From assembly GCA_001001345.1 (NCBI GenBank), contig LCKI01000001.1, forward strand, positions 66,339-121,408: a stretch of DNA of 55,070 nt, read 5' to 3'. The notes below the pieces were generated by a model. It was not told the origin of the DNA. It did no database searches and was given only the letters and a program-made list of their open reading frames with translations. Both the position numbers and the translations under genes were made by a program. Below are positions 1 through 55,070 of the stretch, in pieces (positions within the stretch are counted from its first letter, which is position 1; each line of letters opens with the position of its first letter). Source of the stretch: Parcubacteria group bacterium GW2011_GWC1_45_14 (lineage in GTDB: Bacteria > Patescibacteriota > Minisyncoccia > Moranbacterales > GWC2-37-73).

Positions 1-2
1 TG

Positions 3-179
3 TATAGCGCTTCCGAGAATATCAATTTGCTTGATTTCGCCAAGCGACAACCGAAAATGGTCGGAATCTTCATGCCGGACTTCTCGGGACATATCTCCGA
101 GTATATCCCCAGGGAAAAAATAGGGGAGGAAACGATCGGCATCGGGTATCCTTATGTCGTCGTCTTTCCGCCGTGGTAA
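3..179 (+). CDS. 3' end of a hypothetical protein (runs off the window edge)
   Basis: Open frame 3 from the window start (YSASENINLL...YVVVFPPW*) ending at TAA 177-179, immediately followed by a terminator. Confidence 0.55.
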   Translation, partial: YSASENINLLDFAKRQPKMVGIFMPDFSGHISEYIPREKIGEETIGIGYPYVVVFPPW

Positions 180-200
180 AGTCGCCACGGCAAAAAATAG

Positions 201-239
201 CAGCTCCTTCGGGCATCGATCCGGAGGAGCTGTTTTTTT
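201..239 (+). terminator. Rho-independent terminator
   Basis: cagctccttcgg-loop-ccggaggagctg followed by a T tract. Confidence 0.8.
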
Positions 240-311
240 ATTCAAAAAACTAGCTTTGGGTGGATTTTTTTTATAAAAATGCCTCATTTCAGCCCACATC
301 TCCGTTTAGGC

Positions 312-340
312 TTGATTTATTCTGCAAAATGTGCTAGAAT
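312..340 (+). promoter_or_regulatory. sigma70-type promoter for ORF 443
   Basis: TTGATT-17 bp-TAGAAT with TG extended -10. Confidence 0.6.
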
Positions 341-442
341 AACATAAGGTTAAAAAATTGGTTAATCCTTATAAAAAGAGGAAAAATATCCGGTTTATAA
401 TCTGGCATAAAAACAAAAACGTTCATTCACAAGGAGGAAGTT

Positions 443-922
443 ATGGAATTCACAGATTTTCAAAAAATTATCTTGAATGCGGCGACTATCATTGCATGGA
501 TCACGGGAATAGGCATAAGTGTTGTTGCCGCAATCAAGGGCAGGAAGATGCAGGAGGAAATGGGGGTTTCAGCGAAGGTGTATCTGTTTTTGGTCGGTAT
601 CACTGAAATTTTCTATATAATTGGTGCCCTAATGATTTTGTCTGCCATGGGCATTAATGTCAGCCAGCATCTGGCAAATCTGGAATTTGGCAAGGTCTTT
701 CAGATTGTGAAAAGTCTGGATATGACCACAATTAAGATCATAGGAATACTGGGATGGGTGGGATTTGTTATCAATAGGTCGATCTCATTTCTTAGTCCGG
801 GATATCTTATAATCTATGGAGGAAAGAGGTTGCATCCTTTCTTCTGGTGGTCTTCCAGGGTGGAAGTCAGTCTGGAGATTGTAATGACTTTCTTAATATT
901 CACATCCCTAAAATGGGGGTAG
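443..922 (+). CDS. Hypothetical integral membrane protein
   Basis: 159 aa, several hydrophobic segments, AAGGAGG SD upstream, own terminator. Confidence 0.75.
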   Translation: MEFTDFQKIILNAATIIAWITGIGISVVAAIKGRKMQEEMGVSAKVYLFLVGITEIFYIIGALMILSAMGINVSQHLANLEFGKVFQIVKSLDMTTIKIIGILGWVGFVINRSISFLSPGYLIIYGGKRLHPFFWWSSRVEVSLEIVMTFLIFTSLKWG

Positions 923-925
923 AAA

Positions 926-956
926 AAAAGGGGAGACTCAGTTGAGTCTCCCCTTT
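926..956 (+). terminator. Rho-independent terminator
   Basis: aaaggggagactca/tgagtctccccttt hairpin. Confidence 0.75.
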
Positions 957-1055
957 AAATTTTTCCTTTTTTTTAAAAAGGAGGGTTTATAGCAGTTTAA
1001 ACTGTTGGATTTTTGGTAATAATTGTAATTTTTGTATTAGGTATTTCGGGTATAA

Positions 1056-1089
1056 AGAAAAGGGAATCTGCATCGCAGACTCCCTTTTT
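1056..1089 (-). terminator. Terminator for the GNAT gene
   Basis: aaaagggaatctgc/gcagactccctttt hairpin downstream of 1114. Confidence 0.7.
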
Positions 1090-1113
1090 AACCTCCTAGA
1101 GGTTTGGTTGTTG

Positions 1114-1773
1114 TTATAGTTCTTTATTTTTCCAGAACATGAGAACGCCGTAATTTAAACTCTCAGGATCCTCTATGTAATCCGGAACGATTTTAAGGGC
1201 TTCAAATCCCTCCCTTTGATAAAGGCGTATTTCCGGATCCATTGTCTTGCCATCTCTTTTTTTACCGAAAACATGGTCTTCCACGGTTCTTGTATTGGAG
1301 TGCTTGTGAAAAGATGGTATTCTCGAGCCCAGGAACACACCCCTTTTTTCCTGAAGAACAACGGTTTCGTAAATGGTTGTTTCAATGATACTTCCTGCTA
1401 CGCCCTTGGCTTGAAACTTGGGCAATACCGAAAGATCTAGACCAAAAAGAGAGTCTCCGTCGGGGTTGTGCGTTTGGAACATCCTGTTTGCGCTCAACTG
1501 TTTCCAATTCTTGCACTGCAGAGCATCGTCGTAGTCGATGTAGATTGTGCTAACTGTTCCAATCACGTTGCCATCCAGGATTGCGCAATATTGTAGTTGC
1601 GGGCAAATGGAAAATTGCGATTGAACGGCCTCTTCGTTCCAGATGACATCTTGCGAAACGAGCGAGCCCCATACCTCCTGATTTACACTCACAAATGCTT
1701 TTATGAGCTTGCTTGGGTCATAGCCACTTTTAAGTAGTGCTTTTGCGCTCAATACCTGCAGTCTTTTTTTCAT
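1114..1773 (-). CDS. GNAT-family N-acetyltransferase (YkwB-like)
   Basis: THNPDGDSLFGLDLSVLPKFQAKGVA acetyl-CoA motif A, DPEIRLYQREGF, DPESLNYGVLMFWKN; AAGGAG SD. Confidence 0.8.
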   Translation of the reverse strand: MKKRLQVLSAKALLKSGYDPSKLIKAFVSVNQEVWGSLVSQDVIWNEEAVQSQFSICPQLQYCAILDGNVIGTVSTIYIDYDDALQCKNWKQLSANRMFQTHNPDGDSLFGLDLSVLPKFQAKGVAGSIIETTIYETVVLQEKRGVFLGSRIPSFHKHSNTRTVEDHVFGKKRDGKTMDPEIRLYQREGFEALKIVPDYIEDPESLNYGVLMFWKNKEL

Positions 1774-1851
1774 TTGTCATGCTCCTTTGTTTGGGGGTTA
1801 TTCCAGGAAAAAGAGTTTTTCCGGATATTTTTTTGTAAAAGATCACTTTAT

Positions 1852-1880
1852 ATCCTAGCATATAATCTATAAAATGTCAA
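1852..1880 (-). promoter_or_regulatory. sigma70 promoter for the GNAT gene
   Basis: TTGACA-17 bp-TAGGAT (TG-extended) on the minus strand. Confidence 0.65.
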
Positions 1881-2785
1881 TAGCATGTACTTGAAGGGTA
1901 CGTAGGTAACACTTGCACTGAATTATGAAAATTAATGGGTGTAGCGTAGCACAGGGTCTCATGGGGACGCCTGCAATTGTATTCGATCAACCATTCGGTA
2001 ACTGATCGGTTGAACTTCTCAATATCTGAGGTAAAGTTACCGAAATTTATGAACTCGCTTTGGATGGTCTGGTTGAAACGTTCAATAACCGGATTGTCTT
2101 TTGGTGTTCTAGCTCTGCTCCAGTAATGTGGAAGTTTCAGATTCTCACAAGCTTGATCAAAATATTTATGGAATTCGGATCCATTGTCAGTTTGGATGTT
2201 CTGGATATTTCCGTCAATCAGATAAAGCAAGCGATTGAGAAAGTCGGAGGCATTTTGGGAATTGGAACTTTTGTACATTCTGGCGAAAGCCACCTTGGAA
2301 AAGAAATCGATGCCTGTGAAAATATATCTTTTTAGGTTACCCCTCCTAATTTCAACCGTATCCAGGCAAAGCAGGAATCCGCTTTGGGGTTGCTTTTTAA
2401 GCCTGGTAATTCGTGCTTTTTTCTTTGCTTTTAAGCGCTTTTTGGTGATCTTGGCGGTTCTTAGTTTGTTAGGATACAATTTATGCTTTTGAATGACGTC
2501 CTGGATTTTCCAGCTCGAGAGCCAATATCCGTATTCGTCGAAGTAAAGTTTTTCAATCTTGAATTTTGAGTAGCAAAGGTTTCTGGTTCTTAATTTCACG
2601 ACCCTGTCTTCTTCCAGCCGGGTAATTTCTTTTTGCCTGGTATTGAGTGGCGCCCTGCTTCTGTCTTCCGGGGTGAAAAGGTTGTGGGGATCAAAAACAT
2701 TGTGCCATTTGTAGAAGGTTTTCCTGGAGATTCCGAAGTGCCTACAGGTCTTAGATACATCCTTACACTCTCGGTAGTAATCCAT
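1877..2785 (-). CDS. IS481-family transposase (HTH + rve DDE core), 5'-truncated
   Basis: TCRHFGISRKTFYKW HTH; CLDT, QTDNGSEF and ERFNQT DDE residues; YNCRRPH; the frame continues upstream (LSKSARNRLKW) to a stop with no start codon. Confidence 0.85.
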   Translation of the reverse strand: MDYYRECKDVSKTCRHFGISRKTFYKWHNVFDPHNLFTPEDRSRAPLNTRQKEITRLEEDRVVKLRTRNLCYSKFKIEKLYFDEYGYWLSSWKIQDVIQKHKLYPNKLRTAKITKKRLKAKKKARITRLKKQPQSGFLLCLDTVEIRRGNLKRYIFTGIDFFSKVAFARMYKSSNSQNASDFLNRLLYLIDGNIQNIQTDNGSEFHKYFDQACENLKLPHYWSRARTPKDNPVIERFNQTIQSEFINFGNFTSDIEKFNRSVTEWLIEYNCRRPHETLCYATPINFHNSVQVLPTYPSSTCY

Positions 2786-2822
2786 CCACTTGAGGCGATT
2801 ACGGGCACTTTTTGAAAGCGTA
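1886..2822 (-). mobile_element. Partial IS481-family element; one terminal IR at 1886-1913
   Basis: TGTACTTGAAGGGTACGTAGGTAACACT has the TGT terminus and GGTAACAC motif typical of IS481 ends; no partner IR seen at the other side. Confidence 0.65.
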
Positions 2823-2918
2823 GCATTATTTTTTTAAAAAATGGCTTATTATTTACAGAGATATTTTGCACTCAATGTTTTTTTGGGTATAATGCTATAA
2901 AGCAGTAAAAAATACATC

Positions 2919-4553
2919 ATGATAAATCAAAATACGGTACTATTATTCCTGATTTCATTTATTGGTTTATCCCTAGGGGGCTTTGTGCTGTCAAAGGGAC
3001 CAACAAAAAGACTTAATTTGAGTTTTAGTTTTCTGTCACTCTCTGCAATTGTGTGGATGAATTTTATTTATTTTGAAGATGTCGTATCAGATCCGGCAAT
3101 AATGAACTTTCTTCTAAAAGCAGATTTTGCTTCGGGTGCCTTTCTTGGTTTTTCCTCGCTTTTATTTTGTATGGACGTTGCAAATCTCAAATGGAGTGAA
3201 AAATTTTTCGTTAGAATGCCTTTGTATATAATTCCTTTTATTTTAACAATGCTGGTTTTTTTCTCAAATTTCATACTGGCAGGATATGAAATATTGCAGG
3301 GAGGCGTTATCAACCCATTATTTGGGTCTGGTGAAATAGTTTATAATACATTAGTTGCATCAGCTCCTTTTATTGGTATATCTTTGATTTTTTGGAAATA
3401 TAAAAAAGCATCCAAGGAAGAAAGGTCTAAATTCATATATCTTTTAATTGGTCTTTTTTTAAGCCTAGGAACAGCAGTTATTTCAAATATATTATTGGCA
3501 AATTATATCCAGAACAGTCCTAATTATGGTCTATATTCAAGATTTGGAGCCTTTAGTATAATTTTTCTTGTATTGTTTACTGGGTATTCAATAATAAAGC
3601 ACGGACTGCTTAATGTTAAGGTTATTGCAACTGAGTTGCTGTCATTTGCCATTCTTGTTATAAGTTTTGTTCAGATATTTACTGCTACAAATTTGGTACA
3701 TACTATTTTTCAATCCATAGTATTTTTAGTATTGTTAATCATAGTAGTTCTGTTAGTCAGAAGTGTTGAAAATGAAGTTAATAGAAAGGAAGAGCTTCAA
3801 GTCATGGCGGACAAGCTCGCCCAGGCGAACGACCAGTTGCGCAAATTGGACAATGCCAAGACGGAATTCATCTCGATCGCTTCGCACCAACTCAGAACGC
3901 CGCTCACTTCCGTAAAGGGCTTCATCTCACTCATCATCGAAGGGTCATATGGGGAGATCAATGATGGCGTGAGGGACGCGCTGACCAAGGTGTACGCCTC
4001 TTCCGAGAGGCTGATCCAGCTGGTCGAGGACCTTTTGAACGTCTCCAGGATCGAGTCTGGCAGGATGCAGTTCACTTTCGAGAAGGCTGAAGTTGACGGG
4101 ATGATGAAAGAGCTCTATGACAACTTCATGTTGGTCGCCAAGAACAAGGATCTTTATTTGGATTTGAAATTGCCTGAAAATGGACTTCCTGAAATCACGA
4201 TGGATCCGGGTAAGATTCGCGAAGTGATTTCCAATTTCACGGACAATGCCTTGAAATACACGGAGAAGGGCGGGGTGACGATGAAGGCGGAGGAGACGAA
4301 GGATAGGACGGTCAAGATCACGATTTCCGATACAGGAATCGGCGTGCCTGCCGACGAGATGCAATACCTCTTCAAGAAATTCTCCCGCGGAAAGGACACT
4401 GGCAGACTCCATGCTAGCGGAACGGGACTTGGACTCTATGTCGGCAAAAATATCGTCGACGCCCACCACGGAAGAGTTTGGGTGGAATCGGATGGAGAAG
4501 GCAAGGGATCAAGGTTCATTATCGAACTTCCGATAGAGCAACCGGCAAATTAG
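2919..4553 (+). CDS. Membrane sensor histidine kinase (HisKA_7TM-like N-terminus, HisKA, HATPase_c)
   Basis: Multi-TM N-terminus; ASHQLRTPLT H-box; NFTDNALKYT N-box; DTGIG G1; GTGLGL G2; GEGKGSRF G3. Confidence 0.93.
   Translation: MINQNTVLLFLISFIGLSLGGFVLSKGPTKRLNLSFSFLSLSAIVWMNFIYFEDVVSDPAIMNFLLKADFASGAFLGFSSLLFCMDVANLKWSEKFFVRMPLYIIPFILTMLVFFSNFILAGYEILQGGVINPLFGSGEIVYNTLVASAPFIGISLIFWKYKKASKEERSKFIYLLIGLFLSLGTAVISNILLANYIQNSPNYGLYSRFGAFSIIFLVLFTGYSIIKHGLLNVKVIATELLSFAILVISFVQIFTATNLVHTIFQSIVFLVLLIIVVLLVRSVENEVNRKEELQVMADKLAQANDQLRKLDNAKTEFISIASHQLRTPLTSVKGFISLIIEGSYGEINDGVRDALTKVYASSERLIQLVEDLLNVSRIESGRMQFTFEKAEVDGMMKELYDNFMLVAKNKDLYLDLKLPENGLPEITMDPGKIREVISNFTDNALKYTEKGGVTMKAEETKDRTVKITISDTGIGVPADEMQYLFKKFSRGKDTGRLHASGTGLGLYVGKNIVDAHHGRVWVESDGEGKGSRFIIELPIEQPAN
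4344..4553 (+). repeat. Copy 1 of a diverged direct repeat (kinase 3' end); copy 2 at 9019-9234
   Basis: Near-identical peptide (..YLFKKFSRGKDTGRLHASG..IELPIEQPA) at both loci. Confidence 0.9.
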
Positions 4554-4603
4554 CCAGAAGTGTTACTTGAATTGATTAGATGTAGTGAGAATGAAATATC
4601 AAC

Positions 4604-4637
4604 ACAAAAAACAACCAAAGGCCTGGTTGTTTTTTGT
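4604..4637. terminator. Bidirectional terminator
   Basis: acaaaaaacaacca/tggttgttttttgt between convergent genes. Confidence 0.75.
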
Positions 4638-4667
4638 ATTCTCGAATAATTGTATGTGATTTGATAT

Positions 4668-5612
4668 TCAATCGTTTGTTTGTATTTTATTTTTTAAAAA
4701 ATTAATCGTTTTTAGGAGTCCTTCTTCTAGTTTTATTTTTGGCTCCCAATTTAACTCTTTCCGCGCAAGTGATATGTCGGGCTGTCTTTGTTTGGGATCG
4801 TCTTGCGGAAGCTTATTATATATAAGCTTGCTTTTGCTTTCCGGTATTAATCTTAATATTTTCTCCGCTAATTCCTTTATTGTTATTTCTTCGGGGCATC
4901 CTAAATTTATAGGACCAGTAATGCTATTATCAGTTTCCATCATTTTTATTAAGCCATCTATAAGATCATTTACATACTGAAAGCTTCTGGTCTGCAAGCC
5001 ATCACCATGAATAGTTATGTCCTTATTTGATAGGGCTTGTATTATGAAATTGGAAATAACTCTACCGTCATTAGGATGCATTCCAGGTCCGTATGTATTA
5101 AAAATCCTGACAACTTTTATGTTAAGATGGTGTTGTCTGTGATAATCAAAAAAAAGTGTTTCAGCGCATCTCTTTCCTTCATCATAACATGACCTTATTC
5201 CCACTGGATTAACATTTCCCCAGTAATTTTCGTGTTGGGGGTGAATTTCCGGATCTCCATAAACCTCAGAAGTCGATGCTTGAAGTATTTTTGCTTTGGT
5301 CCTCTTGGCAAGCCCAAGTATATTTATGGCACCATGAACCGAAGTCTTTATTGTTTGAACTGGATCAGATTGGTAATGTATAGGGGATGCGGGACAGGCT
5401 AAATTGTATATTTGATCAATTTCGACATAAAGTGGAAATGTTATATCATGTCGGATAAATTCGAATCTTTTGTTATCAAGAAGATCGATTATGTTGCCTT
5501 TATTACCAGAAAATAGGTTATCTGCGCATAAGACCTTATGTCCATTTTCAAGAAGCTTTCTGCAAAGATGAGAGCCAATGAATCCAGCTCCTCCAGTAAC
5601 AAGTATTTTCAT
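4668..5612 (-). CDS. UDP-glucuronic acid decarboxylase (UDP-xylose synthase)-family extended SDR
   Basis: [45 protein letters not shown]; start placed at ATG 5612. Confidence 0.92.
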
Positions 5613-5902
5613 ATTTTCTTGTTGATTGATAAATTTCGATATCCTATAGTTTATATCAATTTTATTGACAAATAGCAACCAAAAAAAATACAAAAACATT
5701 AATATATAAAAGGTGGTGTTTTTGTCACCAGAACTAATACGCCTCCCTGATATTGACATAAGGCCATAAAAATGATTCTATATGTAGAATGTGTAAATAA
5801 CATTCATAGGAAGAGGGTTCTTTGAAAATATATCAGAATTAGTACCATTGGCTGATCTCGATGAGGATTCCAAGCGATTAATGCGAAAAAGGAGGTATTA
5901 TC

Positions 5903-7060
5903 ATGAAAAAAAAGGGAACTCGCTCCATTTTACGTAAAGAATTTTTTGGAGGAACATTGTTTGATGTGATTAGTGGGAAAAGGGTATATATTAGCAATGA
6001 GGAATACGCAGAGATTAAGAAAGTAGGCGAATTATCAATTGCTCTTCAGGGAGAGTTAAGGTTCTCAGGACATGTTGAACTGGTTGAGCCAGAATATCTT
6101 TTCCCGAACGGTTTTAGTTCCCCAGATACCGTCTTTTTCGAACTTACTAAATCATGTAATCTTCGTTGCTCGCATTGTCTAAATGATTCTGGAGTAGTAT
6201 CAAGCAATGAAACTAGTACGAGTCAGAAAATTGCTTCACTGCGGAGCGCTGCGAGGGCAGGTGTTCAAGAGGTGAGATTTACAGGTGGGGAACCTTTGAT
6301 GCATATTGATATTTGCACACTTATTGAAACAGCGTCAGTATTGAATATGAGATCCTCTATGGGGACTAATGCTACTTTAGTAACTGCGGCCATGGCAAAG
6401 GATTTGGTTAGGAGTGGCTTATGCTCATCAATAGTAAGTATTGAAGGAGATGAAAAAACTCACGATTTGATTAGAGGAAATGGAAGTTATAAAAGAGCAT
6501 TGGCGGGATTGATAAACCTAATGGATCAAGGCATTGATGTTCGTATAAATATGGTATTGATGAAATCAAACATCTCAAGCATCGTTTCTGTTTTAGAATT
6601 GTCGAGCAAGCTTAATATTCCTATTTTTTTGCGTAGATTTGTTCCTTCTGGTAGAGGCATGGAAAATCAAGGGGAGGTGCTTACTGCCAATGATTATGAG
6701 AAATTGCGAATGGATCTTGAAAAATATTTACTGGAGCCAAGAGGACTAGTTCAGGGGCATTATTTGGCAGAAAAGAAAGCTGAGATCAGAGCAAGTCTGC
6801 CGTTTACGAGGTATAGTTGCAGCGCGGGACAGCGTGGAATTATCATAACCCCAAATGGGCATGTGCATACTTGCGGTTTCCTCGCAATGCTCGGAGAGAA
6901 GGTCTTAGGAAAAACTCCAGAAGAAGAAATTTCTATTATCTGGAAAAGATTAACGGAATCAAATCATATGGAATTTTTGAGGAAAAAACTTGATTTGCAC
7001 AATGCTGGGAATGAGCAGATTGTTACTAATTGTCTTGCTATTCCAAAAATCTACCGATAA
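5903..7060 (+). CDS. Radical SAM enzyme with C-terminal SPASM/Twitch-type domain
   Basis: CNLRCSHC (CxxxCxxC), FTGGEP, CSAGQRGIIITPNGHVHTCGF; AAGGAGGT SD. Confidence 0.9.
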   Translation: MKKKGTRSILRKEFFGGTLFDVISGKRVYISNEEYAEIKKVGELSIALQGELRFSGHVELVEPEYLFPNGFSSPDTVFFELTKSCNLRCSHCLNDSGVVSSNETSTSQKIASLRSAARAGVQEVRFTGGEPLMHIDICTLIETASVLNMRSSMGTNATLVTAAMAKDLVRSGLCSSIVSIEGDEKTHDLIRGNGSYKRALAGLINLMDQGIDVRINMVLMKSNISSIVSVLELSSKLNIPIFLRRFVPSGRGMENQGEVLTANDYEKLRMDLEKYLLEPRGLVQGHYLAEKKAEIRASLPFTRYSCSAGQRGIIITPNGHVHTCGFLAMLGEKVLGKTPEEEISIIWKRLTESNHMEFLRKKLDLHNAGNEQIVTNCLAIPKIYR

Positions 7061-7085
7061 AGCCTATTATTCGCGGGAGGTCATC

Positions 7086-7631
7086 ATGCTTATAGGACTT
7101 GCAGGGCTGCATGGTGCAGGCAAAACAAATCTGGCGCATCTTTTGCAGAAAAGAAAAGGATGGAATTATCTGAACAAGAGAGATGTCTTGATTGAACTAT
7201 ATAAAGAAACAGGAGATATATTCTTTGAAAAAAAATTCATGGATTGGTACAGGGGCTTGTATGTCTCATTAGGCTCATTTGAAGTTATGTCATTAATAAT
7301 GGCGAAATCTTTTTATGTTGACACCTGTATTACGGTAGTTGATGCCATTCATGGTCTGGAAGAGTGGAAAGCGGTAAAGAAAATATGTCCGAGAGCTATA
7401 TTAGTTGGTGTATTTTCTCCAAAAGAGGTTCGTCGCAGAAGAAATGATCCAGGAGATGATGTCCTGGATAAAAAAAGAATATCCTATTGGCATGAAAGAT
7501 TACATGAAGGGTATGAGCAGTGTCTTCTTGCGGAGGTTGAGTGGGCTTTCTCTGGAGTTGTTTCAATCGATATTCAAGGAATGGAATGCGATGAATTGGA
7601 AGCTTATATAATGAAAAGAGTTTATGAATAA
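7086..7631 (+). CDS. P-loop nucleoside-monophosphate-kinase-like protein
   Basis: N-terminal LIGLAGLHGAGKT Walker A, VVDAI, lid-like EVRRRR; GGGAGG SD before ATG 7086. Confidence 0.75.
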   Translation: MLIGLAGLHGAGKTNLAHLLQKRKGWNYLNKRDVLIELYKETGDIFFEKKFMDWYRGLYVSLGSFEVMSLIMAKSFYVDTCITVVDAIHGLEEWKAVKKICPRAILVGVFSPKEVRRRRNDPGDDVLDKKRISYWHERLHEGYEQCLLAEVEWAFSGVVSIDIQGMECDELEAYIMKRVYE

Positions 7632-7689
7632 AACGGTGCTAATATTTATAATTATCCTTTTTTCTTTATTCGCATTCAATTGACAACCG

Positions 7690-7727
7690 AAGTCCTTCTG
7701 ATAAAATTCAGAAGGACTTTTTTGTTT
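7690..7727 (+). terminator. Rho-independent terminator after the radical SAM-kinase pair
   Basis: aagtccttctga/tcagaaggactt followed by a T tract. Confidence 0.8.
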
Positions 7728-7747
7728 AAAAATACTTGATTAAATTT

Positions 7748-8164
7748 ATGCTGATAAGAAAAGCGGGGGCTATAATATTAAGTAGTGACAGCTCAGACAA
7801 AGTGGGGCTTATTTATAGAACCAAGCAAAAAGACTGGTCTTTTCCAAAGGGTCATATTGAGAGTGAAGAAAGTAGTTTTGAGGCAATGATAAGGGAAGTT
7901 GTCGAAGAATCTGGATTGAAAGTAAAACTTTTACAAGAACTTCCAGATATGAATTATGTGGATTCGCAAGGGAATGAAGTTTTAATATCTATGTATTTAG
8001 TGAAATCCATGGACGATAATAATACTTTCGGAAAATCCGGAGATGATGTCGTTGAATGGGTGAAAATTGAGGAGGTTTCCGAGATCCTGACGTATGAAAA
8101 TTTGAAAAAATACTACAGGGAAATATTACCTATCATTTTTTCGTATAAATCTGTTCAGGAATAA
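7748..8164 (+). CDS. NUDIX hydrolase
   Basis: WSFPKGHIESEESSFEAMIREVVEESG Nudix box. Confidence 0.88.
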   Translation: MLIRKAGAIILSSDSSDKVGLIYRTKQKDWSFPKGHIESEESSFEAMIREVVEESGLKVKLLQELPDMNYVDSQGNEVLISMYLVKSMDDNNTFGKSGDDVVEWVKIEEVSEILTYENLKKYYREILPIIFSYKSVQE

Positions 8165-8963
8165 GTGATAAGCTTATGTCGTCTTTAGTTTTATTAAGGT
8201 GCTTTACAAATTCAAAACGAGCCTTCTCTGAGCCAAAAAATGCTGAAGCCGGATTAATATCAATAAACCAGTATCGAAGTGTTTTTTTACATAAGATTAG
8301 ATCGAAAGAAAAAACATTCAACTTCAGTGCCTGTTCCAGAATCGAAAGATCTTTTTTAATGGATTGAATCGCGGACATGGGCGGGGCATAATTCTGGGGA
8401 TTGTTTATTAAGAATCCATTAATATAATAAAACTTTATCAAGACCCTATTGGGAGCATTCATGCTTTCTTCTAAGTAAAAGTCTATCTCGTCATTTTTTA
8501 ATGTGTTTATAAAATTAAAAAATGATTGTTTATTATAAAATTCTTGAGTGAATGTTGCCTGTTGCTGACTTTTGGCATAAGCGGGAAATTTTAAAAAAGT
8601 CGCAGCAAGGATTAATGAATTAATAGAATTAGCCGAGATGCTTTCTGGTACCGATAGCCCACTCCTTTTGATGCGTTGCTGTATGCAGAATTTTGATTTT
8701 TCACCGGATAGGAATGTTTTGTTTATTATATGACAAGGGAAATTTTCCAAAAAGGATATATATCTTCCGGAATGCAAGGAATTGGTCAGAAAATAAATCA
8801 CTTTACCATGCCAGTTGAAACTGACGAAGTTATCATTCAGCAATATATCTTCAATGAATAGTATAGTGCAGAATTCTTCTTTGGAATTACACATAGATTG
8901 AATAAGTGCTGCCCCATCAAGATATGGTTCTTTTTTCGATAATATTAATATTATTGTGTTCAT
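8133..8963 (-). CDS. ATP-grasp-fold protein (divergent, RimK-like C-terminus)
   Basis: SKFCIQQRIKRSGLSVPES, FPAYAKS, YLEE, FSFDLIL...WFIDINPASAF (D/E-x-N). Confidence 0.65.
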   Translation of the reverse strand: MNTIILILSKKEPYLDGAALIQSMCNSKEEFCTILFIEDILLNDNFVSFNWHGKVIYFLTNSLHSGRYISFLENFPCHIINKTFLSGEKSKFCIQQRIKRSGLSVPESISANSINSLILAATFLKFPAYAKSQQQATFTQEFYNKQSFFNFINTLKNDEIDFYLEESMNAPNRVLIKFYYINGFLINNPQNYAPPMSAIQSIKKDLSILEQALKLNVFSFDLILCKKTLRYWFIDINPASAFFGSEKARFEFVKHLNKTKDDISLSLIPEQIYTKK

Positions 8964-9018
8964 TGAAATATAAAGTTAATTAGAGGATATTATGCTATAA
9001 TTACATTAATGTCAACCT

Positions 9019-9234
9019 ATGCCTGTCGATGAGATGTCGTATCTGTTCAAGAAATTCTCCCGCGGAAAAGACACCGGCAGGCTCCACGCCAGCGGAACCG
9101 GAACCGGACTCGGACTTTATGTCGGCAAAAACATCGTCGACGCCCACCACGGAAAAGTCTGGGTGGAATCCGACGGGGAAGGCAAAGGCTCGAGGTTTAT
9201 CATCGAACTTCCGATAGAGCAACCGGCAGGGTAA
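9019..9234 (+). pseudogene. Relic C-terminal fragment of a histidine kinase paralog (repeat copy 2)
   Basis: Only the F/G2/G3 boxes remain; 6-nt GGAACC duplication gives GTGTGLGL; GC-richer than its flanks. Confidence 0.85.
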
Positions 9235-9236
9235 AC

Positions 9237-9280
9237 AATTTTGAAATTTAGAATTTAAATTTTGATTGAATTTAGAATTT
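9237..9280. repeat. Left arm of heptamer-repeat inverted element flanking the CYTH gene
   Basis: aattttgaaatttagaatttaaattttga approximates the reverse complement of 9851-9882. Confidence 0.7.
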
Positions 9281-9288
9281 AAAAAAAT

Positions 9289-9825
9289 ATGGAAATCGAA
9301 TTAAGAGCGAAAGTCTCAAACCCGCAATTATTGGAAGAAAAATTGAAAGGATTGTCTGGTATTGTTGAGAAAAAAAGTAATGAACGTCAGGTTGATACTT
9401 ACTTGAAACAAGAAAATGACGAAGAAAGGAAAATGATAGTTCGTATTCGTAAGAATTACGAAAAGAATAGTGCTATATTGACTTTCAAGGGTAAGTCTAA
9501 AAATGAACATGATATAGCTTGGCAGGATTACGATACTCCTATTGAGGATCCTGAGAGGTTGGAGAGCGTACTCGTTAACAACGGATATGTGTATGTTTGC
9601 TTGATTGATAAGGTTAGGCAAAGTTTTGGATATGGAGATTTCGAAATCAATATTGATAATATCCGTGATTTAGGATTATTTGTTGAAATTGAAAAACAAG
9701 GCGAGGAGGATAGCGTTGAAGTGGTGAAAAAAGAAATCATAGAATTATTAAGCACTCTTGGTATAAGTGAGTCTGATATTATTACTCAGGGATATGTGCA
9801 ATTGGTTTTGAATAAGGAAAAATAA
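9289..9825 (+). CDS. CYTH-domain protein (class IV adenylate cyclase/triphosphate tunnel family)
   Basis: N-terminal EIELR (ExExK/R), QVDTY, VRIR, LTFKG, IDKVR, GLFVEIE, GY near the C-terminus. Confidence 0.88.
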   Translation: MEIELRAKVSNPQLLEEKLKGLSGIVEKKSNERQVDTYLKQENDEERKMIVRIRKNYEKNSAILTFKGKSKNEHDIAWQDYDTPIEDPERLESVLVNNGYVYVCLIDKVRQSFGYGDFEINIDNIRDLGLFVEIEKQGEEDSVEVVKKEIIELLSTLGISESDIITQGYVQLVLNKEK

Positions 9826-9888
9826 TTTCATCATTAAGGAATTGGAATTTGATTCAAAATTCAAAATTCTAAATTCAAAATTAAATTC
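9824..9888. repeat. Right arm of heptamer-repeat inverted element
   Basis: gattcaaaattcaaaattctaaattcaaaatt, tandem 7-mers. Confidence 0.7.
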
Positions 9889-10344
9889 ATGAAGGTTCAA
9901 GACATCATGACCAAGGATGTGATCACGGTTCCTGTTGACGGGCCGATCGATCTCGTAGCGCGCATTCTTATTGAAAACAGGATCCATGGGATTCCGGTCG
10001 TTGATGACAGCGGGAAGCTCGTTGGTATCGTCACTGAGACGGATTTTTTCACCAAGGATTCCGCGAAGTTTAATCTGCTCTCGTACATCGAATTTATCAG
10101 GAAAAACAAGCCTGCTGGCCAGATGACCAAGGAAGAAAAAGACCACATCATAAGTTTAATCAATTCGACCGTCGCCGACATCATGTCGGACAAATGCGTG
10201 ACAGTGGATCAGGAGGATGAGATTGAGAAACTCTTGGGGGTTTTTCGGGAAACCAGGCTCAGTTCCATTCCGGTAGTGGACGGTGAAGGGGTTTTGAGAG
10301 GAATTATAACCCGTTCGGACGTGATCAAGACGATCCGGATTTAG
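9889..10344 (+). CDS. CBS-domain pair protein
   Basis: VQDIMTKDVITV, GIPVVD..LVGIVTETD, SIPVVD..GIITRSD. Confidence 0.92.
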   Translation: MKVQDIMTKDVITVPVDGPIDLVARILIENRIHGIPVVDDSGKLVGIVTETDFFTKDSAKFNLLSYIEFIRKNKPAGQMTKEEKDHIISLINSTVADIMSDKCVTVDQEDEIEKLLGVFRETRLSSIPVVDGEGVLRGIITRSDVIKTIRI

Positions 10345-10427
10345 GGGTTCATTGGGATTTTTATTTTAATGTTAAAAATTCGATAAATTAACTTTTCTTC
10401 GCATGAAGAAAAGTTACAAAAGAAATG

Positions 10428-10553
10428 CCGCACGTGCTCGCGCTGGCCGGATTCTGGCGCTTAATCGCTAAAATTTACACTCCGCTGCGCTGCGTTTCAA
10501 AATTTCTTCACGCTCACGCGCTTGAATCCGGAAACGCGCTTCGCAATGTGCGG
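10428..10553. other. Long nested inverted repeat (structured element)
   Basis: ccgcacgt/atgtgcgg, gcgc/gcgc, ccggattc/gaatccgg nested stems; GC-rich within an AT-rich spacer. Confidence 0.55.
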
Positions 10554-10675
10554 AGATGGGATACGAAATACAAAAAACGCCACAAGGGTGTTTTTTTGTT
10601 GATTTTAAGTAGGAATTAGTATAATATGCAGATATCCTAATAAGCTAATGAAGCTACAAGCTACAAGCTATTCAT

Positions 10676-11911
10676 ATGAAACAATCCCGACTTACTACCA
10701 AGACTAGGAAAGAGGCGCCGAAGGACGAGGTCAGCCTCAACGCCCAGCTTCTGATGCGCGCAGGATTCGTGGATAAACTCACAGCGGGAGTGTATTCTTT
10801 CTTGCCTTTGGGATTTAGGGTGCTCAAAAAAATCGAAAACATCATCCGCGAAGAGATGGTCGCCGTGGGCGGACAGGAGATTTTGATGCCGACGCTTCAC
10901 CCCAAAGCGAATTGGGAGCAGACCGGAAGATGGGACACTATGGACGACCTCTATAAAGTCGAGGACGCGAGCGGAAGGCAGTTCGGACTTGGGCCGACCC
11001 ATGAGGAAGTCGTGGTTCCCTTGATGCAGAAATTCGCCAACTCATATAAGGATTTCCCTTTCGCGGTTTTCCAGATCCAAAACAAATTTCGTATGGAGCT
11101 TCGTGCCAAATCGGGGCTGATGCGTGGGAGGGAATTTTTTATGAAGGATCTTTATTCTTTCCATTTGGACGAGAAGGACATGGATGAATATTACGAAAAA
11201 GTGAAAGCTGCCTACGTCAGGATTTTCCAACGGGCGGGCATCGGGGAAAAAACCCATCTGACTTTCGCGTCCGGGGGATCCTTTTCAAAATACTCCCATG
11301 AATTCCAGACAGTCAGCGGTGCTGGCGAGGATCTGATTTATATTTGCCAGAAATGTTCGACCGCGATCAACAAGGAAATCAAGGAGGAAACGCCGGTTTG
11401 CCCCGAATGCGGAGGAGCCGATTTTTCCGAGGAGAAAGCGATCGAAACCGGAAACATCTTCAAGCTCAAAACGAAGTTCTCCGCCCCTTTCGGTTTGGAA
11501 ATCTCCGATGAAAAGGGAGAGAAGAAAACTGTCATCATGGGATGCTATGGGATCGGACTTAACCGTATGATGGGAACGGTCGTGGAGCTTTTCTCCGATG
11601 AGAAGGGGATCGTTTGGCCGCAGTCCATCGCTCCTTTCGCCGTCCATTTGATTTCTCTGAATCAGGATGAGGAAGCGCAGAGGATTTATGAACAGCTCCA
11701 AAGAGAAGGGATCGAAGTGCTATTCGACGACCGCGACGCGAGGGCCGGGGAGAAATTCGCCGATTCCGACCTTATCGGAATTCCATGGCGCGTGGTGGTG
11801 AGCGGCAAGACGATTTCCGCCGGCGGAGTGGAAGTGAAAAAGAGAAGCGAGGAAAAAGCGGAAGTGATGAGTGTGGAGGAATTGCTCAGGAAGATGAAAA
11901 TTGGAAAATAG
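10676..11911 (+). CDS. proS: Proline--tRNA ligase (short bacterial type lacking the INS editing domain)
   Basis: LGPTHEE, QIQNKFRME, GLMRGREFFMKDLYSF, MGCYGIG, GEKFADSDLIGIP. Confidence 0.95.
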   Translation: MKQSRLTTKTRKEAPKDEVSLNAQLLMRAGFVDKLTAGVYSFLPLGFRVLKKIENIIREEMVAVGGQEILMPTLHPKANWEQTGRWDTMDDLYKVEDASGRQFGLGPTHEEVVVPLMQKFANSYKDFPFAVFQIQNKFRMELRAKSGLMRGREFFMKDLYSFHLDEKDMDEYYEKVKAAYVRIFQRAGIGEKTHLTFASGGSFSKYSHEFQTVSGAGEDLIYICQKCSTAINKEIKEETPVCPECGGADFSEEKAIETGNIFKLKTKFSAPFGLEISDEKGEKKTVIMGCYGIGLNRMMGTVVELFSDEKGIVWPQSIAPFAVHLISLNQDEEAQRIYEQLQREGIEVLFDDRDARAGEKFADSDLIGIPWRVVVSGKTISAGGVEVKKRSEEKAEVMSVEELLRKMKIGK

Positions 11912-11918
11912 ATAAGTT

Positions 11919-11955
11919 AAAAAACTCTTCGTGGAAAGCGGAGAGTTTTTGTTTT
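11919..11955 (+). terminator. Putative terminator after proS
   Basis: aaaaactct...agagttttt inverted repeat followed by T-rich sequence. Confidence 0.55.
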
Positions 11956-12032
11956 ATGCTATTTCATTTTTGCTTGGAATGGGTTATATTGGTTGAAATA
12001 GTTTTAACACGAGTAATAAAAATTTCAATATT

Positions 12033-12956
12033 ATGCAAATAACACTTTCACAATATGCAGGGTTCTGTGAGGGGGTCGGAAGGGCGTATGACATGGTCGA
12101 GAAGATCGCCAATGATCCCAAAGTGAAAAGGCCGATTGCGGTGCTGGGTTCCCTGGTGCACAACAACGACGTGGTGAAAAGGATCGAGAAATTGGGAGTG
12201 CTTAAAGTCGAGATAGAAGGAACTTTGGAAGAAACCCTGGATAAGGTCAAGGGGAAGGTGAAAACCTTGGTGATCACGGCGCACGGTATGGGACCGAGGA
12301 TTTATGATTTGGCCAGGGAAAAAGGATTTGATTTGGTGGACACGACCTGTCCGCGGGTTCTCAAGGTGCAAAGATTGGCCAAACTTTTTTTCGACAAGAT
12401 GAGCCAGATCGTGATCATTGGGGAAAAGGACCATAAGGAAGTGAAAGGAATCAACGAGTGGGCCCAGCGAAAAGCGATTTTTGTGGAAAACGAACAGGAG
12501 CTCAATGATATAAAATTGGATGCGAAAAAGAATATAGTGGTGCTTTCGCAAACGACGCAGGACCAGGAATTCGTGGAGCACGCTTCCAATGTCATCAAGG
12601 AGAAATATCCGAAGGTGGAAGTTTTCGATTCCATTTGCCTCACGACCCATCATCGCCAGACGGAGGTCAAGCAGTTGGCCAGGGAAAACGACGTCATGGT
12701 CGTGATCGGAGCCCCTGAAAGCGCCAATTCCAACCGTCTCCATGAGATTTCCGAAAGGGTGAATGGAAAAACCCATTTCATCGAAAGGGCGGACCAGCTT
12801 GAAAAAAAATGGTTTTCATCCTGCCGAAAAGTCGGGATAAGCGCCGGCGCCTCCACCCCTTCTTGGGTTATTGATGAGGTTGTCGCAGAAATAAAAGGTT
12901 TTGGAGAGGAGTTAAATGTTCTGCATACTTCTTCTGGATGCGAATCCTCTTTGTAA
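12033..12956 (+). CDS. ispH: 4-hydroxy-3-methylbut-2-enyl diphosphate reductase
   Basis: AGFCEGV, LVHN, TAHG, DTTCPRV, HKEV, SQTT, ICLTT, SANS, SAGASTP. Confidence 0.93.
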   Translation: MQITLSQYAGFCEGVGRAYDMVEKIANDPKVKRPIAVLGSLVHNNDVVKRIEKLGVLKVEIEGTLEETLDKVKGKVKTLVITAHGMGPRIYDLAREKGFDLVDTTCPRVLKVQRLAKLFFDKMSQIVIIGEKDHKEVKGINEWAQRKAIFVENEQELNDIKLDAKKNIVVLSQTTQDQEFVEHASNVIKEKYPKVEVFDSICLTTHHRQTEVKQLARENDVMVVIGAPESANSNRLHEISERVNGKTHFIERADQLEKKWFSSCRKVGISAGASTPSWVIDEVVAEIKGFGEELNVLHTSSGCESSL

Positions 12957-13082
12957 ACAACCAAAAATCAAGATACAAGAAACAAATAAAATACAATAAC
13001 CAAATTTCAATATTCAATCTGTTTGCAATTTCGCAAATTGCGATTTGGGATTTGCTTGGTCATTGTATCTTGGTTATTGTTT
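12955..13082. repeat. Intergenic palindrome of short tandem repeats
   Basis: caagatacaa/ttgtatcttg and aaccaa/ttggtt arms around a gcaatttcgcaaattgc hairpin. Confidence 0.7.
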
Positions 13083-13171
13083 CTCATGGCTGACAAGGGC
13101 AGTCATATTTGCCTTTTTGCCTGTTTTAAAGTATATTTTACCTATAGGTAAAAATAATTTTACGCGTTTTT

Positions 13172-13969
13172 ATGGCGAAGATACTCCTTGTCGAAGACGA
13201 TCCGATGATAGCTGAAATATATCAGAACAAGTTCGGTTCGGTCGGTTTCGAGGTGGTGACCGCAAAAACAGGAAAAGAAGTATTGAAATACGTCAGCCAG
13301 GATAAATTCGACCTGGTTCTTTTGGATATGGTGCTTCCCGAGATGAGCGGAATGGATGTGCTCAAGGAAATCAAGGGAAGCGGAAACTATGACAAGAGCG
13401 TGAAAATAATCATATTCAGCAATTTAAGTGAGCTGGAGACGCAACAGGAAGCTTTGAAAAACGGAGCGGACGGATTCATTAGTAAAAACCAATATAGTCC
13501 TTCGGAGTTGGTGGGGGAGATCCAAAGGCTGCTGAATCAATTCGCGGAGCAGGAGAAAAACAGAAATAGGCAAGAGGGGAATTTGGGTGACAATGATAAA
13601 AAAGGAAAAATCTTGCTAATAGAGGATGAGGAGATATTCCTGGAAATGTTTGGGAAGAAGCTGGAGGATGACGGATACGAGGTGACGAGAGCGAATAATG
13701 GCGCTTGGGGAGCGAAGGAAGCGCTGGAAGGGGATTATGACGTTATCATCACGGATCTGATTATGCCGGCGATGAGCGGAGAGGAAATAATCGCCAAATT
13801 GAAATCCGATGAAAAAACCAAGAATATTCCTATCATCGCAATCTCAGCATCGGTGACGGACGAGAAGGAAACGGAAATCAGGAATATGGGCGTGGAAGAA
13901 TTTTTCTCCAAGACGCGCATTGTCCCGAGCGACCTTTCCAGGAGGGTCGGGGAGCTTTTGAAGAAGTAA
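13172..13969 (+). CDS. Response regulator with two receiver domains and no output domain
   Basis: ILLVEDD...LLDMVLPEMSG and ILLIEDE...ITDLIMPAMSG. Confidence 0.9.
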   Translation: MAKILLVEDDPMIAEIYQNKFGSVGFEVVTAKTGKEVLKYVSQDKFDLVLLDMVLPEMSGMDVLKEIKGSGNYDKSVKIIIFSNLSELETQQEALKNGADGFISKNQYSPSELVGEIQRLLNQFAEQEKNRNRQEGNLGDNDKKGKILLIEDEEIFLEMFGKKLEDDGYEVTRANNGAWGAKEALEGDYDVIITDLIMPAMSGEEIIAKLKSDEKTKNIPIIAISASVTDEKETEIRNMGVEEFFSKTRIVPSDLSRRVGELLKK

Positions 13970-14023
13970 TTCTAATCTGCGAATAGATTCTAATCAACAA
14001 ATTGCTAATATTTACAAAAAAGT

Positions 14024-15463
14024 ATGAAACGCATTTTTATTGAAGAGACGGTCAAGTATGTGGGGGAAGTCGTGAAGTTGGCAGGTTGGGTGCACAACCG
14101 CCGAGACCACGGGAAGATCATTTTTATCGATCTTCGCGATAAGACCGGAATCATCCAGACCGTGGTCATTCCTGACCACGTGGATGTTTATGAAGAAGCC
14201 AAAAAAATCCGCAATGAATTTGTGATCGAAATCGAGGGTCTCGTGAAGGAAAGACCGCAGAGCGCCAGGAACGAGAAATCGGTTACCGGCGGGGTGGAAA
14301 TGGAAATCGAAAAACTCTCCATTCTTAACGAGTGCAAAGCTTTACCTTTTGAGATAAACAAGGACACTAGGGATGTGAGTGAGGAACTGAGGCTCAAACA
14401 CAGATATCTGGATCTTAGAACCGAGAGGATGAAAAACAATGTCTTCCAGCGTGGAAAAATAACCAAGTTTTTCAGGGACCATTTGGAAAAAGAAGGATTT
14501 TTGGAGGTAGAGACTCCGGTGCTTGGAAAGTCCACTGCGGAAGGAGCGCGCGACTATATCGTGCCGTCCAGGATCTACAAAGGAAAATTCTATGCCTTGC
14601 CCCAGTCCCCACAGCAATACAAACAACTTTTGATGACCGCTGGAATAGAAAGATATTTCCAGGTCGCCAAATGTTTCCGCGATGAAGACACCCGAGGGGA
14701 TCGCCAGCCGGAATTTACCCAATTGGACTTGGAAATGAGCTTTGTGGAGCAGGAGGATGTCATGAATACTATCGAAACCATGCTCATCAAGACGGTGACG
14801 GAGCTTTATCCTGAAAAGAAAATCCAGGCTATTCCTTTCCCTCGCATAACGTACAAGGATGCGATGGAAAAATATGGAAGCGACAGGCCGGATAGTAGGA
14901 CCGACAAAAACGATCCGAACCTTCTGGCATTCTGCTGGGTCGTCGATTTCCCGTTTTTTGAAAAAGATGAAAATTCCACGACCGGTTGGACATTCACCCA
15001 TAATCCGTTTTCTTCCCCGAAACCTGAGCATATGCAGATGCTGATGGATAAGAAGGATGTGGCTGAAATTTTGACGACACAATATGACGTCGTGCTTAAC
15101 GGTTACGAGGTTGGAGGTGGAAGCATTCGAAATCACAGACCCGAAGCGCTCAAGAAAGTTTTGGATATCATGGGAATTCCCGAGGAAAGGGTTCAGAGGG
15201 AATATGGCCACATGTTGGAAGCTTTCGAAATGGGAACCCCTCCGCACGGAGGAATAGCTCTTGGATTCGACAGATTAGTCATGCTTCTTCAGAACGAACC
15301 GAACATCCGCGAGGTCATTCCTTTCGCCAAGAATGGTGAAGCTGAGGATATGCTGATGGGCGCGCCGAGTGCGGTTGAGGAAAGACAGCTTTCCGAAGTC
15401 GGGATAAGGGTTCCCAAACTTGCCGTTAAAACTAAAAAGCCAGCCAAGAAAAAAATTATCTAG
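14024..15463 (+). CDS. aspS: Aspartate--tRNA ligase (bacterial type lacking the GAD insertion)
   Basis: RRDHGKIIFIDLRD, EGARDY, LPQSPQQYKQ, CFRDED..DRQPEFTQLD, GTPPHGGIALGFDR. Confidence 0.95.
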   Translation: MKRIFIEETVKYVGEVVKLAGWVHNRRDHGKIIFIDLRDKTGIIQTVVIPDHVDVYEEAKKIRNEFVIEIEGLVKERPQSARNEKSVTGGVEMEIEKLSILNECKALPFEINKDTRDVSEELRLKHRYLDLRTERMKNNVFQRGKITKFFRDHLEKEGFLEVETPVLGKSTAEGARDYIVPSRIYKGKFYALPQSPQQYKQLLMTAGIERYFQVAKCFRDEDTRGDRQPEFTQLDLEMSFVEQEDVMNTIETMLIKTVTELYPEKKIQAIPFPRITYKDAMEKYGSDRPDSRTDKNDPNLLAFCWVVDFPFFEKDENSTTGWTFTHNPFSSPKPEHMQMLMDKKDVAEILTTQYDVVLNGYEVGGGSIRNHRPEALKKVLDIMGIPEERVQREYGHMLEAFEMGTPPHGGIALGFDRLVMLLQNEPNIREVIPFAKNGEAEDMLMGAPSAVEERQLSEVGIRVPKLAVKTKKPAKKKII

Positions 15464-15504
15464 GGTAATGGGGGTTATAAGGGGTAAAACAAAAAGAAAA
15501 CTTC

Positions 15505-16800
15505 ATGCCAATCGAGCAAAAACATCATGAGAGGATAGATAAAAAGAAGATAAAACTCATCACCTTCCTCGCCTTTCTAATGGGGATAGGGGGATCTTCT
15601 TTGTATTACGTGATTTCCAGCTACCTCGAAGAGTCCGTAGGGGAAAACAATGTGGGCTTGGTTTATTCCGTGACCTATCTGGCGCTTTTCTTTTTGCTCC
15701 TCAATTTCCATAAACTGATAAACAAGTTCGGCAAGGCCAGGATATTTTTCGTGTTGCAGTTCGTCAAGATCATAATCCTGACGATGCTGGGACTCCTGCC
15801 GATTTCAAGCCTGGACGCCATCCTTATCGTTGGATATCTTATGCTCTCCTACATTACTTGGGTGGAGATGGATATCATTTTGGAAAGCTTCTCAATGGAC
15901 AAGATATCCGGGCGGATTAGGGGCATCTATCTGGCGGTCCACTCCCTGGGGTATATGGTCGGACCGATCATATCTACCCAGCTTCTGGGGAATTTCGGAT
16001 TCCCGAGCGTTTTCCTTTTCGGCATGCTGCTCAACTCCGTTTTCCTGGTGATGACCCTCTTGCATTTCAGGATGATGAAAACGGAGATGCGCGAAGTCCC
16101 CGGCATTTGGAAGCTCTTGGGAAAAATCATGAGGGACAGGAATATGGCTGGCATTTATCTGGTGTCTTTCGTGCTGGAACTCTTCTATGCCTTCATGGTC
16201 ATTTATATGCCGATATATCTCTTGGGTCTGGGTTTCAGCTGGGCGCAGATAGGTCTTATGCTATCTTTGATACACATCCCGTTCATCGTTTTGCAATATC
16301 CCGCGGGAATGTTGGCGGACAAGAAATTCGGCGAGAAGGAAATGATCATAGGCGCCCTTTTGCTGCTGGGGATCTCCACCTCGCTCATCTATTTTATCCA
16401 AAGCACGGATTTTTTCGTTTGGCTTGCGGTACTTATATTTACTAGGGTAGGAGCTTCCCTGGTCGACATACTCCGGGATTCATATTTTTACAAGAAGGTG
16501 GACGCGGGGGATATAGACCTCATCGATTTTTTCAGGACGGCCAGTCCGGTCGCGTTCATCCTGGGGCCTATGATGGCTTCGCTTCTGCTGCTTTTCTTTC
16601 CGATGAACGTCGTCTTCGTTTTTGTCGGAGTGATAATTCTCTTGGGCGTGCTGCCGGCCATGGGTTTGGCGGACAATCTTTCCGAGGAGGAAATCATGGT
16701 CAAGAACGGGGCGAAGACCGCCGTGAGCCGTTGGAATTTTTGGAAAGCTCTGGAGAGAAGGTTCGTCATCAGCAAGGTAATTAAGACCGGAAGATTTTAG
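15505..16800 (+). CDS. MFS transporter
   Basis: About 12 TM segments, GMLADKKFGEK motif A-like loop. Confidence 0.85.
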   Translation: MPIEQKHHERIDKKKIKLITFLAFLMGIGGSSLYYVISSYLEESVGENNVGLVYSVTYLALFFLLLNFHKLINKFGKARIFFVLQFVKIIILTMLGLLPISSLDAILIVGYLMLSYITWVEMDIILESFSMDKISGRIRGIYLAVHSLGYMVGPIISTQLLGNFGFPSVFLFGMLLNSVFLVMTLLHFRMMKTEMREVPGIWKLLGKIMRDRNMAGIYLVSFVLELFYAFMVIYMPIYLLGLGFSWAQIGLMLSLIHIPFIVLQYPAGMLADKKFGEKEMIIGALLLLGISTSLIYFIQSTDFFVWLAVLIFTRVGASLVDILRDSYFYKKVDAGDIDLIDFFRTASPVAFILGPMMASLLLLFFPMNVVFVFVGVIILLGVLPAMGLADNLSEEEIMVKNGAKTAVSRWNFWKALERRFVISKVIKTGRF

Positions 16801-16810
16801 GAAATCCAAT

Positions 16811-17527
16811 ATGACATACAATATCAGAATAGAACAATTCGAAGGGCCGCTGGATCTTTTGCTCCAGCTGATAGAGCAGGAGAAGCTGGACATTACCAGG
16901 GTCAGTCTTTCTCATGTGGCGGACCAATATTTGGAATATATCGGGAACCGCGAGAATATTTCCCTGGAGAACCTCTCGCAGTTTCTGTCCGTGGCTTCCA
17001 AGTTGATCCTTATCAAGTCCAAAGCGCTTCTGCCGCTTCTTCGTTTTTCCGAGGAGGAAGAGGAGGAAATAAAAGACCTCGAGCACCAGTTAGCTGAATA
17101 TAAGAAATTCAAAGATATCTCCTTGAAAGTGGGGGAATTGGTGGATGCAGGCAGGATTTGTTTTTCCCGGGACAGTTATGTTGGCTTCGAATCGGTTTTT
17201 TGTCCGCCGGAAAATATCGCGGCCGAGGATTTGAAAAAGGCTTTTGAAAAGGTTTTGGGCGGCATCCCTATTTTGGAAAAATTGGAAGAGGATGTCGTGA
17301 AGGAGATCCTGACTTTGGAAGACAAGATACTCCATCTCCAGGCGACATTGAGAAAAAAAGTGGAATCCACCTTTTCTGAAATGGTCGCCAGCTCTAAAGA
17401 CAGGATCGAAGTGGTGGTTTCCTTTCTGGCTTTATTGGAACTGGTCAAACAGAAGGTGATCAATGTGGAGCAGGACGGAATTTTCCAGGAAATAAGGATG
17501 AAGCACGCGAAAGTTGAGCATGAATAA
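16811..17527 (+). CDS. scpA: Segregation and condensation protein A
   Basis: FEGPLDLLLQLI, LILIKSKALLP, VVSFLALLELVK. Confidence 0.95.
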   Translation: MTYNIRIEQFEGPLDLLLQLIEQEKLDITRVSLSHVADQYLEYIGNRENISLENLSQFLSVASKLILIKSKALLPLLRFSEEEEEEIKDLEHQLAEYKKFKDISLKVGELVDAGRICFSRDSYVGFESVFCPPENIAAEDLKKAFEKVLGGIPILEKLEEDVVKEILTLEDKILHLQATLRKKVESTFSEMVASSKDRIEVVVSFLALLELVKQKVINVEQDGIFQEIRMKHAKVEHE

Positions 17528-17550
17528 AAATTTAAATTTTTTTGAAAATT

Positions 17551-18099
17551 ATGGATAAGAACAAACTGAAATCTATCATTGAGAGCCTGCTTTTCGTAAG
17601 CGGTGAGCCTATAAAATTTTCCAAGCTTTCCAAGATCATCGGAGCAGGGGAGGATGATGTGAAGTCGGCAACCGATGAACTTTCCCGTTCCTATTCTGAA
17701 AACGGAGGGGGCTTGATGATCCTTTCCAAGGGCGACGAAGTGCAGATAGTCTCCAATAAAGAGAATATGGAGTTCGTCGAACAGTTGGTGAAAAACGAAT
17801 TGGAGGGTCCTCTTTCGTCAGCTGCGCTGGAAGTCCTTTCCATAATCGCTTATCGCGGACCGATTTCCAAGCCGGAAATCGAAGCGATCAGAGGGATTAA
17901 CTGTTCCTACACCCTTCGCAATCTGACGATCAGGGGGCTTATTGAGCGCGAAAATAACCCAAAGGATTCACGCGGATATGTCTATGTTGTTTCATTCGAT
18001 TTCCTCAAGAAATTGGGGGTCGAGAAGATGGAAAATCTGCCGGAATATGCTACACTGTCTGTAGATGAAAGAATGAATTCGATTGTCGAAAAACAATAA
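17551..18099 (+). CDS. scpB: Segregation and condensation protein B
   Basis: IESLLFVSGEP, LSSAALEVLSIIAYRGP..EIEAIRG; follows scpA. Confidence 0.95.
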   Translation: MDKNKLKSIIESLLFVSGEPIKFSKLSKIIGAGEDDVKSATDELSRSYSENGGGLMILSKGDEVQIVSNKENMEFVEQLVKNELEGPLSSAALEVLSIIAYRGPISKPEIEAIRGINCSYTLRNLTIRGLIERENNPKDSRGYVYVVSFDFLKKLGVEKMENLPEYATLSVDERMNSIVEKQ

Positions 18100-18107
18100 G
18101 ATAAATT

Positions 18108-19121
18108 ATGAGCACTATAGTCTTGGCATTGATGACCGTCATATTTCCCCTGAACTCCTTTTTGGTTTTTCCGGGAAATTGGGCTTTGGGAAAAGAGAAG
18201 GAGGTTGAAGTCGCTCCAATCGAACAAGTCAAAGGTGTCGAGACGGAAAAGCAAGAAAGGATTTCTTTGGAAAATGTCCTTCCTGTCGCCCAATATCAAC
18301 CGGTCAGAAAGGAAGATGCGGGGGATCTTGTTCTTCCGGAGGCGCACGCTTCGCTTATTCTTGACGCTGAAAGCGGCACGATCCTTCATTATGATAACGG
18401 CAAGCAGAGGAGGCAGATCGCTTCGCTCACCAAAATGATGACCGCGGTGATGGTCATGGAGAAGGTGGAGGATTTGGATGAGGAGGCAACCATCGATGCT
18501 GATACTATCAGAACTATTGGCACGGTCGTTGGATGCCCGAACACCGGAATTTGTATCAGTCAGCGACTGGTGGCTGGGGAAAAGATAACCGTAAGGAGTC
18601 TCCTTAAGGCTATGCTTATGAACAGCGCTAACGATTCAGCCAGGGCCTTAGCTAAGCATGTGGGAGGCACTGAAAAGGAATTCGTGTCCATGATGAACCG
18701 CAAAGCCAAGGAAATGGGTCTTAAGGACACTAATTTTTGCACAGCTTCCGGTCTTGAGCCTGACGGAAGGGAACATGAGTGTTACTCCACGGCCTATGAC
18801 ATAGCGAGGATAGCGGCGTACGCGTTGAAATTCCCGGAAATCTGGGAGACTTTCAAGCTGCCGGGAAACCTGGAGGTCAGCTCCGCCGACGGTAAATATG
18901 TTCACACGATCCTGAATACCAACCGCCTCATCGGGGAGATGCCCGGAATCTTGGGAGGAAAAACAGGATTCACTCCTTTGGCTGGACACTCATTGCTGAT
19001 GGCCGTTCAGGATGAAACGAAAAAACACACAATCATCTCTGTTCTTTTGGATGATCCATATAGGTGGGAGGATATAAAAATGATGGCAAGTTGGGCCTTC
19101 AGTTCGCACGCCTGGAAATAA
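18108..19121 (+). CDS. D-alanyl-D-alanine carboxypeptidase (peptidase S11)
   Basis: ASLTK (SxxK), SAND (SxN), GKTGFT (KTG). Confidence 0.92.
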   Translation: MSTIVLALMTVIFPLNSFLVFPGNWALGKEKEVEVAPIEQVKGVETEKQERISLENVLPVAQYQPVRKEDAGDLVLPEAHASLILDAESGTILHYDNGKQRRQIASLTKMMTAVMVMEKVEDLDEEATIDADTIRTIGTVVGCPNTGICISQRLVAGEKITVRSLLKAMLMNSANDSARALAKHVGGTEKEFVSMMNRKAKEMGLKDTNFCTASGLEPDGREHECYSTAYDIARIAAYALKFPEIWETFKLPGNLEVSSADGKYVHTILNTNRLIGEMPGILGGKTGFTPLAGHSLLMAVQDETKKHTIISVLLDDPYRWEDIKMMASWAFSSHAWK

Positions 19122-19126
19122 GAATT

Positions 19127-19230
19127 CATTAAAACAAAAGAGCATTAAAACATAAAAACAAAAAATTTCCGCTCTTGTTCGTGGGAAGTCGCCCATTGTT
19201 TTCATGTTTCGATGCTTTCGTGTTATTTTG
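19127..19230. repeat. Intergenic palindrome of short tandem repeats
   Basis: agcattaaaacataaaaaca arm versus tgttttcatgtttcgatgct arm. Confidence 0.65.
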
Positions 19231-19235
19231 CCTTT

Positions 19236-20345
19236 ATGTCATTCGCTCAAATACAAACCGTTCCGGAAATCATAAATCTGATCAAGGTTCTCTCTACTGG
19301 GGTGCTGGCTTTTGCATTAGCCTTCGCGCTTACTCCGCTTTGGACCCATGTGCTCTATAAATATAAAATCGGCATCAAAATAAAAAAGACCGATGTCACG
19401 GGAAAAGAGCTTACTTATGTCAGCAAGCTCCATGCCGGCAAATCCGGAACCCCGACAATGGGAGGGCTAATCGTCTGGGCTTCGGTGCTGCTTTTGGTCG
19501 TCGCCTCGCACTATCTTTTCCCCCTTTTGGCGAATCTTTTCGATATTTCCTTTTTGGCCAGATTGGATTTTTTCAGCCGTCCGCAGGTGTGGCTTCCGCT
19601 TTTCGCCTTGGTCACCGCCGGAGTCCTCGGACTTTTCGATGATTTTATGAGCGTCAAAGGCTGGGGATCGAACAAGGGCGGGGGGATGCGCTTCGCCAAA
19701 CGGCTTTGGTGGCTCCTTATTATCGCGGGAGTGGGCGCTTGGTGGTTTTATGACAAACTCGGGTGGGACAGGATTCATATCCCAGCCTTGGGAGATTATT
19801 CGATCGGGCTTTGGTATATCCCGCTTTTCATTTTCGTGATAGTTTCGGCCGCGGTGTCATCGAACGAGACCGACGGACTGGATGGCCTCAATGCAGGAGT
19901 TTTGACGATGGCCTTTTCTTCTTTCGCCTTGATAGCTTTTTTTCAAAACAAGATTGATCTGGCGGCATTTTGCGCCGCCCTCTCGGGAGCGCTTTTGGCT
20001 TTCCTTTGGTTTAATATTTATCCGGCTAGGTTTTTCATGGGAGACACGGGGGCTATGAGTCTGGGAACTACATTGGGCGTGGTGGCGCTTTTGACCAACT
20101 CCGTGGCCATTCTTTATATAATCGTTTTTGTTTATGTTTTGGAGTCAGGAAGCGTGGTGATCCAGCTAATCTCCAAGAAATTTTTCGGCAAAAAAGTTTT
20201 TCTGGCTGCTCCGCTCCATCATCATTTCGAAGCCAAAGGCTGGCCGGAGCCCAAGGTTGTGATGCGCGCGTGGGTCTTTACTGCGGTGACTGCGGCGATG
20301 GGGGTCATTATCGGTGTATTGGGAATGGGGAAGATAAAGTTTTAA
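19236..20345 (+). CDS. mraY: Phospho-N-acetylmuramoyl-pentapeptide transferase
   Basis: KSGTPTMGG, GLFDD, NETDGLDGL, FMGDTG, APLHHHFE; start placed after the palindrome. Confidence 0.95.
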   Translation: MSFAQIQTVPEIINLIKVLSTGVLAFALAFALTPLWTHVLYKYKIGIKIKKTDVTGKELTYVSKLHAGKSGTPTMGGLIVWASVLLLVVASHYLFPLLANLFDISFLARLDFFSRPQVWLPLFALVTAGVLGLFDDFMSVKGWGSNKGGGMRFAKRLWWLLIIAGVGAWWFYDKLGWDRIHIPALGDYSIGLWYIPLFIFVIVSAAVSSNETDGLDGLNAGVLTMAFSSFALIAFFQNKIDLAAFCAALSGALLAFLWFNIYPARFFMGDTGAMSLGTTLGVVALLTNSVAILYIIVFVYVLESGSVVIQLISKKFFGKKVFLAAPLHHHFEAKGWPEPKVVMRAWVFTAVTAAMGVIIGVLGMGKIKF

Positions 20346-20382
20346 AGCACCCGTAGATTTAATAAAGCTTAAAAATAAAAGC

Positions 20383-21417
20383 ATGAAAAAAATACAAGAT
20401 GAGAATTTGGAAAACAAGAGAGTTTTGGTCAGAGCTGACTTCAATGTGGGAATCGTTGACGGAGCGGTCCAGGAAAAATTCAAACTCAAGGCCTGCAAGG
20501 AAACAGTAGATTATGTTCTTTCCCAGGAAGGAACCAGAGTCGCCATTTGTTCGCACTTGGGAAGGCCGGAAGGAGAAAGGAATGATAGCTTCTCTCTTTC
20601 GCAGCTCAGTGGGGATTTGGAAAGTATCCTGGAGCGAAAAGTGGTATTCGCTTTCGATTGCATAGGCGAGGACGTCGCAACGGCTTTGGAGAATTTGGGA
20701 GAAGGGGAAGTTTTGCTCTTGGAGAACGTCAGGTTTCATGAGGGGGAGGAAAAAAATGACGAGGATTTTTCGGAAAAACTCGCCGCTAATTTTGATATGT
20801 TCGTGAACGAGGCTTTCAGTGTATGCCATCGCGACCAGTCTTCGGTCACCGGCGTGACGAAGTTCTTGCCGAGCTTCGCCGGTTTTTGGCTCCAGAAGGA
20901 AATAGAAAATCTTAATAAGATTTTGGAAAATCCGAAACGTCCGGCGACCGCGATAATCGGAGGAGCTAAGATTGAAACCAAGTTGCCTCTCATCAAGAAA
21001 TTTGAAGAGGTTTACGATCATATTTTGGTCGGAGGAAAGATTGCAAATGAAGCGTTGGATCAGAAATTGGAGTTTTCAAACAAAGTCATTCTTCCTTGGG
21101 ATTTCGAGGGAGACAGGTTGGATATCGGGGAGGAAACGGCGAAAAAATTCAAAGAAATAGTCCTTGCGTCCGGTACTGTCGTTTGGAACGGTCCCCTGGG
21201 CAAATTCGAGGAGGCTCCATACGATCGCTCTACCAGAGAGATTTTAGGAGTTGTGGCCGAGAGCGGAGCATATAGCCTTATCGGTGGTGGGGAATCCGTC
21301 CAGGTTCTCGAGGAGAACGGCTTGATGGATAAGATTTCTTTCGTTTCCACTGGAGGCGGGGCGATGCTGGAATATCTCAGTGGCAATAAAATGCCAGGTA
21401 TAGAATCTTTAAGTTAA
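20383..21417 (+). CDS. pgk: Phosphoglycerate kinase (compact)
   Basis: RVLVRADFNV, SHLGRP, LLENVRF, GGAK, VVWNGPLG, STGGGA. Confidence 0.93.
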   Translation: MKKIQDENLENKRVLVRADFNVGIVDGAVQEKFKLKACKETVDYVLSQEGTRVAICSHLGRPEGERNDSFSLSQLSGDLESILERKVVFAFDCIGEDVATALENLGEGEVLLLENVRFHEGEEKNDEDFSEKLAANFDMFVNEAFSVCHRDQSSVTGVTKFLPSFAGFWLQKEIENLNKILENPKRPATAIIGGAKIETKLPLIKKFEEVYDHILVGGKIANEALDQKLEFSNKVILPWDFEGDRLDIGEETAKKFKEIVLASGTVVWNGPLGKFEEAPYDRSTREILGVVAESGAYSLIGGGESVQVLEENGLMDKISFVSTGGGAMLEYLSGNKMPGIESLS

Positions 21418-21446
21418 GGAGATTAAAAATTTATAATAAAAAATCC

Positions 21447-22040
21447 ATGTTTTCCAATGAAAATAAGCAGGGCTTCAAGGTTTTGAACGGTAAAGACAGG
21501 CTTTTTGATCAGCGAGGATTCGATTTGAAAAGTAGGTTATTTCTGTTTTTTTCCATTTTCCTGATGCTCTCAGCCTTTATTGTTATATTCTTGGATAATG
21601 TCGGATTTTTTATTTATGCGAGCCAGATAGGCGGAGAAAAACTGATTTCTTGGTTCCTTTTTGCGATCGGGGGAATCATTAATTTTTTCTGCGTCCCAAT
21701 TCTGTATTGGTCAAGTTTTCATAAATTCAAGAAAGGGGATGAATTTTGGGATAGTGAGTCCTTCTGGATCTTGCCACTTTTTTTCTTCGGTTGTTTTTTT
21801 CAGTACTTAAGCAATCTCCCGTATATCATGGTCATACTTCCGTCTTCGCTCATTTTGATTTTCTCCGTGCATATTTGGGTCATGTCCCTTTCAAGGGAGC
21901 TCATAGTCATGGATGAGCAATTTGAAAACAGCGCGGAGTATTTCAGGAGCTTCACCTATCTTACCGCATATTATCTCGTGCTGGCCGTCGTTATCGTGTT
22001 TTTCGATCTTTTTGATAAATTTGAAAATTGGATCGGGTAA
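21447..22040 (+). CDS. Hypothetical integral membrane protein
   Basis: 197 aa with about 5 hydrophobic segments; lies between pgk and eno. Confidence 0.75.
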   Translation: MFSNENKQGFKVLNGKDRLFDQRGFDLKSRLFLFFSIFLMLSAFIVIFLDNVGFFIYASQIGGEKLISWFLFAIGGIINFFCVPILYWSSFHKFKKGDEFWDSESFWILPLFFFGCFFQYLSNLPYIMVILPSSLILIFSVHIWVMSLSRELIVMDEQFENSAEYFRSFTYLTAYYLVLAVVIVFFDLFDKFENWIG

Positions 22041-22140
22041 CGCATTGCCATATAAAACGGGCAAATTTCTTATCGGGTCTTTTTTGTGGTAAAATTAAAC
22101 CATGAAAACGTTGAAATATAAAAATATAAAATAAATCCGC

Positions 22141-23386
22141 ATGTCTAAGATAAAAAATCGAATTGGAGAGCGGAGCCATCGGTACGGCGGGAGTCCCTTC
22201 GGGAGCGTCGACTGGAAAATTCGAGGCATTGGAACTTCGTGACGGCGATGAAAAAAGATATGGAGGACTGGGAGTGCTTAAAGCCGTGGCCAATGTGGAT
22301 GGTCCGATCAGATCAGCTTTGATCGGCAAGGATGCGAAAAAGCAAACGGAAATAGACGAATTGATGTTGGAGCTGGACGGTACGGAAAATAAATCCAAAT
22401 TGGGAGCTAATGCTATCTTGGGAGTTTCTTTAGCTGTCTGCAAAGCGGCAGCGGCGCATGAAAAAAAACCGCTCTACGAATATATTTCAGAGATTTCAGG
22501 CCTTGGAGGGAAAAAATTGAAGACGCCGATCCCCATGTTCAATGTGCTCAATGGCGGACAGCATGCGGATTCTGGCCTTAGCGTGCAGGAATTCAAAATT
22601 GTTCCGGACGGTATTAAAAAGTTTTCGGAGCAGCTTAGGGCGGGAAGCGAAGTTTTCCATAAGTTGAAAAAGATTTTGGCGGCTGGGGGATACAGCACGA
22701 GCGTCGGAGACGAAGGTGGATTCTCGCCGAAATTGGAAAGCAACACCAAAGCTCTTGAGTTTATCAACAGGGCCATTTCGGAAAGCGGCTATGCGCTGGG
22801 AAACGAAGTTAATCTCGGTCTGGACGTGGCGGCCAATTCCTTTTTTGAGGAAAATGAAAATCATTATGTTTTGAAGCCGGAAGGCGTGACATTGGAAAGG
22901 GACAGGTTGATAAATCTCTATAAGGAATGGATTGAGAAATATTACATCATTTCCGTGGAGGATGGTTTGCATGAGGAGGATTGGGATGGTTGGGCTCAGA
23001 TGCAGGAGAAAATAGCCAAGAAGTCTTTCTTAAACGGACTCATTGGATCCGGAACTAAAGAAACTATGCTGATCGGCGACGACCTTCTGGTTACGAATGT
23101 CAAAAGACTTCAGAAGGCTATCGAGCATAAATCTTGTAACAGCGTGCTTATCAAGGTCAATCAGATCGGCAGCCTTTCGGAGACCTTCGACTGCATCAGG
23201 TTGGCAAAGAAAAACAAGATGCGAACGGTCATCTCCCACCGAAGTGGGGAAACGACGGATGAGTTCATTTCGGATTTGGCCGTCGGAACAGGTGCTGATT
23301 ACATGAAATCAGGGTCTCTTTCCAGGGGGGAAAGAATCTGTAAATACAACCGCTTGGCAAAAATAGAGCAGGAACTTAACAAATAA
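22141..23386 (+). pseudogene. eno: Enolase with N-terminal deletion and frameshift (pseudogene or assembly error)
   Basis: ATG 22141 gives MSKIK, out of frame with IELESGAIGTAGVPSGASTG; the conserved REILDSRGNPTVE segment is absent; the rest is intact (VGDEGGF, SHRSGET, KYNRL). Confidence 0.8.
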
Positions 23387-23402
23387 AAACTCAATAGTAA
23401 AA

Positions 23403-24467
23403 ATGTTTAGGGATCTTTTTTCAAAATCAAAACGTAAGTCCAGGAAAAAAGGAGGAACAAGCGGGCAGGTTATCTGCATCGGTTCTTCTTCGAAGGATGT
23501 GTTTTTTCCTACGGATAAAGGTTTGGTTTTTGAAACTCCGGAGGATGTCACCGCGCAGAAAAAAATAGCTTTTGAATTGGGGGCTAAGTACCAGGTGGAC
23601 GAACGTTTTGAAACGGTCGGAGGATGCGCCGCGAATGTCGCTTGCGGATTGTCGCGCCTCGGAATCAATGCCCATTGTTGCACGAAGATCGGAGACGACT
23701 CCATCGGGGAATGGATCCGGGAGGAGTTGGAAAAAAAAGGAGTGGGATTGGAATCCTTGCAGAAGGAAAAAAATTGCAAGAGCGACCTCTCCTTTATCCT
23801 GGTTGATGCCAAAACCGGAGAGCGCACAGTTTTTTCCGATCGCAGTGCCAATGATAAATTGGAAATAATTCCAAAAAAGCTCCGCAAGGCGGATTGGCTT
23901 TTCATAAGCTCTCTTAACGGGGCATGGCAGGAAAATCTGAATAAAATATTGTCCTTTTCGGAGAGCAAGAAAAAACGAGTCGCTTTCAACCCTGGACAAA
24001 AAAACATCGCGACTGATCCGGAAGCGGTCATTGGGGCGATTTCCCGCTCGGAACTTTTGATGCTGAACAAGGATGAAGCATTGGAAATCGTAACGCATGT
24101 CTCATTGGGTGCAAACAGGAAACAGCTGAACGATGAGGCATTCCTTTTGAATTCTTTGAAAAACTTGGGACCGCGCATTATTTTGATAACCGACGGCATA
24201 CGCGGAGCATGGGCTTTGAATGACAACGGCATTTTGCACGCTGCGGCTATGGTGGTCGAGGCTGTCGATACCACCGGCTCAGGGGACGCGTTCACTAGCG
24301 GATTTTTCGCAGGAGTCTTGAAGGGAAAGAATCTGCGCGAAGCCTTAGGTTGGGGAATAATGAACAGCAGCAGCTCGGTGAAGGAATATGGGGGGCAGAA
24401 GGGCTTGTTGGTGGAGCGGGAAGTTGCCAATCTCGCGAAAAAAGTAAAAATCGAAACGATAAATTGA
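23403..24467 (+). CDS. PfkB-family carbohydrate kinase
   Basis: GGCAANVACGLSRLG, VAFNPG, VDTTGSGDAFTSGF. Confidence 0.92.
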   Translation: MFRDLFSKSKRKSRKKGGTSGQVICIGSSSKDVFFPTDKGLVFETPEDVTAQKKIAFELGAKYQVDERFETVGGCAANVACGLSRLGINAHCCTKIGDDSIGEWIREELEKKGVGLESLQKEKNCKSDLSFILVDAKTGERTVFSDRSANDKLEIIPKKLRKADWLFISSLNGAWQENLNKILSFSESKKKRVAFNPGQKNIATDPEAVIGAISRSELLMLNKDEALEIVTHVSLGANRKQLNDEAFLLNSLKNLGPRIILITDGIRGAWALNDNGILHAAAMVVEAVDTTGSGDAFTSGFFAGVLKGKNLREALGWGIMNSSSSVKEYGGQKGLLVEREVANLAKKVKIETIN

Positions 24468-24473
24468 TATCTT

Positions 24474-25739
24474 ATGTCTTTTTTTTCCAAGATTTCCCTG
24501 GGAGGGAAATCTGAAAACTTAATAGCGCTGGACATCGGGACCGAATTCGCAAAGGCCCTTGTTTTTCGGACCCATATCGAAGGAGAAAATGTCATCGGTG
24601 AGGTTTTGGGAGTCGGAAAGGAAAGGCAAAGGCACGGGAACATGCAAAGTGGCGCGGTTTCGGATATTTCCGGAGTGATAGAGACTTGCAGGAGGGCTAT
24701 TTCTGAAGCGCAAGAAAAAGCGGGTATTAAAAAAATCAAAAAGACTATTATCGGGATAGCTGGGGAACTGGTGAAGGGAACGACGACGACGGTCCATTAT
24801 GAAAGGGCGAGGTCTGAGAGCAGGATAGATCTGTCGGAACTGAAAAACATCATCCAGCGCGTGCAATTTAAAGCTTTCGAAAGAATCAAGCAGCAGATAG
24901 CCTGGGACACGGGACAGGATGACATTGACATTAAGCTTATCAATGCGGCGATAGTCGATGTACGTATCGACGGGTACCAGGTGAAAAACCCGATCGGCTT
25001 TCAAGGCAAAGACGTCTCTATCAGCATCTTCAATGCATATGCCCCGATGATCCATCTTGGAGCGGTGCATTCTATCGCTGACGAACTCGGACTGGAGCTT
25101 CTTTCAATAGCAGCAGAGCCATATGCGGTCGCCAGAAGCGTCGATTATGACGACGTCTTGGATTTCAACGCGATTTTCATCGATATCGGCGGAGGAACAA
25201 GCGACATCGCTGTTGTCAGGAACGGCGGATTGGAAGGAACCAAGATGTTCGCTTTCGGAGGAAGAGCTTTTACGAAAAAATTGGCCCAGGAGCTAGGCGT
25301 TCCTTTTGAAGAGGCGGAGAATCTTAAGATAAGCTATGCTGAAGGCAAGTTGGGCGCGGATGTTACGGAAAAAATAGACAAGATTCTGGCTAATGATTGC
25401 CAAGTTTGGCTCGGAGGGGTCGAATTGTCCCTGGCTGAATTCGCGGAATCCGACGTTCTTCCCTCGAAGATATTGCTCTGCGGAGGAGGTTCTGCATTGC
25501 CTGGAATTAAAAAAGCGCTTTCTTCGCAGGAGTGGGTGAAAAGTCTTCCTTTCGCCAAAGCCCCTTCGGTAAGTTTTCTCCAACCCAAGGATGTGGCTAG
25601 GATCATCGATAGGACGGAGGAGTTGAAAAACCCCCAGGATGTGACCCCGATGGGATTGGCCAATTTGGCGTTGGATATCGCCGGTGAGGAAAAGGTGATA
25701 GCTGGGATTTTGCGAAGGATAGTGCAAAACATCGATTAA
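24474..25739 (+). CDS. FtsA-like actin-fold ATPase
   Basis: ALDIGTE, AEPYA, IDIGGGTSD, AENLKI, LCGGGSALPG; C-terminal amphipathic-looking helix; no adjacent ftsZ. Confidence 0.8.
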   Translation: MSFFSKISLGGKSENLIALDIGTEFAKALVFRTHIEGENVIGEVLGVGKERQRHGNMQSGAVSDISGVIETCRRAISEAQEKAGIKKIKKTIIGIAGELVKGTTTTVHYERARSESRIDLSELKNIIQRVQFKAFERIKQQIAWDTGQDDIDIKLINAAIVDVRIDGYQVKNPIGFQGKDVSISIFNAYAPMIHLGAVHSIADELGLELLSIAAEPYAVARSVDYDDVLDFNAIFIDIGGGTSDIAVVRNGGLEGTKMFAFGGRAFTKKLAQELGVPFEEAENLKISYAEGKLGADVTEKIDKILANDCQVWLGGVELSLAEFAESDVLPSKILLCGGGSALPGIKKALSSQEWVKSLPFAKAPSVSFLQPKDVARIIDRTEELKNPQDVTPMGLANLALDIAGEEKVIAGILRRIVQNID

Positions 25740-25788
25740 CGGCTTTTCAAAAAATTTCAATACCATTCAATTTTTAAAAGACAAGACT

Positions 25789-27690
25789 ATGCACCAGACT
25801 TTTTATATCGATGTCGACGAGGAAATATCTTCGGTTATCGACAAGTTGCGTAAATCGCTGGCCGTCGAGAATTATTTCGTCGTCACCAAGCGCGCCTTGG
25901 TCGTGCAGAGCATTGTCAATTTAAAGCTTCTCAAAAGGGAGGCTGAGAAGATCAAGAAGGGCATAGTGATAGTGACCGCCGACGAGCAGACTATGAAGAT
26001 GGCCGAAAGGGCTGGAATAAAGGCACAGGCATCGATGGAGGGTCTGGATTTTGTCGAGGATGAAAGCACTGAAAGCGATGTGGTAGAGATTCCGGTAGAG
26101 CCAGATTTCGCTAAACAGAAAAAGAAAAGATTGGTCGGAGTGGGTTCGTCGGATTATTATGGCGGATCGGCTGGGCAGGTTATTGTCGTAAATGAAGAGC
26201 AGGAAGAAGAGGAATTGGCCGAATCGTCGGACAGCTCAATCGCTGAACCTGAAACTCCAAGAAAGCCGGTTAGAAGGATGGATGATTTCAAGAAAAATAC
26301 GGACTCCCTGGAGCGTTCTTCTTCTGACGGAATCAGGAAGCCGCAAGTAAAAGTTCCTCCACGTGCAGTAAAAAGGACGGAAGGTATAAACTACGATCTC
26401 AAAGAATCTTTCGAGGCATTCCTTGATCCGGAAAAAGAAAAAAAGTTTGATAGGATATTCCACAATCAACCGCAAAAAATAGTTCCTCAGGAAAAAAGAA
26501 TGGAGCCAGCGAACGAAGGCGGCGGCGGAAAAAATTTCATATTCGCTTTCGTTTTGATGGCCCTGCTTTTCTTCGCAGGCGCGGCTGCTTACCTTTTTGT
26601 TCCGAGTGCGGACGTGGTCGTGTATCTGGACACTGAAAACAAGAATGTCAGTTCAAGTATAACTGCTGACGCAGGCCAACAGGCGGTGGATGTTGAAAAC
26701 TTGAAGATTCCGGCGCGTCTTATCGAAAAAGAGAGCGAGATAACACTGTCCAGTGAGGCGACCGGGGTCAGTGAGTCGGCAGGGCAAAAGGCCAAGGGAA
26801 CGTTGGTTGTCTATAATGAATATAGCGCCTCACCTCAGCCGCTCATTGCTACGACCAGGTTCGAAACCGAAGACGGCAAGATTTTCCGCTTAGTCAGGGA
26901 TATTTCCGTTCCCGGCATGAGTAATGTCGGAGGCAAAACAAGTCCTGGGGCCATCGAAGTCGAAGTTGTTGCTGATATGTCCGGAGAATCATACAATATC
27001 GAACCCTCATCATTTACGGTTCCGGGTCTCAAAGGAACGGATAAATACAATAAGGTCTACGCTAAATCTTCCAAAGCCATGGCCGGGGGAGGCGTCCTTG
27101 GGGACGCCGCTAAAATCGTGAGCCAATCCGATATGGATGAAGCCAAGAGGAAAACGGAAGAGTCTATTAAGGAAAAAATTGGAGAACTGATAAAAGGAGA
27201 GCTCGGGGAGGGCGAAGTGATCGTTTCCCAGGCATCGAAAATTGATATTACGGATTCCATTCCCTATGCCCAGGTCGGGGATTTGAAAAGCTCCTTTGAT
27301 TATCAAGTAAGAGCCAAACTGACAGCATTTGTCGTCCAAGAAAAAGATATAAAGGAGATTTCGTCGAAGTCTTATCGTGAGAGCAGTAAGAAGCCGTACG
27401 AATATGCGATTGATAATGTGTCCTTTGAGTTTGAAAGCGCCGAGTCAGATTTCGAAAACAAGAAAGTCTTGCTGAAGGTGGGTTCCCAGGTTTCGGCAAG
27501 GCCAGTTTTTGATAGTGAAGGATTCAAAAAGAAGCTTGCGGCGAAAGATGAAAACCAAATCAGGGAGGTCATGAAAGGCTTTCCTCAGATAAAGAATCTG
27601 GAAATCAGCGTTAGGCCGGATTTCCTCTCAACCACGCCAAGATTTGACAGTAGGATAAGCCTGGAAGTCAAGGATTTTCAGGGGAGGTGA
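25789..27690 (+). CDS. Bitopic membrane protein with baseplate-J-like extracytoplasmic domain
   Basis: N-terminal YIDVDEEISSVIDKL domain, charged linker, one TM, then KAKGTLVVYN..TRFET..VVADMSGESYNI..MAGG pattern. Confidence 0.65.
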   Translation: MHQTFYIDVDEEISSVIDKLRKSLAVENYFVVTKRALVVQSIVNLKLLKREAEKIKKGIVIVTADEQTMKMAERAGIKAQASMEGLDFVEDESTESDVVEIPVEPDFAKQKKKRLVGVGSSDYYGGSAGQVIVVNEEQEEEELAESSDSSIAEPETPRKPVRRMDDFKKNTDSLERSSSDGIRKPQVKVPPRAVKRTEGINYDLKESFEAFLDPEKEKKFDRIFHNQPQKIVPQEKRMEPANEGGGGKNFIFAFVLMALLFFAGAAAYLFVPSADVVVYLDTENKNVSSSITADAGQQAVDVENLKIPARLIEKESEITLSSEATGVSESAGQKAKGTLVVYNEYSASPQPLIATTRFETEDGKIFRLVRDISVPGMSNVGGKTSPGAIEVEVVADMSGESYNIEPSSFTVPGLKGTDKYNKVYAKSSKAMAGGGVLGDAAKIVSQSDMDEAKRKTEESIKEKIGELIKGELGEGEVIVSQASKIDITDSIPYAQVGDLKSSFDYQVRAKLTAFVVQEKDIKEISSKSYRESSKKPYEYAIDNVSFEFESAESDFENKKVLLKVGSQVSARPVFDSEGFKKKLAAKDENQIREVMKGFPQIKNLEISVRPDFLSTTPRFDSRISLEVKDFQGR

Positions 27691-27706
27691 TTCGGAGAAA
27701 CGGGGT

Positions 27707-27735
27707 GTTGACAGAAAAAACAATACCTGTTAACA
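27707..27735 (+). promoter_or_regulatory. sigma70 promoter of the infA-rpsI operon
   Basis: TTGACA-17 bp-TAACAT with TG extension. Confidence 0.65.
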
Positions 27736-27868
27736 TATGTTTACGCTATCTGAAAACTTAATATGAGGTCCAGAACTAGAGGAAAATAACTTCAACCAAG
27801 GCACGAATAAGGAAAGTTTTTCTGGAAATAATAAACCTCTGTTTTTATGTTGTCGTTTAAAAGAAATT

Positions 27869-28084
27869 ATGGCAGATAAAGAGCTGATAAAATTAGAAGG
27901 AGTTATCATTGAGACGTTGCCTAGCACCACCTTTAAGGTGAAACTGGATAACGGTCATGAAGTGCTTGCTCATATATCCGGAAGGATGCGGGTGAATTAT
28001 ATCCGCCTTTTACCCGGAGACAGAGTCATCCTTGAAATGAGTCCTTATGATCTCACGAAAGGCAGGATAACCAAAAGAATGTAA
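27869..28084 (+). CDS. infA: Translation initiation factor IF-1
   Basis: [31 protein letters not shown]. Confidence 0.97.
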
Positions 28085-28170
28085 AAACAACTAACTACTA
28101 ACCACAAACTACTAACGACAAACAATTATCCGGGATCGGTGTAGTAAGATGTAAGTCGTAAGTTGTCAGA
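28085..28170. repeat. Intergenic palindrome of 7-mer tandem repeats
   Basis: actactaaccacaaactactaacgaca arm versus gtagtaagatgtaagtcgtaagttgt arm. Confidence 0.65.
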
Positions 28171-28177
28171 TAAAAAC

Positions 28178-28291
28178 ATGAAAGTCAGAGCATCAGTAAA
28201 AAAAATATGTGCCAAATGCAAGGTTGTTAAGCGTAGAGGAAAAGTCTATGTGATTTGTTCTACTCCGAAACATAAGCAAAGGCAGGGCTAA
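28178..28291 (+). CDS. rpmJ: 50S ribosomal protein L36 (Zn-binding type)
   Basis: Manually translated [37 protein letters not shown]; below the ORF-track cutoff. Confidence 0.97.
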
Positions 28292-28341
28292 GACGGTTTT
28301 AAATTTTAAATTTGAATTTTAAATTTCAAGGTAATATATAT

Positions 28342-28728
28342 ATGATTAGAATCGCAGGTATAAACCTTCCAGACGAAAAGAAAATAAAGGTCGCTTTGAC
28401 TTATGTTTATGGCATAGGTCCTTCTACGAGCGTAAAAATCCTGGAGAAAGTCGGAGTTGACAAAGAATTAAGAACCAAGGACGTAAACGCCGAAGACGCC
28501 AACAAGCTCAGGGATGAAATCGAGAAACTTTACAAGGTTGAGGGAGAGCTCAAGCATGAGGTGAAGATGAACGTGAAGAGACTCAAAGAAATCGGATGCC
28601 ACAGGGGAACCCGCCATCAGAAAGGACTTCCTGTCAGAGGACAAAGGACCAAGACTAACAGCAGGACCGTTCGCGGAAATACCAGAAAGACGATGGGAAG
28701 CGGAAGAAAGACTGCTGAGAAAACCTAG
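28342..28728 (+). CDS. rpsM: 30S ribosomal protein S13
   Basis: MIRIAGINLP, LTYVYGIG, GLPVRGQRTKTN. Confidence 0.97.
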   Translation: MIRIAGINLPDEKKIKVALTYVYGIGPSTSVKILEKVGVDKELRTKDVNAEDANKLRDEIEKLYKVEGELKHEVKMNVKRLKEIGCHRGTRHQKGLPVRGQRTKTNSRTVRGNTRKTMGSGRKTAEKT

Positions 28729-28746
28729 GACTTAGAAGTTGGACAG

Positions 28747-28848
28747 AAATCAAAAATCAAAATCGGAGTCTCGCTCCTTTCCCTGTCATCGGGAATATAC
28801 TGCGGAGCAACGCGACAATTTTGCATTTTGAGATTTAATTTTGAATTA
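28747..28848. repeat. Intergenic palindromic element (aatcaaa arms, GC-rich core)
   Basis: aatcaaaaatcaaaat...gctcc/ggagc...ttttgcattttgagatttaattttgaatt; related to 31966-32079. Confidence 0.7.
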
Positions 28849-28859
28849 TTAAAGATATT

Positions 28860-29333
28860 ATGGCTGAAGAAGTTACAAAAATTGAAGATGTGAATATCGC
28901 CGAAGCAGGTGAGTCGGTTGCGAAGGAGACGGCACCTGAAGCTTCTGCCACTGAATTGAAGAAAAAGAAGAAAAAGGCGAAACAGCAGATTTCCAAGGGT
29001 CAGGCCCATGTGAAATGCACCTATAATAACACTATGGTGACTATTTCCGACCTCAATGGAGCTATTTTGGGATGGTCAAGTTCCGGTCTTTTGGGATTCA
29101 AGGGTGCCAAAAAAGCCACTCCATATGCAGCTACTCAGGTTGTGGGAGACGTTGCTGAGAAAGTCAAGAAATACGGCATCCAGGAATTGGAAGTGTATGT
29201 AAAGGGAGTTGGAAGCGGACGCGAAGCCTCCATCAGGGCTTTGGCCAACAGGGGATATGACGTGCAAATGATCAAGGACGTCACACCTATCCCTCACAAC
29301 GGATGCAGGGCCAAGAAACCAAGAAGAGTATAG
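28860..29333 (+). CDS. rpsK: 30S ribosomal protein S11 (N-terminal extension)
   Basis: YNNT, GFKGAKKATPYAA, DVTPIPHNGCR. Confidence 0.97.
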   Translation: MAEEVTKIEDVNIAEAGESVAKETAPEASATELKKKKKKAKQQISKGQAHVKCTYNNTMVTISDLNGAILGWSSSGLLGFKGAKKATPYAATQVVGDVAEKVKKYGIQELEVYVKGVGSGREASIRALANRGYDVQMIKDVTPIPHNGCRAKKPRRV

Positions 29334-29387
29334 TATTAAGCAATAATTTAAAATTTTAAATTTTAAAATTTGAAATTCACATAGGAT

Positions 29388-30020
29388 ATGGCACGAGATT
29401 TGGATTCAAAATGTAAAAAATGCAGAAGAGCCGGAGAGAAGCTCTTTCTTAAGGGTGACCGATGCAATAGCGCCAAATGCGCCGTTGTCAGAAGGCCTTA
29501 TGCTCCAGGACAGCATGGAAAAAATATCTCCAGGGGACTTTCCGAGTTCGGAAAGCAGCTTGCTATGAAGCAGAGGATCAAAAGGATGTATGGTGTCCTC
29601 GAGAAACAGTTTAGGCGACATTTTGACGAAGCGAAAGGAAAGAAAGGTGTTACCGGAGACATGCTTATGGCGAGATTGGAACTCCGTTTGGACAGCGTTG
29701 TGAGGAAAATGGGATTCTCCCAGGCTCCTGCGCAGGCCAGGCAGTTGGTTACCCATGGACATTTCACGGTTAATGGAAAGAAAGTCGATATTCCGTCATT
29801 TGAAGTGAAAATCGGAGATGTCATAGGTATCAATGAAACTAAAAAGGACGGAGCGTTTTTCGCCAGCCAGCTCCCGATCGTGAAGAATAAAAAAGATTTT
29901 CCTTCCTGGATGCAGTTCGACACTGCCAAATTCGAGGGAAAGGTCATTTCTTTGCCTACCAGGGATGAAATCGACGTACATGTCGATCCTCAGATGATCG
30001 TTGAATATTACTCTCGTTAG
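29388..30020 (+). CDS. rpsD: 30S ribosomal protein S4 (Zn-binding type)
   Basis: CKKCRR..C..C, PGQHG, LELRLD, ARQLVTHGH, VEYYSR. Confidence 0.97.
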   Translation: MARDLDSKCKKCRRAGEKLFLKGDRCNSAKCAVVRRPYAPGQHGKNISRGLSEFGKQLAMKQRIKRMYGVLEKQFRRHFDEAKGKKGVTGDMLMARLELRLDSVVRKMGFSQAPAQARQLVTHGHFTVNGKKVDIPSFEVKIGDVIGINETKKDGAFFASQLPIVKNKKDFPSWMQFDTAKFEGKVISLPTRDEIDVHVDPQMIVEYYSR

Positions 30021-30105
30021 TATCTATATTTTTTTAAATCCCAATCATTAATCAGAGTCTGTGGTTTGTGACCAAAAACACGAGCTACAAATTCAGTAAG
30101 AGGAT

Positions 30106-31074
30106 ATGCAGATAGTTTCCCTTCCTCAGAAACCAAAATATACGCCGATCGATGAATTTTCCGGAAAATTTGAAATCTCCGGATGTTATCCTGGTTATGG
30201 CGCGACTCTTGGAAATGCACTCAGGCGCGTTCTTCTTTCTTCCTTGGAAGGTGCGGCTATCAACGCCGTCAAGATAAAAGGAGTTTCCCATGAATTCTCG
30301 ACCATCGACGGGGTCAAAGAGGACGTCGTTCAGATAATTTTGAACCTGAAGAAAATCAGATTCAAGATGCATTCAGATGAACCTGTGAAAGTAAGCCTGA
30401 AATTCAAGGGAGAGGGAGTTATCACTGCGGCTGACATAAAATGCCCTTCAAGCGTGGAAATCGTAAGTAAGGAGCAGGTTATCGCCACTATTACTGACAA
30501 GAAAACCGAATTCGAAATGGAACTCGAGGTTTCCAAGGGTCTTGGATATGTGCCGATCGAGCAGCAAGAGAGAGGAGAGAAAGAGATCGGAGTTATCGTT
30601 ATCGATGCCGTTTACACCCCGATAAGGAGAGTGAACTACGAAGTCGAGAACGCCCGCGTCGGAAAAAGAACCGACTACAACAAGATAACGCTGGAAATAG
30701 TGACTGATGGAAGCATAACTCCGGAGGAAGCTTTCTCGAAAGCCGTCAGCATCCTAGTCGAACAGTTCTCAGCATTGATAGGTATCGAGGTTGAGAAGGA
30801 AGAGGTCAAGGAGGAAGTCAAGGTTGCCGAGATAGTGGAGGAAGTCGCGGTCGAGGAAGAGGCTGTCGATCCGCTCAAGATAAAGATCGAAGAGTTGAAA
30901 TCCCTTTCCACAAGGACATTGAACGTCCTGCAGGCCGGAAACATCAAGAAGGTCAAGGACATCGTCAAATATAACGAGGAAGGAATCCTGGATCTTGAAG
31001 GGATGGGAGAAAAAGGATTGAAGGAAATCAAGAAGGCTGTCGGGGAATTCGGTCTGACCCTTAAGCAGAAATAA
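30106..31074 (+). CDS. rpoA: RNA polymerase alpha subunit
   Basis: GYGATLGNALRRVLLSS, HEFSTIDGVKEDV, IDAVYTP, alpha-CTD LSTRTLNVL. Confidence 0.97.
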   Translation: MQIVSLPQKPKYTPIDEFSGKFEISGCYPGYGATLGNALRRVLLSSLEGAAINAVKIKGVSHEFSTIDGVKEDVVQIILNLKKIRFKMHSDEPVKVSLKFKGEGVITAADIKCPSSVEIVSKEQVIATITDKKTEFEMELEVSKGLGYVPIEQQERGEKEIGVIVIDAVYTPIRRVNYEVENARVGKRTDYNKITLEIVTDGSITPEEAFSKAVSILVEQFSALIGIEVEKEEVKEEVKVAEIVEEVAVEEEAVDPLKIKIEELKSLSTRTLNVLQAGNIKKVKDIVKYNEEGILDLEGMGEKGLKEIKKAVGEFGLTLKQK

Positions 31075-31098
31075 TCAGCAAGTTCAAACAAGAAAAGT

Positions 31099-31464
31099 AT
31101 GAAACATAGAGTAAAAGGAAGAAAATTCAGCAGGCTCAAGGGCCAAAGGACAGCATTCCTCAAGACGCTTGTCGGAAGCTTGATAGTGAAAGAGAAAATC
31201 ACTACCACCGAGGCAAGGGCTAAGGAGATCAAGGGTATTGTCGACAGGATGGTAGGCAAGGCTCTTAAGATCAAAAAGGATGAATCCAAGAAAGTCTCGG
31301 TCATCAGGGATCTTCGAAAGCACATGCCTCTCGTGGCCGTGAAGAAGCTTTCAAGCGATTTCACTGGCAAATTCGAGGGTAGGGCAAGCGGATTCGTGAG
31401 GGTTATCAAGCTCGAGAGAAGAAAAGGGGATAGCGCCAAAATGGCGGTTATAGAATTTGTGTAG
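31099..31464 (+). CDS. rplQ: 50S ribosomal protein L17
   Basis: MKHRVKGRKFSR, ITTTEARAKE, RKGDSAKMAVIEFV. Confidence 0.96.
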   Translation: MKHRVKGRKFSRLKGQRTAFLKTLVGSLIVKEKITTTEARAKEIKGIVDRMVGKALKIKKDESKKVSVIRDLRKHMPLVAVKKLSSDFTGKFEGRASGFVRVIKLERRKGDSAKMAVIEFV

Positions 31465-31467
31465 TCT

Positions 31468-31554
31468 CTACGAATTACGAATTTGTACGAATTTACGAAT
31501 ATACAAATTGGAATTATTAGCAATTCGCGGATTCGCATTTATTTGCGGATTAGC
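31468..31554. repeat. Intergenic palindrome of tacgaat tandem repeats
   Basis: tacgaattacgaatttgtacgaatttacgaat versus attagc/attcgc/atttgc repeats. Confidence 0.7.
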
Positions 31555-31572
31555 ATAATATAGTGAAACAAT

Positions 31573-31959
31573 ATGGAAAGAAAAATTCATTTATTTGACG
31601 CCAAGGGAAAGGTTCTCGGAAGGCTCGCGACTGAAGTGGCGCGGGTTTTGAGTGGGAAGAACAAGGTTGATTACACTCCACATGTCGACGGAGGTGATAT
31701 TGTCGTGGTCATAAACACCGAAAAGATCGTGGTGACCGGAAACAAGATGGAAGACAAGATTTACCACAGATTCAGCGGTTATCCTGGTGGAATAACCTCG
31801 ATCGCCCTTAAGGATTTGTTGGAGAAGGATGCTACCAAAGTCATGATGAACGCGGTCAACGGAATGCTCCCGAAGAACAAGCTTCGCGACAGGATGATGA
31901 CAAGGCTCCACCCGATCGTCGGCAGCGAGCATCAATACAAGATAGACGTAACGCACTAA
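31573..31959 (+). CDS. rplM: 50S ribosomal protein L13
   Basis: DAKGKVLGRLAT, YTPHVDGGD, SGYPGG, GMLPKN. Confidence 0.96.
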   Translation: MERKIHLFDAKGKVLGRLATEVARVLSGKNKVDYTPHVDGGDIVVVINTEKIVVTGNKMEDKIYHRFSGYPGGITSIALKDLLEKDATKVMMNAVNGMLPKNKLRDRMMTRLHPIVGSEHQYKIDVTH

Positions 31960-31965
31960 AGGAAT

Positions 31966-32079
31966 TAAAAAATCAAAAATCAAAATGCAAAATTATGGAG
32001 TCGCTCCGCGACGACATCGCAAGGATTATAAGTGAAGCGAATACCGCAATTTTAAATTTTGACTTTTAAATTTTGAATT
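31966..32079. repeat. Intergenic palindromic element (aatcaaa arms)
   Basis: aaatcaaaaatcaaaatgcaaaatt...ggagtcgctccgcgac...aattttaaattttgacttttaaattttgaatt. Confidence 0.7.
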
Positions 32080-32088
32080 ATTTATCAT

Positions 32089-32643
32089 ATGGCAGTTAAA
32101 AAAGAAGCGAAAAAAGCCCCGGCCAAGAAAGCCCCAGCCAAGAAAGCTGCGGCCAAGAAGGCCGCTCCGAAAAAAGCCGAAGCGAAAGTTGAGGTTAAGG
32201 CGGAGGTAAAAGAAGTGAAAGCGAAAGTTGAGAAGAAAATCTCAGCCAAATACTTTTACGGTGTCGGAAGAAGGAAGACCTCGGTCGCCCAAGTCAGGCT
32301 TTATGAGAATGACAAGGCTACTGACGCTGACTTGGTCATCAATGACAAGGAAATGAAAGATTATTTCCCGACTTTGGCCCAGCAGAACGTGATGACCGCT
32401 CCTCTTAAAGGGATCGGAATGCACGGAAAATTCACCATGACGGCTCTCGTCAAAGGAGGAGGGATGACCGGACAGGTGGAGGCTGTACAATTGGGAATAT
32501 CTAGGGCTTTGGTCGCATTCGACGAATCCCTTAAGAAATCCCTTCGGGATAACGGATTCCTTACTCGCGACGCGAGAAAGGTGGAAAGAAAGAAACCTGG
32601 ACTCAAAAAAGCAAGACGCGCCCCACAATGGGCAAAAAGATAA
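32089..32643 (+). CDS. rpsI: 30S ribosomal protein S9 with Lys/Ala/Pro-rich N-terminal extension
   Basis: GVGRRKTSVAQV, GGGMTGQ, LTRDARKVERKKPGLKKARRAPQWAKR. Confidence 0.97.
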   Translation: MAVKKEAKKAPAKKAPAKKAAAKKAAPKKAEAKVEVKAEVKEVKAKVEKKISAKYFYGVGRRKTSVAQVRLYENDKATDADLVINDKEMKDYFPTLAQQNVMTAPLKGIGMHGKFTMTALVKGGGMTGQVEAVQLGISRALVAFDESLKKSLRDNGFLTRDARKVERKKPGLKKARRAPQWAKR

Positions 32644-32798
32644 AAACGCTTCGGCGTTTTTTCTTTTTGGCTATTGTGGATTGGAAAGGGGTCGGGAAAA
32701 CGAAAGTTTTCCTGGGGTGGAAGTATTGAAACCGCAAGGTTTCAAGGAGCAAAGCGACCCCTCATTGGGCAAAAAGATAAAAACGCTTCGGCGTTTTT
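32629..32798 (+). repeat. 33-bp direct repeat (rpsI 3' end plus terminator) enclosing a 104-bp structured insert
   Basis: tgggcaaaaagataaaaacgcttcggcgttttt at 32629-32661 and 32766-32798. Confidence 0.9.
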
Positions 32799-32941
32799 AT
32801 CTTTTTTATGTCATTAATTGAAGGGTTATTTGCAACTATTTCCGGCCTGTTTTGTAGTATATTTATCAGCAATCTTCAAATAGAAACAGTTCATTTAACA
32901 AAGCCCCATATTTTTGCTTCAGGGGTGGAAAGGAGTAAGCC

Positions 32942-33475
32942 ATGTCGACAGCACAGATATTCAACTGCATATTGGGAGAATGGATCAGGGAAATAACCCA
33001 ACTGATCAATGAAGTGAAAGCAGGACGCGTTGAAGCCCAAACCAAGGTCGTGGAGTGGATGAAGTTCTTCATGATTCTCTCCCGGGAAATCAAGAATCAT
33101 CCATTCGACAAGAAGACGGCGGGAAATATGCAGGATATTGTCGATGAATTGAAAGGCGACAACTTCTTTTTTCTCGAGGGCAGGGAACATTTCATCGAGA
33201 GGATAGGTGACGTTGTCCATCTGTTGGAAGTCGGCGATTGGGTTTGGGCGAGATGTGACGGCCACCTTCAGGAACTTCTCGGCAGGGTGGAGGACGTCGA
33301 TCACGAGCATCTCCAAGCACTGGTCCTATTCATGGAGGAGGATTTCCCGGGGAACAGGGGATTACAGAGCCCCAATGCTTGCGTTTTATTCCCTGATATT
33401 CTCAGGATCGAGAATGATTCCGGGGTGATAGGCACAAAGTCTTGGGTGATGGAGCAATACAAGCAAGTCGTCTAA
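32942..33475 (+). CDS. Hypothetical protein (no family recognised)
   Basis: 177 aa, AAGGAG SD, hairpin downstream. Confidence 0.7.
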   Translation: MSTAQIFNCILGEWIREITQLINEVKAGRVEAQTKVVEWMKFFMILSREIKNHPFDKKTAGNMQDIVDELKGDNFFFLEGREHFIERIGDVVHLLEVGDWVWARCDGHLQELLGRVEDVDHEHLQALVLFMEEDFPGNRGLQSPNACVLFPDILRIENDSGVIGTKSWVMEQYKQVV

Positions 33476-33603
33476 AAAATTCCTTCTTTCGGATGCAATA
33501 ATGAATTCCCTCCCGCAGATTTCTCGGAAGGGGATTTTTCTGTTTGGAAATTTCCCGGGTAAGGAAAAAGCCCCCGGAATTCCGAAGGGCTTCAATTGAT
33601 GCT

Positions 33604-34107
33604 TCATTGGAGAGTCTTTATAGTCAGTTTTTCGTGGACGCTTTTGCAATACGAGCATGTTTCCATATGCACCGCGATCGCGATGGTTTCCTTGTTGGAG
33701 AGTTTCCCGTGAGTAAAGAGTGATATTTTTTCCAGTCCGGGGCAGTCGCAAATTTCATTGCCACAGCCGCATTTACTTTCGCATTCCCGCATTGATTTCC
33801 TCCGTTGCTTTTTATGTGAGGAATTTTTCTTTGTTATTATCATTGAAACGATCCGGGTGAATAGTAATGAAAACAGCAAGGTTAGGATGAAAAAAGGGAT
33901 GATACGGACCAGTTCCAGGGGTTTCTCCATGAGAATATGGTAAATTATTGTCACGACAAGAGAGTAGAACAATGTCCAAACTGCCTGATGGAGAAAGATC
34001 GTCAACCAGTCATATTTTTGTTCCTCGGTGTAAATTAAACTGATTTTGATAAGCACCCTTAGGTAATATGCAGTTACGGTAATGAGAAGTATCAAATAGA
34101 TGGTCAT
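33604..34107 (-). CDS. Membrane protein with C-terminal Cys-rich, zf-HC2-like (HxxxCxxC) motif
   Basis: About 3 TM segments, CESKCGCGNEICDCP, HMETCSYC; GGGAGG SD. Confidence 0.65.
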   Translation of the reverse strand: MTIYLILLITVTAYYLRVLIKISLIYTEEQKYDWLTIFLHQAVWTLFYSLVVTIIYHILMEKPLELVRIIPFFILTLLFSLLFTRIVSMIITKKNSSHKKQRRKSMRECESKCGCGNEICDCPGLEKISLFTHGKLSNKETIAIAVHMETCSYCKSVHEKLTIKTLQ

Positions 34108-34313
34108 TGGACCCTCCCTGGTGATATTTTTTAAAGTGCTATTAATGATATGGTTATCTATCGTATTTTATGGCATATTGCAATAAAATACGAAAAAAGT
34201 CAAGCCATAAAAATAAAAGGAGAAAGCTCGACAGGTTTCAATAGGGATGCTAGAATTCGCTCACGATAAGCCGTAGCCCTTTTAATAACCGATGATAGCA
34301 GAAGGAGGTCGAG

Positions 34314-34601
34314 ATGGACTTTAGGCGCCAGTGTAAAATTTTAGGGGAAAATATGGTTATGATAACCATAGTCCCGAATGCTAGCAGTGGGCATCCTGAT
34401 TTGGCCCAAAACCTCAAAAAGAAGATTTTGGAGGAAACAGGATTTGCCGAAAATCAGGTCAAGCGTTATTTCTCAGCCGTTTTTCCGGACGGTCCATTGG
34501 AAGGCCATTGTTACGTGGAACTGCAAATAGAGTATGACCTGAGCGAAGAAGAACTTCTCCGGCGCCTTAAAGAAAGACGTTACGAGGAAATAAAGCTTTG
34601 A
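34314..34601 (+). CDS. Hypothetical protein (no family recognised)
   Basis: AAGGAGGT SD, promoter TCGACA-17-TAGAAT (34228-34256), terminator 34619-34650. Confidence 0.65.
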   Translation: MDFRRQCKILGENMVMITIVPNASSGHPDLAQNLKKKILEETGFAENQVKRYFSAVFPDGPLEGHCYVELQIEYDLSEEELLRRLKERRYEEIKL

Positions 34602-34618
34602 AAGTGATTTTGTTTTCA

Positions 34619-34650
34619 AAAAGGCGGATACAGCTGTATTCGCCTTTTTT
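34619..34650 (+). terminator. Rho-independent terminator
   Basis: aaaaggcggatacag/ctgtattcgcctttttt. Confidence 0.75.
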
Positions 34651-34959
34651 CATTTTTTCGCCAAAGAAAAAAAGTCCCCAGGAATCTTCCTGAGGACTTT
34701 CGTTTTTCCCGAAAGATTTTTCGGTTCAGCAGCTTTGGCCAGCGTTGGCGTTGGCGAGTATCTCTTTGACGAGTTGAATATTCACAGGATTCCCTTCGAA
34801 GACCCCTATGGCCATCACAGCTTCAGGGAGGGGATTGTTGATTTCAATAAGAAAAGTGAAAGCAATTATTTGGTATTCTTTAAAAGATGCCAATAACGGA
34901 TTAGCCGCGAGTAGAAGCAGTTTTTTGTTTTGTTTGTGAAAGCGCGATACAATACGGAT

Positions 34960-35226
34960 ATGAAAAAGATAACTTTCGAAAGCATGTACTATCTTTATAT
35001 CCTTGAATGTTCCGATGGGAGTTTGTATACGGGAATCGCTGTCGATGTGGAAAAAAGGCTCGCGGAGCACAACGACTCAAGAAGGGGCGCGAAGTATACG
35101 AAAGCCAGAAGGCCGGTGAAATTGGTGTTTTCAAAAAAATTCAAAAACAGGTCCGCCGCTTCCAAGGAGGAGGCTCGGATCAAGAATTTGTCCCGGAAAG
35201 AGAAATTGGAACTTATAAAAGCTTGA
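34960..35226 (+). CDS. GIY-YIG nuclease (UPF0213/YhbQ-like)
   Basis: YYLYILECSDGSLYTG, RLAEHN, GAKYTKARRPV, EARIK; start may instead be 34984. Confidence 0.9.
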   Translation: MKKITFESMYYLYILECSDGSLYTGIAVDVEKRLAEHNDSRRGAKYTKARRPVKLVFSKKFKNRSAASKEEARIKNLSRKEKLELIKA

Positions 35227-35229
35227 GTC

Positions 35230-35535
35230 ATGGATTCTTTCGAAATAAAAATGCGCGGGAAAGTCTGGCTTTATGAGGGTGGAAAATCCGCATGGCATTT
35301 CATCTTGCTTCCTAAGGGAAAATCAAGGGACATGAGGGAATTTTTTTCCGGTATGGAAAGGGGATTCGGTTCGCTTCCGGTCGAAGTCACGATCCGGAAG
35401 ACCACCTGGCGGACTTCCATTTTTCCGGACAGCAAAGAGGGCGCATATCTCCTCCCCCTTAAATATGAAGTTCGCAATAAGGAGAGCATCAAGGCCGGGG
35501 ACATGGTCACGTTCATCCTGAAAGTCCTCGTTTAG
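35230..35535 (+). CDS. DUF1905-family protein
   Basis: AWHFI, GFGSLPVEVTI..WRTSIFP..YLLPLK.EVR. Confidence 0.75.
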   Translation: MDSFEIKMRGKVWLYEGGKSAWHFILLPKGKSRDMREFFSGMERGFGSLPVEVTIRKTTWRTSIFPDSKEGAYLLPLKYEVRNKESIKAGDMVTFILKVLV

Positions 35536-35561
35536 GAAAATTTTTAAAAAAACAAAAACAT

Positions 35562-35846
35562 ATGGAAAAAAAACTGCTTATTGTCATGGCGATATTCGTA
35601 TCGATAAACCTCATCGCTTTTCTCATTATGTTTTTGGACAAGTTGAAATCGAGAAAAAAAGGAGTAGAGAGAATTTCCGAGGGTCTCTTGTTTTTCATGG
35701 CGGCGGCTTTTGGGAGCGTCGGGGTGTATACCGGCATGTTCGCTTTCAGGCATAAAACCCAGAAATGGTATTTTCTTCTTGGTATACCCTTGCTTATGCT
35801 CCAAAACGGAGCCATTTTGTATCTAGCGTATTTGTTTTTGATTTGA
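35562..35846 (+). CDS. DUF1294-family membrane protein
   Basis: DKLKS..RISE..GSVG..GMFAFRHKTQK. Confidence 0.85.
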   Translation: MEKKLLIVMAIFVSINLIAFLIMFLDKLKSRKKGVERISEGLLFFMAAAFGSVGVYTGMFAFRHKTQKWYFLLGIPLLMLQNGAILYLAYLFLI

Positions 35847-35940
35847 AATATATTTTTCCTTTTGACAGAAAGTAAGAGATCATTGAAAAGTTTGTATTAC
35901 ATTGCATGAGAGTTTCTAAGAAGAGATTATTTTCAATTAC

Positions 35941-36495
35941 ATGGATTATTTATCCGAAAACTTCAAAAGATTTTTGCTTTCGACGACTGCGATGCTGTTG
36001 GGATCGGTGCTGTTTTTCGGAGGAGTCGCGCCGGTCCTGGCCAACGATGTCGTTTTCGGACTGAGTGACGGCAGCGAGCCCGAGATAGGCCTACTCAAAG
36101 ACAAATCTTCGATTAAAGGTAAGAAGGGAAAATATATAGACATTAGTTTGTCAAAACAGACCCTTACTCTTTACAAAGACGGAAAGCCGGCGGGATCTTA
36201 TGTTATTTCTTCCGGCAAAAAATCGATGGCCACGCCGAAAGGAAATTTCAAAATTTATAATAAAGCCAAAAGGGCCTGGTCTGACGAGTATGGGCTGTAT
36301 ATGCCATATTGGATGGCATTCACGCCTTCAGGTTCTCACGGCATACACGAGCTTCCTGAATGGCCCAGTGGTTACAAGGAGGGTGCCGGTCACTTGGGTA
36401 TTCCGGTTTCGCATGGCTGCGTGAGGCTCGGAGTAGGTGCGGCCAAAAAGGTTTATGATTGGGCTCCGATAGGTACGCCTGTGATAATCCATTAA
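35941..36495 (+). CDS. L,D-transpeptidase (YkuD family), exported
   Basis: Signal-like N-terminus, ISSGK..TPKG, HGIH, SHGCVRL. Confidence 0.92.
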   Translation: MDYLSENFKRFLLSTTAMLLGSVLFFGGVAPVLANDVVFGLSDGSEPEIGLLKDKSSIKGKKGKYIDISLSKQTLTLYKDGKPAGSYVISSGKKSMATPKGNFKIYNKAKRAWSDEYGLYMPYWMAFTPSGSHGIHELPEWPSGYKEGAGHLGIPVSHGCVRLGVGAAKKVYDWAPIGTPVIIH

Positions 36496-36626
36496 GGAGC
36501 AGCAGACGAGGGATTCCGCTAAGAGATCCTTTTTTGCGGTTCGTTCTGGCGACCGTGTGGTATAATGGCCATATCGACGGAACTTTTTCCTGCGATTAAC
36601 AAGTTAACTCTCATAAGAATAAAGAC

Positions 36627-37229
36627 ATGGATTTCAGCAATAAATTACGGAACCACTTGGTTGTAGAGCTTTTGTCATTAGTATTGATTTATATTTTCTG
36701 GCTTTCTGGTATAGGACTTAACCGTTCCGTGGCCGCGGTTTCATTCGTGCTGCTTTTTCTGGTACTTATCATAGGGCCCATCATGAAACTCTGGCGTCCG
36801 GTTGTGGAGCACCTCCCATGGGAGATGCCTTGGAGCTGGAGGGGCGAACTGGGAATTTGGTTTTTTCTGCTCTCACTTGCACATGTGGGATTGGTTATGT
36901 ATGACAGGGAGGGATTAGGAACATTGCGCTTGGCGGATTATTTGGGACTGGTCGCACTTTTCTGGGCTTTGGTTTTGACGGCTACTTCTTTTGAAAAGGT
37001 CATCAAATTCATCGGGGTCAAGTCGTGGAAATGGCTGCACTCTTTTGCTTATGTGATTTTCTACTTGGTCGGTTTTCACACCATAAACCACGCCTTCTTG
37101 AGGACCGGGAGGCCTGACAGTTGGATCCATTGGTCATATCTGGTCATGATAACTGTCGTTATCGTTCTGCAAATTTCCGCTTTTGCCAGAGAAGTCGTCC
37201 TTTATCGTAAAAGTCTCAAGAGCGAATAA
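36627..37229 (+). CDS. Ferric-reductase-like transmembrane protein (MsrQ/YedZ-like)
   Basis: RGELGIW..AH, LTATS, WKWLHSFAYVIFYLVGFH heme-ligand His pattern. Confidence 0.8.
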   Translation: MDFSNKLRNHLVVELLSLVLIYIFWLSGIGLNRSVAAVSFVLLFLVLIIGPIMKLWRPVVEHLPWEMPWSWRGELGIWFFLLSLAHVGLVMYDREGLGTLRLADYLGLVALFWALVLTATSFEKVIKFIGVKSWKWLHSFAYVIFYLVGFHTINHAFLRTGRPDSWIHWSYLVMITVVIVLQISAFAREVVLYRKSLKSE

Positions 37230-37231
37230 GT

Positions 37232-37627
37232 ATGTATAAAGTGAGCCGCGAACAATTTGAGAAAATCGTCGATGAAGGCATCAGCGAAATCCCTGGAAAA
37301 TTTTTAGCAAAATTGGACAACGTGGTCATTGTCGTGGAAAATGATCCGACAAAGGAGCAGGAAAAAGAGTTGGAAATTCGCAAGGGATGGACGCTGTTCG
37401 GACTTTATGAAGGAATCCCGCAGGCTGAGCGCGGAGACCATTATTACGGCGTTCTGCCGGACAAGATTACTATTTTTAAAAATCCCATAGAAGAGGAAGC
37501 TGGATCGGAAGGTGAGATAAAAAAGATCGTCAGTGAAACGGTCTGGCATGAGATAGCGCATCATTTCGGCTTGGACGAAGAAGAGGTGGAGCGTGCCGAA
37601 AAGGCGAAAAAAGGCCGCGTATCATGA
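37232..37627 (+). CDS. Zincin-like metallopeptidase (Zincin_1)
   Basis: LFGLYEGIP, PDKITIF, HEIAHHFG. Confidence 0.88.
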   Translation: MYKVSREQFEKIVDEGISEIPGKFLAKLDNVVIVVENDPTKEQEKELEIRKGWTLFGLYEGIPQAERGDHYYGVLPDKITIFKNPIEEEAGSEGEIKKIVSETVWHEIAHHFGLDEEEVERAEKAKKGRVS

Positions 37628-37698
37628 TCAAATGAAATCCTGAGCTGAGTTTATTTGTAGTACGGGCAGAACTTTTCCAACTCCAAAGGAGGTTTTCC

Positions 37699-38031
37699 GT
37701 GGACGGTTATGAGGAGATGAAAAATCTTTGGGAGAATGATCCCGAAGAATTCGAAAGAAGGCGCTTGGAGCTGATTGAGCTGTTGATTGCCAAGGCTCCC
37801 GCTGAAAAGCAGATAGGCTTGCGTCGGCTCCAGTGGGAGATAGACGGGATATGCATCCGTTCAAAAAATCCTCTCCAGCGGCTGCAGAATTTCCAAGATT
37901 TCTTCATGAAAAGGGTTTACGGTGAGAGCGGAGCTCTTTTGAAAATTTCCCGTTGCTGCAGGGAAGTGATCGACTTGATGAAGGGGGATGTCATTGCAAA
38001 AAAGAAAGCCTCCTTGAAAGTCGTGAAATAG
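37699..38031 (+). CDS. DUF3135-like protein
   Basis: DPEEFERRRLELIE..AP..LRRLQWEID..RSKNPL; AAAGGAGG SD with GTG start. Confidence 0.7.
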   Translation: MDGYEEMKNLWENDPEEFERRRLELIELLIAKAPAEKQIGLRRLQWEIDGICIRSKNPLQRLQNFQDFFMKRVYGESGALLKISRCCREVIDLMKGDVIAKKKASLKVVK

Positions 38032-38109
38032 GCCGGGCAATGCTCGGCTTTTTCTTTCGCGCAAGATAGAGGGGAATATTTTTTTTAAAAAAATATATAT
38101 CACGCGGAT

Positions 38110-38382
38110 ATGAAACATTTGGAGATTAAAATTTTCGGCAAAGTGCAGGGTGTTTTTTTTCGTAGCTCGGCAAGGCAGAAGGCGGGAGAGCTCGGACTTT
38201 CCGGCTTCGCGGAAAACCTTGCGGACGGAAGCGTGGAAATCGAAGCGGAAGGCGAGGAGGAAAGGCTCAAGGAATTTTTGAAATGGTGCCACAGTGGTCC
38301 AGAGAGAGCCGAGGTGGAGAAAGTGGCTTTCCATTTTTCGGACGAGCTTAAGGGATTCGGTGGGTTTGAGGCGCGGAGATAA
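38110..38382 (+). CDS. acyP: Acylphosphatase
   Basis: GKVQGVFFR, GFAENLADGSVE, GPERAEV. Confidence 0.93.
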   Translation: MKHLEIKIFGKVQGVFFRSSARQKAGELGLSGFAENLADGSVEIEAEGEEERLKEFLKWCHSGPERAEVEKVAFHFSDELKGFGGFEARR

Positions 38383-38418
38383 AACAAAAAAAACCGCAGA
38401 TGACGCGGTTTTTTTGTT
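38382..38418. terminator. Bidirectional terminator
   Basis: aacaaaaaaaccgc/gcggtttttttgtt between convergent genes. Confidence 0.8.
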
Positions 38419-38432
38419 CAGCTTAATCGTGG

Positions 38433-39893
38433 CTAAAATCCAAGAAGACCGGTTTCTTCAGGGAAGTTTATGGATTGCAATGTGGAAGCCGCTCCCTCGA
38501 CAGTGTCGGTGAAATAAATCCGGTCTTCGGAGAAATTACTCACGACCTTCGATCCGCTTTGGGAAAGAGAGACGATGTCGAAAATATTATTATTATCGCG
38601 TTGGTCCAATTCGGATATTTTTATCTGGCTGTTTACTGAAAAAATCACATGCTCATAATCGTCGCTCCATTGGATGTTATCTAGCGGTTGGGAGTAACGG
38701 GTTACGGAGAGGACTTCGTTTTCGCTTCTGTATGGTTGTGTTTCCCAATCCCTGGTGAAATAGGCATATATCTCCCGATTGTTCCAAAAAAGCAGCTTCT
38801 TGCCGTCATTGGAGAACTGCACGCCCTTGGCGTCATCCAGGAGTTTTCCGAAGTATTCGTCTTTCTCTCCTTTGTTGAATATGAAGAGGCGGTCGCTTCC
38901 ATTTTTCATCGCGATCTTTTCCTTGTCATAGACGATGATGCGGTATGAATCGTCTTCCATTTCAGAAGGAGCGGATGTTGTGATTTGAAGGGGGCGCATA
39001 GTTCCGTCAAGATTGGTTTGAAACACGATGCCGTTAGGAAGTTGGAAATAATAGACGAATTTACCCGAAATATCATAGCTGGAAATCTGTTTGGCTATGA
39101 CCTTTTTTTCCTCGGGTTTTTTTGTATCCAGTCGATAGAGATCCCTTTTGGACATATAGTATACGACGTCCTTGTCTTCACTGTCCCAGCGCACGGAGGA
39201 TACCTTGGATGTCTCGGCCAGCTCTTGGAGATCAAGCGCGCTTTGGTTTTCCAGTTCTATAATAAAATAGGTTTTGTCCGAACCCTTTTTTAAGGGGATG
39301 ATTATCTTTTCCGATTGAGGAGACCATTCGATATTTTCTTGCTCATCGTCGGTGAATTCATATTCCGTAGTAGAGAAAACTGTTCGAATGGTGTTTTTTT
39401 CGGTATCCAATATGTCCATAGACAGTTGTCCATTCTCCCTGCGCACGGTCGCTATCAGGTTCTTGGTGGGCGCTATGAAAAAGTCGTTGGCGCTTTTCGC
39501 TTCATAGGCGGTGCGATCATAATTTTTCCTGGTCAAAAGGACGTTCCAAAATTCGGTCGAGATCCCGCTGCGGATAGTGACTTTTTTGGACCAGGTATTG
39601 TAATCGGGGGCTGTCACTCTGACCACATATTCATCCGGCCTGATGCGATTGACATGAAAGGAGTTATTTATCCTGCTAAGTTTTTTAGTGACGCTCGTGT
39701 TGTCGATTTCCACATCTATATCCTGCGGATTAGATTTTATGGTCAAAGATCCGGCATAGACGAAAACCCCCCTTTCCGCACTGAACGTGTAGCCGAACGA
39801 ATACAGGATCAGGAAAGATGAGGTCGCGAAAAACATAGCGACCAATGTCCAGAAAAAAAGCGTTTTGAATTTTCTATTGTTGATGTCTATCAT
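38433..39893 (-). CDS. Membrane-anchored PEGA-domain / beta-propeller-like protein
   Basis: N-terminal TM, GSLTIKSNP..EYVVRVTAPDYNTWSK (PEGA), repeated WS/FS-x-D propeller-like motifs. Confidence 0.75.
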   Translation of the reverse strand: MIDINNRKFKTLFFWTLVAMFFATSSFLILYSFGYTFSAERGVFVYAGSLTIKSNPQDIDVEIDNTSVTKKLSRINNSFHVNRIRPDEYVVRVTAPDYNTWSKKVTIRSGISTEFWNVLLTRKNYDRTAYEAKSANDFFIAPTKNLIATVRRENGQLSMDILDTEKNTIRTVFSTTEYEFTDDEQENIEWSPQSEKIIIPLKKGSDKTYFIIELENQSALDLQELAETSKVSSVRWDSEDKDVVYYMSKRDLYRLDTKKPEEKKVIAKQISSYDISGKFVYYFQLPNGIVFQTNLDGTMRPLQITTSAPSEMEDDSYRIIVYDKEKIAMKNGSDRLFIFNKGEKDEYFGKLLDDAKGVQFSNDGKKLLFWNNREIYAYFTRDWETQPYRSENEVLSVTRYSQPLDNIQWSDDYEHVIFSVNSQIKISELDQRDNNNIFDIVSLSQSGSKVVSNFSEDRIYFTDTVEGAASTLQSINFPEETGLLGF

Positions 39894-40092
39894 GGTTGAT
39901 CGGATTTAAGTGCTTAAATAAAACAAAAATGCGCATCAGGAAATCGCATCTCATGGCTTGTTATATTGTCTTGGTATGTGCCATATCATTTCCTCACAAG
40001 AGTAACCCAAAAATACGGTTTTGTCCAGCCAGGGACTGTTGCAACGCTCCGAGTTGTTGTATAATTCATTTGTTATAAATAACGTCATCTTT

Positions 40093-40584
40093 ATGGGAGA
40101 TCTTTTGGCGAAATTCACGCAATCAGGGATAGTTGCTGAATTGTCCGCAATAGGAGCGGTGCTTTTGGTGATCAGTGTCATGTTTTGGTTGGTGATCGGA
40201 AGATTCAGGCTTCATAATGCGCTCATAAATATCTATATATCCTTTGCCATATTGCAGGTCGCATACGAGGAGATTCTGGCCTTTGGGAAATTCATGCCGA
40301 TTTCGGTGTTTTTGATTTTGGTCGTTTTTTTGACTCTTGTAGACAGTAATCTGTTTGAGATCCATCTTTCGGGATCAGGGCTGGCCATTTGGCAGGTGAT
40401 TGTGCTGAGTTTTTTGGAGGCGGGTCTCTTGGTGAGCATCGTCTCTTCGTTGGTTCCGGAGAAGCAGATCCTGAAGTATATTTCCATAGATTCTTTCGAA
40501 TATTTCGTATCTCCGCTGGCCAGTATCCTTTGGATGGTGGCCCCTTTGGCATTTTTGATTCTTATAGGCAGAAGGGGGAAATAG
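40093..40584 (+). CDS. Hypothetical integral membrane protein
   Basis: About 5 hydrophobic segments; ATG 40093 chosen as start. Confidence 0.7.
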   Translation: MGDLLAKFTQSGIVAELSAIGAVLLVISVMFWLVIGRFRLHNALINIYISFAILQVAYEEILAFGKFMPISVFLILVVFLTLVDSNLFEIHLSGSGLAIWQVIVLSFLEAGLLVSIVSSLVPEKQILKYISIDSFEYFVSPLASILWMVAPLAFLILIGRRGK

Positions 40585-40595
40585 GGCGGGGTTGA

Positions 40596-40648
40596 CCCTG
40601 TTAAATCCCCGACAAGTCGGGGTCCGCAGGAAGCGGAATTTAACAGGG
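40596..40648. repeat. Small palindromic (REP/MITE-like) element at the -35 box of the tRNA promoter
   Basis: ccctgttaaat...atttaacaggg arms with two inner hairpins, TTGA on both sides. Confidence 0.7.
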
Positions 40649-40676
40649 TTGACGGATATTTTATTTCCGGTATAAT
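40649..40676 (+). promoter_or_regulatory. Promoter of tRNA-Lys
   Basis: TTGACG-16 bp-TATAAT. Confidence 0.65.
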
Positions 40677-40729
40677 TCGATTTGTTGTTCGTATTCTTAT
40701 TTTATGGTTTGCGGATAAGCAGGTTATCC

Positions 40730-40802
40730 GGGCGCATAGCTCAGTTGGTAGAGCAACGGCCTTTTAAGCCGATGGTCGGGGGTTCGAATCCCTCTGCGCC
40801 CA
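40730..40802 (+). tRNA. tRNA-Lys (anticodon UUU), CCA not encoded
   Basis: GGGCGCA/TGCGCCC acceptor stem, GCTC/GAGC D arm, loop CTTTTAA, T-loop TTCGAAT. Confidence 0.95.
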
Positions 40803-40923
40803 CAAAGAGAAAATCCCATCAGGGATTTTTTTGCTTTGTGGGCAGAGGGATTCCTCCCTACCTGGGGATTTTTAGCGGTTTATGCTATAATTATCGGAGA
40901 AATTAAAGCTTAAAAAAATCAAC

Positions 40924-41985
40924 ATGAACAAAACATTTCTCCTGGCAGTTTTTTTGTCCGCAACTTTTTTTCTTTCAGGATGTTCCCTCGACACCAGTAT
41001 TACCCAGTCTACGGGGGCAAACTTGATGCCTAAGGCGACTTTCATAAAAACCTCGGACAGCGGGGAGATTTGGGAGCCGAAGATGAAAGTAGATGAAAAG
41101 AAAAGCATCTCTTCCATAAACGTGCTTGCGGTCGCTGTCGATCCGTTTGATCCCAACATAGTTTATCTTGGATCGGAAAAAAACGGGATTTTCGTTTCCC
41201 GTGATGGCGCGGAAACCTGGAGTCAGATAAAATTTCCGGAAAAGGTTTATGGGTTGGCGTTGGACCACTCTGCGAGAAATGTCATTTACGCATCTGGAGT
41301 TTTCAAGGGAAGGGGTAAGATATTCAAGAGGACAAGCGAGGGAAGCGAATGGAAAGAAATTTATACCGAACCGGCCGATGGGACTGTGATTTCGTCTTTG
41401 GCTATGGATAAGTTCAATGCCAATGTCTTGTATGCTGGGACGAATGAAGGCGTCATCTTCAAGACGACGGATGGAGGGAATACCTGGAACAATATCCACA
41501 AAGCGGAAGCGCCCGTGACCTCCATCGCGTTTGATAGTGCCAATTCCAATGTCGTGTATTTCGGGGTTTTCCAACGGTCCCTGCTTAAAACTTCCAATGG
41601 CGGGGTCTCAGTGGAAAACATTACAAGTAAGATTTCCGGTTTGGATGGCAATCAGAGTGTTTTTTCCGTGACAACCGATCCTCGCTCAGCGGGAACCTTG
41701 TATGCAGGTCTTGGAAATGGGATCGCCAAGAGCGTCAACGGGGGAGAGAACTGGGTCAACTTGAACACCTTGGGGAGTTCCAGGAATTTCCCGGTAAGGG
41801 TTTTGGCCGTGAATCCTCAGAATTCAAGTGAGCTTATTTATGTAGCAGGAAAGGCGATATATAAATCCACGGACGGCGGAGTGCAATGGTCCACTTTCCA
41901 GCTGGATACCGCCAAGGATGTTGGCGGTATAGTTTACAATAGGAACAATCCTTCTATAATATATGCAGGATTGAGAAATTTTTAA
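40924..41985 (+). CDS. Lipoprotein with BNR/Asp-box beta-propeller (Ycf48-like)
   Basis: Lipobox FLSGC; repeated S/TxDGGxxW Asp-boxes. Confidence 0.85.
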   Translation: MNKTFLLAVFLSATFFLSGCSLDTSITQSTGANLMPKATFIKTSDSGEIWEPKMKVDEKKSISSINVLAVAVDPFDPNIVYLGSEKNGIFVSRDGAETWSQIKFPEKVYGLALDHSARNVIYASGVFKGRGKIFKRTSEGSEWKEIYTEPADGTVISSLAMDKFNANVLYAGTNEGVIFKTTDGGNTWNNIHKAEAPVTSIAFDSANSNVVYFGVFQRSLLKTSNGGVSVENITSKISGLDGNQSVFSVTTDPRSAGTLYAGLGNGIAKSVNGGENWVNLNTLGSSRNFPVRVLAVNPQNSSELIYVAGKAIYKSTDGGVQWSTFQLDTAKDVGGIVYNRNNPSIIYAGLRNF

Positions 41986-42026
41986 ATCAGGGCGGTAAGC
42001 GGTAATAAGTAATTTTTTAGAAAAAT

Positions 42027-42584
42027 ATGTATAACGAAGTCATTTCAGAAAAAAGAAAGGATTTGGACAAGGCTATAGAGCATTTGCAATTCGAGCTTGG
42101 AAAGTTGCGTACCGGCAGAGCGACGCCTTCGTTAGTTGAAGACGTCATGGTGGATTATTATGGCACTAGGACACCGCTTAAGCAGATCGCGTCCATTAAC
42201 ACGCCGGAACCTAGGCAGATCACCATCCAGCCGTGGGATAGGGGAGCGATAGGTCCCATTGAGGGTGCGATCAGGGAATCGGACTTGGGCTTAAATCCCA
42301 TAAATGATGGGATCTTGATTAGGTTGAGTATTCCGGCACTTACTGAGGAAAGAAGGAAGGAATTGGTGAAAGTGTTGAACAATAAGGCCGAAGAAGGCAG
42401 GATCGCTTTGCGTAATGTCAGAGAGGACGCACTGAAAGAGGTTCAGAATATGGAGAAGGAGGGGTTGATTTCCGAAGACGATAAGTTTCGGGCAAAAGAA
42501 AAACTGCAAGGCGTGATTGATGAATACAATAAGAAGGTCGAGGAAATAAGAGAGAAGAAAGAGAAAGATATAATGACAGTTTGA
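42027..42584 (+). CDS. frr: Ribosome recycling factor
   Basis: LRTGRATP, IQPWD, LTEERRKEL, ALRNVR. Confidence 0.97.
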   Translation: MYNEVISEKRKDLDKAIEHLQFELGKLRTGRATPSLVEDVMVDYYGTRTPLKQIASINTPEPRQITIQPWDRGAIGPIEGAIRESDLGLNPINDGILIRLSIPALTEERRKELVKVLNNKAEEGRIALRNVREDALKEVQNMEKEGLISEDDKFRAKEKLQGVIDEYNKKVEEIREKKEKDIMTV

Positions 42585-42587
42585 TGT

Positions 42588-42696
42588 CGTGAAGCGCGAA
42601 ACGTGGAACACGGAACGTAAAATGCAAACAGGCGCGCGGACAGTTGTAATTTATATTTAATTGTGCGCTATGCGTTTCACGCTATGCGTTACGCTA
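42588..42696. repeat. Intergenic palindrome of 7-mer tandem repeats
   Basis: cgtgaagcgcgaaacgtggaacacggaacgt versus gcgctatgcgtttcacgctatgcgttacgc. Confidence 0.7.
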
Positions 42697-42705
42697 TAAA
42701 ACATA

Positions 42706-43836
42706 ATGGCAATTTTGATTTTTATTCTGATACTCGGGGTTCTGGTTCTTATTCATGAGCTGGGGCATTTCGTCGTGGCCAAAAGGAACGGGATAACTGC
42801 GCATGAGTTCGGTTTCGGTTTCCCGCCCAGGGTTTTCGGTGTGTATAAGAGCGACAAGGGAAAATGGAAATTCGTACGCGGAAGCAAGGATGTTGAAACC
42901 AAAAACACGATTTATTCCTTGAACTGGTTTCCGATCGGAGGGTTCGTCAAGATCAAGGGAGAGGATGGGTCAGGGCAGAATGAAAAAGACAGTTTTGCGA
43001 ACAAATCAGCCTGGACCAGGATCAAGGTTCTTTTGGCTGGAGTGATCATGAACTTCGTTTTGGCTTGGGTGTTTTTCTCTGCCGGTTTCATGATTGGCAC
43101 GTATCAGGAAGTTGTTGACGGGAACACCCAAGATTCGAAGATTTTGATAAATATGGTCGCGGAAGGTTCTCCCGCTGAGCAGATGGGAATCCGATTGGGA
43201 GATGAGCTCGTCTCGGGAGGCAACGGGGGCGAAGTCGTTTTTGGGAACGTGAAGGATGTCCAGGATTTCATCAATAACCATAAAGGCGAGGAGATAGCCC
43301 TTACGGTGCTGCGTGGCGAGGAGAATTTGGAGCTTCGGGGCACCCCAAGGACGGAAACCGTCGAGAGTCAAGGTTCTTTGGGAATAGGGCTTGCTGAAGT
43401 GCGGAAGGTCAGATACGGCTTTTTCCAATCCCTCTATTACGGTCTCTTGGAAATGAAAAACGTGTTTATTTTGATGCTCATAACCATCAAGGAGCTTTTC
43501 GTCGGAAAAACCGGAGGAGTGGACGTTACCGGCATAATCGGAATCGCAGTTTACACGGGGCAAATCATTCCTCTGGGGATAGTGCAGATTCTTCGATTTG
43601 CCGCGATTTTGAGTATAAATTTGGGAATAATCAACGCGCTTCCTTTTCCGGCTCTGGACGGAGGGCGGGTGCTGTTTATTTTGATTGAGAAGATCAAAGG
43701 TTCCCCAGTGAGCGAGAAAGTGGAACAGGCTTTCCATACGGTGGGATTTATGCTATTAATAATCTTGATGGTGGTGGTCACGTTTAAGGACTTCATCAGA
43801 TTCGATATAGTGGACAAGATCAAAGGGGTGTTTTAA
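42706..43836 (+). CDS. rseP: Site-2 intramembrane metalloprotease RseP (M50 + PDZ)
   Basis: HELGH, PIGGFVK, GSPAEQMG PDZ, NALPFPALDGG. Confidence 0.93.
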   Translation: MAILIFILILGVLVLIHELGHFVVAKRNGITAHEFGFGFPPRVFGVYKSDKGKWKFVRGSKDVETKNTIYSLNWFPIGGFVKIKGEDGSGQNEKDSFANKSAWTRIKVLLAGVIMNFVLAWVFFSAGFMIGTYQEVVDGNTQDSKILINMVAEGSPAEQMGIRLGDELVSGGNGGEVVFGNVKDVQDFINNHKGEEIALTVLRGEENLELRGTPRTETVESQGSLGIGLAEVRKVRYGFFQSLYYGLLEMKNVFILMLITIKELFVGKTGGVDVTGIIGIAVYTGQIIPLGIVQILRFAAILSINLGIINALPFPALDGGRVLFILIEKIKGSPVSEKVEQAFHTVGFMLLIILMVVVTFKDFIRFDIVDKIKGVF

Positions 43837-43845
43837 TTGCGACCC

Positions 43846-43929
43846 TTGACACAGTAGTTTTTTCTGGTATGATTGGTTTTATCAAATGCATGTTTTCATG
43901 GCTCTGCCAATTTCGGCGGCAGCCTTTTT
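43846..43929 (+). promoter_or_regulatory. greA promoter plus leader terminator-like hairpin
   Basis: TTGACA-16 bp-TATGAT (TG-extended), then ggctctgcc/ggcggcagcc + T5 before the start codon. Confidence 0.55.
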
Positions 43930-43950
43930 AAATCGATTAAAAAGAAAAAA

Positions 43951-44406
43951 ATGGTTAGATTAATGACGAAGGAAGGATTGAAAAAGCTTCAGGATGAGCT
44001 GGATGAAAGGAAGACCGCGCTCAGACAGGAAATAGCCCAAGCTATCAAAGAGGCCAAGGAGCAGGGTGATCTCAGTGAGAACGCCGAATATGCCGAAGCC
44101 AAGAGGCAGCAAAACGAAAACGAATCCAGGATAGCTGAATTGGAAATGACGCTCAAGGAATCGCAAGTCGTTGAAAAGGCCAAAACCAACGGGCATGTGC
44201 AGATAGGATCAGTCGTTGGCGTCGAATTCAATGGGCGCAATATGGATTTCCATATCGTGGGCTCCAATGAGGCTGACCCGGCTAACTTCAAGATTTCCAA
44301 TGAGTCTCCTTTGGGAAGGGCCTTCATGAACAAGAAGAAGGGCGAGGAAGTGGAGGTTTCCATTCCAAGCGGAGTGGTGAAATATAAGATCGTGGACATC
44401 AAGTAA
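43951..44406 (+). CDS. greA: Transcription elongation factor GreA
   Basis: TKEGLKKL, GDLSENAEY, ISNESPLG. Confidence 0.96.
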   Translation: MVRLMTKEGLKKLQDELDERKTALRQEIAQAIKEAKEQGDLSENAEYAEAKRQQNENESRIAELEMTLKESQVVEKAKTNGHVQIGSVVGVEFNGRNMDFHIVGSNEADPANFKISNESPLGRAFMNKKKGEEVEVSIPSGVVKYKIVDIK

Positions 44407-44423
44407 TATCGCACCTAGTGGTT

Positions 44424-44448
44424 AAGCCCCGTTTAGCGGGGCTTTTTG
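44424..44448 (+). terminator. Rho-independent terminator
   Basis: aagccccg/cggggctt followed by a T tract. Confidence 0.8.
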
Positions 44449-44500
44449 TTTGCCAAAAGGCCTTTTTCGGGCTATCATTCAGGCATATTAAACATCTAAA

Positions 44501-44609
44501 AATTTCGAATTTTGAATTTCGAATTTTGAATAAAATCTGAATATTTCAATGTTTAAAAATTGAAACATTGGGAATTCATTAAAAATTCAAAATTCAAAAT
44601 TAAAAATTC
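44501..44609. repeat. Intergenic palindrome of 7-mer repeats (empty form of the element flanking CYTH)
   Basis: aatttcgaattttgaatttcgaattttgaat / caatgttt..aaacattg / aattcaaaattcaaaattaaaaattc. Confidence 0.75.
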
Positions 44610-44619
44610 CGGCGCAGCC

Positions 44620-46074
44620 ATGATCAGAGACGATATCAGGCAGGTGAAATTGGAAAAATTGGAGAAGGTTCGGGAATTCGGCATGGATCCATATCCGGAA
44701 AAAAATGAAAGGACCAATACGAACGCGGAAGCGTTGGAGAAATTCGACGAGCTTTCCGGAAAAGAAATCACATTGGTCGGAAGGGTCAGGTCGATGCGTC
44801 CTATGGGAGGAAGCGCTTTTGCGAGCATTGAAGATGAAACCGGAAAGATCCAACTTTTCCTCAACAAGGGGAATATGAAGGAAGAACTTTTCAAGCTTTT
44901 CGTGAAAACCATCGAGCTTGGGGATTTCGTGCAGGTCAGCGGGGAGCTTTTCAAAACGAAGACCGAAGAGAAATCCATCAAGGTGACGGATTGGAAAGTT
45001 CTTTCTAAGAATATCCGCCCAGTACCGACCGAACATTTCGGCATCAAGGACGAGGAAGAACTCCTTCGAAAAAGATATTTGGATCTCATGACAAATCCGG
45101 AGACGCGCGAACTTTTCAAAAAGAAAAATATTTTCTGGCAGACCGTGAGGAATTTCCTTTTAAACGAAGGATTCTTGGAAGTGCAGACTCCTGTCTTGGA
45201 ACATACGCCAGGCGGAGCAGACGCTGAGCCTTTCATAACGCACCACAACGCCCTGGATCAGGATTTTTTCATGCGCATCTCGCTCGAGCTTCCTTTGAAG
45301 AGACTTTTGGTCGGAGGATATGAGAAGGTTTTCGAAATCGGACGCGTGTTCCGCAACGAGGGAATTGACCGCCAGCATTTGCAGGAATTCGATCACATGG
45401 AATTCTATTGGGCTTATGGGGATTTGGAGAAGGGAATGGAAATGTCAGAGAAGATGTACCGTGAAATAGCTCTCAACGTTTTGGGTAAATATACTCACCA
45501 ATACGAAGAAAACGTGATCGATTGGAGCAAACCTTTTCCGCATGTGGATTATTTTGAGGCGTTCCAGAAAGAAACCGGAATAGACCTCTCGGGCGAGGTC
45601 AGTGTTGAGCAACTTTGGAAAAAAGCTGACGAGCTGAAAATCAAATATGACAAGACATACGGCAAAGGAAAGATGATAGACACGATTTATAAAAAAACCG
45701 TCAGGCAAAAACTCATCCAGCCGTGCTTTTTGGTAGGGCATCCGATCGAGGTTTCTCCGCTTGCCAAGAAAGATCCGAATAATCCGAACAGAGTGCTCCG
45801 TTTCCAGGTCGTGGCTGGAACGGCCGAGCTTTGCAACGCGTTCGCCGAGCTCAACGACCCGATCGACCAGAGACAGCGTTTTGAAGACCAGATGAAGCTG
45901 CGTGAGGCCGGGGACACCGAGGCTCAGATGATCGATGAGGATTTCGTGGAAGCTCTCGAATATGGGATGCCGCCGGCTTTCGGATTCGGACTCAGCGAAA
46001 GACTCTTCTCGTTCTTCATGAACAAATCAATCAGGGAGTGCGTCATCTTCCCGCCGATGAAATCTAAGGAATAA
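44620..46074 (+). CDS. lysS: Lysine--tRNA ligase (class II)
   Basis: GGADAEPFITHHN, RISLELPLKRL, FRNEG, ALEYGMPP; start at ATG 44620. Confidence 0.96.
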   Translation: MIRDDIRQVKLEKLEKVREFGMDPYPEKNERTNTNAEALEKFDELSGKEITLVGRVRSMRPMGGSAFASIEDETGKIQLFLNKGNMKEELFKLFVKTIELGDFVQVSGELFKTKTEEKSIKVTDWKVLSKNIRPVPTEHFGIKDEEELLRKRYLDLMTNPETRELFKKKNIFWQTVRNFLLNEGFLEVQTPVLEHTPGGADAEPFITHHNALDQDFFMRISLELPLKRLLVGGYEKVFEIGRVFRNEGIDRQHLQEFDHMEFYWAYGDLEKGMEMSEKMYREIALNVLGKYTHQYEENVIDWSKPFPHVDYFEAFQKETGIDLSGEVSVEQLWKKADELKIKYDKTYGKGKMIDTIYKKTVRQKLIQPCFLVGHPIEVSPLAKKDPNNPNRVLRFQVVAGTAELCNAFAELNDPIDQRQRFEDQMKLREAGDTEAQMIDEDFVEALEYGMPPAFGFGLSERLFSFFMNKSIRECVIFPPMKSKE

Positions 46075-46084
46075 CTTTCGATAT

Positions 46085-46684
46085 ATGCAGGGAGACATTT
46101 CGGAAATCGAGGAGTATGTCAGGAAGATCTTTGTGGAATCTCCGCACGTCGAGGATCCTGACAGGAAAAAACTTTTGCAAAACTTTTGGGAGAACCACAC
46201 TAAAGAGGTCGTCGATCTTTCTTTGGAATTGGCGAAAAAATACGGAGCCGACAGGGAAATCGTGCACCTGGGCGCGCTTTTCCATGATTTTTCCCTGGCC
46301 TATGATAGCGAACCGCACGACGAAGTGAGTGCGGACAAAGCGTTCGAATTCTTGATAGTCAATTGGTTCAATCGGGATGTCGCTGAGAAAGTAAGGGATA
46401 TAATCCTCAAACACAGGTGCAAGAAATTCATTCCGGAAACATTGGAAGAGAAAATTGTTTCTACTGCCGACGCGATCGCTCATTTCATCCCGGCTTTTTA
46501 CAAAGGCGCGGCCGAAGTCGCCAGGGAGGATTACGCCGAGATGATCAGGGGCAAGATAGACAAGCTCGAGGACGAATATGAAAGGAAAGTTTTTTTCGAG
46601 GACGAGAAGAAAATCCTGAAGAAATACATGAAGGAATTCAAGGAGAAGTATTATTACAAAATTAGCAATAAGACCGATGCATAA
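46085..46684 (+). CDS. HD-domain phosphohydrolase
   Basis: NHTKEV, ALFHD, PH..SA, ILKH, TADA. Confidence 0.85.
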   Translation: MQGDISEIEEYVRKIFVESPHVEDPDRKKLLQNFWENHTKEVVDLSLELAKKYGADREIVHLGALFHDFSLAYDSEPHDEVSADKAFEFLIVNWFNRDVAEKVRDIILKHRCKKFIPETLEEKIVSTADAIAHFIPAFYKGAAEVAREDYAEMIRGKIDKLEDEYERKVFFEDEKKILKKYMKEFKEKYYYKISNKTDA

Positions 46685-47069
46685 ATCAGCCGGAGCGATA
46701 ATAAAAAACGACAAGGGAAAAATACTGATGCTAGAAAGGACGAAATTTCCTTTTGGTTGGGCGTGTCCCGCGGGGCATGTGGATGAAGGAGAGAAACCGG
46801 AAGATGCTATGGTCAGAGAAGTGTGGGAAGAGACCGGATTGTCCGTCAAAGAATACGAATTGCTTTTCCATGAATTTGTCGAGTGGAATGAATGCAGCAG
46901 GGGAGTAAGGGGACACGACTGGTCTCTTTTTGAGGCGATTGAATGGGAAGGAGAAGCTGTTTCAAATTCTGAATCGAAAAATATGAAATGGGTTGGTGTT
47001 GATGAGATTAAAGGGTTGGAATTGGAACCGGTTTGGAAATATTGGTTTGAAAAATTAAAAATAATTTAA
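46677..47069 (+). CDS. NUDIX hydrolase
   Basis: PAGHVDEGEKPEDAMVREVWEETG. Confidence 0.9.
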   Translation: MHKSAGAIIKNDKGKILMLERTKFPFGWACPAGHVDEGEKPEDAMVREVWEETGLSVKEYELLFHEFVEWNECSRGVRGHDWSLFEAIEWEGEAVSNSESKNMKWVGVDEIKGLELEPVWKYWFEKLKII

Positions 47070-47075
47070 TTCATT

Positions 47076-47480
47076 ATGAAAATCGTTATCTGTGCCAGTA
47101 TGGCGTTCGCCCAAAAGATATTTGAAGCTGAAAAAGAGCTTGCTCGGAACGGGCACGAAGCTTTTGTGCATGAGAAAGTGAAGATGCACGCCGAAAAAGC
47201 ACTTTCTTCCGCCGAAAACACCCAGGAAAAAATCAATGACGATATAATCAAGGTTTATTTTGAAAAAATAAAAAATAGCGATGCCATCTTGGTTTTGAAT
47301 TATGACAAAAACGGAATTGAAAATTATATCGGAGGGAACGTGTTTTTGGAAATCGGATTTGCGCATGTATTGGGTAAGAAAATTTTTCTTCTCAATGGGA
47401 TCCCCGAAGTTTCCTATAAGGATGAAATCGTCGCCATGCAGCCAGTTGTCTTGGGCGGGGATTTAAGAGAAATCAAATGA
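47076..47480 (+). CDS. Nucleoside 2-deoxyribosyltransferase-like protein
   Basis: KIVICAS, IKNSDAILVLN, YIGGNVFLEIGFA..GKKI. Confidence 0.6.
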   Translation: MKIVICASMAFAQKIFEAEKELARNGHEAFVHEKVKMHAEKALSSAENTQEKINDDIIKVYFEKIKNSDAILVLNYDKNGIENYIGGNVFLEIGFAHVLGKKIFLLNGIPEVSYKDEIVAMQPVVLGGDLREIK

Positions 47481-48073
47481 AGATCCTCATAGGCACGACA
47501 AATAAGGACAAGTTTACTGAGTATGAGAAAGCTTTTGAAATCCACGGAAAGGACATCGAAATCGTTTCCGTGAACGACTTGAATATCACGGGTGAAGTTG
47601 AGGAGGACGGGAAAAGTCTCCTGGAGAACGCCAGAAAAAAAGCGAAATATTTCGGTGAAAAATCCGGAATGTTTACGGTTTCCGAGGACTTCGGTCTTTT
47701 CGTGGACGCCTTGGGAGGGGAGCCCGGGATTCATGCTAAGCGCTGGCACGGTGGAACGGAAGCCGATAGGCGCAGGAAGCTCCTTGAAAGGCTCAGTGGG
47801 GTTTCCGGCGGCTCCAGGAAGGCCGAGTATAGAGGCGTGATGGTCGGCTATGATCCCGGGCGTAAAGCATTTTGGGAATATGAGGGGGCGATCAGAGGCC
47901 GCATAAGGGAGGATGGGGATTTTCCAGAAGGTTTCGGTTATGATCCTATATTTATTTCCGATTTTTATGGCAAATCTTTTTCCGACACGTCCAAGGAAGA
48001 AAAACTCGCCATCAGCCACCGCGGACTCGGCGTCAGGGGGTTGGTAGGTTTTTTGAAAAGCCATATTGACTGA
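47477..48073 (+). CDS. rdgB: Non-canonical purine NTP pyrophosphatase (Ham1/RdgB)
   Basis: GTTNKDK, ENARKKA, EDFGL, GFGYDPIF, ISHRG. Confidence 0.9.
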   Translation: MKILIGTTNKDKFTEYEKAFEIHGKDIEIVSVNDLNITGEVEEDGKSLLENARKKAKYFGEKSGMFTVSEDFGLFVDALGGEPGIHAKRWHGGTEADRRRKLLERLSGVSGGSRKAEYRGVMVGYDPGRKAFWEYEGAIRGRIREDGDFPEGFGYDPIFISDFYGKSFSDTSKEEKLAISHRGLGVRGLVGFLKSHID

Positions 48074-48100
48074 GGAACTTTTTTTAGCTATTATTTTTTT

Positions 48101-48216
48101 GCCGGGTACTTCAAAAACTACCACCATGCGTCCGTGCGGACTAATAACCGTGAATCACATCCCGGGCGGGCGACCAAATTTTCCAGGCTCTCCATGAAAG
48201 GAGAGCCTGTTTTTTA
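48101..48216 (+). ncRNA. Candidate small RNA or leader upstream of polX
   Basis: TTGACT-17-TATTAT promoter (48066-48094), GC-rich structured body, strong terminator caggctctcc/ggagagcctg + T tract. Confidence 0.35.
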
Positions 48217-48276
48217 TTGCGCAGAAATCACAAAATAGAATTGTATTAAGCGATAGGGAACATTATTTTTTATTTT

Positions 48277-50025
48277 ATGAATAACAGGGAAATATCCAAG
48301 ATATTATATGAAATGGCGGCGCTTTCGAGAATGGAGGACGAGGAATTCAAGGCTCGCGCCTATGAAAGGGTTTCGCAATCGATCGACGGTCTCGGGAGGG
48401 AGCTGGAGGATGTTTATGGAAAAAAGGGAGTGGGAGGTCTTTTGGAAATTCCCGGAATAGGGAAAAACATCGCAGGGCACATCACGAGCCTTATCGAGAA
48501 AGGGACGTTCCAGGAATATAAAATTCTCAAAAAAAAGATCCCGGTGGATGTCCTTGGTCTATTGCAAGTGGAAGGCGTAGGGCCCAAGAACGTCAAAGCT
48601 CTTTGGGAAAATCTTAAGATAAAAAATTTGGACGACCTAGAGATAGCGGCCAAGAGGAAAAGGATACGCGAGCTTGAAAATTTCGGTGAAAAAACCGAGG
48701 AGAAAATTTTAGCGGGAATAGAGTTCGTCAGGAAATCCGGGGGTAGGAAGGTTTTGGGGTTGATCCTTCCGGAAATCAGGAAAATGGAAGAGGAAATAAA
48801 AAAATTTCCCGACGTCGAGAGAGTGGTGATAGCGGGTTCGGTCAGAAGAAGGAGGGAAACGATCGGCGACGTGGATATTCTGGTCGTCGGGAAAAATCCT
48901 AAAAAAATTATGGATCAATTCATACAGCTTTCCGAAGTAGACCATATCATCGCCAAAGGAGAAAAAAAGACCTCCGTCGCGCTCAAAATAGGAATCAATT
49001 CCGATTTGCGCGTTTTTTCCGAAGATGAGTTCGGGGCGGCTTTGAATTATTTTACCGGCTCGCAGGCGCATAATATCCGCCTTAGGCAAATAGCCAAGGA
49101 AAAGGGACTCAAGCTCAGCGAGTACGGGCTCTTCAAGGGTAAGAAAAAAATCGCGGGAAAGACCGAAGAGGGGATTTATGAAAAACTAGGTCTTTCGTAT
49201 ATCGAGCCGGAGCTGCGCGAGGACGCCGGCGAGATCGAAGCGGCCCAGGAAGGAAAGCTGCCTAGGCTCATCGGGTATGGGGACTTGAAGGGTGACCTGC
49301 AGATCCAAACCGATTGGACGGATGGCCATCATTCGATTTGGGAGATGGCTACCTATGCGATGGAGGAAGGTTTGGAATATATCGTGATCACTGACCACAC
49401 TAAGGATTTGGCGGTGGCAGGGGGTTCGGACGAGAAAAGACTTCTCGAGCAAATGGGGGAAATCGACAAACTGAACTCTAGATTGAAAAAAGAAAAAAAG
49501 AAATTCAGGATCCTCAGGGGTGCGGAAACGAACATTCTCAAAGACGGTTCGATCGATATCGACGACAAAACCTTGGCCAAATTGGACGTGGTGGGTGCGG
49601 CAATCCACAAGAATTTCGAGCTTTCCCGAAAAGAGCAGACGGAGCGGGTAATCAAAACCATGAAAAATCCCCATGTGGATATAATTTTTCACCTCACGAC
49701 GCGCGTTATCGGCAAAAGGCGAGGGGTTGAGCTGGATATGGAAAGGATTTTCGAGGTAGCCAAGCAGACTGGAACCGTTCTGGAGATAGATGCTTTTCCC
49801 GACCGGCTGGATATAGCCGCGCAATATGTCAGGATCTGCGCGGAGAGGGGAATCAAGATGAGCATAGATTCCGATGCTCATGCCAAAGCGCATATCGATT
49901 ATCTGGAGCACGGCATAGCCGAGGCCCGTCGCGGTTGGGCGCAAAAAAAGGACATCATCAATGCCCATTCTTTGGAAAAAATGCTCTCTATGCTGAAGGG
50001 AAAAAAATCAACAGGGAAGTTTTAG
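48277..50025 (+). CDS. polX: DNA polymerase X / PHP-domain protein
   Basis: HhH IPGIG, AGSVRR..IGDVD, YFTGS, LSEYGL, PELRE; PHP TDH and SDAH. Confidence 0.93.
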   Translation: MNNREISKILYEMAALSRMEDEEFKARAYERVSQSIDGLGRELEDVYGKKGVGGLLEIPGIGKNIAGHITSLIEKGTFQEYKILKKKIPVDVLGLLQVEGVGPKNVKALWENLKIKNLDDLEIAAKRKRIRELENFGEKTEEKILAGIEFVRKSGGRKVLGLILPEIRKMEEEIKKFPDVERVVIAGSVRRRRETIGDVDILVVGKNPKKIMDQFIQLSEVDHIIAKGEKKTSVALKIGINSDLRVFSEDEFGAALNYFTGSQAHNIRLRQIAKEKGLKLSEYGLFKGKKKIAGKTEEGIYEKLGLSYIEPELREDAGEIEAAQEGKLPRLIGYGDLKGDLQIQTDWTDGHHSIWEMATYAMEEGLEYIVITDHTKDLAVAGGSDEKRLLEQMGEIDKLNSRLKKEKKKFRILRGAETNILKDGSIDIDDKTLAKLDVVGAAIHKNFELSRKEQTERVIKTMKNPHVDIIFHLTTRVIGKRRGVELDMERIFEVAKQTGTVLEIDAFPDRLDIAAQYVRICAERGIKMSIDSDAHAKAHIDYLEHGIAEARRGWAQKKDIINAHSLEKMLSMLKGKKSTGKF

Positions 50026-51219
50026 ATTTCTTTCCGTTTCCGTCAGGAATTCCTGGATGGTATGGAGTTCTATTTTCCTGTCTCGCAGGTGCCCATATTC
50101 CGGATCATCTTCGCTGTGATTGAGAACTATGTCCAGATATTTGGAATCTATTTTCTGCATATCATCTTTTATCCATAGGTAAGTCACAAAGCAGTTCACA
50201 AGTCCTCGTTTCGCGTCGTCTACCATGAAAGCCAGGGTTTTGAGAACCGGCCGCTGTGATAGATAGGGCCTGTTGCTTCTGAGCGCTTCCTGGATATCCG
50301 CAAGATGGATTATGTCGGAGGCCAGGTTCTTGTCGTTGACCGAACAAGAGCAGATATTTTTCTTGATATTGAGATTGGCGACCTGATAGTTGTGATGCAG
50401 TCCGGCTATTTTGGCTTCGACCGGATAACCCATGAAATCCAGAATCTTTTCCGATTCCTTCTCATGTTTTTGCATGATGTCGATGAGGGACATGTTGGCG
50501 GAGAATTTCTTGCTTTCCAATAGCTTGATCTGCTTTTTTGAAAAAAGGGTTTTGATAGGGACGAAGCGTGCCCCGCGTATGCGGTTGCGTATCATATGCT
50601 CCATGAGAGTCCCTGGGTCATCCAGGAGCTCGTGGGGTATGCTTATGGAGTATTTTTTCATCAGTGAGAACGCTTTCCTTTTCGAAAGTTGGATGAAGGC
50701 CTGAGCCCAATTCTCATCAGTGTAATTGCTGTTCAGAAGGAATTTGGGTATGACTACTTTGCCGATGTCATGGAACAGGCAGGCGCGCCAGAACTGCTCC
50801 GGCAAGATCCCCTCCCTTGTCAGCATATCCAAAAAAGTCGATCCGGATTCCAACGGTCTCTCTACTTTTTTCTTTGCCGTCACATAGGTCTCGATGGAGT
50901 GTAGGAGTGTTTTGCTATCGAAAAGTCTCATGATCGTCAGTATCTCAAGATCTTTGGGGGACAGGGGATATAATCTCAGGATGTCCTCTTTGAATAATTT
51001 TTGCGTAATCGCGACCTCCCTGTCCAGCAGCCCGAGGTCTTTCAATGTGACGTAAGCTCTCTCGAAACTGCCGCGCCTGCAGATTTCGCGGGCATGGACA
51101 TTGCTGTGGTTGCCGTTTTGATTTTTAGTATCCAAGTCCCCATCCTCTCCGTTATTCTGGGAAGATGAATCGGTCAAGTTTTGTTTTTTTGAAATGCCGC
51201 TTTCTTTTTCGGGAGTCAT
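50008..51219 (-). CDS. HD-domain protein (HD-GYP-like, GYP motif absent)
   Basis: HSIET, LFHDIGK, GLHH, ADIQEALRSNRPY; start uncertain (51219 or 51261). Confidence 0.75.
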   Translation of the reverse strand: MTPEKESGISKKQNLTDSSSQNNGEDGDLDTKNQNGNHSNVHAREICRRGSFERAYVTLKDLGLLDREVAITQKLFKEDILRLYPLSPKDLEILTIMRLFDSKTLLHSIETYVTAKKKVERPLESGSTFLDMLTREGILPEQFWRACLFHDIGKVVIPKFLLNSNYTDENWAQAFIQLSKRKAFSLMKKYSISIPHELLDDPGTLMEHMIRNRIRGARFVPIKTLFSKKQIKLLESKKFSANMSLIDIMQKHEKESEKILDFMGYPVEAKIAGLHHNYQVANLNIKKNICSCSVNDKNLASDIIHLADIQEALRSNRPYLSQRPVLKTLAFMVDDAKRGLVNCFVTYLWIKDDMQKIDSKYLDIVLNHSEDDPEYGHLRDRKIELHTIQEFLTETERNLKLPC

Positions 51220-51363
51220 GGCAACTATTGTATTATAGGATTGGAAATTTTCAGTCATCATTATTTTACTCTATTTCATGAAATTATTACAGTTGATCCG
51301 GACATAAAATTTTGGCAAAAACATGAAGTAAGTACAACCCGGGGATGTTTTTATTACACAAAG

Positions 51364-51404
51364 AAAAAAGCCGCGCATTCCCGAGTGTGTTCGGGATGCG
51401 CGGC
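51364..51404 (-). terminator. Terminator of the small ORF
   Basis: gccgcgcatcccga/tcgggaatgcgcggc followed by T6 on the minus strand. Confidence 0.8.
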
Positions 51405-51418
51405 CTTGGACCCTTTGG

Positions 51419-51568
51419 TTATTTGGGTCTGATCGGGGGAGAGAGGAGTTTCGAAGGAGCTTCGTTTTTGGGATTATGTTTTCCCTCGACGTATATCTCC
51501 CTCAGTTCCTGCATGAATTCTGGCCCTCCTTTTTTTTTGAATAAATCCTTGATACGTGGGTAGCTCAT
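51419..51568 (-). CDS. 49-aa small protein
   Basis: MSYPRIKDLFKKKGGPEFMQELREIYVEGKHNPKNEAPSKLLSPPIRPK; AGGAGG SD, near-consensus promoter and terminator; not in the ORF track. Confidence 0.6.
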   Translation of the reverse strand: MSYPRIKDLFKKKGGPEFMQELREIYVEGKHNPKNEAPSKLLSPPIRPK

Positions 51569-51637
51569 GAGAAACTCCTCCTGCCCTTTGGGTTGAGTTG
51601 ATATGTGAAAATGAACTAATGGATCACTATATCTTAC

Positions 51638-51666
51638 ATTATAGCAGATTTTGGATAAAAAGTCAA
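51638..51666 (-). promoter_or_regulatory. Near-consensus sigma70 promoter
   Basis: TTGACT-17 bp-TATAAT with TG extension. Confidence 0.75.
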
Positions 51667-51683
51667 TAGCGCCGAAGAGTGCA

Positions 51684-51786
51684 AGTCAAAAGCCCATCAA
51701 GTCCTTCAGGTTTATCAAGAAAAAACAAAAACGTTCAAATTATAGAACTTTAAGAACTTTATGAACTTGATAAACTTTATAAACCC
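51684..51786. repeat. Intergenic palindrome of 9-mer tandem repeats
   Basis: gtttatcaag/cttgataaac; gaactttaa-gaactttat-gaacttgat-aaactttat. Confidence 0.7.
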
Positions 51787-51861
51787 GCTCATTCTTGCCT
51801 AGTGCCTTATTTAAGGGTAAAATAGCCGCATAGACATAAATCATCTTTTAAAGGAAAAACA

Positions 51862-53139
51862 ATGTTGGATATCAAATTCATCAGGGAAAACGTCGAGGCT
51901 GTGAAGAAAAATTGTGTGGACCGCGGGGTCAAATGCGACGTGGACAGATTGGTCGCTTTGGACAAGGAAAGGATTAAGCTTTTGCAGGAAGTTGAGGAGC
52001 TCAAGTCAATGAAGAATTCACTCAATGACCTGATCAAGTCCGCCGCCGATCAGAATGAAAGGAAAGAGATCATCGATAAAGGCAAGGAGGTCAAGACCAA
52101 ATTGGAAATCAAGGAGCCGGAACTCAAGAGCGTCAAAGAGGAATTCGAAAAACTTCTTCTGGCCGTGCCGAATATGACGCATCCTGACAGCCCGATCGGA
52201 AGGACGGATGAGGATAATGTGGAGATCGAAGTTTATGGCGAGATTCCGAAGTTTTCCTTTAGCGCGAAAAACCATGAGGAGATCATGAAGAAGTTGGATT
52301 TGGCGGATTTCGAAAGGGCGGCGAAAGTTTCCGGATCGAAATTCTATTATCTCAAAAACGAAGGCGCGCTTTTGGAATTGGCGCTCGTCAATTTCGCGAT
52401 GGAGAAACTTTTCCAGAAAGGATTCGTGCCGGTCATCACTCCGGACCTCGCCCGAAACAGTGTGATCGAGGGAATCGGTTTTTCTCCGCGCGGCGAGGAG
52501 TCGCAGATATACAACGTCGAGAACACGGATTTGTCCTTGGTGGGAACGGCGGAAATAACGATGGGGGGATACCATATGGATGAAGTTTTGCCCGAAGAAG
52601 AATTGCCGAAAAAATATGTCGCGCTCTCGCATTGTTTTCGCACGGAAGCCGGGGCATATGGAAAACACTCCAGCGGACTCTACCGCGTGCACCAGTTCAC
52701 GAAAGTGGAAATGTTCGCCTACGCTAAACCGGAGGAATCCGAGAAACTTCACGAAGAACTAAAAAACATCGAAATTGAAATTTTCCGGGATTTGGGAATC
52801 CCTTTCCGCGTGGTGGATATCTGCACGGGAGACCTAGGCGGACCGGCGTATCGAAAATATGACCTCGAAGCTTACATGGTTTCCAAGGGAGGTTGGGGGG
52901 AAGTGACCTCGACTTCGAACACGACTGATTACCAGGCCAGAAGACTCAATGTCAAGGTGCAACGGGCCGACGGAACGCGCGAATTCGCGCATCTTCTCAA
53001 CGGCACAGCTATCGCGGTTTCCCGCGCGCTCATCGCAGTGATCGAGAATTACCAACAGGAAGACGGCTCAGTTCTGATTCCCGAGGTTCTTCGAAAATGG
53101 ATGCCGGGAGGACTCGAAATTATTTCTTCGAAGAAATAA
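51862..53139 (+). CDS. serS: Serine--tRNA ligase
   Basis: MLDIKFIREN, LVGTAE, CFRTEAG, LYRVHQFTKVE, LNGTA, ENYQ. Confidence 0.97.
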   Translation: MLDIKFIRENVEAVKKNCVDRGVKCDVDRLVALDKERIKLLQEVEELKSMKNSLNDLIKSAADQNERKEIIDKGKEVKTKLEIKEPELKSVKEEFEKLLLAVPNMTHPDSPIGRTDEDNVEIEVYGEIPKFSFSAKNHEEIMKKLDLADFERAAKVSGSKFYYLKNEGALLELALVNFAMEKLFQKGFVPVITPDLARNSVIEGIGFSPRGEESQIYNVENTDLSLVGTAEITMGGYHMDEVLPEEELPKKYVALSHCFRTEAGAYGKHSSGLYRVHQFTKVEMFAYAKPEESEKLHEELKNIEIEIFRDLGIPFRVVDICTGDLGGPAYRKYDLEAYMVSKGGWGEVTSTSNTTDYQARRLNVKVQRADGTREFAHLLNGTAIAVSRALIAVIENYQQEDGSVLIPEVLRKWMPGGLEIISSKK

Positions 53140-53189
53140 TTTCTCAAGTTGAAAGCCCATAAAGTTTTAAAGTCCATAAAGTGAAAAAT

Positions 53190-53393
53190 ATGAAAAAAGA
53201 AGTTTTATTAATAGTCAGTGTTGTTCTGGTAATTTTTGGAATGCTGTTTTATTGGTTTGCATATAGGCCGACTGAAATTAAAAAAGAATGTTCGCAAAAA
53301 ATAATCAATGCGGTCAGTAATTCTGAAAATAAAGATGTGCAAGTAAATTTCGAAAAACTTTATGATTTATGCGTTAAATCTAAAGGCTTATAG
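53190..53393 (+). CDS. Small membrane-anchored protein with two Cys
   Basis: N-terminal TM, RPTEIKKEC...YDLCVKSKGL; AT-rich. Confidence 0.6.
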   Translation: MKKEVLLIVSVVLVIFGMLFYWFAYRPTEIKKECSQKIINAVSNSENKDVQVNFEKLYDLCVKSKGL

Positions 53394-53395
53394 AA

Positions 53396-53725
53396 ATGAT
53401 TAAATTTATAAAACAACTCAAATCTGGACATCTTGAAAACGAAGATGAGTTCCTGGAAATAGAAATGTATCTTAATAATGAGAAGACAATTTTAAGTATC
53501 CATGGACAAGTTTGCGCCATGACTAATCTTGATTTTGACAACGATATTGATAATAGGGGAAAAATATTTTTTGATAAATATTCAGATAAAATAGAGAAAT
53601 TCATATTGGATATAAGAAAAATGAAAAATATAAAAGGTAAAAATTTTTTAATCAATTCCGATAATATTCAGGTTGATGGGGTAAAAGTCGCTCTATTTGA
53701 AGAGTGTATAAATTTTTTCAAATAA
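53396..53725 (+). CDS. Hypothetical protein
   Basis: 109 aa AT-rich ORF, tightly packed between neighbours. Confidence 0.5.
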   Translation: MIKFIKQLKSGHLENEDEFLEIEMYLNNEKTILSIHGQVCAMTNLDFDNDIDNRGKIFFDKYSDKIEKFILDIRKMKNIKGKNFLINSDNIQVDGVKVALFEECINFFK

Positions 53726-53731
53726 AAAATT

Positions 53732-53941
53732 ATGAATAAGTTTAGTGGGTTTTTAAAATTCGTAATTCTATTGGTGGTATTAATAATTGTTTCATTGTAT
53801 TTATACAAGCAATTTAATATAAAGTATTTTTACTATAATGAGAAAGAGTGCTTGGAAAATAAAGAAAAAGAATCTAGGGGAAGATTGGGGTGTAATAAAC
53901 CTTCGCTTATAAAGAGTTGTGCGCCCTTTTGTTTTAAATAA
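53732..53941 (+). CDS. Small membrane-anchored Cys-containing protein
   Basis: N-terminal TM and four Cys; AT-rich. Confidence 0.5.
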   Translation: MNKFSGFLKFVILLVVLIIVSLYLYKQFNIKYFYYNEKECLENKEKESRGRLGCNKPSLIKSCAPFCFK

Positions 53942-53956
53942 GAATTCGTAGAACAA

Positions 53957-54727
53957 ATGAAAACTTTCATTCAAAACAGAAAAAAGCAGAAGATTGCGGT
54001 GATCGTCGAGGAAAATGAAAATCCGAGGGGGTTGGTTTTCGTGATGCATGGGCTTAGCGGATGCAAGGACCAGTCGCACATAAAGGCGTTCGCTTCCGCA
54101 TTCAGCGAGAAGGGTTTTGCTGTCATACGGTTCGACACTACGAACACTCTCGGTGAGAGTGACGGAGATCTGATCGATGCGACCCTGACTAATTATTATG
54201 AGGATTTGGAGGATGTCATCAGATGGTCGGAATCCCAAAGTTGGCACCAGGAACCGTTCGTGCTTGTGGGTCATAGCCTGGGCGCCATTTCCTCGATCTT
54301 GTTCGCTGAAAAATATCCGGAAAAAGTCAAAGCTATCGCGCCGATTTCCACGGTCGTTTCAGGAGAATTGACCGAAGATACCCCGGATTTCAAAGCGATT
54401 GCGGATGAGTGGGAGAAAAAAGGAATCAGGGAATGGGAAAGCAGCAGTCAGCCCGGAGTGGTCAAGCGCTTAAAATGGTCCCACGTTGAAGATAGGAGAA
54501 AATACGATTCTCTTTTGCAGGTGCAGAAGCTGACGATGCCCGTTTTGATGATCGTCGGAGATTTGGATAACGTGACGCCGTTGGAACACCAACAATTGTT
54601 TTTCGATAAGCTTCCTGGTAAGAAGGAAATCCATGTCATCAAGGGCGCGGAACATACTTTCAAGGAAAAAGAGCATCTGGAGGAGATAAGGGAAATTTTT
54701 AAAAAATGGATCGAGGGGAACTTATAA
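53957..54727 (+). CDS. Alpha/beta hydrolase
   Basis: MHGL oxyanion region, GHSLG nucleophile elbow, GDLD, AEH. Confidence 0.9.
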   Translation: MKTFIQNRKKQKIAVIVEENENPRGLVFVMHGLSGCKDQSHIKAFASAFSEKGFAVIRFDTTNTLGESDGDLIDATLTNYYEDLEDVIRWSESQSWHQEPFVLVGHSLGAISSILFAEKYPEKVKAIAPISTVVSGELTEDTPDFKAIADEWEKKGIREWESSSQPGVVKRLKWSHVEDRRKYDSLLQVQKLTMPVLMIVGDLDNVTPLEHQQLFFDKLPGKKEIHVIKGAEHTFKEKEHLEEIREIFKKWIEGNL

Positions 54728-54736
54728 ATTCAATAT

Positions 54737-55003
54737 ATGCAGGAAATCAAACTTGGAAAATATAGGCATTTTAAGGGGATGATTGTCGAGGTGATCGGGG
54801 TCGCGCTGCATAGCGAGACGATGGAGGAAATGGTCGTCTATCGCCACGATGATCCGGTCAAAGGAAAAGACGCTGGCACGCTTTGGGTGCGACCGTTGGG
54901 AATGTTCTTGGAAACTGTCGAGAAGGATGGACAGAAAATTCCGAGGTTTGAATATGTGGAGGTTGATCAGGCCGTTTTCTATCCAATAGCTTGGAAACAC
55001 TGA
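54737..55003 (+). CDS. DUF1653-family protein
   Basis: GKYRHFKG, ALHSET.EEMVVYR, LWVRPLGMF, PRF. Confidence 0.88.
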   Translation: MQEIKLGKYRHFKGMIVEVIGVALHSETMEEMVVYRHDDPVKGKDAGTLWVRPLGMFLETVEKDGQKIPRFEYVEVDQAVFYPIAWKH

Positions 55004-55070
55004 ACTAAAGAAATCGGGGTTTTGAAATCTATACCCATGTGCAATCTTTCGGTGTTGTAATATTCCAGAT

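Follow-up and report, generated by a model that had tools for sequence, protein, structure and literature searches.

Which genes of an AT-rich island in Parcubacteria group bacterium GW2011_GWC1_45_14 belong together, how did they reach this genome, and upon what do they act? The host is a groundwater bacterium with a tiny, reduced genome, and the window is the whole stretch of 55,070 nucleotides analyzed from contig LCKI01000001.1. An earlier note on this DNA had described a radical SAM gene and an NMP-kinase-like gene as a two-gene unit set among UDP-glucuronate decarboxylase (UXS), NUDIX, ATP-grasp and CYTH genes, which together may make, activate and turn over a modified nucleotide or signal. 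All of the genes that it named are present where it placed them, as judged by Pfam, NCBIfam, PDB and structure matches, and its interpretation as a whole is partly supported. The features are as follows.

1877 to 2785, minus strand: IS481-family transposase (NCBIfam NF033577, 185.5 bits, under the cut-off of 224; Pfam rve and rve_3), 5' of the histidine kinase gene, context only
2919 to 4553, plus strand: 7TM sensor histidine kinase, a resident gene (Pfam HisKA_7TM, 40.3 bits versus a cut-off of 28.6, with HisKA and HATPase_c)
4345 to 4547, no strand: left copy of a direct repeat (~205 bp) formed by the histidine kinase gene's 3' end
4668 to 5759, minus strand: UXS with a hydrophobic N-terminal extension
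5903 to 7060, plus strand: radical SAM enzyme (PqqD/RRE-like N-terminus, CX3CX2C core, twitch/SPASM-type C-terminus)
7086 to 7631, plus strand: P-loop kinase of the NMP-kinase fold, 181 residues, P-loop GLAGLHGAGKT
7680 to 7707: strong promoter-like site before the NUDIX gene, overlapping the hairpin below
7689 to 7720, plus strand: terminator-like hairpin of 13 pairs and a T-run, closing the radical SAM-kinase unit
7736 to 8164, plus strand: NUDIX hydrolase of the Ap4A-hydrolase/Dcp2/MutT1 type (Pfam, 56.7 bits versus a cut-off of 21.1)
8133 to 8963, minus strand: ATP-grasp enzyme with a RimK/LysX-like fold (Pfam matches sub-threshold; ESM Atlas neighbors)
9019 to 9234, plus strand: orphan remnant, 71 codons long, from the 3' end of a histidine kinase gene
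9020 to 9228: right copy of the direct repeat, inside the remnant
9289 to 9825, plus strand: CYTH/class IV adenylate cyclase-like protein (TIGR00318, 80.5 bits versus a cut-off of 57.95)

The island from 4554 to 9019 has a GC content of 0.354 versus 0.45 for positions 12000 to 55070, in agreement with its description as AT-rich. The two repeat copies (families D1 and D2) are 83-89% identical at a spacing of 4675-4681 bp, and the remnant that carries the right copy matches residues 476-543 of the histidine kinase at 64 of 70 residues (91%). Enclosed between the repeats are 4.68 kb holding the UXS gene and a cassette formed by the radical SAM, kinase, NUDIX and ATP-grasp genes. The segment was inserted at the 3' terminus of the resident histidine kinase gene. 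In one relative (G002) the same kinase 3' end lies ~500 bp upstream of the ProRS gene without the cassette, an empty-site-like arrangement. An orthologue of the radical SAM enzyme was not found in the 40 relatives searched, and 400 other genomes of the phylum gave one weak match to the cassette kinase (E 9e-12). On the basis of the flanking repeats, the low GC content, the empty-site-like arrangement and the near-absence from relatives and phylum, the cassette is horizontally mobile and foreign to the reduced host genome, having arrived on an acquired segment of ~4.7 kb. The UXS, which matches human UXS1 (PDB 2b69) with E 1.8e-114, travels as accessory cargo within the insert. It occurs in two of 25 relatives searched, one of them without the cassette radical SAM gene, and a UXS-like SDR is also found 3' of the ATP-grasp gene in lineages L013 and L100.

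A census that began from the kinase alone, with lineages defined at 90% identity, yielded 48 loci in 24 lineages. The hosts are Patescibacteria, gut metagenomes, and one Mycoplasma-labelled and one Clostridium-labelled gut MAG; the distant ones include Kaiserbacteria, Zambryskibacteria, Saccharibacteria, the Clostridium-labelled MAG and Mycoplasma sp. CAG:611. In 22 lineages the gene immediately 5' of the kinase is that of the radical SAM enzyme, and the remaining two have less than 400 bp of upstream sequence. This pairing is far above chance, and the co-occurrence elsewhere that the earlier note had proposed as a check is borne out. Of the 21 lineages whose sequence extends 600 bp or more past the kinase, 20 have a NUDIX gene, and of the 15 that extend 1.9 kb or more, 14 have an ATP-grasp gene. 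Among 18 long ATP-grasp family members scanned there were ten NUDIX-ATP-grasp fusions, two ATP-grasp-methyltransferase fusions and one radical SAM-ATP-grasp fusion, whose radical SAM part shares 36% identity with the window's protein across 376 residues. In L015/L114 the methyltransferase is fused to the radical SAM enzyme. Because gene order is kept in distant lineages and the proteins are found fused, the NUDIX and ATP-grasp enzymes belong to the cassette, which is conserved and often includes a class I methyltransferase. The proposed cluster is thereby confirmed for these two genes and trimmed of the CYTH gene (GC 0.337), which lies beyond the repeats, adjoins the cassette in only two of the 24 lineages (the window and L092) and was found in one of 25 relatives searched.

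Within the window the genes do form three separate units, namely the radical SAM-kinase pair with its hairpin, the NUDIX gene behind a separate promoter-like site, and the ATP-grasp gene on the opposite strand, its 3' end convergent with that of the NUDIX gene and overlapping it by 32 bp. That they are unrelated neighbors sharing an AT-rich island is nevertheless a vanishingly small prospect, contradicted by the order kept across 24 lineages and by four kinds of fused protein. The two-gene unit itself is as described earlier. The radical SAM ATG is preceded by the Shine-Dalgarno sequence AAAGGAGGT, and the kinase starts at the ATG at 7086, 25 bp past the radical SAM stop codon and with GGGAGG ahead of it. 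A longer, TTG-started kinase reading frame from 6990 receives no support from homologues. Terminator-like sites number eight in the region versus 3.0 ± 1.5 in shuffled sequences.

Other neighbors come and go: a second NUDIX (L011, L013, L014, L101), a DUF84 ITPase/XTPase-like NTPase (L014), a Zeta/PezT-like kinase (six gut lineages), UDP-glucose dehydrogenase (L092), the CYTH protein and, in the window, L013 and L100, UXS. These, too, are nucleotide or nucleotide-sugar enzymes. A histidine kinase of the 7TM type adjoins the cassette in five of the ten Patescibacteria-type lineages with enough flanking sequence, so that the link to a sensor kinase raised earlier is real as an association; in the window, the 3' end of that gene is the insertion site. 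A role in antiviral defense, also raised earlier, found no backing: PADLOC gave no system match for the cassette, and no phage or IMG/VR copies were found. None of the cassette proteins receives a name from NCBIfam or PADLOC models; NCBIfam gave no above-cut-off match for the radical SAM, kinase or NUDIX proteins and none at all for the ATP-grasp protein. A literature search found no published description of the cassette.

The best reading of the cassette, to which we assign a probability of about one half, is that of a mobile, self-contained putative pathway that tailors a phosphorylated small molecule of the nucleotide type, either a nucleotide or a nucleotide-sugar. This reading is preferred because the fold of the kinase is that of NMP kinases and the NUDIX protein lies nearest to Ap4A hydrolases, Dcp2 and MutT1, and it agrees with the substrate class suggested earlier. 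The kinase model (AF2, pLDDT 86.5) bears out the fold assignment. Its closest relative by both profile and structure is SSO1041 of the UPF0200 adenylate-kinase-related proteins (3h0k/3lw7, E 2.9e-8; 3lw7, Z 18.5, rmsd 2.4, 161 residues aligned), although the identity is 20%. The 3lw7 entry is AMP-bound by its title and does not give the function of SSO1041; a literature search found no paper describing SSO1041 or UPF0200, and the two papers that mention 3LW7 appear to deal with other topics. Next are phosphomevalonate kinases (Z 15.2 and 15.1) and adenylate kinases (up to 14.9), with UMP/CMP kinases also present, and all of the leading matches are small-molecule kinases. The P-loop and Arg, Asp and His residues are invariant (alignment A3).

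The NUDIX profile (A5) matches Ap4A hydrolase (3i7u, E 5e-18), Ndx1 (E 6e-17) and Dcp2 decapping enzymes (E 1e-16), with MutT1 likewise near. The Dcp2 match, together with matches to RNA pyrophosphohydrolases, bears on modification or repair of RNA ends, whereby 5' ends processed by the kinase and NUDIX would be sealed or protected by the ATP-grasp enzyme and methyltransferase, with modification of a base by the radical SAM enzyme. A kinase, phosphohydrolase and methyltransferase set recalls the logic of Pnkp/Hen1, and ThiI lies downstream in L114-type loci. The ATP-grasp protein, however, is RimK-like and no covalent nucleotidyltransferase ligase, the kinase neighbors are NMP kinases with no polynucleotide kinase among the 50 matches listed, and an RNA-binding domain was not found. 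We regard this explanation as very improbable.

The radical SAM protein scores 73.7 bits with Pfam Radical_SAM (cut-off 29.5) and 19.4 bits with SPASM, slightly below the cut-off of 21.5; about 100 full-length homologue clusters are 37-48% identical. The cluster motif CNLRCSHC places C85-x3-C89-x2-C92, and the C-terminal domain contains just three more conserved cysteines, C306, C324 and C377 (alignment A1). Seven arginines are invariant and four nearly so among 23 aligned sequences. The AF2 model (pLDDT 91.2) shares with SkfB and SuiB, RRE-bearing twitch/SPASM RiPP maturases, a PqqD-like N-terminus, a CX3CX2C barrel and a C-terminal auxiliary-cluster domain. These are its best structural matches (VIA comparison; SkfB, Z 31.3, rmsd 3.5, 333 aligned; SuiB, Z 28.9, rmsd 3.7, 346 aligned), both aligned from residue 5-6 on, over residues 5-385; matches without the N-terminal domain begin at residue ~63-73 with Z of 23.6 or less. 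Among PDB matches by sequence profile, too, SkfB ranks first (E 9e-35). The N-terminal domain (about residues 5-61) carries invariant R11, E13, F15, G16, T18, R27 and E34 and is thus under selection, and stand-alone PqqD and MftB superpose on residues 5-56 of the ESM Atlas model with TM 0.57 and 0.53. To our knowledge, every such PqqD-like/RRE domain so far is a peptide binder.

The main rival is accordingly a peptide or protein substrate. The RRE-like domain would bring in either a peptide or the tail of some broadly conserved protein, for cross-linking or another alteration by the radical SAM enzyme. The ATP-grasp enzyme would extend or ligate a carboxylate of this substrate, and a handle, phosphate or nucleotide-derived, would be made or removed by the kinase and NUDIX. 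The RimK/LysX-like fold of the ATP-grasp enzyme accords with this, since protein C-termini are often the substrate of such enzymes, and the peptide maturases MftC, ScmF and WgkB are among the best NCBIfam matches of the radical SAM enzyme, all sub-cut-off and mixed with the tetrapyrrole enzymes NirJ2 and AhbD. On the other hand, none of the small reading frames of 15-100 residues is conserved between 18 loci, so that there is no conserved precursor gene, and neither a protease nor an exporter is conserved; a cassette that crosses phyla without a precursor would require a universal target. Pfam PqqD went undetected in ten of ten N-termini even at E<=10, the domain is modeled as three strands followed by only two helices whereas canonical RREs have three, and the kinase resembles small-molecule NMP kinases rather than protein kinases. 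The likeness to SkfB and SuiB is at 19-21% identity and 70.4 bits with the NCBIfam SkfB model (cut-off 300), and the cassette differs from their settings in its nucleotide-type partners and many invariant arginines. By structure the enzyme groups with peptide maturases, which goes part of the way towards an outcome that the earlier note had named as refuting its view, although no conserved precursor gene lies nearby. We consider a peptide or protein substrate unlikely.

The ATP-grasp family is small (a search of 1.84 billion sequences gave 255 representatives with E<=1e-3), and it conserves K91, K131, E165, K177, D221 and D235-x-N237 (alignment A4). Its only PDB/Pfam sequence-level matches are to inositol-tetrakisphosphate 1-kinase (E 1.7e-4, profile positions 188-234), and Ins134_P3_kin is sub-threshold in many members. 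An alternative is therefore a pyrophosphorylated compound other than a nucleotide, for example an inositol- or cyclitol-type polyphosphate, with an ITPK-like ATP-grasp kinase, a P-loop kinase making the diphosphate, a DIPP-like NUDIX diphosphatase and a BtrN-like radical SAM oxidoreductase. The NUDIX profile does match DIPP1 (E about 4e-8), animal phosphomevalonate kinase ranks second among the structures matching the kinase, and BtrN is found among the radical SAM matches (Z 15.4). The ITPK match, however, is limited to a generic C-terminal ATP-grasp motif, the Atlas neighbors are RimK/LysX-type ligases (TM 0.78-0.81), SkfB, MoaA and viperins rank far above BtrN, and no locus has linked inositol-pathway genes. 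Such a substrate appears improbable.

Viperin with CMPK2, and pVip with linked kinases, likewise place a radical SAM enzyme beside a small NMP-type kinase. Structural comparison with viperin cores gives Z about 22, and PADLOC pVip models (PDLC02904/02905) reach 52-60 bits on the core. The match is confined to the common core, residues 77-233; viperins are not known to have either the PqqD-like or the auxiliary-cluster domain, and the cassette always carries a NUDIX and usually an ATP-grasp gene. The radical SAM enzyme is not viperin-like, its best structural matches being SkfB and SuiB. MoaA, the GTP 3',8-cyclase, shares the twitch-type domain and three-Cys auxiliary cluster (Z 22.2-22.5). C306 and C324 align with its first and third auxiliary cysteines, and R311 with the first of two arginines behind its second, both of them alanine in 2fb2, the R17/266/268A triple mutant. 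Unlike the cassette enzyme, MoaA has no RRE-like domain; C377 lies elsewhere, NCBIfam MoaA models give 81-89 bits versus cut-offs of 231-325, and molybdopterin genes are not linked.

The same enzyme classes (radical SAM, ATP-grasp ligase, kinase/phosphatase and methyltransferase) act on a nucleotide or nucleoside in the nucleoside-antibiotic pathways for blasticidin S (BlsE/BlsI/BlsL) and polyoxin/nikkomycin (PolH/PolJ), in which BlsI, BlsL and a polyoxin kinase have roles and "cryptic phosphorylation" is known. BlsE is the second-best PDB profile match of the radical SAM enzyme (E 1.7e-27; Z 22.8), but its NCBIfam model gives 69.5 bits versus a cut-off of 400. The cassette also differs in its hosts, reduced-genome bacteria rather than actinomycetes, and lacks a glycosyltransferase, enolpyruvyl transferase, exporter and other hallmarks. 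PolH and a phosphatase are reported to make octosyl acid on a nucleotide (PMC5365060), and a phosphorylation-dephosphorylation strategy is described for sinefungin (10.64898/2026.05.21.726688).

For the nucleotide-type pathway, the conserved arginines, the match of R311 to MoaA, the restriction to three auxiliary cysteines and the lack of a precursor count in favor; SkfB and SuiB as best matches, the PqqD-like N-terminus, the frequent action of RimK/LysX-type enzymes on protein C-termini and the naming of the nucleotide enzymes only at the superfamily level count against. We infer every step that follows, set upon the observed gene linkage, fusions, folds and insertion at the histidine kinase 3' end. 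The kinase would convert an NMP-like phosphomonoester to a diphosphate, either supplying an NDP/NTP-level substrate to the radical enzyme or re-activating an intermediate. Hydrogen-atom abstraction by the radical SAM enzyme would take place on the sugar or base of a substrate gripped, as in MoaA, by the many conserved arginines and by an auxiliary cluster whose three-Cys ligation leaves one iron site open. The NUDIX would cut the altered nucleotide at its diphosphate or polyphosphate link, the ATP-grasp enzyme would join a carboxylate and an amine, for example of an amino acid, on it, and the methyltransferase, where present, would cap the product. The radical SAM-kinase pair of the window is the core of a cassette that recurs, sometimes in fused form, in very distant bacteria.

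As can be seen from the list below, the segment of interest runs from 2.9 to 10.3 kb of the window and contains, at its center, an island of 4.68 kb comprising a UDP-glucuronate decarboxylase (UXS) gene and a cassette of four linked genes for a radical SAM enzyme, a P-loop kinase, a NUDIX hydrolase, and an ATP-grasp protein.

Features of the segment (window positions, strand, description)
2919-4553, +, 7TM histidine kinase, upstream of the island
4668-5759, -, UXS, E = 1.8e-114 versus human UXS1
5903-7060, +, radical SAM enzyme, AAAGGAGGT site ahead of the gene
7086-7631, +, P-loop kinase, ATG at 7086 after GGGAGG, the radical SAM stop codon 25 bp before
7689-7720, terminator-like 13-pair hairpin and T-run, 3' of the kinase gene
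7736-8164, +, NUDIX hydrolase
8133-8963, -, ATP-grasp protein
9019-9234, +, histidine kinase fragment of 71 codons
9289-9825, +, CYTH protein
beyond the CYTH gene, a CBS-pair protein, then ProRS and IspH

The genes, Shine-Dalgarno sites, terminator, and AT-richness described in the earlier note were all borne out by gene calls, family models, and GC content, the latter being 0.354 in 4554-9019 versus 0.45 in the rest of the window. A strong promoter-like site ahead of the NUDIX gene overlaps the hairpin at 7689-7720. The UXS assignment is supported by close similarity to a characterized enzyme, with residues 47-360 matching residues 25-335 of human UXS1 (2b69) at 386 bits and the runner-up family scoring just 140 bits. 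Outside of this match lies an N-terminal extension of ∼47 residues with a hydrophobic stretch, which, judged by its sequence, is possibly a membrane anchor.

The island is bounded by two versions of the same sequence. The fragment at 9019-9234 corresponds to the last 70 residues of the histidine kinase encoded at 2919-4553, with 64 of the 70 positions identical (91%). At the DNA level, the direct repeats at 4345-4547 and 9020-9228 are 83-89% identical and 4675-4681 bp apart, and exactly the UXS gene and the four cassette genes lie between them. In G002, a relative from the same family, the 3' end of the histidine kinase gene (75% protein identity) is positioned ∼500 bp upstream of ProRS with nothing between, an arrangement resembling an empty site. 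The histidine kinase gene is thus native to the locus, with the segment having entered behind it. Both repeat copies are equally close to the G002 kinase end, so that either may have arrived with the segment. There is no integrase inside the island; an IS481-family transposase lies upstream of the histidine kinase gene. The 40 nearest genomes searched yielded no orthologue of the radical SAM enzyme; their best match is 34% identical, has no N-terminal domain, and belongs to a different cluster of multiple radical SAM genes. A search of 400 other genomes of the phylum (338 of them at least 90% complete) with the kinase profile returned one weak match (E = 9e-12). The cassette is foreign to this genome. 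Contigs from four sequencing runs were also compared with positions 2500-10800. Two runs from a second study (X6 and X7) display the same arrangement with 0 differences and include contigs that span each end of the island (4324-4611 and 8660-9039). An island-free form would join the kinase gene directly to sequence past the right repeat; no such contig was seen in the four runs, though contigs are unable to show absence.

Several additional features of this genome and its relatives were observed. The CYTH gene is flanked by a 24-nt AT-rich inverted repeat (9240-9263 and 9857-9880, 79% complementary). In all four metagenome runs the summed contig depth of bin 9702-9978 is 6- to 30-fold higher, and loose ends crowd 9847-9885; it seems that a short intergenic repeat in this region is common to many genomes of the community. 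The ProRS gene at 10676-11911 is the only one found in the genome and is therefore the housekeeping copy rather than a spare. The encoded protein, at 411 residues, aligns with the bacterial model (568 positions) at 1-237 and 389-565, and the inserted editing domain is absent. A second radical SAM/SPASM gene, whose product is 29% identical to the cassette enzyme in its core, is located 13.5 kb before the window (G000:C1:52863-53429, G000 being the window's own genome). In G028, a relative from the same order, at least five radical SAM genes are found in a row on one contig (G028:C37:576-10900), in a different, multi-radical-SAM cluster.

The radical SAM enzyme belongs to the twitch/SPASM class, which is defined by a CX3CX2C core and a cysteine-ligated auxiliary Fe-S domain. 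In an alignment of 23 sequences (A1), Cys 85, Cys 89, and Cys 92 of the core are invariant, and the auxiliary residues Cys 306, Cys 324, and Cys 377 are at least 90% conserved. The Pfam SPASM score of 19.4 bits falls just below the cut-off of 21.5. The AlphaFold2 model (pLDDT 91.2) superposes through to the C-terminus onto SkfB, SuiB, anSME, BlsE, and MoaA.

Structural matches of the radical SAM model (Z-score, model residues)
SkfB, 31.3, 6-380
SuiB, 28.9, 5-385
anSME, 23.6, from 73
BlsE, 22.8, from 72
MoaA, 22.5, from 64
viperins, about 22, from about 70

SkfB and SuiB lead the other matches because of the N-terminal domain, which in the model is formed by β-strands at residues 8-13, 16-21, and 27-30 and α-helices at 32-41 and 46-52. 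In the ESM Atlas's own model, residues 5-56 superpose on stand-alone PqqD with a TM-score of 0.57 and on MftB with a TM-score of 0.53. The Pfam PqqD model matched none of ten N-termini (75-78 residues each), even at E ≤ 10. Like the RRE-dependent RiPP maturases SkfB and SuiB, then, the cassette enzyme is predicted to carry a PqqD-like N-terminal domain, its alignment starting from residue 5-6. A precursor peptide gene, expected for maturases of the SkfB/SuiB type, was not found among conserved reading frames of the cassette in 18 loci. An all-against-all BLASTP comparison of open reading frames of 15-100 amino acids from these loci, through which very short or fast-evolving peptides could slip, revealed only antisense shadows of the enzyme genes. 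In addition, the scores against the curated maturase models lie below their cut-offs (SkfB, 70.4 versus 300; MftC, 109.6 versus 265; PqqE, 82.1 versus 381; and StsB, 91.8 versus 625). The earlier note had named grouping with known peptide maturases that have a precursor elsewhere as a point against its own reading. The best structural matches are indeed peptide maturases, which partly bears this out, although a conserved precursor gene is absent from the 18 loci. A peptide or protein substrate, a peptide-nucleotide conjugate included, is weighed here as a rather unlikely alternative, with the overall build of an RRE-bearing peptide maturase and the strong constraint on the N-terminal domain in its favor.

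The likeness to MoaA concerns the auxiliary domain. In a profile alignment, the first and third cluster cysteines of MoaA align with Cys 306 and Cys 324, and Arg 311 aligns with the first of two arginines that are alanine in the R17/266/268A mutant entry, residues that are presumably GTP phosphate binders. Arg 11, Arg 27, Arg 125, Arg 191, Arg 244, Arg 251, and Arg 311 are invariant in alignment A1, and Arg 83, Arg 214, Arg 245, and Arg 296 are nearly so. The scores against two curated MoaA models (87.2 versus 284 and 89.4 versus 325) are below the cut-offs. An identity as a viperin or pVip, which would call for a curated-model score and a C-terminal NTP-binding extension in place of an auxiliary cluster, was also considered and rejected. 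No viperin model is among the 25 best NCBIfam matches of the window protein, and for P0169, a relative with a fusion, the NF038283 score is 78.9 bits where 180 is the cut-off. The PADLOC pVip matches span residues 77-233 only, and the family has three conserved auxiliary cysteines. A complex prediction for the radical SAM enzyme with the kinase (alignments A1 and A3) gave a score of 0.00, a verdict neither way.

For the P-loop kinase, the residues invariant in the window and six loci (alignment A3, seven sequences) are those of a GxHxxGK[ST] P-loop (GxHxxGK), Lys 31, Trp 54, Tyr 55, Asp 86, His 89, Glu 93, and Trp 94, together with Arg 116, Arg 119, Asp 124, Asp 128, Arg 131, and His 136. The profile matches SSO1041 (3h0k/3lw7) with an E-value of 2.9e-8, and the model (pLDDT 86.5) superposes on AMP-bound 3lw7 with a Z-score of 18.5. 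The next matches are phosphomevalonate kinases (Z = 15.2 and 15.1) followed by adenylate and UMP/CMP kinases (Z = 14-15, residues 1-177). As far as is known, all of these enzymes phosphorylate a small phosphomonoester. The modeled NMP-kinase fold, with its Walker A loop, lid, and conserved lid arginines, marks the protein as a predicted kinase. That the cassette processes a non-nucleotide pyrophosphate metabolite is considered improbable.

The NUDIX protein is a genuine member of the hydrolase family (PF00293, 56.7 bits versus a cut-off of 21.1). Gly 39, Glu 45, Arg 53, Glu 54, Glu 57, and Glu 58 of the GX5EX7REUXEEXGU box are invariant, and Gly 60 is found in at least 90% of the rows of alignment A5. 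Its closest profile matches are Aquifex Ap4A hydrolase (E = 5e-18), Thermus Ndx1, Dcp2, and MutT1; chemistry on RNA ends is judged quite improbable as the role of the cassette. In the ATP-grasp protein, Lys 91, Lys 131, Glu 165, Asp 221, and Asp 235-x-Asn 237 are invariant (alignment A4) and represent the Lys, Glu, and Asp-x-Asn sites for nucleotide and Mg. The Atlas's own model of this protein suggests a resemblance to the RimK/LysX clusters (TM-scores of 0.78-0.81). RimK/LysX enzymes often act on protein tails, and this likeness was counted for the peptide or protein alternative. By sequence the sole match is to ITPK1 (E = 1.7e-4), covering a generic C-terminal motif only. The Pfam Ins134_P3_kin score (18.8 versus 23) is below threshold, and the NCBIfam search returned no match. 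All four cassette proteins stay below the cut-offs of the curated NCBIfam models.

The radical SAM enzyme has ∼100 clusters of full-length homologues at 37-48% identity, and, where the source gives the organism, the hosts include Kaiserbacteria, Gottesmanbacteria, other Patescibacteria, and a Parachlamydiales MAG. By tblastn, the surroundings of true radical SAM orthologues were examined in seven genome loci. A NUDIX gene lies directly downstream in six of them (Kaiserbacteria, Zambryskibacteria, Saccharibacteria, another Patescibacteria MAG, a Clostridium-labelled MAG, and Mycoplasma sp. CAG:611) and an ATP-grasp gene in four of the seven; the seventh, L012, stops inside the radical SAM gene. 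In all six, an open reading frame of ∼180 residues that can be aligned with the window kinase separates the radical SAM and NUDIX genes. The linkage was checked from the other side by searching metagenomes with the kinase profile alone. Altogether, 48 loci carry the kinase and fall into 24 lineages at 90% identity. A radical SAM gene is found upstream of the kinase in 22 of these, the remaining two having less than 400 bp of upstream sequence. Where there is room of at least 600 bp, a NUDIX gene follows in 20 of 21 lineages, the exception being L130. Of the 15 lineages with at least 1.9 kb of room, 14 have an ATP-grasp gene, and only a Saccharibacteria locus, L017, does not. A class I methyltransferase gene lies between or behind the cassette genes in L014/L099, L016/L098, L017, L101, and L102. 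The pairing of radical SAM enzyme and kinase noted earlier is thus conserved (22 of 24 kinase lineages), and the condition that homologues of these genes never co-occur, which the earlier note had set against its own reading, clearly fails in view of linkage across 24 lineages and the fused proteins described below. Chance proximity of unrelated neighbors has a nearly negligible probability.

In four loci of the largest gut lineage (L123, L124, L125, and L127), the kinase gene is split into two overlapping reading frames, at 2906-3160 and 3153-3479 in L123, which points to a frameshift. L130 has no NUDIX gene and only fragments of the kinase and ATP-grasp genes, such that its cassette looks decayed. 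From the split kinases in the four gut loci and the fragmented or missing genes of L130, it follows that the cassette decays in some strains.

Fusions tie the cassette parts together. The ATP-grasp family is small, with 255 representatives at E ≤ 1e-3, and 91 at E ≤ 1e-30, among 1.84 billion proteins in a profile search; a single-sequence search returned only the query itself. When 18 longer members were compared with Pfam, ten proved to be NUDIX-ATP-grasp fusions, two ATP-grasp-methyltransferase fusions, and one a radical SAM-ATP-grasp fusion, with five having no extra domain. In the radical SAM-ATP-grasp fusion, P0169, the radical SAM part is 36% identical to the window radical SAM enzyme over 376 residues, including the N-terminal domain. 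In the Mycoplasma sp. CAG:611 lineage (L015 and L114-L122), a methyltransferase domain is fused ahead of the radical SAM enzyme. The kinase is the only cassette part never seen fused in the proteins examined.

The variable neighbors are mostly nucleotide or nucleotide-sugar enzymes, or mobility genes. They include a second NUDIX protein (L011, L013, L014, and L101), a DUF84 ITPase/XTPase-like NTPase (L014), a Zeta/PezT-like P-loop kinase inserted between the radical SAM and kinase genes (six gut lineages), UXS (the window, L013, and L100), UDP-glucose dehydrogenase (L092), an APH-like protein and an SDR (L092), a large serine recombinase (the L103 type), and BRO-N/ORF6N proteins (L013). The CYTH protein, taken in the earlier note as part of the pathway, adjoins the cassette in the window and L092 only and is not a cassette member; unnamed reading frames upstream of the radical SAM gene in L096, L094, and L011, considered as further copies, are neither CYTH proteins nor alike. 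No protease or response regulator was observed in 62 flanking reading frames scanned, and the only transporters in flanking reading frames are non-recurrent MFS genes in L017 and L011. Beside the cassette in a groundwater locus lies a nitroreductase-YcaO fusion (L131:7879-10191), and in L095 a ThiF-like protein and an aromatic amino acid lyase (6837-7574 and 1771-3336). In these Patescibacteria-type contigs they are possibly peptide or secondary-metabolite genes in their own right. On another groundwater contig, two tandem SET-domain proteins are encoded between the ATP-grasp and 7TM histidine kinase genes (L094:3771-4657).

A 7TM histidine kinase gene is located within ∼1.5 kb of the cassette in five of the ten Patescibacteria-type lineages whose flanks extend to at least 1.9 kb (the window, L011, L014, L094, and L131), in four different arrangements. 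Given these numbers and just four clear histidine kinase genes in the entire genome (HATPase_c matches), the association is unlikely to reflect chance, with the proviso that the lineages are not independent. In the window this neighborhood coincides with the insertion site, and the association could stem from where the cassette lands, from co-regulation, or from a functional tie.

Taken together, we put the probability at about one half that the cassette acts on a nucleotide-type phosphorylated small molecule, in an order of steps that we infer. This reading is supported by the NMP-kinase fold, the Ap4A/Dcp2-type NUDIX protein, the house-cleaning-type neighbors and UXS or UDP-glucose dehydrogenase, the arginine-rich radical SAM enzyme with its three auxiliary cysteines, the absence of a conserved small open reading frame among 18 loci, and the passage of the cassette across phyla with no other conserved genes. 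A peptide-nucleotide conjugate as substrate would possibly reconcile the evidence for a nucleotide with that for a peptide. A broader and doubtful proposal is that of a portable conflict or signaling module. In it, the radical SAM enzyme, with its retained PqqD/RRE domain, would act on a nucleotide or peptide-nucleotide conjugate and, together with the kinase, NUDIX, ATP-grasp, and methyltransferase proteins, would make a modified nucleotide serving as an antimetabolite or signal, production of which in Patescibacteria would be wired to the orphan 7TM histidine kinase that repeatedly adjoins the cassette. The biological role may lie in defense, antagonism, signaling, or salvage. No result speaks for antiviral defense in particular, which the earlier note had raised. 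PADLOC-DB 2.0 yielded no named defense system, the matches being generic: pVip matched the radical SAM core, dCTPase and VakA weakly matched the P-loop, and the candidate NUDIX PDC-S07 scored 44.8 bits. The ATP-grasp protein had no match. A tblastn search of 50,697 phage records with the radical SAM enzyme produced only distant core matches (18 records, all below 60% identity, none covering 80% of the query), and nothing was found in IMG/VR with the kinase profile.

No description of the cassette gene set was found in the openly accessible full-text literature searched. Likewise, none was found for SSO1041/UPF0200, the nearest solved relative of the kinase; in the portions of the literature accessible, 3LW7 is named only in papers on other subjects. 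PMC5714238 appears to be a general survey of yeast and human enzymes that lack an assigned function and not to concern the cassette. The cassette enzymes come from known superfamilies, and by analogy their logic resembles that of known radical-SAM nucleotide pathways. The tunicamycin cluster was considered as a parallel for its presumed SDR, radical SAM enzyme, methyltransferase, and Nudix enzyme and was dropped: in the part of PMC6105854 consulted, only the methyltransferase TunM is borne out, with an assignment to immunity rather than biosynthesis, and no classes are given for TunA, TunB, and TunN.

If the nucleotide-type reading is true, the cassette would constitute an undescribed five-enzyme route to a modified nucleotide, mobile between phyla, with hosts that include bacteria having some of the smallest known genomes and able to afford little biosynthesis. 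As a compact set of four or five genes, it is open to direct expression and assay. For radical SAM enzymology, it raises the question of the role of a PqqD-like domain where all partners are nucleotide enzymes. To our knowledge, little is known about signaling in Patescibacteria, and the recurrent orphan 7TM histidine kinase neighbor would provide a handle on it.
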